Shown piece after piece: positions 1 to 64,000 of a stretch of 64,000 bases of DNA. The notes below the pieces were generated by a model. It did not search any database. It was not told the origin of the DNA and saw only the letters and a program-made list of their open reading frames with translations. The stretch is from Octopus sinensis (lineage: Eukaryota). The stretch lies in assembly GCF_006345805.1 (NCBI RefSeq), contig NC_042997.1:184140001-184204000 (forward strand), read 5' to 3'. Position numbers and translations under genes: made by a program. Numbering within the stretch: the first letter of the stretch is position 1; each line of letters begins with the position of its first letter.

Positions 1-599
1 GAAGAATATAAACAGGTGAAAATGTTAGTGCGCCAGCAGATGTATAACTAGTTTTAATTGTTGTTGACGGTGTTTGACCACTAAGGAATTTAACTTCCTG
101 CTTGTTTTGACAAGGAGGATGTTATTGTTCAGAGTTCAGTTGATCTTGTAGTTAGATGTGTTTATTTAGGTGTATCAGCTTTAGATCATGTTGCTTTTAG
201 TATAGATATTTAGTTATCTTGTGGTTTAGGAGTTCACAAAACAATGTAAGTGGGAAGGTTAGTTTGTCAGCATATTTCTTACTAGGATTTAATTGCTGAT
301 CTTTTTATTTGATTATTATTTAAAAATTCATTCTCTGTGTTTTGGGAAGATAGGAAGATAAAGCTTGACTATGCTGTTATAAATATTTCTTCTAGTGAGT
401 TTCAAGCGTGGGTATTGGTAAGGAAATTTTTAACACACACACACACACATACACACACACACACACACACATGAACACACACACACATTCACACGCACAC
501 ACACATGCATGCGCGTGCGTATGTAGCATGTATTTAAGTCTATGTACCTATTTTTGTGCTCATTTAGAAGTTTTTATGTTTGCAAAAAGTGACTAATTC

Positions 600-970
600 A
601 GATTTCAGTTCAGTATTTGATTTCTTAATATGAGAATGTGGTAAGAGTTATTGGTGTAAAGTGGGCTGGGTTTGCTGTTTCCTTGGTATGGTTGCGCGTG
701 TGACAATATTTTCTAATTAATGCTAAACGGGGTATTCTTCGATTTTAGTGGCCATATATGTTATGATAATGAAGTGTTATTTTCCCTATTTGGGTTGCGA
801 AAAGTATGTGAGCTTTGTTTGTATCGTATTTTGAATTTGTTTACTATATGCCCTATATATGTGAATGTAGTAGATGGTTTAGTATTCGTGGTTCAGTTAG
901 GCTATTGAACAATATTACTTATGTGACAGTTTCCGTTTAGTGGGAAGAATGGAGAGGTTCTGAAGTTGCA
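600..970 (-). mobile_element. Decayed Penelope-like element, GIY-YIG endonuclease region
   Basis: Manual minus-strand translation CNFRTSPFFPLNGNCHISNIVQ*...TYIGHIVNKFKIRY...NTSLS*HIWPLK...FSIN*KILSHAQPY matches the PLE pattern CNCR..CPLxGxC..NIVY..YIG..FKxRY..LSKHIWxLK; in-frame stops. Confidence 0.8.
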
Positions 971-1276
971 CTTTTTGCTGGTGTTTTTGGTTTTTACCTT
1001 CTGAAAGTTTTAAGTGGTTGTAATTGGTTACAGTTTATTCCAAGTTGTTCGTTGTGGAATATGATATTTTTTGTTGTGTTTGTTTATAAATTTGAAGTTG
1101 TGGGTGGAAGCACAGTCACCATCCTTCTCGTGTTCTGCAAAAAGTATTGAACCCCCCGCCCCCCGCAACATGCATCAGAAATGGAATACAAAAACCCGTT
1201 GACAAATGTTAGTGATTCTGAACGAGAAGGGAGGGATAACTTTAAGAATTTAAAACAAAAATTCTTGATTGGATTT

Positions 1277-1605
1277 TCTTAAAAGACTCCGCCGGTTACG
1301 ACGACGAGGGTCCCAGCTGATACGATCAACGGAACAGCTTGCTCGTGAAATTAACGTGCAAATGGCTGAGCATTCCACAGACACGTGTACCCTTAACGTA
1401 GTTCTCGGGGATAATCAGCGTGACACAGAGAGTGACAAGGCTGACCCTTTGAAATACAAGTACAACTCATTTTTGCCAGCTGAGTGGACTGGAGCAACGT
1501 GAAATAAAGTGTCTTGCTCAAGGACACAACGCGTCGCCGGGAATCGAACTCACAACCTTACGATCATGAGCCGAATGCCCTAACCACTAAGCCACGCGCC
1601 CTCAC
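1277..1605 (-). mobile_element. tRNA-derived SINE with CORE-like centre (group C; head H2, tail T1)
   Basis: Minus strand has A box TGGCTTAGTGG, B box GTTCGATTCC and tgtgtccttgagcaagacacttt; 11-bp TSD tgattggattt at 1266-1276 and 1606-1616. Confidence 0.9.
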
Positions 1606-1644
1606 TGATTGGATTTACATGCAGCAGAAAAGTACAGTTTAATC

Positions 1645-1967
1645 AATAGTCTTTTCAAATGGCTAATAATGTGTGCTCGCACCGCTACTACACACATTGG
1701 AAAGAATTGTACAACCAGGCATTAAAGAAGGTCTTTCCTCCTCCGTGAAACAAAGCTGTTCCCGCTGGACGTCAACCCAGTAGGAAATTTCTACTCTTCT
1801 CCTCTGGAAGCCATCTACTCGCGATACCAGAGGGCGCACGCTCTCCTACCCTGATGTAATACAGGCATCCAGCAACAGGACCTCCGTAATGCTATGATGG
1901 ACCGTGAAGTCTGGCGTAGCATGGTAAATTCCATTGTCTCGACCACGGTCGAACAATGATGATGATG
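1645..1967 (+). mobile_element. Short RTE/RTEX-type LINE derivative (ORF2 C-terminus plus (TGA)n tail)
   Basis: Encodes LLLWKPSTRDTRGRTLSYPDVI / GIQQQDLRNAMMDREVWRSMVNSIVSTTVEQ* then tgatgatgatg; 11-bp TSD acagtttaatc at 1634-1644 and 1968-1978. Confidence 0.8.
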
Positions 1968-3761
1968 ACAGTTTAATCTTCGGTTTTTATATAAAATTGT
2001 TTTTATTATACATCGACATGAAAGGAAATATCAATATATGTATATATAGATGCACGCAATATTAATATACATGTATTAATATTACATTACACACACACAT
2101 ACACACACACACACAAACACACACACACCACACACACACACAGAGACAAACACGCTCACACACACACAAACACACACACACAAACACACGCGTGTGTATA
2201 TATGTGATTTGTAATTTGTCTTTAATCTTTTAATCTTTGTAAATAATTTGGTATTAAAATATATTAACCCGGTGTGTGTAATTGTGTTTATGCGTCTCTA
2301 TGTGGCTACGTGTGTATAATCTCATAAGCTGACATACACAGGTACACACATAGATGCAGTTATACATAGTTACTGTATATATACATACATAGGTTTAAAT
2401 GTACGCACACACACTCGCGCTCGTGCACGCACACACACGTATGTAAGTTAAGAAGGTGCACTGAATGGCCATACACAATAAATTCTTAATTTTTGAAAGA
2501 CTTCCCCCCAACATGCATCAGGAGGAATACAAAAACCCATTAACAAATGTTAGTGATTCTGAACGAGAAGGGGGAGATAACTTAAGAATTTAAAACAAAA
2601 TTTCTTGAGTGGATTTACATGCAGGAGCAAAGTACAGTTTAATCTTTGTTTGGAAACTGAGGACAACTATGGACATGTGTTTTGGCATAATATATGGCTT
2701 CATCAGTCCTTCCGTGTATAGCATTCAGTTGACGCTTAGAGTTTTTTTTCTTAGCTCATTTTAGATTTAGTTTTGCACATTACCCTTGACCAAAAATATA
2801 TGAAATTATTTCATGTAAAATATATATTAAACATATCTGCAGCTATCAACACTAGTAGAAGTCACTTATTATGTCCACTTTGGGGCAAAGCCTTCCAGAT
2901 AACAATATCCCTAATTAAAACCATTATACAGAGCGTATAACAATATCATGAACGTATTTGAGGTCCACTAACTGATGACAATTTGATAAATGTTTGATAA
3001 CATTACCTGTAATTAGAAATAAATGTTAGATTATTGGACAATATCGTGCGTAGTATTTGTTCCGACTTTCTGCACTTTCAAATCCCTCTGGGGCCAATGT
3101 TTACCTTTCGCCTTTTGGGGGTCGATAAAAACGTACCAGTCTAGAGTAGTGAAGTGTGAGAATTGTATGCTTCAGATGTGATGCCTTGCGGTATCTGTTC
3201 CAGTTCTGTAATGCTTCTGTTAAGAGTTGCGACAGCCAGACAAAAATCGGCAATTTGAAAATACTAATGGAGACATAATTTCCATTAGTTCGATCGGAAG
3301 ATTGACTGCCAACCCCACTACAACCACCACAATAAATAAGCAGCTTTTATAGTATATCATAAGCAGATTAAACTGTAGGCTGTTAAACATTAATTTTATC
3401 CACTCCACTCCATGTTAATCGAAGAACAAACGAGGTTTAGGGACATCTATTTCATAGACGATGTTGTCTCGGCATAGAGATAGAAGGCAAGATACTAACT
3501 GCATAAAATTAAATATATGAGGATTTAAGGTTCTGTGTTTCTTATCTTGCCTCTGACACTGTTTTCTAATACATTCCAATGCTCAATCTAACTAGTTGTA
3601 AATAATTACCCTGCACAGTACTGTTGTGAGCAGAAATAGCATTGCATAATTGATTTCTGCTAAGTTGTAGTCTTGATTTAAAAAAAAACTTAAATCCCTT
3701 CTGAGGTGTCGGTTGTGAAGGTAATGGATTCCACCTTGTTCTAGGATATTCTATACAATGA

Positions 3762-3994
3762 AAGGCGGCGAGCTGGCAGAAACGTTAGCACGCCGGGCGA
3801 AATGATTAGTGGTATTTCGTCTGCCGCTACGTTCTGAGTTCAAATTCCGCCGAGGTCGACTTTGCCTTTCATCCTTTCGGGGTCGATTAAATAAGTACCA
3901 GTTACGCATTGGGGTCGATATAATCGACTTAATCCGTTTGTCTGTCCTTGTTTGTCCTCTCTGTGTTTAGCTCCTTGTGGGTAGTAAAGAAATA
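3762..3994 (+). mobile_element. tRNA-derived SINE group A, full-length monomer
   Basis: Head aaggcggcgagctggcagaaacgttagc, B box gttcaaattcc, central gcctttcatcctttcggggtcgat..aagtaccag (resembles the Meta/MESC SINE domain, from memory); 17-bp TSD with one mismatch at 3745-3761 and 3995-4011. Confidence 0.9.
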
Positions 3995-4563
3995 GATATC
4001 CTATACAATGACTAAGTCTTCTAGTGGTGCTAATACGATCAAATGCTTTCCATAACACTCTTACATATGCAAGTGTCGAAATCTCGTGTGTGTCTAGTGA
4101 TCACACTGAACTCACATGTAAGCATGGGAAAGTGTGTTTGTGTATGAGAGAAAGAGAGAGAGAGAGAGGAGGGTGAGGAGAGGGAGAGAGAAACTCTTTA
4201 TGTGTAAATAGTGGTTTAGTACTACAAGAATAATAAATTTGAAAGTTTCCTCATTGTAATATATTTATTTAATTCAACGATAATGTTGGTTTCTTTGATT
4301 GTCACTGATATCAAATTTATATAGAATTGCACATAGGTAGCGTTATTTCGGTAGTAATTCTTTTTTAGAACTATTCTCTGTATATAGTTTGTAAGTGTAT
4401 ATACGTGTGTATTTAAACTACATATATTTATTTATTCTATAATTAAGTGTAATTCGATTTGTTTCCGAGTAAGTCGTTGTCCGTTTATTTATAATTAGTT
4501 ATTTACTCTCTTCGTAGTTAAGAAGTGTTAGTAATTACTTCTTTTAATTATATAATATATATT

Positions 4564-4597
<34 letters not shown>

Positions 4598-4615
4598 ATA
4601 TATATATATATATAT

Positions 4616-4847
4616 TGTAACGACCACATCACTGCCACCATCTAGTAAAAAAAAGTGTTGGTGGACCCCGTGTCCCAGAAAATACTAGCAAATGTCTGAA
4701 ATACCAGGGAAAACAAACATAGACAAGTACAATTTCGCCATTGTCAAATGTATGGACCTACCGCTGCTCCTCTCAAACCGTAACTCTCTCCATTCCACAT
4801 TTCCTAAAACACTAAGGAAGACTAAAGGAGTAGGGCATGGTGATACA
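4616..4847. mobile_element. Possible solo LTR between microsatellites
   Basis: Unique ~230-bp block with TGTAAC...GATACA termini between (TA)n and (CA)n; no TSD resolvable. Confidence 0.25.
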
Positions 4848-4858
4848 CACACACACAC

Positions 4859-4917
<59 letters not shown>

Positions 4918-5619
4918 TATTTTAAAATCTTAATTTAACTCTTTTTTCCTTTTTTATTGTTTCACTTTCGGTAAGTAGTTTATTAGGTTAATATATTTTG
5001 TATTATTGAATTTGTTTCATGAATATTGATCTAAGCTTGTCCTTTTCCTTGTACATAGTTCGAGGACGTTCTTTACGAGATGTACTGTCCAAATAATCGT
5101 TATTAGGTTTGTTTCAGACTGCGGTATCATGAACGTGATGTGATTTTCATGAGAAACAAAGTATCTTGTTGTCTACGTGTGTTGTATTGTCTGAATGTCG
5201 TTTTGAAATTAGTTCTTTTTTTATAATACTATTTTGTAGCTATAAGTTATCAGTATTTGTTTAGTGTTATGTTGTTACTTGTGGTAATAAACAGGTGGAT
5301 TCCCGGGCAGCGTTTATATTTTTAACGCTGTTGACACCGCCGGACTGAATGGTACTGCCGAGGTATCGAAACCATAGTGATATCCGATTGGGCAGCAGAT
5401 GACAGGAATGTACATATGTTATGCTCGGTTGCGAATTTCTTATTCTTAGTCTCGTTATTTTGGGTTTTCCTCCATTCTTGAAAAGTGGAAAGTGTTCGTG
5501 GATTCATAGTTTGTGGGGATCGTTTAGTTTGGAATTGTTTGGTTTTCGTTGTAGCAACCTAATTGTGCTTGGACAAGGCTCACATACTGGTGTCTAGTTT
5601 TGGGAGGTACTGTAGCATA

Positions 5620-5840
5620 CATTGGCGAAAATAAATTTAAGACCGATGATAAAAGTTCTATTTCTTACAAAATATTGTGTTACTAACATCATACAAATTC
5701 GTTTTATCTTCTACACCTTATGCAGGATATATTTCTCTTTCGAATGATGCAGAGAATAACTATTTTTATACAACTTGAAGAATTCTAATGCTAAATTAAT
5801 ATAAACGTTTCAAATTTACCGGCAAAATTAGTTTAAGACC
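5620..5840 (+). mobile_element. Tc1-like IR/DR terminal arm, solo copy 1
   Basis: Follows TA; outer ggcgaaaataaatttaagacc and inner ggcaaaattagtttaagacc repeats; homologous to 51897-52117. Confidence 0.6.
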
Positions 5841-6025
5841 ATTTAACATGTATGCAAATTTTTTTGCCAAAATGGGTGGTCACACAACTAGCCTAACTGC
5901 GCTATATAGTGTTATAATTTAACGTTATTATACAATTGTTATATGCATAGTTAAATTTATGTATACTTTACTCAGTATTCTCCTAAGTAAACGACTTGTC
6001 AGTAACTGAACGAAATATATACATA

Positions 6026-6254
6026 CAGGGTTGGCCAAAAGTCATCTGACAGTAGATCAATAGCATTTAATTCCAAGATTTATGTTTAACAACTGAATGA
6101 ATTTAATAAAAGTGTCTAAATAGGAAACATCATGAAAATTGTTCAAACTGAAATTCTCCTTGAGTGACACATTTTCCCATTCGAGTCAATACAGAATTAC
6201 AGATAGTATTTATGGAATTTTGATTTACCGTCGGGTGACTTTTGGCCATCCTTG
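6026..6254. mobile_element. Tc1/mariner-type MITE
   Basis: TIRs cagggttggccaaaagtcatctgacagta and taccgtcgggtgacttttggccatccttg, TA on both sides. Confidence 0.8.
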
Positions 6255-6294
6255 TATATAAATATACATACAAACATACAGATGTGTGCGTGTA

Positions 6295-6540
6295 TCGTCC
6301 CTATCATATCACTGACACTTTTACCTGCACTTCTAGCAACGTCATTTACTGCATCTATTCTTCCTGTCCTTCTCTGTACATCGGTCAAACGGGACACCAC
6401 TTGGCTGACCAGTTCGCGGAGCACCTCCGAGACATTAGACTCGGCAATGACACCCCAGTCTCGCGCCGTCTCCGCTCTACCGGTCATTCATTACAACACC
6501 TGTCTGTGTTCGGATTGTCTTTGCACAGAGGCCATCCGAA
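6295..6540 (+). mobile_element. Penelope-like element GIY-YIG endonuclease fragment
   Basis: ORF 6242-6667 contains FTCTSSNVIYCIYSSCPSLYIGQTGHHLADQFAEHLRDIR...TPVSR. Confidence 0.9.
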
Positions 6541-7112
6541 CTTTGTATGTTTTTGCATACAGAATTCAAAAATAATGTCAAATTATCTGTATCATCCACA
6601 GTTTCTCTGTTCCACGATATCCCTCTCAATTCCTGTTACGTGGGCTAAATTTCAGTTAAGTTGTTGAAATGTGAAGCTAACGGTTTAAGAAATACTCCTA
6701 ATTAAAATTTTTATGAATAGAATTAACCTAGTGAAATCATAAATCCAGCTATCTGTGTCAATGAGTCCCAAAAATATATGAATTGAAAAATATGTAAAAA
6801 TACAAACACACAGAAAAAGCACAGAAAAATACTAACTAACACATAGAAGCACAGTAAACTATATAATGTACTAACACACAGAAAAATTAAAACAAAATAC
6901 GCAGGTGAAATCAACATAGACAACAGCGGCACAGACAACACTGAACCACAATACAGCGTACGGTTGCCATGGTAACCAGCTGCTAATGCCAGGTTGTCTC
7001 AGATTCTTTAATTTACGAGGTAAGGTAATTGGTTGATCGTAATCAAAATTGAAAGCAATCTGAGTAAAATTAGGGGGGGGGGCATATTTTGCGAATGAGA
7101 AAGACTAGATCC

Positions 7113-7143
<31 letters not shown>

Positions 7144-7144
<1 letters not shown>

Positions 7145-7364
7145 CTCTTACTCTTTACTCTTTTACTTGTTTCAATCATTTGACTGCGGCCATCATGGAG
7201 CACCGCCTTTAGTCGAGCAAATCGACTCCAGGACTTATTCTTTGTAAGCCCAGTACTTATTCTATCGGTCTCTTTTTTTCCGAACCGCTAAGTGACGGGG
7301 ACGTAAATACACCAGCATCGGTTGTCAAGAAATGCTAGGGGGACAAACACAGACACACAACACA

Positions 7365-7460
<96 letters not shown>

Positions 7461-7475
7461 TACATATATATATAT

Positions 7476-7509
<34 letters not shown>

Positions 7510-7518
7510 CATATATAT

Positions 7519-7569
<51 letters not shown>

Positions 7570-7735
7570 TACGACAGGCTTCTTTCAGTTTCCGTCTACC
7601 AAATCCACTCACAAGGCATTGGTCAGCCCAGGGCTATAGCAGAAGACACTTGCCCAAGATGCCACGCAGTGGGACTGAACCCGGAATCATGTGGTTGGTT
7701 AGCAAGCTACTTACCACACAGCCACTCCCGCGCCT
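7144..7735 (-). mobile_element. tRNA-derived SINE group B with expanded internal (TA)n
   Basis: Minus strand head ggcgcgggagtggctgtgtggtaag, gttcagtccc, cttgggcaagtgtctt; central microsatellite; (AGAGTAA)-like tail; homologous to many other copies in the window. Confidence 0.9.
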
Positions 7736-8795
7736 ATATATAAACTAGTTGAAACAGGGACAACTGAAGAAGGGGAATATTCTTTATGATGTATGTCTCG
7801 TTTCTCTGTTTTTTTTGTTGTTCGAAAAAAAGGTTCGTTTCTATGTTTTTGTTTTTATGTTTTCGTTTCTCATTGTGTTCAACGTTTTTTTGATGTCCTG
7901 TACCCATATATGCATGTATATATACATATATATGTAGGCATGTACAGATACGTATGTATTTCTGCATATATTTATATATTATTTATATTATTATATGATT
8001 GAACGCCACGCATCCTTTTCCAAGTAAGTTTTACCTATATAAACACATATACGGACAGCTCCCTCTGAATGCATACACATGTACACGAATACCGTCACCC
8101 ACGCTGACCAACTAGCACACCCAGTATATCCACTTTTTGCACTGACATACGACTCGACGACGACGGCGAAGACGACACACCACCACACTACCACCGGCTC
8201 CGCCGCTTCCACCGCCCCTCTCTTTGCCATTCCCACTACCGCTGTCGCTGCCTTCGCCTTTACCTACATCACCTATAGCACGTAGGAACATGCTTTGTCT
8301 TTGATATCCGTTGTCAATGCACCAACAGTAGTAGTTGTATTGCGGTTTACTTAACAAATTTTTTATTTAATGACATTGATAAGGCGGTGTGTTGGCAGAA
8401 TCGTTAGCACGCTTGAAGAACAGCTTAGCGGCATTTCGTCCGTCTTTGCATTCTGAGTTCACATTCTGCCGAGGTCGACCTTGCTTTACATCCTCTCGGG
8501 GTAAAATAAGTACCAGATGAGTAATGGGGGCGAGGTAATCGACTATACCCTTTCCTCAAATTTCAGGCCTTGTGCCTATAGTAGAAAGGATTTTAATGAC
8601 ATTGGTTCTTAAAAACGGATAATTTTAAATTTATTTATATAAGAGAGTATAGGATCCGACGAAATCAAAAAGAATTTTATATCATATTCTGACTTCAGTT
8701 TTGGTACTGATTCTCCTTCCCAGTAATTACTCTGTTGTCATTCTGAAAATTTCTTTAAAATAACAGCCATAAATAATCATAAATATATATATATC

Positions 8796-9058
8796 ATCGT
8801 GACCGACCAGGCTATCAGATGTTGCTACACATCGCTGGTCACAATGCGCTTCGCATTGTTTTAGCCTTCAAATAACGCCACTCCGCTGGCTAAGCGAGCA
8901 GGCCAACAGAAGAAAGAGTGAGAGAAAGTTGTGGCGAAAGAGTGCAGCAGGGATGCCCCCCCCCACTGCCGGAGCTCAATAAACACTCACAACGCCCAGT
9001 CTGGGAATCGAAACCGCGATCCTACAACCGCGGGTCCGCTGTCCTAAGCACTGGGCCA
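8796..9058 (-). mobile_element. tRNA-derived SINE group C (head H1, tail T2)
   Basis: Head shared with 38310 copy (tggcccagtg..gtttcgattcccagac..gtgagtgtttattgagc) but a different 3' part. Confidence 0.8.
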
Positions 9059-10108
9059 TATACACACACATCTATATTTAATTAGAAGTGTGATTGACTT
9101 CACAGTGTGTCAGGTACTTTATTTATTGACGCTGAAAGGATGAAAAACAAAGCTGATTTCGGTGGGATCTGAATACCAAAGACCCGGAATAAATAACGGA
9201 AGGTAATTCTATCCTTCATTGCCAACTTGCTTATACTTTAGTATCAGTTATAGTCTTTGCATATTTGTCCAGAAATATTGATTTCGCTAGAATCAAAGTA
9301 ATTTTACTTACACTTTCTTTTATAATATTCATATTCCGTATTCTAGATTACGAAGTGAAATCTACAAGATATTAAAGAAAAAAGTGATTTCTTTTTTATA
9401 TTTGCTAAGGAAATATCAGATAAAGAAGTAAATAAAATATGAATGACTGCAGTTATTGAATTTCTCTTCAGCGAAGGACTACCTGTCTGCTAAAAATGTA
9501 ATAAAAAATTGAAATGCCAAGCAAAGGCTTACAGTTAACTAACCATACACGAAATAAATCGACTTAAGAAGGGATCTTGTAGGTAGTTCGATCTACTAGA
9601 AATATCGAAGCTTATTGTTTTAAAGAAAAGGAAGACCTCATTGGATAATTTAGTCTAAGATACGTATAGGTTTGTTGACGGCAGAATTGTTAGACCTGAA
9701 AAAAAAAACAAAAAACCTTGCAGTTCGTGTTCTGGTTTTTTATCATTCTGCGTTCCAGTTCGACGATGATCAACTTTTCTTTTCATCCTTACGAGGCCGA
9801 TTAATATATACGAAATCTGTTGAACTACAAGGGTCGATTTAGCCAAATACGAATTAGTAGCTGTAATCCATAGAGTAGTCCGGCGTTGCCTTAAACTTTG
9901 TTTCAGCAATTCTTGTGAAACAACGGTGATCAACCGTATTAGTCCTTGTCGCCTCACTTTGGACAATATCAGCAGTGTAGAGAGGGTTGGTATGTAGTAT
10001 GTGCAACTGTAGGTCTTCCATACATCTTTCTCTGATCTACCAACACAAATCTGAGTGTGACTTTTCAGGTACAGATCTGTGGAGTCACGATACTTAAGGT
10101 CGCCAAAG

Positions 10109-10152
<44 letters not shown>

Positions 10153-10224
10153 GTTTGAAAATTAAATGGGATAGTCGTAGCCGGATGGATTGTCTTTGAC
10201 TGTAAAAAATGGATGAATTCATCT

Positions 10225-10374
10225 ATTTCTTTACTACCCACAAGGGGCTAAACATAGAGTGAACAAACAAGGACAGAGAAACGGATTAAGTCGATTATAT
10301 CGACCCCAGTGCGTAACTGGTACTTAATTTATCGACCCCGAAAGGATGAAAGGCAAAGTTGACCTCGGCGGAAT
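10225..10374 (-). mobile_element. 5'-truncated SINE group A
   Basis: 18-bp TSD aaatggatgaattcatct at 10207-10224 and 10375-10392. Confidence 0.9.
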
Positions 10375-10675
10375 AAATGGATGAATTCATCTGTCAACTC
10401 TTAACCAACTTATTACAAAAGAAAAAAAATACTAGATACTTTTCACAGCCAGAAACTCAGGAAGAGAAGGAAGTACTGAATGAAAAGTTATACTAATAGT
10501 ATGGTTAGCGCCAGGGTAAATGAAAGAACAAAGCATTTAGTTTGTGGAATTAATAAAGGAGTCATTTGTGTAAAAACATGGCATGTTTAAATTCAGGCCA
10601 GTTAGGCACCAGTGACTAGATCTTTTAAGAAAGATAATAATAAACTCTAGTGTAATGTTGTTGCTTTATATAGTA

Positions 10676-11059
10676 CCAGCAGTATCGCCCGGCGTTGCTC
10701 GGGTTTGTTTCGACCCTTTAAAATTGGAATTTTTGAAAAAGTAAAAGTTTTGCATTATGTAACTTGTTATTCTCTTTAAGTGAACATTTTTCTGGTTGAA
10801 ATACACCGAAAAATGGCGACACAGCAGTCACAAAATCATAAGAAATAGGGATTTTGATAGAAAAAAAAGCACCTTTTTATGTTAATAATTTTTGGTGTTA
10901 ACATGGTCCGATTTGAATTTTTGCTTCTTCGGAAGGAAGAGCAAGCCTTCTTCTATCATACTTTCAATTTTGGTCAACTTGCGCCGCAGGGTTTCGGAAG
11001 AGATAGTGTTAGATGAAGCCCGCCATACACAGACAACTTCAGCTTTATATATAGAGAGA
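10676..11059 (-). mobile_element. Non-autonomous Helitron
   Basis: Minus strand starts TCTCTCTATATATAAAG, ends with hairpin cccgagcaacgccggg and CTGG (CTRR); inserted between A and T, no TSD. Confidence 0.85.
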
Positions 11060-11420
11060 TTTCAAACCGAAAACATTTACTACTCGATTGTCTTAGATGA
11101 CTCCTATAATATTTCTGACAAAGCGCAAGTTATATTTTTGATCTTATAATAATTAGGTTAAATTTTAATCGTGTAATAATTACCTAACTTCATTGTTCCA
11201 AAGAGTTACTAGCTTTTGATACCGCTACAGAAGTTGAACTGAAATTTAGTAATTTACTAGCACTGACGATACATAACGAAGGATTTGGTGTGTTACTACA
11301 AAATGAATTTCCAGATTCAGATACTTTGATGTCACTTCACTTTATTTTGAATAGACAGCACCACCGTGTCAGAACCTACTTTTTAATCGATACATTAAAG
11401 TTATAAATATTATAACTACA

Positions 11421-11586
11421 TAGGCGCAGGTGCGGCTGTGTGGTAAGTAGCTTGTTTACCAACCACATGGTTCCGGGTTCAGTCCCACTGCGTGGCACCT
11501 TGGCAAGTGTCTTCTACTATAGCCTCGGGCCGACCAAAGCCTTGTGAGTGGATTTGGTAGACGGGAACTGAAAGAAGCCCGTCGTA

Positions 11587-11647
<61 letters not shown>

Positions 11648-11871
11648 CATGTGTGTGTTTGTGTGTCTGTGTTTGTCTCCCTAGCATTGCTTGACAACCG
11701 ATGCTGGTGTATTTATGTTCCCGTTACTTAGCGGCTCGGCAAAAGAGACCGATAGAATAAGTACTGGGCTTACAAAAGAATAAGTCCCGGGATCGAGTTG
11801 ATCGATTAAAGGCGGTGCTCCAGCATGGCCGCAGTCAAATGACTCAAACAAGTAAAAGAGTAAAGAGAGTA
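11421..11871 (+). mobile_element. SINE group B, full length
   Basis: taggcgcagg head, internal (TA)n/(TG)n, tail gtaaaagagtaaagagagt. Confidence 0.9.
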
Positions 11872-12869
11872 TTCCGACGAATGCAATATGGCACCTCTAA
11901 TTTCGTAACATACTTAATCTCTTTCAAACATTAGTTTCAAATTTCTTATTCAAATATTGGTTTCGGGAGAGAGAGAAGGTCGATTATATCGGCCCCAGTG
12001 CTCAAGTGGTACTTATTTTATCGACCGCGAAAGAATGAAAGGAAAAGTCGACCTCTACTGAATTTGAACTCAGAATGTGAAAACGGACGAAATATCACTC
12101 AGTATTTTGCCCGGTATGCTAATGATTCTGCCCGCTTGCCGTCTTAATCTTATTGAAATATTGAGTGGGCATCTTTATAGCGTTGAGAATCTGCTGTTTG
12201 TCTCAAGCAGAAATAATTATGTAATTTCTATGTTAGCGAAAACCAATCACAAGATTTCTTTTGAAGACTGATTCTAGAACACAAAGTAGCAAAAGAGAAT
12301 TTATGCAGAAATACTGTATTTTTAGATGATATAGTGTCAAAGAAAAATAACCTGAATTATTGCATTTTGCACTATATTATTTGCAAAACTATCATTTCAG
12401 AAAAAAATCAGATCTTTTACATAATAATCTAAGAACAAAACTTTCGTAAAGTGAAAGAGAAAAAAAATGTAATATGAACCGGATACAATCATTAGGAAAC
12501 CGTATGGGAAATATATGAAAACAACAACAAAGCAAAATAAAAAAAATATCTTAAATATCTTATTGAAAAATATAACGAGTTATTTGCAGGTTTTGAGAAA
12601 CGTGAATTGACACATCATGCAGAGTTAGCGTTTCAAACCTCAGCTGGCTGATGTATTCGAACCACTTAATAACTAACTGACGAAACTAATTGAGCTCTCG
12701 GATGATTACAATCAGGAATCTGATGATATAAAGGGTATTATTAATCTCTAGCCGAATTAATCGGCGTTGCCCGGGTTACTGATGTTCTTATTGAGATTAG
12801 TAAACAAGAAATATAATAATATATATTTTTTCTCATAATTATTTGAAAATATCTATATTTTATTAAAAA

Positions 12870-13260
12870 CTAGCAGTATCGCCCGGCGTTGCTCGGATTT
12901 GTAAGGGAAATAACTATATAAGCATTTTTAGAGAGTTATAGCCAAAATATAGCAAAAAATGCATTAAAAAATGGAAAAAAATTATGGTAAATTTTTTAAA
13001 AATCGATGACTCATCGTAGACATTTTTAGAGAGTTACTTCCCTTATATAATAGCGAAAAAATGCATTAAAATGGAAAAAATGGTAAATTTTTTAAAAATC
13101 GTAGACTCATCGTAGACGCGCGCTAATACCCAGAAGGGCTCGATATGAATCACGACTATAAGATACCCGGTTTTGGTTAAACTGCACCGCAAAATGTGGG
13201 AGTAGTTAGGAATCTAAATCGTAGGAGACAGACACACAACTTGACTTTTATATATAAAGA
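12870..13260 (-). mobile_element. Non-autonomous Helitron nested in the larger Helitron
   Basis: TCTTTATATATAAAAG start, ccgagcaacgccgggcgatactgCTAG end, A|T target; 3' end nearly identical to that of 10676-11059. Confidence 0.9.
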
Positions 13261-13309
13261 TATCCAAATTGTAATGATAATAAAATTTAGAACTGAAAAT
13301 CTGTCAATC

Positions 13310-13900
13310 TTAGGGTAAACAATATTCATTGTGTAATTTTTTGTTGATGTCCAACTCATGATCAAACAACGTAGCGTTGGCCGGGGGAGAAGCATGTAGT
13401 AGAGAGATGAAATCGAACTACCTTGAGGGCTTGACCTTGAGATTTGCTAATCGAAATACCAAATCTTAGTTTGACTGGAAACTGAAGCGTCTTAAATTGA
13501 AATGGAACATCTGCAGATATGAAAGGAAATTTTGGAATAAAGACATTTTTTTCTTTGTGACTACCTACTATGAGTGTTGCCTGTAGGACATGTGTGCTTC
13601 ATGGAATTAACAATTAAGCGAGTTCCACTACACAGACGAGATGGGTCAAGCAACATAATGGGAGCATCCAGCTTTAGTGTCAAGTTATGCGGTGACATCC
13701 CAGTGGGTTTAAGTGTGTTCAGAAATTCAACAGTGTGTTGAACAGCTTGATCTTGATCGACTGTTGTGTGAATCGATAGAAAAGTCATTTCTGGTGTATC
13801 TGTTAACTGTTGAAGTTCATGATTGTGTTTATCAACCATTACATTAGTTGGCGCCAGTATAGCCCTTTCACATAGCCAGTTTACATCAGTGTCATTGACA
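13310..13900 (-). pseudogene. Helitron Rep/Hel Pif1-family helicase C-terminal fragment
   Basis: WLCERAILAPTN...VEFLNTLKPTGMSPHNLTLKLDAPIMLL..LCSGTRL, then after a frameshift FQFKTLQFPVKLRFGISISKSQGQAL...CFSPGQRYV. Confidence 0.9.
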
Positions 13901-14563
13901 ATCATACGTACACTTACACATACATACACTCTCACATATACTCACATACATATAAGACATACACACAGAGACATACATTTACATAACGAACGTGCAAACA
14001 CACATAGACAGACACCTACACACTCATATAGAAAACATGTCGTGGTATAAAATGTCCCTTACTATGTCGTACGTAACGAACGCGCAAACACACATACACA
14101 CACACACACACATACACTCACAGACACATATACTCTTATATACAAAATGTGTCGTGGTGGTGGTGGTATAAAATGTGTCGTGGTGGTACGTAACGAACGC
14201 GCAAACACACACATACTCACAGACACATATACACTTATGTACAAAATGTGTGGTGGTGCTATAAAATGTCCTTTACTATGTCGTACGTAACGAACGCGCA
14301 AACACACACACAGACAGATACATACACCATCATATACAAAATGTGTCGTGGTGGTGGTTGTGGTATAAAATATCGTTTACTATAATTGACTATAGAAAAC
14401 AATTTTCGAGGAAATGTTATATTGTTTTAATCGAAATGAAAAAAATTACACGTTAACACTCGCGGTGTTTAATACTATTACTTTGTAAATTTGATTTGAT
14501 TTGAAGGAGCCGTTTGAAATTGCATAGGGAACAGACAGACAGACAGACAAAGAGTTATATATA

Positions 14564-14601
<38 letters not shown>

Positions 14602-16899
14602 AGATGAAAAAATGATGTTGGATTCTTACACCCACATTAACACGCTCGTCAAACGTTTTTTTTCTCTATGGTTCAGCGTAGAATTTTCATTTATGATTTG
14701 AGATTTTAGTTGATATATTCTCACTTGATAGACTAATTGCAGTTTTGTTCAACGTAGTTGGAGCCAAATAGTCGACTCCTATTTTGCAATAAGCAGTCAG
14801 TTAAGTTTAAGTTTTCCTTCATTACCAGGAATAATGTCAGCTTTGCCGTATAAATATATTTGTTCAATCTCTATATTGTTTTAAGCTCTCATAAAATAGA
14901 GGAATATAATACAGAATATTATTGATATAAAAATAATAACAGTATGACTGAAGTTTACTTCGTAAATGTGTGGTTCGGGGTTCGAATTCTTTACATGACG
15001 TTTTGGACATAACCTAGGGTCGACCAGTGTATTGGGAATGGAATTTCGTAGACGGAAACGAAGAAATAGCGTGGAAACATATTGTGTGTGTTCGTACACA
15101 CGCACACACTCACACGATGGATTAGGTAGCCAAAATTTCGAAGTCACTATCAACAACATCCTTGTATAAGAATAAAAAATTTGTATCCTACAAAAGTATA
15201 AAGAAATCCATCAGATTATTGTCAAATTGTTTTTATTATAATTGAACAAAGAAACAAACTATATACACATATTTATGTATGTATATGTGTGTGTATATAT
15301 AAAACCAATGTTGTCTTCGAAACATATGTCGAAAGTAAAAGAATTTGAATAGTATCTGCGTTCAACTCCATTTATTTACTTATATATATATATATATATA
15401 TACACACACATATATATACATGCATGTATGTATACATACATACACACCCATATATCCATGTGTCTGTGTGCGTGTATATATATATATATATATATACATA
15501 TATGTGCATATACATATATATAAATACATACACACATAAATACAAAACGGCGTTAGTTTCGAATAACTGCGACATTTATTAAGCAGTGGTAACTCTACAT
15601 GTATTTGTTTGAAATCCTTAGCTATGGGGGTTGAGATTAATAAGAAAGCATCCCTTTCTTCTTTTAGACAAACAGAACCGTAATTGGGTAATCTTCTTAG
15701 TGATCTATTTCGACATAGTTGTCTCTCAACAGGAACATTGAATCATTATTCTTCAGCTGCCTAGAGAAGAACTTTATTTCACTATACTACCTCTTGCGTC
15801 GTAGCTAGCTGATCGAAGAAACAACATACCATTCCTTGCAGAGAAAAAAAGCGGACAGGCAAATAACAATAATCTATAATTTTCCTCATTTATATGCTGA
15901 CGTTTCTTAAAAATGAATCTTGATGTTGATCTCTTCAGGCACAGCTATCGTTTATAGTTACAATGTAAATATGGTCTCGTCTTGTATTACCGTTTGTTGA
16001 ATGACAAAGGAAGTAATATTTCTAAGCTCATCCTCTAAAAAAAAAAGAAAAAAAAAAAGACCACAGCCATATGTCATTGCCGCATATTATCTCTCCGTTG
16101 ATGTTTCCACAGGTCAAATTTCTAATAATTCATTCGAAGCAAACAAAATAAATTCAACTTCGTTTGTTTTTATGAGTTTATATGAATTCTTCCATGTTTA
16201 ACGCATCAAAGAATTTCAGTAGAAGATTGGCAGAATCGATGCTGGAGCGTCGGACAAAAGATTATTCGTGAGAAGGTTCGTCAGAAATTTGAAGACAAAA
16301 TTTCAGTGATTCAAAACTAGTCCACATACACTGTTTCCTGCTCTTCTTTCCACTGAAAATGGAGCAGAAAATCAGTAGAGATTTAGAAAAGAATTCTGGT
16401 TTAAAATACAGTGCTGGACTAACTTTGAGATATCTGTTTGATAAAATGGTTTCGAACCGTACTGAAATGCATTTTGAAAGGCAAGAGGGAATATATATTT
16501 TCCTTTGTTAGCAGACAAGAGGGAATATATATTTTCCTTTGTTAGCAGAATTTGAAACAGACTCCAATTCTATGAACCTGTTTTCAGAAATACCTACCTT
16601 CAAACAAAATGTACAAACTAAACGGATACACACACACATATGCACACACGTATATGTTTCCACGCATTAAAGAATTTCAGTAGAAGAGTGGCAGAATCGC
16701 TGCTAGAGCGTCGGACAAATGACTAGTAAAGTACTTAGGGCGGGTACTATTTATACTCCTATAATGCACCCTAGACGGAAAAACAGAATTTAAGGACCGA
16801 ATCTCATATATGTTACGTCGTTATGTACTACATAGAATTCTCTTCCAATGCTGGTGAAATAACGTTCCTATTTGTGCGTTTATTGCTGTAAACCTAATA

Positions 16900-17300
16900 G
16901 ATGAACACATCAAAAATCTAATAAAACAGAACATAAAATTCCTTTAATCAAACCATAAACTAGCACAAATAATATATTACAAAACACTCTTGTTATCAAT
17001 GAGAAACTATAATCATGTATACCGCACCCCCGCGAATAAGCAACAAATTGCCAATGTAATTTATGCATTCTGTCACGGATGCGAAAGCTTTAAAATGTCA
17101 CGTTTACAAATGCTATATTGGCTATACAGATATGATACTTCCTCGTTGGCTCAGCTTGCACTTACAAGGAGCAATTGTGTTGCAGTACACTGCAAAACAC
17201 AAAGCAGTTCTGGTTACTTCATCTTTTGGTTTATATAATTTACGTTGTACCAGGTCTCTATAAAACGTAGGCATAAACACTAGACATAATGATCAAGGAC
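16900..17300 (+). mobile_element. Decayed Penelope-like GIY-YIG fragment
   Basis: Overlapping ORFs give ANVIYAFCHGC (16990 ORF) and KCYIGYTDMILPRWLSLHLQGAI (17063 ORF), the bipartite VIY/YIG motif. Confidence 0.7.
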
Positions 17301-17344
17301 AAAGAAAGGAAGTGTGCATAATTGTAGAAATTAATTGTCCTAAC

Positions 17345-17495
17345 AAATAAGACTCCGGGACTTATTCTTTTGTAAGCCCAGTACTTATTCTATCGGTCTC
17401 TTTTGCCGAACCGCTAAGTAACGGGGACATAAACACACCAGCATCTGTTGTCAAGCAATGCTAGGGGGACAAACACAGACGCACAAACATACACG

Positions 17496-17541
<46 letters not shown>

Positions 17542-17708
17542 TACGACGGGCTTCTTTCAGTTTCCGTCTACCAAATCCACTCACAAGGCTTTGGTCGGCC
17601 CGAGGCTATAGCAGAAGACACTTGCCCAAGATGCCACGCAGTGGGACTGAACCCGGAACCATGTGTTTGGTAGACAAGCTACTTACCACACAGCCACTCC
17701 TGCGCCTA
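17345..17708 (-). mobile_element. SINE group B, tail truncated
   Basis: Homologous to 11421-11871 in reverse orientation. Confidence 0.85.
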
Positions 17709-17829
17709 TACGTATATGTATTAATACGTATATGTATTAATACAGACATTTACCCTTTCACATTTTTACTCTTTTACCTGTTTCACTCTGCAAGCTGGGG
17801 TCATGCTGCAACGCTTTTACTCATCTCTA

Positions 17830-18085
17830 CCCTTTAGTGGTTTTTTGGTAAATGCAGGAATTCAATAGTGCTGTCCTCACTTGCGTTTCTTGCCGTGAGG
17901 TAGGTTCATCCGGAATCTTAGATTGTAGGATGTCCTGTCATTTCCTGAAAACGTCCACATCTATACCATGTGGATGTTCTCAAGCTATTGCTACATCTGG
18001 TCCTAAATCTACATGGCAAAGGTGGTACCTTTGGCATTATGCAATGGTGTCCTGTTCTGTGATTTTTGTTGCTCTGAATGCCAAA
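17830..18085 (-). mobile_element. CR1-type LINE ORF2 3' end
   Basis: NHRTGHHCIMPKVPPLPCRFRTRCSNSL and HGIDVDVFRK*QDILQSKIPDEPTSRQETQVRTALLNS resemble CR1-clade C-termini (FKxxLDxxLxxIPDEP). Confidence 0.65.
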
Positions 18086-18494
18086 AGATCTGATTTTTTC
18101 TCAAATGATAGTTTTGCAAATAATATAGTGCAAAATGCAATAATTCAGGTTATTTTCTTTGACACTATATCATCTAAAAATACAGTATTTCTGCATAAAT
18201 TCTCTTTTGTTACTTTGTGTTCTAGAATCAGTCTTCAAAAAAAATCTTGTGATTGGTTTTCGCTAACATAAAAATTGCTATCTACACACTTGATACTGTG
18301 AAATTACAGATTTTCATGTGTGAAGTGCTACGCTAATGTATCAAACTGAAAATATTTCTGAACTTTTCATATGGAATATTTGCGTGTATGGAATGGCATT
18401 AGAAACTGAGTGGTGCCGAAACAGATGTAACTGGTAATTAAAAATGTGCTAAAATCTTTCTTTATTTTCCTATTTGGATTACACACACACACAT

Positions 18495-18529
<35 letters not shown>

Positions 18530-18783
18530 TAATGCAAGGTAAACTTAGTTGTGTGATTTTGATAAACACTTTTTAGCTAAGTAATGACAAGTTGCTCGAC
18601 TTAGTTTAATCGCATTGCTAGAGATCGGGCGTTCACACTCACAATGACAAAATGACGTCGTTTAACTACAGTCTTTCTCTTTCACTTTGAGACTAAATGT
18701 GTGTTTACTGAAATGATGATTTGAGTAGGCGACGTAACGTCTCTGATCCAGAAGTTTGGGTGTGCCTCTGAGTGATTTTATAC

Positions 18784-19014
18784 CTATTTCTTTACTACCC
18801 ACAAGGGGCTAAACACAGAGGGGACAAATAAGGACAGACACACGGATTAAGTCGATAACATCGACCCCAGTGCGTAACTGGTACTTATTTAATCGACTCC
18901 GAAAGGATGAAAGGCAAAGTCGACCTCGGCGGAATTTGAACTCAGAACGTAGCGGCAGACGAAATACCGCAAAACATTTCGCCCGGCGTGCTAACGATTC
19001 TTCCAGCTCGCCAC
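18784..19014 (-). mobile_element. SINE group A
   Basis: Reverse complement of the 3762 family. Confidence 0.9.
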
Positions 19015-19270
19015 CAATCAGTTGGGTAGCCTGTTTATAGGATGCGGTCTTGGATGTCTGTAACACTGCTTCAGATGTGAGAGCGATACGCTATTGAAGG
19101 TCTCACCAGAGCTTTGTATAAGTTGAGTAACTGTTGGAAGCTGAAGTATTTTTTCACGTCTCTGAAGAGTAAGTCAGTCTTTGTAATGCAGACTTTGTAA
19201 TGCTTAGGATGTGAGATGGACTAGGAGAGGCATTGTCTGTGATCGTAAAACCTAGCATTGTAGAAGTGAT
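19015..19270 (-). mobile_element. Decayed CR1/L2-like LINE ORF2 fragment
   Basis: Minus-strand KKYFSFQQLLNLYKALVRPSIAYRSHI* resembles the LLYKxxVRPxxEYxSxxW motif downstream of RT. Confidence 0.55.
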
Positions 19271-19877
19271 TTGAGTGTTCTTGTTACGTATTGTTCATGT
19301 TTAAACAGTGTACAAAAACCGTTCTTAATATGTATAGTGATTGTGTCTTTGTGCTGTTACCCACACATATACACATATATAGAATAATATACACAGGCAT
19401 TTCAAAAGTAAATAGACACCGTTATTTTGAAAGATTTATTCCTAGAAACAAAATGTCGTTTAATGCGTTTAAATACGGGCATCGTATTAATGACTAGTTT
19501 CCATGCAAACAAAACGATATAACGGGCGGTATCTATTTACACATGTGCGGTGTCTACATATTTACACAGAGCGGTGTCTGTGTACATATGTTGTCTTTCT
19601 GTCCCTACCAGAAGATATTATATCACATCTGAATCTGTATTATCCATAGTATACTAATCTAGACTCATTCCAAGCATTTATCTCTCAACATCTCCTTTCC
19701 GTTGTGTTGTACCGCTCTAACATTATACAAAACTATTTTTCTACCAAATACTTCTTTATCAGAATCTTTAGTCTTCTGAAATTCAATTTATACAAGCCTT
19801 ATTTGTGCAGACAAACAAGTACTGTTCCATATTAAATATTAACCATACTTAACTATCAAGATTTAAAATCTAGAAAG

Positions 19878-20591
19878 CAGTGGCAACTGGTAGATAAAAT
19901 TAGTGGGGGGTGCTGCTTCCGAAAATTTTTAACCGTTGTTTTAATATTTTGTAAAAGGAAACAAACATATAAAAAGGAAATTTATACATTAACTTGATCG
20001 GTTCGTGTTTTAGCCACTGCCGGGTAGTGTGTTTAATTTATTCACTGGACACCATTGCGAATTTCCCCTTGTTTTTCAAAAATCCACCCTAAATCACAAA
20101 ATAAGTGGGGAGGGAAATCTGTTTTATTTTTCGAATCCTGGCAGCAACACTATAGCTGGAAGCAGAATAATAATCCTCATTCAACATATTATCACATTCA
20201 AGAATATAAACACGTTTTTAAGCACAACACACTTGGAATAAAAAAAAACAAAACTACCTTTCAACAGCACACCAGAGTCGGCACTGCGGGAACCACAGCG
20301 CTCTCTCTCCTGAACGTGCAGCTTCCTATCTCGGACATGCGAGCATGCGCACAACAACCAAACATTGCGTCGCTGGAACTGTGAAGCGCACAGTTTTATA
20401 CAAGGATTTTTGTATTTTTTTTCATAAACTAGGAGATGGGCTACTGTCATTAAGTTTAAGGATTATATAATGTACAAGTATAAAGAAAGAATTAAAGAAA
20501 AAAGGACCCATTATATTGAATGATATCGATAATATCGAGTGGAAATAGGGGGTGCTGCACTTTTGCAGTGCCTATACACGAGTCGCCACTG
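19878..20591. mobile_element. Non-autonomous hAT DNA transposon
   Basis: TIRs CAGTGGCAACT / AGTCGCCACTG and a perfect 8-bp TSD ctagaaag at 19870-19877 and 20592-20599. Confidence 0.9.
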
Positions 20592-21295
20592 CTAGAAAGA
20601 TCTCAAAAATTATAGACACTTTGTCTTCTTTTCATACCTAAAATAAAACAATTATTTATAACTCAATAAAAACCGTTTATTTCTAGATAAAAATTTATAT
20701 ACACATATATTCAATTCATTAATACACACTATATACCAGTTTGTATGCTTTTCAAAGACATTAATCAGAATACATAAATTGTAAAATGAAAGCATTTTTT
20801 TCAGTTTGAGCAATTGTTATTTGAGATAAAAGGAAAATGTTTTAGCTGTCTGATTGCACTCAAATTTATTATAGGGAACAGAAATGTTAAATTGTTGTCT
20901 CAATCTGCTAGTAATATTGACTTGAAAGGTTAATAGGCAGCCATAAATTTTTGTAAACGCAATTTTATCCTGTCTTATAGTGAAACATATTTCTTGCTCT
21001 TTTAACAATAGATTTTCTATGATGTATAACGACAAGTAAACAGTAATATTCGTTTTCAATTGCTTTCTTTGCTGTTGTTATCAGCTCGGAAGGAAATTAC
21101 GTCTCCGTTATCTTGCAATAAAATGATAATAATGTTAGGTATGACTTCGCAGTTTAAATTTACGCTTAAACTGATTGTATAATTTGTTAAAAGTTTGGTG
21201 AAATATATAGAGGTCACCAGGTGTAACTGTGAAATTGTAGTTGGTAAGGAGTTTCTTAAGACTGTCTGTAGCAGGTTGAAAAGGCTGTGTGTTGC

Positions 21296-21672
21296 TTACT
21301 CTTTTACTGGTTTCAGTCATTTGACTGTGGCCATGCTGGAGCACTGCCTTTAGTCGAGCAAATCGACGCCAAGACTTATTCTTTGTAAGCTTAGTACTTA
21401 TTCTATCGGTGTCTTTTGCCGAACCGCTAAGTTACGGGGACGTAAACACACCAGCATCGGTTGTCAAGCGATGTTGGGGGGGGGGACAAACACAGACACA
21501 TGAGCACACACAGACACACACACACATATACATATATACGACGGGCTTCTTTCAGTTTCCGTCTACCAAATCCACTCACAAGGCTTTGGTCGGCCCGAGG
21601 CTATAGTAGAGGACACTTGCCCAAGGTGCCACGCAGTAGGACTGAATCCAGAACCATGTGGTTCGTAAGCAA
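21296..21672 (-). mobile_element. SINE group B
   Basis: Homology to other group B copies; head truncated. Confidence 0.85.
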
Positions 21673-21890
21673 TTTAATTATTTTCAGATACATTGAATGG
21701 AATTTGTGCAAAAAGGTTTATAGTCTCATTTATTCAATGGTTACGAAGTTTTTCACGACTACATCTTGGAAGTAATTACAAATGTAAGTTTTGTTTTGAC
21801 AGAATTTCTTGTAGTAGGCTGCTCCTAAGTTGCAGTGAAGCTCGCGCGTAATTACCATTGATGACAAGTAGCAGTGGAAAAATTAAACAG

Positions 21891-21929
<39 letters not shown>

Positions 21930-22011
21930 TTAACTCTAAAAAGTTTCTGGGAAAAGAGAATTGCTATATTTTCAGAAGAGGGGGTTTCTCTATGTAATCC
22001 CAATATATATA

Positions 22012-22228
22012 TTTCTTTATTGCCCACAAGAGGACAAACAAGGACAGACAAAGAGATTAAGTCGATTACATCGACCCCAGTGCGTAACTGGTACTTTATT
22101 TATCGACTCCAAAAGTATGAAAGGCAAAGTCGACCTCGGCGGAATTTGAACACAGAACCAAGTGTCAGACGAAATACTGCTAAGCATTTCGCCCGGCGTG
22201 CTAATGTTTCTGCCAGCTCGCCGCCTTA
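22012..22228 (-). mobile_element. SINE group A
   Basis: Homology to the 3762 family. Confidence 0.85.
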
Positions 22229-22624
22229 ACGTAATCTTAATACATAGCTGTGCTGTACAAGGTCAATAATAGTGAAATAGAACGAACTATTTAAATTGAA
22301 ATCTGTCTCACCTAAGACACCGGCGGATTTGACAGGTGAACACTAATAAGTTTTTGAGAACAAAAGACAAAAGCATTGAAGATTGAGGTTTTAATTCTTA
22401 GTTACGAATTCAGTATGTGTCTTTTAACCATGATATTGCGGTAATTTTATGCAACTGGATTTTTGCAAGATTTATTAAAGTTCACATGGAAAATTGATCC
22501 AGTAGGAAGAGATCAATGTTAAATTTAAAATAAAGCTACCTGACTATTCACAGTTTTGAAGTCCCATGTGTTTATAACCAAAATCTCAGTAGCAAGATTC
22601 CTGTTAAAAATGTCTGTATACAAT

Positions 22625-23174
22625 AAAAGTGGCTGAGTGGTAAGAGTTTGCCTTCCAAACACATGATTCCAGGTTCAACCCCACTAGCGTGGCGCATGGT
22701 TAAATGTCTTCTACAATAGCCTCCGACTGACCAAAGCCTTTTATTAGATTTAGTTGACGGAAGCTGAAAAACATCCGTCGTATATATATATATATATATA
22801 TATACAAAATTAAGAGGAATGACCACTAAAGTGGATACCCTATATGCTAAACATAGACGTCAAATCGCCATTACCACGAATACTATGTTCTCAAGAAAAA
22901 AATCCCAGCAATACGCCATAATGTAAAAAAATTTTTTTCATTTTTTTTTACGTTTTTACATTTTGGCGTTTTGCTGGGATTTTTTTCTTGAGAACTTATT
23001 CTTCGTGGTAATGGCGATTTGACGTCTATGTTTAGCATATAGGGTGTCCTCTTTAGAGGTCATTCCTCTTAATTTTGTATGTAGCACAATTTTTAATCTT
23101 CGGATTTTTAATATGCTAAGCCACTGGTTTTAATTGATATTGATTAACATCAATTTCTACCCTTATTATTTAAT

Positions 23175-23240
<66 letters not shown>

Positions 23241-23445
23241 ATGTGTCCCACAGCACTTGACAACCATTGTTGGTGTGTTTGCGTTTTCGAAACTTAGCGG
23301 TTCGGCAAAAATGTGACGGTAGAATAAGTAACTAGCTTAAAAGAAAAGTACAGGGGTCGATTCGTTCGACTAAATTCTATTCTTCAAGGTGGTGCCCTAG
23401 CAGGGCGCAGTCTAATGACTGAAACAAGTAAGAGATAAAAGATAA
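22625..23445 (+). mobile_element. Old SINE group B split by an insertion into its central (TA)n
   Basis: Head half ~22625-22782 and tail half ~23220-23445. Confidence 0.8.
22802..23080. repeat. Long palindrome, arms ~128 bp
   Basis: atacaaaattaagaggaatgacc...aatgtaaaaa mirrored by tttttacatt...ggtcattcctcttaattttgtat with few mismatches. Confidence 0.95.
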
Positions 23446-24129
23446 TAGAGATTCCTGGCCGAGAGAATCATCTTAAAGTGGTTTCATCACCGACGGTGTA
23501 ACTGGGATAAATATTTGACTTGGGTCAGAAATTAGAAGAGAAAAGATAGATATCAGACAATTAACGCATCTAGATCTCAAAGACTGGATTAACGTGTAAG
23601 TAGCTGAGCTTTCCACTGTCACTGCACCATTAACCTAATTTCCAGGCAGAATCAGCGTGACACAATGTGTAACAAGACTATAAAGTTAAATAACATTTGA
23701 ACTCAGCCGACGGCTTTCTAAACAGTTTCCGTCCGCCCACTTGTGCTAACAAGATATAGGTCGACTTCAGAGTGACGTTTTCCCAACATACACGCAGCGG
23801 GATTGAATCTGAGGATTCGTGGTTGCGAAGCGCACTTTTTGAGCATTCGGCCATACTTTGCATACGCACACACACACACACAACACGGGTGCCAGAGCTG
23901 TAGTAGTCTCCCGTCCCGGAAAAATGCACGCGGATAACTATTTATGAAAGGATCTTTACCGTTTGATCTACAGATTTAAAAAATAATTTTTTGTAACTAA
24001 GCACTTTCAAACTTCAGACACTGGTAGAATGTGTCATATAAAACATCTTTTACTCTTAGCAATTGAGTCAAATGACTGAAACAAGTAAAAGAGTAATATT
24101 TATTTGCACCTCCACAATACATACATGCA

Positions 24130-24193
<64 letters not shown>

Positions 24194-24568
24194 CATCCTT
24201 CCATCCTGTAATGCATTCACAGTTATGAAGGGTTAATACTAGAGATAGAGCAAAATAAATAACTAATTTAATTCCAACCGAAGTGACATTTTGTTTGTGA
24301 TTACCATATATCGCAGTTTCATCAACGAATCGTTAAAATCATAATTAATACCATTCTTAAAAAGGGGAGAAAATAAACTTTAATAGAAGAACGGTTAAGA
24401 TTCAGGTCAGTTTATAAGTCACGAAATAGGACAACTCAAATTATAAAAGGTGAAGCCGTATAAGGAGAATGATTTAAATGATATGAATAAAATAATTAAA
24501 ATACCATTAAACATGGAATTACATGAGAAGTATAAACACTTAAACACCGATATATAAATTACAATATT

Positions 24569-24970
24569 CTTTTCTACTTTAGACTCAAGGTCCGAAATTT
24601 TTGGGGAGAGGGCCAGTCGATTAGATTGACTCCAGCACGCAACTGGTACTTAATTTATCGACCCCAAAAGGATGAAAGGCAAAGACTACCAAGATAGAAT
24701 TTGAACTTAGAGCGTAAAGACAGATGAAATACCAATTTCTATTTCTTTACTACCTACAAGGGGCTAAACACAGAGAGGACAAACAAGGACAGACAAACGT
24801 ATTAAGTCGATTACATCGGCCCCAGTACGTAATTGGTACTTAATTTATCGACCCCAAAAGGATGAAAGCAAAGTCGACCACGGCGGAATTTGAACTCAGA
24901 ACGTAACGGCAGGCGAAATACGGCTACGCATTTCGCCCGACGTGCTAACATTTCTGCCAGCTCGCCGCCT
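24569..24970 (-). mobile_element. Heterodimeric SINE group A
   Basis: One head and two bodies with different tails; 18-bp TSD tatataaattacaatatt at 24551-24568 and 24971-24988. Confidence 0.85.
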
Positions 24971-25567
24971 TATATAAATTACAATATTGTAGAATTAAAC
25001 TACTATGCAAGGATAGGTAGAATGTGCACCGTTAGGATATATCACAGAATATTTGTGATATTCGTTGCATCGCTCTACGTTATGAGTTCAAATCTCACCG
25101 AGGTTAACTTTGCCTTTCATCCCCACAAGCTCCATAGAACAGTGTACCAGTCAATTATTAGAATCGAATTTTATCTATAAATCTCCTCTCTCAAATTTCT
25201 GGCCTAGTGCCTATATTAGGCACTCCTGGGACAATGAACTAATCTTGAGAATAAGATAAAAATTAGAAATGAAAAATAGTATATGTTCGTATATTATATT
25301 AAAGACAGAATGTATAATTGATCACGGAAGTTTAGATCTATTTAGATTCGTACAGAAAAAGGCTGTTTATTTAACACAACTCCTCTATGGGGATTGTAAA
25401 AATTGATTCAAAATCTATAAATATATTCACACGGCAGATAAAACCCTCGTAGGCGAGTTATATTATTTGTTATAGTTCCAAGTATTTTAGTATATATAAT
25501 TGTTTATACAAGTTGAAATTATCTCAGAATTTCTATTGAGCAGGGAAAATTTTAAGATCAATATGTA

Positions 25568-26426
25568 CGAGGTGCGTTCAAAACGTATCCGACTTTATTT
25601 TTACTACCAAAACTAATTCCACGCGGGTAAAAATATTTCGATGAGAGGTGACGCCACCCTTTCCGCGCATGCCCGAAAATTTTCGGTAAGCGAGTCAGTT
25701 CCTGGCTGTTACACCTAGGGTACAGACGTGTAGTGCGTACACGTCAGATTTCCGTTTTTACGCAATACAACCGAGCGCACCGAGTAGAGACTATAAACCC
25801 ATGTCTCATCACCAGTGACGATGGTCTTCATGAAGTCTGGGTCGTGTTTTGTACAGGCCATCATATCCTGAGCGATTTCCATACGGAGTTGCTTCTGTAA
25901 CTCCGAATTTCGCCGACACTCTGCATGCACAAATCCTCCGTTAAAAGGGAATGCACTGATCCTGTGCTCGTTCACACTTCGTGAGCAATTTCCTTGATTG
26001 TTACACGACGGTCTTCCATAACTATTCGTAGAACCTTCTCAATTGGCTCCTCATTTCAGTTTGTGGATGGCCTACCTGAGCATACCTCGCTCTCCACTGA
26101 GGTGCAGCCAAGCTTGAAACGGTTGTACCACTTAATCTGAGTATTGTCCATGGCATCATCGCCAAAGGTCTGCTGAATCTTCTGGATGGTTTGAGCTTGA
26201 GTATCAACAAGCTTTTGGTAAAACTTGCTGCGAGATCTCTGCTCGATGCGTTCAATGAAAGCAAGCGAAAATCCAACGAGCACTCACTACATGTCTATAC
26301 TCTAGACATAACGCACAGCAACTGACGCGGCATTCCAGCAGGAAATATTTTTCGCGCATGCGCAGAAAGGATGGTGTCACATTCCACTCAAAAAAATGAA
26401 GTCGGATACTTTTTGAACACACATCG
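25568..26426 (-). mobile_element. Internally deleted mariner transposon
   Basis: TIRs cgaggtgcgttcaaaacgtatccgact / agtcggatactttttgaacacacatcg; transposase pieces IEQR..KF..WYNRFK..SGRPST and FMKTIVTGDETWVY; C-terminal half missing. Confidence 0.92.
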
Positions 26427-26779
26427 CATATCACATGCTTCAGGTATACAAACCGAACAGGGCTTGCTTAAATCCTGATACAAAATGGCGAAACAAACTA
26501 ATCTTTATTTAATATTATAGATTAGATTTTCGTTATTTTTAAGACTCATGGGTAACAAGAAAAGCTAACATCAATATGTTTAAGTTTGTTACGGAAAGTC
26601 TACCTTCGATGTATGATCTTGCTTTGAATTTTGTTGGCGGTTAATCCAATATAAACAATGCCTTTGAAGATGCGTCTACGCTCGAGAAGACATCCAGACG
26701 GACGTACAATGCTGCAAGATCATACACTTTGAGTATTGAATGGATTATAGAGCTTGGTTTGGTTCATATCCAATAGGGA

Positions 26780-27000
26780 TCGCGAAAATATTTAGTGTGG
26801 TCCAATAGGAAACTTTAGCGTTACTGAAAATTTTCCAATATCTGTAGCTAAGATGGGAGTGTTTTTTGTTTGGTTTAGATAATATTTTGGCCACAAGTGT
26901 AGAAAAGTTTTGACTAAAAGGGCGGCTAGACAAGTTGATATGTTTTTTTTAATTATTTTGGCTTTAATGAGAATTTGGGGTTTATATAGGGCATTATTTT
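26780..27000 (-). mobile_element. Decayed PLE RT-EN linker
   Basis: RPFSQNFSTLVAKILSKPNKKHSHLSYRYWKIFSNAKVSYWTTLNI resembles the PLE linker PPFSxNVxTxIGKxFLxLIDKHF..KIFNRNTVKVSYSCxxNI. Confidence 0.6.
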
Positions 27001-27291
27001 AAAAATTTGTTGTTATTAGGTTATTGACAATTCGTTGGACGAAATCGTGATGAAAGGTAATCTCAAACCTCCTCTGTGGATGTATGCATGTTAATGTAGT
27101 ATTACGGCAGTATTACAATGCAGTTATATGACATTTTCTTGTCGGGTACAATTCAAATCACTGTCGTGTCGAGTTGAACTATGCAGAAATACCTTGATTA
27201 TCAACTAAAACTGAATCACATCCATCTGAGGAATCTTCTATTCACCGTGAATGTTAGGGATATTAGTAATTCGTGTATATATATATATATA

Positions 27292-27322
<31 letters not shown>

Positions 27323-29101
27323 GTATGTATGTATGTATCATTATAGGTATGTAATGCAGTATAGGCCTTTAAGATGTTACGTGAACAAAAACAGATCAAC
27401 CACTGCATATAGTATAACAAAATATATTAAATGATATAGACAGTTAATGATAATACATCGTGAATCAAAGGTTCTGTATTGAGCAGTTTTGGGAATCACA
27501 AGACGATTAAAAATTCTGGCGTTCACTCGAATGTCAGTAATTTTTATGAAACTATTGTTAGGAGGCATAATTCATATCAAGTTGATATATGCTATTATTA
27601 TATAATTAAATATAGGGTGGCGAGCTGTCAGAATCGTTAGCATGTCGAGCAAAATGATTAGGGGGTATTTCGTTCGTCATTACGTCCTGAGTTCCAATTC
27701 TGCCGAGGTCGACTTTGCTTTTCATCCTTTCGAAGTCAATGTAATCAACTTACTCCCTCTCTCGAAATTGTTGTCTTTGCGCCAAAATTTGAAGCCATTA
27801 TTTATTTAAATATAAAGAAAATGAAGGATTTATAAAGTATGGCTAAAGGAAAAGATTTTAAATAAACTGCTTTATATGGAATGTTATTGAGTTGAAATCA
27901 TAAAGGTATTACTGATTGCATTCTTAGATTAGAATATAGAGAGGTTTTGATAAGGTTTGACTGTGAGATCAGGAGTGTCTCATAGTCAGGTAAAACTGAA
28001 GGTAAAAATAGTGTATGACTACTCTCTGAAAATATGCAGTGATCCACTCAATCTTTTAGTATGATCTTCTGCTGTTTTAGTTGATATTTATCGAAGTGGA
28101 GGTATTTAATAGAAATCTCTAATCAGCTATGAGCAGCTCTAAACATTTTTGCCATGGTTACGAGCATCATTAATTTGATATTGAATGCAGTAGCATGTTC
28201 TTTTAAATTTCACACACAAGAAATTAGATAGCCTTGTTACATTTACTATTTTCTATATTTCTGAAATGTGGTTGAAATACGGTTGACCTTACGTCATACC
28301 TATTTACTGATTTATTCATACTATTTAGGTTTGGTTTGGTTTGGAGAGGGTTTCTGCTATGTACATAATTACTTCTGTGTTACATGATTGATTAAGATGA
28401 CATATATTTGTAGTTCTGAGTGTGCTATTAACCCCTGTTAATACCATTTTTCAGGATTTTGAAATCTTTGGCTGGGTGGCAGAAGTCTATATTAATATAT
28501 GTGGGTTTTTCCCTTAGGTTTGCTATATCGTTTAATGACGTTAAATGAATCAAAAACAGTTAAAAAAAAAAAAAGAATTTCTTTATGCAAAAACATACGA
28601 CATATAAGAACTATTTTTTGCTATAAACTAGTAATTGTTGTGAAAACATTATGAAAGCAAATTAATTCAAATAATTGTTGCTTCTTAAACTCCAGGACCC
28701 TCAGAAAATCTGTTTTATTATTGGATAACTGAATGCGTAATTTTTATACATCATATGGCATTAACTTATGTGCTTGCGTATCTACAAAAAGACGGATTCA
28801 CAAAAATATGTTTTACAAAGAATAATAGAATTGTAATAGTGTTTTCGATAAATCCAGATATCCATCATGGCACCAGAAAATGGTTTCAGGGATTCTTTTC
28901 AAGACTTAGCTTTTATTTGAGTATCTGAACTAATTTCAATTACATTTTCATAAACCATCGCCAGATATCTTGTCGGCTTTTCTTTAAAATTGAATCTATT
29001 TTGGAACCAATAATTATCCTTTTCTGTAAATCTACAAAATACTCGTTTAAGATTCTAAAAAAGCTGCATAGATGATAAAAAAAAAAAAAAAATACAAATT
29101 T

Positions 29102-29830
29102 TAAGGCGGCGAGCTGGCGGAATCGTTAGCATGTCGGACAAAATGCTCAGCGGCATTTCGTCTGTCCTTACATTCTGAGTTCAAATTCAGCCGAGGTCGA
29201 CTTTGCCTTTCATCTTTTTGGGGTTGATAAAATAAGAACCATTTGAGCACTGGGGTCGATGTAATCGACTTATCCCTCCCCTGAAATTGCTGGCTTTGTG
29301 CCAAAACTTGAAACCAATATTACTACAGATTTTAAGGCGGCAAGCTGGCAGAATCGTTAGCACGCTGGACGAAATGCTTAGCGATATTTCGTCTGTCTTT
29401 ACGTTCTGAGTTCAAATTCCGCCGAGGTCGACTTTGCCTTTTATCCTTTCGGAAGTCAATAAATTAAGTACCAGTTGCGTACTGAGGTCGATCTAATCGA
29501 CTGGCTTTTCCCCAAGAATTTCGGGCCTTGTGCCTAGAGAAGAAAAGAATCGCTAACACGCTGGGCAAAATGCTTAGCAGTATTCTGTCTGTCTTTTACG
29601 TTCTGAATTCAAATTCCATCGAGATCGACTTTGTCTTTCATCCTTCAGGGGTCGTTAAAATAAATACCAATTGAGCACTGGGGGCGATGTAATCGACTTG
29701 TCCTACTCTGCCGAAATTGCTGGCCTTGTGCTAAAATTTGAAAGCAATGTTATTACAGTTTTTGAGGCGGCAAGCTGGCAGAATCGTTTATACTCCGAGC
29801 AAAATGCTTAGCGATATTTCATCCGTCTGT
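29102..29830 (+). mobile_element. Cluster of four head-to-tail SINE group A copies (last one partial)
   Basis: aaggcggc(g/a)agctggc heads at ~29103, 29334 and 29764, plus an internal restart at ~29548. Confidence 0.85.
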
Positions 29831-30019
29831 AGCCTCCAAATACCGTTTATACTTTCGAAGGAGATCATTAAGAATCGGAAAACTGTCAAAAGTATTTTTT
29901 TCCACAGCTGAGAGCCAGTATTACAATTTATATAATAACTATACCATTCTATCTTTGTCTCGAAAAATGTTCACTTTTTCCCTTGCAGAGATAAGCATGA
30001 TTCATTCAATAATATAAAA

Positions 30020-30430
30020 TATCGGCTATGTGTGCAGTTCTTGGTAGCCAAGTTGTAATCTGTCGACTGTCAGCAGATCTTTATTACCGCGTGATATCCA
30101 TCTAACTTCTGAATGTAACAGAAAATCGTATATTGACACAGGGTCAGACACTTTTCTTATAATTGCATTTGTTCCACTGCTGCAGCATGGTGCAATAGAC
30201 CTACCCAAACGTATATCGTGCCTTTCATAAAATTGTCAAAACAATGAAGTATATTCATATAGAAGTGAATCTTAAAATTTTTGGTTTTAAAATCATGTCG
30301 AATAAAATGAGCAAAATTGAAGCAATGTATGTGGACTCGTCTTGTAATGCGTAAATGTCACATTCATGTAATTTATGAATTAAAAATTCCACTTTAATAT
30401 CGTCAACATATCTCAACACAGTAACATGGA
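30020..30430 (-). mobile_element. Decayed hAT Charlie/Buster transposase
   Basis: LLHSEVRWISRG (cf. LLHTEVRWLSRG) and upstream IYALQDESTYIAS (cf. FALQLDESTD). Confidence 0.8.
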
Positions 30431-30488
30431 AAGAGAAAGGTTCCTCTTTTTTTTCACAGAATCTGCATCAACTTATATTTAATACGAG

Positions 30489-30778
30489 AATGACCGTGGG
30501 ATTGCACCTAGAAAGTTTACCCGGCACGAGTCCGGGCAAAGTTGTTTATGGAAGACTAGCAGTCGCCCAGCATACAAGCCTTCTCTCTCCACGCCATCGA
30601 TGTTGTCTAAGGGAAAGGTGAAGGCCGATACTGCTCGGCACCAACACATTTTTACCGCTGAGTGAACTGGAACAATGTGAAATAAATTGTCTTGTTCAAG
30701 AACACACAGTTCGGTCCGGGAATCGAACTCACTACGTCATGATTGTGAGTCCGACGCTCTAACCACTGAGCCATGCGG
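30489..30778 (-). mobile_element. SINE group C (H2-like head, tail T3)
   Basis: Homologous to 38715-39049. Confidence 0.8.
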
Positions 30779-30883
30779 TAACTTGGTTTATATCAGTGTT
30801 TCTCATGGGGTGGTGTTGATAGCTGTAGAGATTGAAAAAGGAAGCTTATAAGTGTTATATATACATATATATACATACATGCA

Positions 30884-31105
30884 TACTCTTTTACTCTTTT
30901 ACTCTTTTACTTGTTTCAGTCATTTGACTGCGGCCATGCTGGAGCACCGCCTTTAGTCGAGCAACTCGACCCCGGGACTTATTCTTTTTGTAAGCCCAGT
31001 ACTTATTCTATCGATCTCTTTTTGCCGAACCGCTAAGTGACGGGGACATAAACACACCAGCATCGGTTGTCAAGCAATGCTAGGGAGACAAACACAGACA
31101 CACAA

Positions 31106-31138
<33 letters not shown>

Positions 31139-31310
31139 CATATATACGACAGGCTTCTTTCAGTTTCCGTCTACCAAATTCACTCACAAGGCATTGGTCG
31201 GCCCGGGGCTATAGCAGAAGACACTTGCCCAAGATGCCACGCAGTGGGACTGAACCCGGAACCATGTGGTTTGTTAGCAAGCTACTTACCACACAGCCAC
31301 TCCTGCGCCT
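30884..31310 (-). mobile_element. SINE group B, full length, followed by ~110 bp (TA)n
   Basis: Homology to other group B copies. Confidence 0.9.
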
Positions 31311-31430
<120 letters not shown>

Positions 31431-32195
31431 ATCATAATTCTGAGAAATCAGAGCCAGTTGTTTTACTGTTGAAATAAATAACTTGTCAAGACACGCTTTT
31501 CACTTTGTGTTTCACTTCTACATCCCCAAGTGTCTCCACATGGTACTTTGAGAATATTCTAGAAGCCGGTACATATACGCAATTCTAAACACCATATCAC
31601 GCCGAGTCAGTACATTGTGTAAAAGTTAGGCTGAAATCGCAACCTGCTGGCAGTTGATGTCATATAAAAGTTGTGACTAAATTGGTGACCTACTGGTTGT
31701 TCAAACCGAGGTTTTTCTAGTAAGCCCAAAGTATTTGAAAGTCTAGTTTTTTTTTTTTGTTTTCAAAAACAAAGCAATGCTTATTCAAGGTAATGAAAAA
31801 GAAAGCCTAGCTTCATATGTTACAGCAATCTTGTCTTGTGTAAAAGTGCTCTTTATGATGTCAGGAAGGATTGATAAATGTTATGAAAGGTTTTACAATT
31901 GGTGAATCTTTAATTTTGCTCACTGCATATGAAATGTGTCGTTGTGTAGACGTTGAGAACATTGTATTACAGTTAAAATTAAAACCACTTTCCAATAACT
32001 GTAAAACGCAGAATAGACGAAATGTCAAATGATTCGCTAAGTCAACTTGTCGGAAATAGAACTTTTCAGAGGAAATAGACCATAATTTATCCGCCACAAA
32101 GCTATTATCAAGAACGTTAATTTTATTAAAACCAATGAAACCAATTTTAGATCATATTCTGAATTATGGAATGTTGGAAAAGCTGACTGGTTGTA

Positions 32196-32695
32196 TTGGG
32201 TTGTCCGAAAAGTTCGTGCCGATTTAGAGTAGCTTATTTTTCGACTTATTTTAGAACATGGTTAAATCCATAAAATAGGATTTGACTACACCTCCATTTA
32301 GAGAACACTGTTTACGCTATCTTTTCGTGGAAGAAGGTTTATGTTCCTATAACCTGTGTTAATTCTGTAACCCTTTAAAATGGAAGATAAAGAAAGTTCA
32401 TTTTCGGCACTTGATGCTTTGGGAACCAGACAAAAAATGCTGCAGCTCGGCTGGGATGTGTTACCCCACCCTCCATATTCACCAGATATTGCTCCTTAGG
32501 ATTTCCACTTATTCAGGTCTCTGCAGAATAGTCTTAATGGTAAAAATTTCAATTCCTTCGATGACGTAAAAAGATACCTTGATGAATTCTTTGCCACGAA
32601 ACCACCTCAAGAGGGTATTTTCAAGTTAAAGGGAAGATGGAGACGCATTGTGCAACAAAATGGTTCATATTTGGTTGATTAAAAATGTAATGGCA
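32196..32695 (+). mobile_element. Internally deleted mariner transposon (second lineage)
   Basis: TA then ttgggttgtccgaaaagttcgtgccgattt TIR; N-terminal HFRHLMLWE fused to QLGWDVLPHPPYSPDIAP*DFHLFRSLQNSL...RWRRIVQQNGSYLVD*. Confidence 0.9.
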
Positions 32696-33908
32696 TATGC
32701 CCTTCTTGCCCAAATGCCTCAGTAAACACTGCGTTAAATGCATCACGTTGACACAACTAACAAAGTAGATGTCTATCTTACTCGATAAATCCATGAGGAA
32801 GCTTTTGTGTGGTCTCTCTACTTCATAGAAATTGCAACGAAATCTTCAAACTATACCCAAAAACTTTGGGAAAGGAAAAGAAAAGACATACGTTGGTTGT
32901 GGCTAAAATGTTTTTGATCATATGTGTACAATAATAAGGATTGACCTGGAACGAAACCGAGTCAAAAGCGAATAAAAATATTACATGCTATTATCTGATT
33001 CTACTACTTGAACCACACGACTACCACTACCATCGCCGTAACTTATCGAACAATATACAATATGCTACGAAGTAAATAGGAATGATTTTAATCGACAAAC
33101 AGTTGTATTCATTATCTGCTTTAGCGATTTCGCTTCATTGACGTTTCTAAAGATTTTTGGAAGAATCAAACCGTCGTAAATTTCCTACTTCCACTTCAAG
33201 GAAGTTATGGTAACAGCTTCAATACTTGTTTACACACGACTGACTTAGATCTATGCAACAACAATAACAACAACAGCTGCAACGTTAGCAACAGATATCT
33301 GATTTCTTCGTTCTTGGTTCCATTCAGTTACATAACTATTGTTGTTTGCTTTTTGCCTTTGGCAAGGAATCTTATATCCAGAAAAATAAGTCGATTGAAA
33401 GAGTTCATATCAATAGATTTCCAGTCTCCGTTGACCTTTCATTCCTTTTAATTAGTCACTTAAAGGTGGAGGGGCGATGTCAATGACCTTTTCGGAGTCT
33501 TGCATACCGGAGAAATTGATGTTCAGTGTGGGGGAGAAACTTGTTGGTAAGGTATTTCAAAGGTCTCAGATATGAACGGAAGGGTTTCTATAAGTGTTAC
33601 GCGAGAGATCTACGTATGACACACTTTAGGGTTGATGAGAACAGAGACAGAAAACAATTGGGCCTGGGTCAAGGAAATATGTAGCTAGCTGGCCCTTTTG
33701 TAAACTAACATTGTAGTAGTTTTAAAAGCGACATAAAGAGAAAACTGCGTGGTTGTACTGATGACATCTTTGTTATGATGAAAAAGACCAGGTTGTTATG
33801 TTTAACATGAAGGATGTTCTGAAAGTTTCTGTCCGTATAGATAGTAGTAGAGGTAGTAGCGACAAATGTTTAAAACGATAGAATAAACAACATATCTGAA
33901 GTACAACC

Positions 33909-34508
33909 TATTTCTTTACTACCCACAAGGGGCTAAACATAGAGGGGACAAACAAGGACAGACAAACGGATTAAGTCGATTGTATCGACCCCAGTGCGTA
34001 ACTGGTACTTAATTTATCGACCCCGAAAGGATTAAAGGCAAAGTCGACCTTGGTGGATTTGAACTCAGAACATAGTGATGGGTGAAATACCTATTTCTTT
34101 ACTACCCACAATGGGCTAAACACAGGGAGGATAAACAAGGACAGACAAACAGATTAAGTTGATTATATCAACCCCAGTGCGTAACTGGTACTTAATTTAT
34201 CGACCCCGAAAGGATGAAAGGCAAAGTCAACCTCGGCGGAATTTGAACTCAGAACATAAAGACAGACGAAATATCTATTTCTTTACTACCCACAAGGGGC
34301 TAAACACAGAGAGGACAAACAAGGACAGACAAACGGATTAAATCGATTATATCGACCTCAGTGCGTAACTGGTACTTATTTAATCGACCCCGAAAGGATG
34401 AAAGGCAAAGTCAACCTCGGCGGAATTTGAACTCAGAACGTAACGGCAGACGAAATACCGCTAGGCATTTTGCCCGGCGTGCTAAGGTTTCTGCCAGCTC
34501 GCCGCCTA
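33909..34508 (-). mobile_element. Trimeric SINE group A
   Basis: Body units start at 33909, 34092 and 34276; single head at the right end. Confidence 0.9.
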
Positions 34509-35275
34509 GAAGTGGGATAGTGACACAGGCCAGTTGCTATATATACAGCCATTTCAGATTGCATCTAATTAATGGTCACGTGCGCCAAATACTAGTCCCA
34601 AAACTAATGTCCTCTTTCGGTCTCTTCTATCATTACTAAAATTGTCGCTGCACCTATGAAATTGTAAGTTTTGTACCAAACGCACCCACCATATTTTCTC
34701 AAATCATAATTACTGTGTCTGTGTCTTACTCCAACTAAGCACACCATTAAATCTTGCTTCCTCAAAACTTCAAATACCTGGAACTCCCTACCTTTCTTTA
34801 TTGGCTACATAAGATAATAAAATAAGTTAATAACCTTTCCCTATCAGCATAAACGATCAAAAGTTCAAATTAAGTATCAACTGCATCGAACTCAACCACT
34901 TGTGGTAGCTGAAAATGTTATAATGACCGTTCCTCTTCATTTAAAACGATATTAAAACATGTTTATTACAACTAATTACTAGTATCAACACGGGAGGGAA
35001 GAACGCCAACCCGATTGCTGTGGAATTTGACCCCAAAATATAAGTGGGCGAAACTAAATACCATATAATCCTTTTTGTCGCTTCACTGCTCTTTTTTTTT
35101 TTATCTTATCGGTTATTGTGCTAAGTAACAATAACTGATCTATCAGATATCCTGTCCGCCCATGCAAACACATTATTTGTCATATCACTAACCGTTTTTT
35201 AAAAAATTTTCTGTTTATCCACAACCATCCCAACATATGAAATTAGCTAAGTTAATGTTAATATATTTAATTCAA

Positions 35276-35513
35276 CTAAAGGCGGCGAGCTGGCAGAAAC
35301 GTTAGCACACCGGGCGAAATGCGTAGCCGTATTTCGTCTGCCGTTACGTTCTGAGTTCAGATTCCGCCGAGGTCGACTTTGCCTTTCATCCTTTCAAGGG
35401 TCGATAAATTAAGTACCAGTTACGCACTGTGGTCGATGTAATCGACTTAATCCGTTTGTCTTGTCTTTGTTCGTCCCCTCTGTGTTTAGCCCCTTGTGGG
35501 TAGTAAAGAAATA
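35276..35513 (+). mobile_element. SINE group A
   Basis: 16-bp TSD aatatatttaattcaa at 35260-35275 and 35514-35529. Confidence 0.92.
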
Positions 35514-36855
35514 AATATATTTAATTCAATGAACATTAAACAGCTATTTGGAAATCAGTATAACAAAAGAAAAAATAGTAGTCGGTGATTAATATATTTT
35601 AGTTATTCCAGCACGTACGAGAGACAACTCCAGACATGTTTCGGTATCATTACGACTTCATCGGCGGAGCATAAACTTAAAAGTATTTGATAAAGTAATG
35701 ATAGAAGAATGAGTAAAGGATACATCGGAACATGAAAACTCTGTTATACAAAATAGACGGCCAAAAGCAATATGGTCACGGCTGAAATGTCTTTTATCAC
35801 CAGATTATAAATGAATTGTTTAAAAAATACTGAACTTTATGTTAGCCGATAAAATAATAATCCTGTCTTTATTGGCCACATAAGATAATAAAATAAATTA
35901 ATAACCGTTTCTATTACTGGCACAAGTCCTGAACTTTGATTGGAGGGGAACAGTCAATTATTTCGACTCCAGTGCTCAACTGGTACTTATTTTATTGAGT
36001 CCGAAAGGACGAAAGGCAAAGTCGACGTCCGCGGAACGTAAAGACGGACGAAATACCTCTAAGTAGTTGTCTGACGTGCTGACAATTCTGCCAGCTCACC
36101 ACCTTAAGATAAATTAATGATAAACCAAAACATGTCCGGACTTGACGAAAACATTACAATAGTATAGTTAAATATATAAATATTTATAATTGTATAATAT
36201 TTATAATATGTATAAATATTTCTAGTTTTCTAGTTGATTTGTGAATGTTGTTTGTGTGAAATATATTAACACTCCATAGAAGTAATTCGAAATATATGAA
36301 CAGATTTAGAGCAGAAAGTTATTTAAAAATATGTTACTTTCTACACTGAAATATTGCAACTGAAAATCACACTAAACAAAACGAAAGCAGAAAAAGAAAA
36401 TCAGGAAACAAACTAGAAATGACATTACGACACGAAGTTTCATTATTTTGATCTCGAGCCAACGAGAAGTTTCTCGGCGCTAAAAACAGTTGCCTAATTT
36501 TTACTGAAATTACTGTGTTACGTAATTTTAAAAGTATGATTTACAGTTTAAGTAAATACATATTAAGTGCCTGACCCTCTTGCAAAAAAAAAAAAAAGAA
36601 AAGAAAACGTGTTGTTGAAATTTCCATACATATAAACACGACCAATAAAACAGGGTAAGTAATCGTTTTCTGTATTTTTTTCCCTAAATTTTTAACTTCA
36701 AAACAATCTTGTAAAACCTTCCATGGGAAGTACATCAGCAAATTTTTTGTATGATGTCCTGTGTGATGTAAAGAGAAAAGAATTGTTAATCACAGATCTA
36801 ACCTCTTGAAATGGGAGGGCTACAAAGGGCAGAACGGTCAATATCTGGAATACCT

Positions 36856-37275
36856 ATTTCTTTACTACCCACAAAAGGCTAAACACAGAAGGGGACAAAC
36901 AAGGACAGACAAAAGGATTAAGTCGATTATATCGACCCCAAGTGCGTAACTGGCACTTATTTAATCGACCCCAAAAGGATGAAAGGCAAAGTCGACCTCG
37001 GCGGAATTTGAACTCAGAACGTCGCGGCAGACAATATACCTATTTCTTTACTACCCACAAGGGGATAAACACAGAGAGGACAAACAAGGACAGACAAACG
37101 GATTAAGTCGATTATATCGACCTCAGTGCGTAACTGGTCCTTAATTTATCGACCCCGAAAGGATGAAAGGCAAAGTCGACCTCGGCGTAATTTGAACTCA
37201 GAACGTAACGGCAGGCGAAATACGGCTACGCATTCCGCCCGGCGTGCTAACGTTTCTGCCAGCTCGCCGCCTTAT
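36856..37275 (-). mobile_element. Dimeric SINE group A
   Basis: Units at 36855 and 37041; 21-bp TSD cggtcaatatctggaatacct at 36835-36855 and 37276-37296. Confidence 0.92.
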
Positions 37276-37701
37276 CGGTCAATATCTGGAATACCTTACT
37301 GATAAGTTTGCGTTGCCAAGCTTGATCTGAAGAAAAAGCAGAAACCAACAGAGGTTATTTTGGTTTGAACATTTGAACAGGTGTTAACGAAGCCATGTTA
37401 TTAAAAAGTCAATTTATTATCTGCGTTTCCAAATTAAATTGGCGTAATGACAAATAGAAATATGCTATCAGAATATTAAATCAATCAACTAGAATAATGA
37501 CCAAACAACCATGCAAAGCACATAACAGAAATTACTCCCACAAGAATTACCATTTATTCCTCTTATACGTCATGCTACTTCACTATTTTGACCTCGAGTC
37601 TATAACAGAGTTTAAATGTGCTCTCTCAACTTGCAAGGAATAGTAGTCAAATCTCGCTAAAATTACCTTCCTATCGTCTTGTAAAGAGATAATCACATTG
37701 G

Positions 37702-37955
37702 GTAGGCGAAAGCGATGTGGTGGACAACGAAAAACCTGGCTGATGACAGTCAAAGCTGATCTGGAACCCAGCCTAGGCCCCCATATCTACGGCGTTCGCC
37801 GCTGGAATAAGGAATGGTTGTAGATGACGCGGTCGTTAGCCTTAAATCGCCAGGCCTGGTCGGTGTTTGTGAGAGATGCAGCATTGAGGATGAATGAAGC
37901 CAGCTCAACCCGACCCGGGTGAATGCTGTAAGAAGAAGAAGAAGAAGAAGAAGAA
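37702..37955 (+). mobile_element. 5'-truncated RTE LINE 3' end with (GAA)n tail
   Basis: RRKRCGGQRKTWLMTVKADLEPSLGPHIYGVRRWNKEWL*MTRSLALNRQAWSVFVRDA...TRPG* then gaagaagaag. Confidence 0.8.
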
Positions 37956-38309
37956 TATATTCTTAGTTATACAATGCTGAGAAAAGAACGGAACACTCGT
38001 GGCAGTAATGCCTTTGCTCGTAAATCTGCTTCGTTATACTTGACCTGGAGAAAAAAAAACAATGACAGTAGCATGAACAACGGTTATTTTGGCCCGAGCA
38101 TTTTAACTAGTGTTAACGAAGTGGTTTTTTTGGAAATCTATTTTATCGTTCAGGAGAGCAAATTAAATTGACCTAATAACTATTAGAAATACGTCATTAG
38201 AATGTTCATACTTGTATGATGTTTCCTTCTATTTACCCATTCTCCAGCTATCTTACGTTTAGTATTTCATCTTTGTGTTGTCCTATCAAGTATTTATACT
38301 CTCTAATGT

Positions 38310-38690
38310 GGAGGCGCAATGGCCCAGTGGTTAGGGCAGCGGACTCGCGGTCGTAGGATCGCGGTTTCGATTCCCAGACCGGGTGTTGTGAGTGTTTATT
38401 GAGCGAAAACACCTAAAAGCGCCACGAGGCTCCGGCAGGGATGGTGGTGATCCCTGCTGTACTCTTTCACCACAACTTTCTCTCACTCTTACTTCCTGTT
38501 TCTGTTGTACCTGTATTTCAAAGGGCCGGCCTTGTCACTCTCTGTGTCACGCTGAATATCCCCGAGAACTACGTTAAGGGTACTCGTGTCTGTGGAGTGC
38601 TCAGCCACTTACACGTTAATTTCACGAGCAGGCTGTTCCGTTGATCGGATCAACCGGAACCCTCGTCGTCGTAACCGACGGAGTGCTTCC
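38310..38690 (+). mobile_element. SINE group C (head H1, tail T1)
   Basis: A box tggcccagtgg, B box gtttcgattcc; 14-bp TSD atactctctaatgt at 38296-38309 and 38691-38704. Confidence 0.92.
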
Positions 38691-38714
38691 ATACTCTCTA
38701 ATGTTCTACTAAGT

Positions 38715-39049
38715 TGAGACGCCCTTCGGTCATGACTGACCGTGGGATTGCACCTAGAAAGTTACCCTCCCAGGCACAAGTCCGGGCAAGGTTGTTTATG
38801 GAAGACCAACAGTCGCCCATGCACACAGGCCTCCCTTCTCCATGCCACCAGTGTTATCCAAGGGAAAGGCAACGGCCGATACAGCTTGGCACCTGTGACG
38901 TTGCAACTCATTTCTACAGCTGAGTGAACTGGAGCAACATAAAATAAAGTGTCTTGCTCAAGAACACAACACGCAGCCTGGTCCGGGTTTTGAACTCACA
39001 ACCTCACGATCGTAAGCTCGACGCTCTGACCACTGAGTAATGCGCCTTC
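38715..39049 (-). mobile_element. SINE group C (H2-like CORE head, tail T3)
   Basis: tRNA-like head plus gtgttcttgagcaagacacttt; 7-bp repeat actaagt at 38708-38714 and 39050-39056. Confidence 0.85.
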
Positions 39050-39810
39050 ACTAAGTACTTATAAGTATCTACTAAGTATCTATACCCAAATGACAATCGT
39101 CTTGTGAGGTATCGAGTTTACTGAATGTTTACCTTCTGACGTATTCCTCTGTGTATTTGAATTCTGAAGTGTTGTTCTGAGTATTTACTCTAAAGGGTTC
39201 TGCTGAATATTTAGCCATTAAAATATTCTACTAAATATTATGTGTTGTTGCGATTAACGGAATATTTTCTTTCGGTAGAATACTGAGTATATAGACTCAG
39301 AATTTTACTGAGCATTCATTCTCAGCAGTGAGTCACTGATAATTTATTCTCTGTGGCGTGTTTTGATAATTTAGCAAACAATCATTTCTCTTTCAAATTC
39401 CAGATGAAACACACACGCACAATATAAGCAACAGGATATCAAGTAGTGAAGCAGTACGACTATTTCAAGCGGCTCTATTTAATTGAACAATGCAATGATT
39501 ACATCAATTTAAATGCGGTGCCATCACCAGCTGCACAAATAAATAAATAGAATTTTAACTAGTTGGACTCATTAATATAATTTTTCTCAAATACTTTAAC
39601 AGAGCAAGAAGATGGAAGAATTTCATGTTGTCGCTACTGTAGCTAAGAATAGACTACACTTCCAAAAAGCGCATGAAGCCCATTCGGTCGTAGTTTGTTA
39701 AGGATTGTAATAAATTTCTAATTCATTTATCTCTTTATCAACTACTAAATTTAAGATTAGAGGACTGTGTCTGTTTAGAATAAAGGACAAAAGTGAGTTG
39801 ACAGCTCATG

Positions 39811-39877
39811 GTCATAAATATTGGTCATAAATATTGTCATAAATATTGTCATAAATATGGTCATAAATATTGTCATA
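39811..39877. repeat. 12-13 bp tandem repeat (GTCATAAATAT)
   Basis: About five and a half units seen directly. Confidence 0.9.
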
Positions 39878-39929
39878 TGAATCTCTTTTCCTCAGGGAGG
39901 AAAGAAGACATTAGGAGTAGTCAGTTTGA

Positions 39930-40333
39930 TACTCTTACTCTTTTACTCTTTTACTTGCTTCAGTCATTTGACTGTAGCCATGCTGGAGCACCGCCTTTAG
40001 TCGACTTATTCTTTGTAAGCCTAGTACTTATTCTATCGGTCTCTTTTGCCGAACCGCTACGGGGACGCAAACACACGAGCATCGGTTGTCAAGCGATGTT
40101 GGGGAGACAAACACGGACACACAACCCCCACCCACATATATGTATATATGCATACATACGACGGGATTCTTTCAGTTTCCGTCTACCAAATCCACTCGCA
40201 AGGCTTTGGTTGGCCTGAGGCTATAGTAGAAGACACTTGCCCAAGGTGCCACGCAGTGGGACTGAATCCGGAACCATGTGGTTCGTAAGCAAGCTACTTA
40301 CCACACATCCACTTCTACGCCTGATATAGAGTA

Positions 40334-40383
<50 letters not shown>

Positions 40384-40570
40384 TCTTTACTCTTTTACTC
40401 TTTTACTTGTTTCAGTCATTTGACTGCGGCCATGCTGGAGCACCGCCTTTAGTCGAGAAAATCGACCCCGGGACTTATTCTTTGTAATCCCAGTACTTAT
40501 TCTATCGGTCTCTTTTGCCGAACCGCTAAGTGACGGGGACGTAAGCATACCAGCATCGGTTGTCAAGCAA

Positions 40571-40603
<33 letters not shown>

Positions 40604-40768
40604 CGACAGGCTTCTTTTAGTTTCCGTCTACCAAATCCACTCACAAGGCATTGGTAGGTCCGGGGCTATAGCAGAAGACACTTGCCCAAGATGCCACGCA
40701 GTGGGACTGAACTCGGAACCATGTGGTTGGTAAGCAAGCTACTTACCACACAGCCACTCCTACGCCTG
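39930..40768 (-). mobile_element. Two adjacent SINE group B copies
   Basis: ~39930-40322 and ~40382-40768, both followed by tgatatagagtatata. Confidence 0.88.
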
Positions 40769-40775
40769 ATATAGA

Positions 40776-40823
<48 letters not shown>

Positions 40824-41340
40824 TGCACACACGCACGCACACACACATACGCACACACATTATATATTAATAGTAATAGTATGACAACAAAAGAATGAAT
40901 GAGACCTCGATATTATGTAAATAGAGGAATTTATCTGTAATATAATATGTGACAATTATTCGGTTGCCATAATAAAACTCCAACTTTTTGGGTCATGTCC
41001 ACACATGGTTAAATATTTGTTACGTTTTTGGTCCCCACAAAATCACAGATAGAACCTGCTTTTTATATTGTGTCCACGTACAAACAAATTTATCTCTCTC
41101 TATTTTTTATATATATTTATTTACATATATTTTTTTACATATTTTATATATTTTTATTGCTTTATATAGTTTTACATATTTTTTTCTGTATATTACATTT
41201 CACCCTGTATTTTTTGTGCGTTTGAGTATATAGACGTGTATATGAACATATTTGTGTGCGTATGGGTATACAAAGATTAAAAGATTAAAGACAAATTACA
41301 ATCACATATATACACACGTGTGTGTTTGTGTGTGTGAGCG

Positions 41341-41377
<37 letters not shown>

Positions 41378-42153
41378 GTGCGAGTATGTATATGTGTACA
41401 TGTGTATGGTTGCATATATATGTATACATATAGGTGTGTGTATGGGGGGGGGGGTTGCATGTATATGTTTCACGCGAGTGTGAGTGAGAATATGCATATA
41501 TAGCATATGCGTATTATAGACGTGTATAAGAATATAATTGTGAGCGTATGGGTATGTGCACGTGTGTGTGCGGATATGTACATGTGTATGGTTGCATATA
41601 TGTGTGCACATATAGGCGTGTGTGTAGGTGTGCATGTATGTGTTTCACGCGAGTGTGAGTGAGCATATGCATATAAGCACATGTACGTGGGTGTGTGTGC
41701 ACGCATGTGTATGTATGTGCTTGCGCGCATACGCGAATTCTATGAAGGTCTTTTACTTTCTCCCCTTCGGGTTTTTTTCCCCTCTTTATTTAACGGTCAT
41801 TCTAATCGCTTTTTTGTTTGTCTTAATAAAATTATTTTTATAATTATAGAATATTTTGTATAATTTACCTAAAATAGTTGGTAAAATTATTAGTATTAAT
41901 AATCTTACCCTATATTATTATTATTAAAATATATATATATTATATTATATATATATATATATATATAAGTAGTTAAAGGAATTATCCTAGTATGGATAAT
42001 TCGGTTAACCGATACCCGGGTAGCAAATTTACGTCAGAAATCACGGTTGAAGCTACATGCCAAGGGCAGAAATCACGTGCTTTCGTGTGGAAATTTGTGT
42101 GTTATTTTACTATAAATAAATGAAAGAATGGAGTCGAACGACGATTTAACAAA

Positions 42154-42253
42154 ATTCCTTTATTCTCGACATATGTTTCGAAGACTGCGTATTCTCAATT
42201 CCGAAGGAATAAAGGGTGCATTATGCCGCCTTCTCATCAGGAAAACAAGGAAC
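42154..42253 (-). ncRNA. Type-I hammerhead ribozyme (PLE-associated type)
   Basis: Minus strand: stem I 5' guuccuuguuuuc, CUGAUGA (42240-42234), stem II gaaggcggc/gcagucuuc, GAAAC-auau-GUC, stem I 3' gagaauaaaggaau; predicted cleavage between 42168 and 42167. Confidence 0.75.
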
Positions 42254-42386
42254 TTATGTCAGCATCATGATGAACAAAAGCTTTTAGATGACTGCCCACA
42301 CGGAGTCCATTATCACTATGCAGTCTGCGAAACATATGTCGAGAATAAAGGAATTTTGTTAAATCGTCGTTCGACTCCATTCTTTC

Positions 42387-42421
<35 letters not shown>

Positions 42422-42424
<3 letters not shown>

Positions 42425-42738
42425 GATGGTTGCCTGATATCTTTATGCCCTGTATCATCGATGAGCTACACGAATATGGCTTTTGAGGCCTGCCAAAGAC
42501 ATCCATGGTTTTTGACAATTAGTGCAAGAAAACTTGGTGATTGTTTGGTTTACAGTTCCATGAACTTTACTATGTCTTTTCAAGCCACCTTTTGATCTGC
42601 ATACTTTATGACAGAGTATGCATTCGAAATCATCTGTCCATCTGTAATCAATGTGCGGTTGTGCTTCGTATGGCTCTTTAGCCCAGACTTATTAAGATAA
42701 ATCTTTCCACATTCATCACAGATCATCACGTTCATTAA
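42422..42738 (-). mobile_element. Probable RTE LINE 3' end with three tandem C2H2 zinc fingers
   Basis: CDECGKIYLNKSGLKSHTKH (frameshift) CILCHKVCRSKGGLKRHSKVH and CTNCQKPWMSLAGLKSHIRVAHR*; ~35 nt after the stop it runs into (TA)n; same strand as the RTE RT upstream. Confidence 0.7.
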
Positions 42739-43586
42739 TGTTTGTTAGAACATCTATCCTTCCTGTCACTTTTTCTCATCTTTCTCTAGATCTTTGCATT
42801 CTCCATTCTCTTTCTAATTCATTTTTGCCTCCTGTTATATGGCACGTTCGGATGTCCTCTACTCAACTCCTCGACGTCTAGACTTCTCCCTCTATATCTA
42901 CGTATTGGGCTAGCCTACATCATCGTCTGGGGACGTCGAAACAACACCGCCCCCTTTTGAGTTTTTTATACCTGAATTTATCAATTTTATTTCCTCGGTG
43001 AGAAGCTGGCATATCTTTTTCTCTTAGCGTTAATTTCCATCATTTCTGTAGGTTTTTTTTTCCTGTTCGACCCACGTGTCGGTTCTGCTTTTGCTTATGG
43101 TTCTGGGACCTCGAACAAATCATACCATAAATCCATTTGTTCTTCTCGCCTCTTTTGGGTTTTAGTATATCTTTTTTTTAATTGGTTTAAATACCTTCTG
43201 TGTTCATATTTTGGTCCTTTTACCATGCACATCACGTTACCCAGACGTCCAGTTATACTTCCTTATTCCCAATCCTGTTTTCCGTTACTATATATTTTAA
43301 AATACACTTTGTCACCTGTGTTAAAAATTTTGTTTTTCTTTCCGAATTTTCTATTTTCTGTTTCCTGCTCGGCAACCATTTGTCAAAACTAGAACGAATT
43401 TTTCTGGAAAATATCAAATCTGCGGGTAGCCTACCCGACTCTGCATTTGGATTCGGTGTTATTCTATACACTTGCAAAAACTTTGTCATATTTGTATCTA
43501 CAAGGATTTTCCGTCTGGTCTTCCTTAAGGCTCTCTTGAATGTGTCGACGAATCTCTCCGCTAACCCATTTGACCTTGGATGGTAA
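42739..43586 (-). mobile_element. Gypsy/Ty3 LTR retrotransposon 3' remnant (integrase C-terminal half, PPT, LTR)
   Basis: YHPRSNGLAERFVDTFKRALRK...FLQVYRITPN...PADLIFSRKIRS; purine tract aaaaggggg(c)gg then TGTTG at 42946; candidate LTR end AACA at 42739. Confidence 0.85.
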
Positions 43587-44690
43587 ATTTATGATTTATG
43601 GTTAAGCCAAGTGCCTCACAAGCCATTGCATTCGTAAGATTTTGCATGTCCTCCTCAGTATGAGTGATAATATCACAATCATCTGCATAGAGGAGGTCTC
43701 TAGTAAGAGTTGAAGACGTCCCTGACTTAGCTGACAGTCTTCTGATGTTAAAGATTTTTCCTGCTGTGCGATATCTAATATATCTGCCTTCATAGGAGCC
43801 TTTGAAAGCCAATTGAAAAACTATGGTAAATAGAGGGTGAAGAGAGTGGGTACTAGTATGTCACCTTGTTTTACCCCATTGATGACAGAGTTAAGCTTCG
43901 AGAGCTTTCCACCGCTGCTGGTCCTTACTCCCATGCCATCATGAAACTGTTTCAGAATAGTGAGAAACTTTACTGGGCATCCAGGTCTCCTCAAGATCTT
44001 CCACAAGACAGTTCGATTGACAGAGCCAAAAGCGTTAGTAAGATCAATGAATACCTGATAAAGTCCTGTTTGCTGTCCCACACACTTTTCTTGTAACTGC
44101 CGTGCAGAGAAGGTCATGTCAACAGAACCCCTACCATTTCTGAATCCACTCTGTGATTCAGGAAAAATCTCATTAGCCTCATATATCTGCAGCCGGTTCA
44201 ACATTATTCGTGATAAAACTTTGCCGACTGTAGCAAGCAGGCAAATACTACGAAAGTTACTGCATTCATCCTTTTGTCCCTTACTCTTGAACGACAACTC
44301 CCATGACTGCATCCTTCCAATCTTTTAGCATAACTTCCCTTTTCCGTATCTTCTGTATTAATGCTGTCAGCATTTCTAGCATGTCGTACCCACTAAATTT
44401 AAATAGTTCTACATGCAGACTATCAACTCCCGGTGCTTTGCCATTGTCCAGCTTTGATACTGCTTTTACTGTTTCCTCTGCTGAAGGGGTGTCATCTAAG
44501 CACTCAATGGGTGCATTCTGTGGAATCATATCAATACTTTTTTCTATCAACAATTGCTGGACCAGCAATTGTTGATAGAAATGAAATGTTCCTCCCATCG
44601 TTTTAAGATGTCTTTGGGCTCCCTCAATAAAACACCATTCCTATTCTTCACATGAGCCAAAGTAGGATATGATGCCTCATACACCTCACG
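43587..44690 (-). mobile_element. RTE-clade LINE reverse transcriptase fragment
   Basis: GKAPGVDSLHVELFK, CSNFRSICLLATVGKVLSRIMLNRL, ESQSGFRNGRG, RQLQEKC, FIDLTNAF, GVKQGDILVPTLF, LLYADD; several frameshifts. Confidence 0.95.
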
Positions 44691-45220
44691 AAAGAGAGTA
44701 CATAATAACACTCACGCGCGAGTAAATACGCACATATATCATAAATTGTATTCCATTAATTGGCTAAAATGCTATGTGTACAGGTTAAGTTAAGATACAA
44801 TTTGAGCGTAAACTTCTTAGTTCAAATTCTGTTAAATCTGTACCTTTGTATAAGTTACTCTCCTATATATATATATCCCCAGTCGAAAGTTATTATTATT
44901 ATTATTATAATTATTATTGTATTTTTGTATTAATATTCGTGTAACATCGTCTGTTTTTCCGTTCTTGTTTTCGTATACATTCGATGCTATTTTCCAAGGA
45001 ATCTAATGCTCTTAGCTTAGATTTTCCTTGGGGCTGGCCAGATTGGAGCAATCTCAAGATTAATCAGCCGAAATTGCGAGAATGATCCGGTTTTTGACTG
45101 AGGATAAAAGGCTTCGAATGACCCGTCCTTGTTTTTTTGTATCGTCTATCCGGATGTTTTGTTGTCCCTTTTTGTATCACCTAGTTTTCGGATGTTTTGC
45201 GTTCTTGTCCCATTTTGTAT

Positions 45221-45265
<45 letters not shown>

Positions 45266-45574
45266 ACATACATATACGATAGGCTCTACTAATGTTCATA
45301 TATTGGCTGTCCTGGGGATGTTCTAACTGATGATTGTTATGCACCATGCATTGTAGTAAAACGCGCCGGGGCAGCATCTAGAAAACATACAAGTAAACTG
45401 TACTTATAAATGGCTATCTGAGAGTTGTTATAACTGACGAATATAATATACGCATCCTATATTTTATAGCAGAACACGATTGTAGGTCTTTTGCTAAGTA
45501 CTTAATTATATCGCACTTATCCTTACACTCCACTTTTGTATTAGTAATTTAATCCGAAGGCTGCATGAGTTTTT

Positions 45575-45737
45575 ATAGACGCAGGCATGGTTGTGTGGTA
45601 AGAAGCTTGCTTCCCAACCACATGGTTCCAGGTTCGATCCCATTGCGTGGCACCTTGGGCAAGTGCCTTCTATTATAGCCTTGGACCGACCAAAGCCTTG
45701 TGAATGGACGTGGTAGACGGAAACTGATAAAAGCCTG

Positions 45738-45775
<38 letters not shown>

Positions 45776-45965
45776 TTGTCCTCCCCAGCTTGATTACCGG
45801 TGCTGGTGTGTTTTCGTTCCCGTACCTTATCATTTCGGCGAAAGAGACCGATAGAATAAGTACTAGGCTTCAAAAAAGTCCTGGGGTCGATCTGTTCGAC
45901 TAAAACCCTTCAAGGCACTACCCCAGCATGACCACAATCGACTGAAACAAGTAAAAGATAAAATA
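45575..45965 (+). mobile_element. SINE group B with internal (TG)n
   Basis: Homology to other group B copies. Confidence 0.85.
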
Positions 45966-46089
45966 TGTAGCCAATGACACCACTAACCCACTTGGCCAGC
46001 TGCAAACCTATTTGTCCATTACATTTGTAGATGTTCAGCTTTTATCGATTCAGTTTCTAAATGTTTTTGCCGAAAATATTTTATTACTA

Positions 46090-47173
46090 TGGTTTCATTA
46101 CATAAAAGAATGAAAACTGAAATTTGTTGCAGTTGCTGTCTCTTCGAGCAAAACGGTATTGCGGCAAGGGAGTATGGAGGGACCAAAAAGTTAGTGTGTT
46201 GTTGGAAGAACCGCAAAGCCTGCCTGAAGACTGTTTCACAGAAAAGTGTTGAAAAACTGGAAGATTATTTAGAAGTTTATATCAATGAAAACTGACAAAA
46301 GCAAAGACTGCCTGAAGATAGTTTCACAGCAAAATTGTGTTGCGAGAATCGGAATCTGGCTCTGGTGTGAATTGTAAAATTATTTGGAAGATTAGATCAA
46401 TGAAAACAACAGATAAATAGTCTTGAGGTCGATCTGTTCGAGTAAAACACATCCAAATGAATGTAATGGCTTGAAAACTACAGTAAGCTGATGTTCTTGC
46501 TTTGTGAAAAGGAAAGATGTGATAGAGCGACAAAGACAAAAATTGCATATAAACTCCCGGTAGACTTTGAAGAAAAATTACAAATTTCCATAGAAATACA
46601 TAGGCGCAGGTATATTTGTGAGATTATGAAGCTCTGGGGAGAGATAAATTGTAGATCAATTAATCTGACATCTAGCCATAAATCATTGTAAAAAAGCAAA
46701 AGAAACATAAAAAATTTACATTTGTCCAGTGTCTAATTACACTCCTATGTCTTCAAAGATAACTCTTGGCAGTTTATGTATACTTGAGGTGGTTTCATTT
46801 AACTGGATCTTATTTACGAGGCAATTACAAAACAGAATGTTTTGTTGGTGTCATTAATAAAAAGTAATTTCCCGTTCGATAGTAATGCACTAGCGTTTTC
46901 AGAAGGGAGACTACAAAAATCACGAGGAAAACATCATGGATCACCAAATATAAACTTACTTTTAATTATATTATGCAACGCATAACATATTTTCCGGTAC
47001 ACTAGTCGACAGAGTATATAGTGTAAACATATAGTTTAAAAATTCATACATCGTCACTATCTTTCCAAATCCTGCTGCATTTTACCAAGTTGTCTTGGTG
47101 TGTAAGTCGACCATATATTTTTTAGCTGTAAATTTTGGTCGGAATAATTCAACTTGTATGCCTGAAAATACGG
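46090..47173 (+). mobile_element. Decayed pogo/Tigger-type transposon
   Basis: AAREYGGTKKLVCCWK (HTH-like) and TKIAYKLPVDFEEKL motifs; terminus aacttgtatgcctgaaaatacgg followed by TA; similar terminus at ~50600-50686. Confidence 0.65.
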
Positions 47174-47767
47174 TATTAGTCTTATACCTAATAACACTAA
47201 TACGTATGTCTTTAAAGATTATTTGGTAGTTTGTGGATATCAGTGGTAGTTTAATTTAACAGGATTTGATTTACGAAGCAGTTTCAAAATGGAACCTATT
47301 TTATTTGGATACCAATAATCATTTCTACGACAGGCACAACTGGTACTCATTTTATCGACCTCGAAAAGGATAAAAGGCAAAGTCGACCTCAGCGGGATTT
47401 GAACTCGGAACGTATGAAAAAAAAAAAAAGAAACATAAAAACTGTCAAATTTAGCCTGAGCACCTTGTATTTTCGAGGAGAAAAGTTTAAATGAAGTTTT
47501 TAGTCGGAGTTAGAGATAAGACACGGTAGTTATAATAAGTGGTGATGTGGTGGATACCTTTGGTACGAATTCTGCAAGTTCATAGGTGCTGCAACAGTTG
47601 CAGTGACGACAGAAAAGATAGGGAAGACATATGTCTGTGGGTCAGTGTTAGGTGTACGTTAGTGAGTGAAGGTTTATTAATTAGTTAGTCTCCTGTTATC
47701 CTGAATTCTTGTGTATATAGCAGCTGATTTGTCCCACTATCCCATTACTATGACGTTGGTTGTATTT

Positions 47768-48350
47768 TATTTCTTTATTGCCCACAGGGGGCTAAACATA
47801 GAGGGGACAAACAAGGACAGACAAACGGATTAAGTCGATTAGATCGACCCCAGTGCGTAACTGGTACTTAATTTATCCACCCCGAAAGGATGAAAGGCAA
47901 AGTCGACCTCGGCGGAATTTGAACTCAGAACGTAACAGCAGACGAAATACCTATTTCTTTATTACCCACAAGGGGCTAAACATAGAGGGGACAAACAAGG
48001 ACAGACAAACGGATTAAGTCGATTCGATCGACCCCAGTGCGTAACTGGTACTTAATTTATCGACCCCGAAAGGATGAAAGGCAAAGTCGACCTCGGCGTA
48101 ATTTGAACTCAGAACGTAACAGCAGACGAAATACCTATTTCTTTATTACCCACAAGGGGCTAAACATAGAGGGGACAAACAAGGACAGACAAACGGATTA
48201 AGTCGATTCGATCGACCCTAGTGCGTAACTGGTACTTAATTTATCGACCCCGAAAGGATGAAAGGCAAAGTCGACCTCGGCGGAATTTGAACTCAGAACG
48301 TAACAGCAGACGAAATACCGCTGCGCTAACGTTTCTGCCAGCTCACCGTC
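47768..48350 (-). mobile_element. Trimeric SINE group A
   Basis: Near-identical units at 47768, 47952 and 48136 (period 184); ttggttgtattt on both flanks. Confidence 0.92.
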
Positions 48351-50014
48351 AACATTGGTTGTATTTGTGACGCTGTATGATATAGATGTAAACACTCATC
48401 GCTACTACTGCTATTACTTCCCCCATAAGCAAAAATTTTGAGAACATCCTTCATATTTGACATATGAGTCTAGTCGTTTTTAGATTCATAATAACATCAA
48501 CTCAGCATATAAGCATATATAATAAAAAATTTGTCTTGCACCTCACTATCTCTACACATTAATAACACTATTAATACCCAGTGCCACTACAAATACTAGG
48601 CGTCACAACTTCTTAAGTACCAGTTGCGCACTAGGGTCGATAAAATCGACTTAATCCGTTTGTCTGTCCTTGTTTGTCCTCTCTCTGTGTAGCCCCTTGT
48701 GGGCAGTAAAGAAATAAGAATCGTAGCTTAACAATTTTATTCAAGCTGACGAAGGAGACTCTCTGTGATCGTTCGACTTGTATGCTACATATTCGCAGGT
48801 CACCATGACCCACGAATATAAACCATTAGAAAAGTTGCTTAAAATCAAACAAACAAGCGAAACGATAGCTGCTAGTTTGATCTAAAACTGCACTTACTGT
48901 CTTTTCGTTTAATTTTGCACAAACCAGTATAAATAGATTAACTTGAGGTATGATTGGGTTTAGTACAACAAAATAAGTTTTTATGAAAACCAAAATTCGA
49001 CTGTTTGAGTTTTTTTTCTTTTGATACTGCAGTGGCGTGTTTTAACACGCCATGTCACGTGATACACCCAGTCATGGATTGTGTGACTAATTCAACGAAA
49101 GAACAGTTTTATAATGAATTATGTTCTTTTTTTTCGGGAAATACCAGGAAAACTTTCTATGTATTTTTGAAATCATTTGATAAGGCAACGAAAGCTAGTG
49201 GCAACGACCGTATTTCAGTTATTTTTCTCGTACTGATGGAATGACGCAGCCGATTTATAAACCTCTGCTGGGCCAAAATGTGCACAAAAATGTGTGCAGG
49301 GGAGTAAAACTGGGGGTCCAGTCCAAATACTAACAACAAATTTAACTCCTTTAAAGAAACTCAAAACGGGGTTGATGTTCTTAAACATGTTAGCGTGTTA
49401 GACCTACAACTCAATATAGAACAATAAATTTTTGTTTCACTTCAAAGATGTATTTCTGTAATTCGTCAAAGGAGCTCTTTGTATATATACTATAGCTATT
49501 TCCCAGAATTAACACAGAAATCGCCTCAGTGGAAGGGAATTTTGGTTTATTATAGGAGACGTAAAAAACAAATGATTATTTGAACATTAATACCGTATTC
49601 GACCGCATTAATTAAAGTGGAGAGAAATACCTACAGCCTGAAATTGAAAGTGGATAACGCAAGTGTATTTAACAAGCTCAGCTACATTTTGTGCTAAAAA
49701 TCACTCATGAAGGATGGATGAGCTATTGTTTCTGTTGTTGAGCAGACAGTGGCCATATTACAACAAACATACAACATCCTGGACTAAATTTGTAATGCTC
49801 ATTTTAAATTCTCTTATGCTTCTTCTTTACTACATAAAACTACTTCGTACAACTATTATATATTTTTTTTAATTTCCAAAACATTTTGAATGTCTTTTTG
49901 TAAGATGATATGTAGCGTATGGTTTGAAAGATATTTGGGTGTTAATTCTGGCAAGTCGAACGATCACAGAGAGTCTCCTTCGTCAGCTTGAATAAAATTG
50001 TTAAGCTACGATTC

Positions 50015-50248
50015 TTATTTCTTTACTGCACACAAGGGGCTACACACAGAGAGGACAAACAAGGACAGAAAAACGGATTAAGTCGATTATACCGACCCCA
50101 GTGCGTAACTGGTACTTATTTAATCGAACCCGAAAGGATGAAAGGCAAAGTCAACCTCGGCGGAATTTGAACTCAGAACGTAACGGCAGACGAAATACCG
50201 CTAAGCATTTCGCCGGCGTGCTAACGTTTCTGCCAGCTCACCGCCTTC
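50015..50248 (-). mobile_element. SINE group A
   Basis: Flanked by the diverged repeat aaaattgttaagctacgattct / aaaattgtcaaattacgattct. Confidence 0.88.
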
Positions 50249-51017
50249 ATTGTTAAAATTGTCAAATTACGATTCTATCACTAGTATTATGTTGTATGTG
50301 TGTTGGTAGCATACTTAAAACTACTGGTTTCAAATCTTTGGGGAGATGTAAGTCAATTACATCAACTCCTGTACTCAATTGGTACTTATTTTATCGGCCT
50401 CGAAAGAATAAAAGGCAAAGTCGACCTCGACGGAATTTGAACTCAGAACGTGAAGACGGACGAAATCCCGCTAAGAATTGCTTTCATTGCTTTCAGGTTT
50501 AGCTTAAGGTATTTTCGTGCCCGACATCACAAAATGTGTCTGAATAAATATTGCCGGACAGCAAATAGGGACTCGGACATTGCTTAGAAAATATTTTTCA
50601 TTTTTAACCTCGTATATAGTACGCACTAGGGATTTTGACCATTAAATTTTGGGGAAAAAATGCGGATTATACTCGAGGATTTACGGTATTTAAAAAATGA
50701 TATTAGTAAATTATTTCGATTTGGGAGAGATGGAGCTTAAATGTTATACATTAATACTGCTCTCAAAGACATTGGTCTAGAGTATAAACACTTGCAATTT
50801 TGAGTTTCAAAGATCGTCTGTTTAGTTTAGTGTGGCTCTACTCAGTATGCTAATGAACGTTGACATTTATTTGCGTTCTGGACTGTTTATGGACAGAAAC
50901 AAATTAGTGTGATCTTAATTTTGTAAAATTTGTTACTTTTATAGTTTTGATACCAGAAAATATTTATAAAGTGATATGAACATATACATAGATGTGCATG
51001 AGTTTATGTGTTTGGTG

Positions 51018-51059
<42 letters not shown>

Positions 51060-51311
51060 TTCAGTCGCTTTTTAATGTAGTACCGTTATCTTCTCAGTCA
51101 TTCGAATGTCAAGTAAGGGATCTTCAATCTCAGTTACAGATTTTTTAATTAATTTTTTTTGTAAATAAACAGCTTGAAACTTCGGATACTGGTTGAATGT
51201 GTCACGCAGAACACGGTTTATTCTTAACGTTTTTGGCAAAATTTTGTATTTTAGAAGCTATTTCGTGTTAAAGTTGTCGTGCTTGAATAATTTTAACCAA
51301 TCAATGACGTG

Positions 51312-51312
<1 letters not shown>

Positions 51313-51342
<30 letters not shown>

Positions 51343-51477
51343 AACATCGAAAAATACCTTAGGAATGAGAACCCAGGTTCAAAATTTCTCCAAGACACCT
51401 GATGAAGGCTGGAGGGTATATCAGCCGAAATGTGTTAACAACAAACAAAATGAGGACAAATATCCGTAAATAATGTT
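51313..51477 (+). mobile_element. PLE pseudo-LTR-like fragment with a defective hammerhead
   Basis: After (AAT)n: gacac-CTGATGA-a-ggctg..cagcc-GAAA-t-gtgtt; stems I and II pair, but stem III and the cleavage triplet are missing. Confidence 0.6.
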
Positions 51478-51896
51478 TTAAATTGGTATAAAACATTCAC
51501 TATTTTGAATTAGAAAGCAGTAAAGTGGTAGAATACAGTCGTTCTGAATGAAAATCTCTCAGGGATCGATAAAATAACAATTAGTCACGTTTAAAGTGCA
51601 AAGATCGATTAATTTGACTTAGTGTTCTTCTTCTTCTTCTGAGTTTATGTTTGTATACGAAGTGATTATTCTTCGAGTCGGAATTTAATTGTTGACACTT
51701 TCCTCATTTCACATAATATTTTAATATTAACTTATGTGATAGAACACCGATAAAGACATTTCTAAAAACTAATATCAACGTAATGTAGTTTCTTATTTCG
51801 ATAGAAAAGATTCGTTTTTCTTTTACTTCGTTATCCATTTCTCTATTGTAAAAATCACTAAATGGACAGGTTCCCTTCCTCACGTACACTCATATA

Positions 51897-52117
51897 CACT
51901 GGCGAAAATAAATTTAAGACCGTTGATAAAAGTTCTATTTCTTACAAAATATTTTGTTACTAACACCGTACAAATTATCTTCATCTTTTACACCTCATGC
52001 AGAATTTATTTCTCTTTCGAATGATACAGACAATAACTATTTTTACACGACTTGAAGAATTCTAATGCTAAATTAATATAAACCTTTCAAATTTACCTGC
52101 AAAATTAGTTTAAGACC
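51897..52117 (+). mobile_element. Tc1-like IR/DR terminal arm, solo copy 2
   Basis: TA then cactggcgaaaataaatttaagacc; collinear with 5620-5840. Confidence 0.6.
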
Positions 52118-52325
52118 GTATAATTTTATTTAAAGCTTAAGATTGTAGCAAAAATGATCAACAAGAACGAAATACATATTTGAACACAACATACTCATAC
52201 AGAATTATTGCTCTCACACACACATGCACACACATTTTATTTCGAAGTTTTAAAATGTTGTAAATAATAAATTTGAAATTATTACATTTTTACTTACTTC
52301 TTTTCTTTTCTTTTTTCTTTTTTAG

Positions 52326-52554
52326 TTATACCTGGTTTCTATGGAAATACCTGTCTGGAGTAACAATTGATACATACGTTCTCTTATAACATATACAATT
52401 ATATTTCAGTGGAACCGAGAACGACAGGAAGAAATTGTATATAAAAAAATAACCTTTGGAATTTAGATGTGATGAAGAATTTACATTAAATTTCTTGAAC
52501 AACAACGATATCAGTAAAAAATAAAAAAAGGGGGGTGGAAAAAACAGAAAAAAA
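52326..52554 (+). other. Candidate non-coding (5' UTR) exon of the 53072 gene
   Basis: Long polypyrimidine tract and AG ending at 52325; candidate donor GTAAGC at 52555 (alternative GTAAGA at 52562); no long plus-strand ORF. Confidence 0.4.

Positions 52555-64000: not shown

What the first reader, a model, noticed from the sequence alone, without database searches (positions are those of the whole stretch)
42116..42392. Small inverted-repeat element with an apparently intact hammerhead ribozyme
Seen: a ~277-bp non-coding unit with ~73-bp inverted arms (42116-42188 and 42320-42392, one mismatch by eye), ending in (TA)n. The minus strand has every hammerhead core nucleotide. Stem I is ~13 bp, stem II ~9 bp with a long loop, and stem III is minimal (GAAAC-AUAU-GUC) with the palindrome ACAUAUGU. 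The plus-strand arm repeats only the GAAAC..GUC half. Established: Penelope-like elements carry type-I hammerheads with palindromic stem III that cleave as dimers, and often insert with inverted pseudo-LTRs. Inference: this is a non-autonomous retrozyme-like family. On the minus-strand transcript the opposite arm is antisense to the ribozyme's 3' half, so a read-through RNA could fold into an inactive hairpin while a shorter RNA cleaves.
Basis: partly seen in the sequence, partly recalled or inferred. Interest (0 to 1): 0.75.

Follow-up and report, generated by a model that had tools for sequence, protein, structure and literature searches.

The report
Two-armed Penelope retroelement end with hammerhead
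This mirror-image repeat with a predicted self-cutting hammerhead RNA is the cut-short end of an abundant protein-coding Penelope-type jumping gene, a known insertion shape; its two arms almost always stop at two different fixed sites about 150 bases apart, which likely records one RNA being copied twice.

Summary
The arms (72/73 identical) and the type I hammerhead core are real, but the unit is 426 bp (41966-42391), not 277: the minus-strand copy runs on through a 150-nt tail. It is the 3' end (pLTR) of an autonomous, Hydra-related Penelope-like element (RT plus C-terminal GIY-YIG) with many copies in (TA)n tracts. It is not a retrozyme with fixed arms: arm length varies per locus, and short copies form no clade of their own. 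Of 98 head-to-head pairs, 94 join one long (tailed) and one short terminus; none is short+short. Partner arms share 81 of 202 rare variants (5 expected). Likely mechanism: priming at two fixed internal sites of one RNA. Departures from published elements: a 150-nt tail (30-40 published), a long two-part stem II, no CxCX5C linker despite (TA)n targeting, and a 5' stop hotspot at an initiator-like TCATT. Read-through hairpins of the family look A-to-I edited (weak evidence), which fits a by-product better than a switch. Cleavage is untested; this copy carries a private stem II mutation. The scan has reported this kind before on other octopus DNA. Modest interest.

The parts
41927..41965 (.). Left (TA)n target tract (imperfect)
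   Evidence: 132 of 139 long ends and 117 of 126 short ends of the family have TATATA at the junction
41966..42310 (-). Long arm: 5'-truncated pLTR copy ending at the long (tailed) terminus L
   Evidence: 95.5% identity over 357 nt to the 3' end of ORF-bearing copy L081; class L, 5' end at -194
41966..42116 (-). Tail of about 150 nt between short site S and long site L; in tandem copies it runs on into the 5' UTR and start codon of the next unit
41977..42000 (-). 9-bp hairpin just before the long terminus, kept in both subfamilies (13-nt loop insertion in the older one, no covariation)
   Evidence: z -3.6 in this copy, z 0.2 in the older-subfamily copy folded
42117..42128 (-). Short priming site S, passed through by the long arm
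   Evidence: 3' ends of 269 arms are bimodal, at S and about 150 nt beyond
42152..42255 (-). Predicted type I hammerhead: stem I 42255-42241 with 42167-42152; core 42240-42234; stem II 42233-42222 with 42191-42180; inner hairpin; GAA 42179-42177; palindrome 42176-42169; predicted cut between 42168 and 42167
   Evidence: private G at 42189 (+) breaks one stem II pair
42284..42288 (-). AGTCA, DPE-like motif (one base off the canonical spacing, recalled); block identical in both subfamilies (8 of 8)
   Evidence: promoter role inferred
42308..42310 (.). Head-to-head junction of the two arms through a 3-nt CAT/ATG overlap
42308..42320 (+). First 13 nt of the short arm: the hotspot 5' end of the element (-204 to -192), initiator-like
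42317..42320 (+). TATG microhomology across which the short arm lacks 121 nt (-195 to -74), including the hammerhead's 5' half
   Evidence: read; template jump or later deletion is inferred
42308..42391 (+). Short arm: inverted, internally deleted pLTR copy ending at the short terminus S; carries only stem II 3' strand, GAAAC-palindrome-GUC and stem I 3' strand
42392..42420 (.). Right (TA)n target tract; no target-site duplication can be told inside TA repeats

Best explanation
The unit is one 5'-truncated, two-armed insertion of the hammerhead-bearing end (pLTR) of an autonomous Hydra-related Penelope-like retroelement in a (TA)n tract, likely made when the element's RT/GIY-YIG protein primed twice on one RNA, at two fixed internal sites about 150 nt apart. 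Shown: parent ORF, head-to-tail templates, two termini, strict long+short pairing, common source of both arms, (TA)n targets, a 5' stop hotspot. Inferred: the endonuclease nicks both strands of (TA)n; one nick primes at L (about 50 nt before the next unit's ATG), the other at S; each cDNA stops at random or at the hotspot (likely an RNA 5' end from an internal pLTR promoter); overlap of the arms would need the L cDNA to re-copy RNA already copied from S (possible without RNase H, recalled); the two 5' ends are joined through a few bases of microhomology. The hammerhead is inherited from the parent, where it would cut poorly as a monomer and better as a dimer or with protein help. The long hairpin of a read-through RNA is a by-product that would silence the ribozyme and attract A-to-I editing.
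For: Parent: the window sequence is 95.5% identical to the 3' end of L081, whose 593-aa frame has YRDD RT and C-terminal GIY-YIG motifs; the tail joins the 5' UTR and ORF start directly in 22 of 30 ORF-start loci by my reading. Termini: 269 arms end at S (-4 to +10: 126) or L (+147 to +165: 139), 4 elsewhere; 98 head-to-head pairs are 94 L+S, 0 S+S, 1 L+L (an internal tandem tail, L093) and 3 near variants. Tail-selected loci with a partner: 34 of 35 partners S, 0 L; S-selected: 19 of 19 partners L (two rows are one pair). Partner arms share 81 of 202 rare variants against 5.4 expected, and 61 of 65 pairs are closer than the average other copy. S arm reaches further 5' in 54 of 94 pairs, L in 31, 9 ties; 17 do not overlap. 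Hotspot: 30 of 64 arms at risk stop in -208 to -183 (1.9 per 100 nt against 0.06-0.72 in the other bins up to -290) in loci 101-190, in both subfamilies. Hammerhead: CTGATGA in 155 and GAAACATATGTC in 128 of 175 copies; 93.7% of cells paired, 4 of 30 pairs with double changes, slid controls 33-51%; core blocks identical between subfamilies while upstream UTR is 62%. Published: inverted truncated copy plus one-sided tail (PMC8557442), two RT start sites explaining the tail and a protein-assisted HHR (PMC11167929).
Against: Shared variants show a common source locus, not a single RNA molecule; gene conversion between arms could add to them. No excess of L arms stopping at S was seen, which simple twin priming might give (4 of 30 and 2 of 30 near S). 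The promoter reading of the hotspot is weakened by full-length copies: of 10 upstream pLTRs reaching -183 only 2 stop in the hotspot and 8 run past it. No clear pile-up of 5' ends at the predicted cut (-50): 7 in the -50 to -46 bin against 8 at -60 and 7 at -80, so the genome gives no sign of cleavage. Covariation rests on two subfamilies (29 of 500 shuffles reach 4 double-change pairs). Predicted active-fold probability is low: 1e-4 for this copy, 2e-2 for a typical young copy, 4e-4 for an older one. Only the 40 best DNA candidates per search were scored, so samples lean to well-kept copies. Pfam found no RT or GIY-YIG family in 4 of 4 proteins; domain calls rest on motifs and alignment.
Confidence: 0.72

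Rival explanations
1. Same element and same two termini, but each arm is copied from its own RNA in an asymmetric RNA/protein dimer (the hammerhead palindrome could pair two transcripts of one source locus), or the tail is removed on one side when the endonuclease resolves the intermediate.
For: Two copies co-fold through the 8-bp palindrome; the recurrent ACAUGUGU variant still self-pairs (-6.0 against -7.0 kcal/mol); overlapping arms (77 of 94 pairs, some kilobases long) need no re-copying; PAc is predicted to be a dimer (PMC11167929); Craig et al. ascribe the tail to EN-mediated resolution (PMC8557442).
Against: Needs a built-in asymmetry to give 94 L+S and no S+S or true L+L; in vitro PAc showed no strand difference in RT start sites (PMC11167929); shared rare variants leave little room for mixed-source dimers.
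Confidence: 0.2
2. One reading: a dedicated non-autonomous retrozyme with fixed inverted arms, the second arm acting as an antisense switch on the ribozyme.
For: No ORF in this copy; hairpin predicted; many copies are short because of the 5' hotspot; family RNA looks edited in the arm region.
Against: Arm extents differ at every locus; identical sequence ends RT/EN ORFs; hotspot copies are not closer to each other than to long copies (p 0.39-0.88 in 4 of 4 tests); no short head-to-tail HHR arrays among 220 loci except local duplications such as L162/L163.
Confidence: 0.04
3. Fold-back or self-priming: one cDNA snaps back and copies itself, giving the inverted arm (self-priming model of Arkhipova et al. 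2013).
For: Junctions show short microhomologies and some lie at the palindrome; arms share variants; proposed in PMC3846280.
Against: The copied arm should lie within the first: S is longer in 54 of 94 pairs, L always has a tail that S lacks, and 17 pairs do not overlap at all.
Confidence: 0.03
4. A MITE or other DNA transposon with terminal inverted repeats.
For: Short, ORF-less, inverted ends, TA context.
Against: Ends are asymmetric by 150 nt, 5' ends are truncated at random, the parent encodes RT and GIY-YIG.
Confidence: 0.01

Closest known systems
Hydra clade of C-terminal EN+ Penelope-like elements, incl. Hydra-1_Obim (Craig et al. 2021, PMC8557442; seen: passages, section 11, supplement part 2 and search hits in the supplement)
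   Same: Single ORF with DKT motif, RT, C-terminal GIY-YIG without CCHH, CxxC and CxH motifs, (TA)n targeting, type I HHR with palindromic stem III near the 3' end, inverted truncated copy, tail on one side.
   Different: RWK reads RWL; CxCX5C linker absent and replaced by an Asn-rich stretch; unit about 3.1 kb; stem II spans 54 nt between the core blocks, against short stems and loops in the Hydra rows of supplement File S2; tail 150 nt against 30-40; HHR sequence differs from the listed Hydra-1_oBim HHR, so it is another family (compared by eye).
Poseidon of Anolis carolinensis (PAc; Frangieh et al. 2024, PMC11167929; seen: main text parts 1-2 of 4)
   Same: Two internal RT start sites downstream of the HHR that delimit the tail; AT-rich targets; head-to-tail template; HHR needing help to cut.
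   Different: There the sites lie 30-40 nt apart inside the ORF with no strand bias seen in vitro; here they are 150 nt apart in non-coding sequence and the two ends of one insertion use different sites in 94 of 98 pairs.
PLE hammerheads (Cervera and de la Pena 2014, PMC4209133; seen: parts 1-2 of 4)
   Same: Type I, palindromic unstable helix III, long helix II, opposite-strand pairs 100-700 bp apart, dimer model, low activity.
   Different: Helix II longer (11-12 bp plus inner hairpin) and helix I longer (about 15 bp).
Metazoan non-LTR retrozymes (PMC7229834, passages; bioRxiv 10.64898/2026.07.22.740005, part 1 of 5)
   Same: Type I HHR, ORF-less 300-400 nt units, PLE relationship.
   Different: Retrozymes are head-to-tail arrays of short HHR repeats giving circular RNA; this unit is a head-to-head stub of a coding element.
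Penelope of Drosophila virilis and Adineta vaga (PMC2377424, PMC3846280; passages)
   Same: Internal promoter with Inr/DPE-type motifs in the pLTR; inverted pLTR with optional tail; Asn-rich insertions in the ORF (A. vaga).
   Different: Different clade; here the promoter is only inferred from a truncation hotspot.

Membership tests
EN+ Penelope-like elements | Single ORF with RT and GIY-YIG endonuclease | tested here: met
   ORF frames of 535-670 aa in L081, L087, L088, L091, L099, L100 with RT and GIY-YIG motifs, aligned to 7 outside homologs at 29-32%; no Pfam hit; no intact full-length copy was seen
EN+ Penelope-like elements | Partial tandem structure forming pLTRs | tested here: met
   Tail contiguous with 5' UTR and ORF start in 22 of 30 loci; L093
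EN+ Penelope-like elements | 5' truncation with inverted copy at the 5' end, tail at one end | tested here: met
   98 head-to-head pairs, 94 long+short; tail 150 nt rather than 30-40
EN+ Penelope-like elements | Type I hammerhead in the pLTR | tested here: met
   (motif and structure only)
Hydra clade | C-terminal EN without CCHH; CxxC and CxH around the conserved E and N | tested here: met
   3 of 3 family ORFs covering the EN
Hydra clade | DKT in place of DKG | tested here: met
   L087, L097
Hydra clade | N-terminal RWK motif | tested here: inconclusive
   Same position reads IRWL in most ORF starts; RWK in 6 of 7 outside homologs
Hydra clade | CxCX5C linker before the EN | tested here: not met
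   Absent in 4 of 4 family ORFs, present in 7 of 7 outside homologs; so filed as Hydra-related variant, not as a plain member
Hydra clade | Insertion into (TA)n | tested here: met
   249 of 265 classified ends
Hydra clade | RT phylogeny within Hydra | not tested
   No named reference proteins were available as tool sequences; resemblance to the supplement's Hydra proteins was judged by eye
Type I hammerhead ribozyme | Core CUGANGA, GAA, UH with stems I-III | tested here: met
   Rfam score below gathering
Type I hammerhead ribozyme | Self-cleavage | not testable with these tools
   No assay; no 5'-end pile-up at the cut in genomic copies
Non-LTR retrozymes | Head-to-tail arrays of short HHR-bearing monomers | tested here: not met
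   220 loci: head-to-head stubs and coding tandems; only local duplications
Non-LTR retrozymes | Non-autonomous lineage without ORF | tested here: not met
   Same sequence ends RT/EN ORFs; short copies not monophyletic
Non-LTR retrozymes | Circular monomer RNA | not testable with these tools
   Only contigs were available

The most novel reading that the evidence does not exclude
This family records a fixed two-site twin-priming mechanism: one RT dimer primes at two defined sites 150 nt apart on a single RNA and copies the same stretch twice, which would explain inverted pLTRs and one-sided tails in all Penelope-like elements; an internal pLTR start site yields a 355-nt non-coding RNA that is the commonest template, and (TA)n targeting works without the linker zinc finger thought to mediate it.
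Probability: 0.4. Interest if true: 0.6.

Novelty: new variant of a known kind. Interest (0 to 1): 0.33.

Why it matters
The layout is known, so the locus itself is ordinary. The value lies in the counts. How Penelope-like elements make inverted ends and one-sided tails is stated as open in PMC8557442 and PMC11167929; a family with a 150-nt tail makes the two start sites easy to tell apart, and the strict long+short pairing with same-source arms gives a sharp prediction for the existing in vitro assay. (TA)n targeting without the CxCX5C linker questions the proposed role of that finger. Many such stubs would also be a source of double-stranded RNA for A-to-I editing in this animal (likely an octopus).

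Tried and rejected
Rfam over 5 kb missed the hammerhead; only the narrow scan found it. Pfam and PDB sequence searches named no domain. Bacterial promoter scan: 5 sites against 3.5 expected, irrelevant. Sequencing runs: no RNA holder on record; all 8 runs laid were contigs, so no RNA starts, cut ends or circles could be seen. A genome-wide structure search for more distant hammerheads was not available, so covariation rests on two subfamilies. Consensus folding of 45 tails gave no convincing structure (-0.21 kcal/mol, 1 of 11 pairs with a double change); the tail-hairpin idea from earlier scan notes is neither confirmed nor excluded here. A splice donor at the tail start was rejected: the GT is absent in the older subfamily. 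5' ends at the predicted cut: no clear excess. Separate non-autonomous lineage: not supported. Full-length copies starting at the initiator-like site: 2 of 10, not supportive. Literature searches for twin priming in Penelope elements: (Penelope, twin priming, tail, inverted) gave one unrelated review listing; some searches gave the papers cited; I did not find the strict pairing or a 150-nt tail in what I read, but the library lacks most subscription papers, I read only parts of each paper and 1 of 59 parts of the Craig supplement plus search hits; supplements of the bioRxiv preprint were not seen.

Full report
Observation. The inverted arms are real: 42116-42188 and 42320-42392 differ at one place, 42181. 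The minus strand carries a complete type I hammerhead core with the palindrome ACAUAUGU as stem III and a predicted cut between 42168 and 42167. Rfam Hammerhead_1 matches at 26 bits, E 1e-4, under its gathering score, and only in a narrow scan. The read-through RNA folds into one long hairpin.

Family and parent. The genome is a 2.72-Gb animal assembly, likely an octopus (inference from repeat content, recall and earlier scan notes). First-look candidates were 2218 for the hammerhead region, 1934 and 1687 for the tails of a younger and an older subfamily, and 199 for the ORF start; these are not copy numbers and only 40 were scored each time. Longer copies extend upstream through a 3' UTR into an ORF with RT and C-terminal GIY-YIG motifs. 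The window copy is 95.5% identical to the end of such a copy. In 22 of 30 ORF-start loci, by my reading, the tail is directly followed by about 50 nt of UTR and the start codon, so templates are head-to-tail units of about 3.1 kb. The protein has DKT, no CCHH, CxxC and CxH, like the Hydra clade (PMC8557442, section 11), but RWK reads RWL and the CxCX5C linker, present in 7 of 7 outside homologs, is missing in 4 of 4 family ORFs, where an Asn-rich stretch stands instead. Its hammerhead differs from that listed for Hydra-1_oBim. I therefore file it as a Hydra-related variant. Pfam and PDB named nothing.

Two termini. Among 269 distinct arms from 190 loci, 3' ends fall at a short site S (126) or a long site L about 150 nt further (139); 4 lie elsewhere. 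Of 98 head-to-head pairs within 6 kb, 94 are L+S, none S+S, one L+L is an internal tandem tail (L093, whose outer ends are L and S) and three are near variants. Selection cannot make this: tail-selected loci had S partners in 34 of 35 cases and no L partner, S-selected loci had L partners in 19 of 19 rows (18 distinct pairs); 25 of 60 and 11 of 30 had no partner of 25 nt or more within the fetched flank, and some of those have tiny S arms. TATATA lies at 249 of 265 ends. [quoted passage not shown]

Source of the arms. In 65 pairs with at least 50 nt of overlap, partner identity averaged 97.4% against 94.4% to other copies; 81 of 202 rare variants were shared, 5.4 expected (pairs of different reference subfamily, short overlap or under 10 comparators were dropped). 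S reaches further 5' than L in 54 of 94 pairs, L in 31, with 9 ties at the reference edge, and 17 do not overlap. Neither arm is a copy of the other, which rejects fold-back. One RNA has exactly one S and one L, so priming at both explains the pairing most simply (inference); an asymmetric two-RNA complex or one-sided endonuclease trimming remains possible.

5' stop hotspot. In loci chosen by tail or short end, 30 of 64 arms that reach -183 stop before -208, 1.9 per 100 nt against 0.06-0.72 in the other bins up to -290, with a sharp edge at the motif TCATT, in both subfamilies. That motif block (16 of 19) and a downstream AGTCA block (8 of 8) are kept between subfamilies while neighbours are 56-67% alike. 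An internal promoter is known for D. virilis Penelope (PMC2377424), so an RNA start is the likely cause. Against it, 8 of 10 upstream pLTRs of full-length copies run past the site, and the DPE-like spacing is one base off (recalled consensus). Hotspot copies form no clade, so they are not a separate non-autonomous family.

This copy, base by base. The long arm covers -194 to L on the minus strand. The short arm starts with the 13 hotspot bases at 42308-42320, skips 121 nt across a shared TATG, and continues to S at 42391; the arms overlap by CAT/ATG at 42308-42310. The skip removed the 5' half of the second hammerhead, which is why the plus arm shows only GAAAC..GUC.

Ribozyme. CTGATGA is intact in 155 and GAAACATATGTC in 128 of 175 copies covering the region. 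On 48 chosen copies (of those 175) 93.7% of cells pair, 4 of 30 pairs show double changes, and slid controls give 33-51%; this rests on two subfamilies and is moderate support. Stem II is 11-12 bp with a kept 1x1 mismatch and an inner hairpin. Two copies co-fold through the palindrome, as proposed for PLE hammerheads, which cut weakly (PMC4209133). This copy has a private G at 42189 that breaks a stem II pair; predicted active-like fraction 1e-4 against 2e-2 for a typical young copy. Genomic 5' ends do not pile up at the cut. Cleavage is untested.

Hairpin and editing. Of 6 runs guessed to be RNA, 4 (X4, X5, X8, X14; 3 studies) show A>G at arm positions 42148, 42152-42154 or 42162 and clustered changes in loose ends; X1 and X11 list none at these places; the two DNA-like runs show 0-33 per about 100,000. 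Genomic copies carry the change in 0-2 of about 160 and 0-2 of about 79 arms. This hints at A-to-I editing of double-stranded family RNA, but the data are contigs of guessed RNA from other individuals and cannot be tied to this locus.

Verdict. A real feature of a known kind: the truncated, two-armed end of a Penelope-like element. The retrozyme and antisense-switch readings are not supported. What is added is a long tail, a near-absolute long+short rule with same-source arms, a 5' hotspot and (TA)n targeting without the linker finger. My literature searches did not show these in the parts read; the scan's own notes report similar octopus elements, one with two fixed sites. New variant of a known kind; interest 0.33.

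Noticed in passing
window 15313-15388 (+): A more diverged stub of the same superfamily (79% identity), 3' half of the hammerhead to the short terminus, followed by (TA)n.
   Followed up: partly
window 6239-6667 (+): Frame with a GIY-YIG-like stretch preceded by cysteines, probably a fragment of another Penelope-like clade (Neptune-like, motif recalled); no Pfam hit.
   Followed up: partly
window 43821-44324 (-): 167-aa frame resembling a LINE reverse transcriptase fragment (motifs recalled).
   Followed up: no
window 13561-13941 (-): 126-aa frame resembling a Helitron/PIF1 helicase fragment (motifs recalled).
   Followed up: no
window 52964-53857 (+): 297-aa open frame with a hydrophobic segment and a Ser/Thr-rich end, probably a host gene exon.
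   Followed up: no
window about 55600-57800: Over 2 kb of degenerate TA-type microsatellite, GC 12.5% in 56001-58000.
   Followed up: no
window about 7400-7700, 17500-17750, 31100-31350, 39900-40200, 55630-55750: Repeated SINE-like element seen as recurring translated motifs; the same repeat flanks many family loci.
   Followed up: no
L162/L163 (G000:C24:9236118-9236579) and L166: Whole long+short unit duplicated head-to-tail at 400 bp, and a short stub duplicated at 102 bp, through TA tracts; local duplication or assembly effect.
   Followed up: partly
family ORF, e.g. L081 3347-5125 (-): Two Asn-rich insertions, in the thumb region and before the endonuclease, like those described for Adineta Penelope elements (PMC3846280).
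   Followed up: partly
window 42221-42206 (-): Just behind the 5' strand of stem II lies a near copy of its 3' partner, giving a competing hairpin that wins in this copy's predicted fold; part of it is also complementary to the 3' strand of stem I.
   Followed up: partly
L205, L213, L216-L220: Further subfamilies at about 80% identity with the same hammerhead motif and tail-UTR-ORF order.
   Followed up: no
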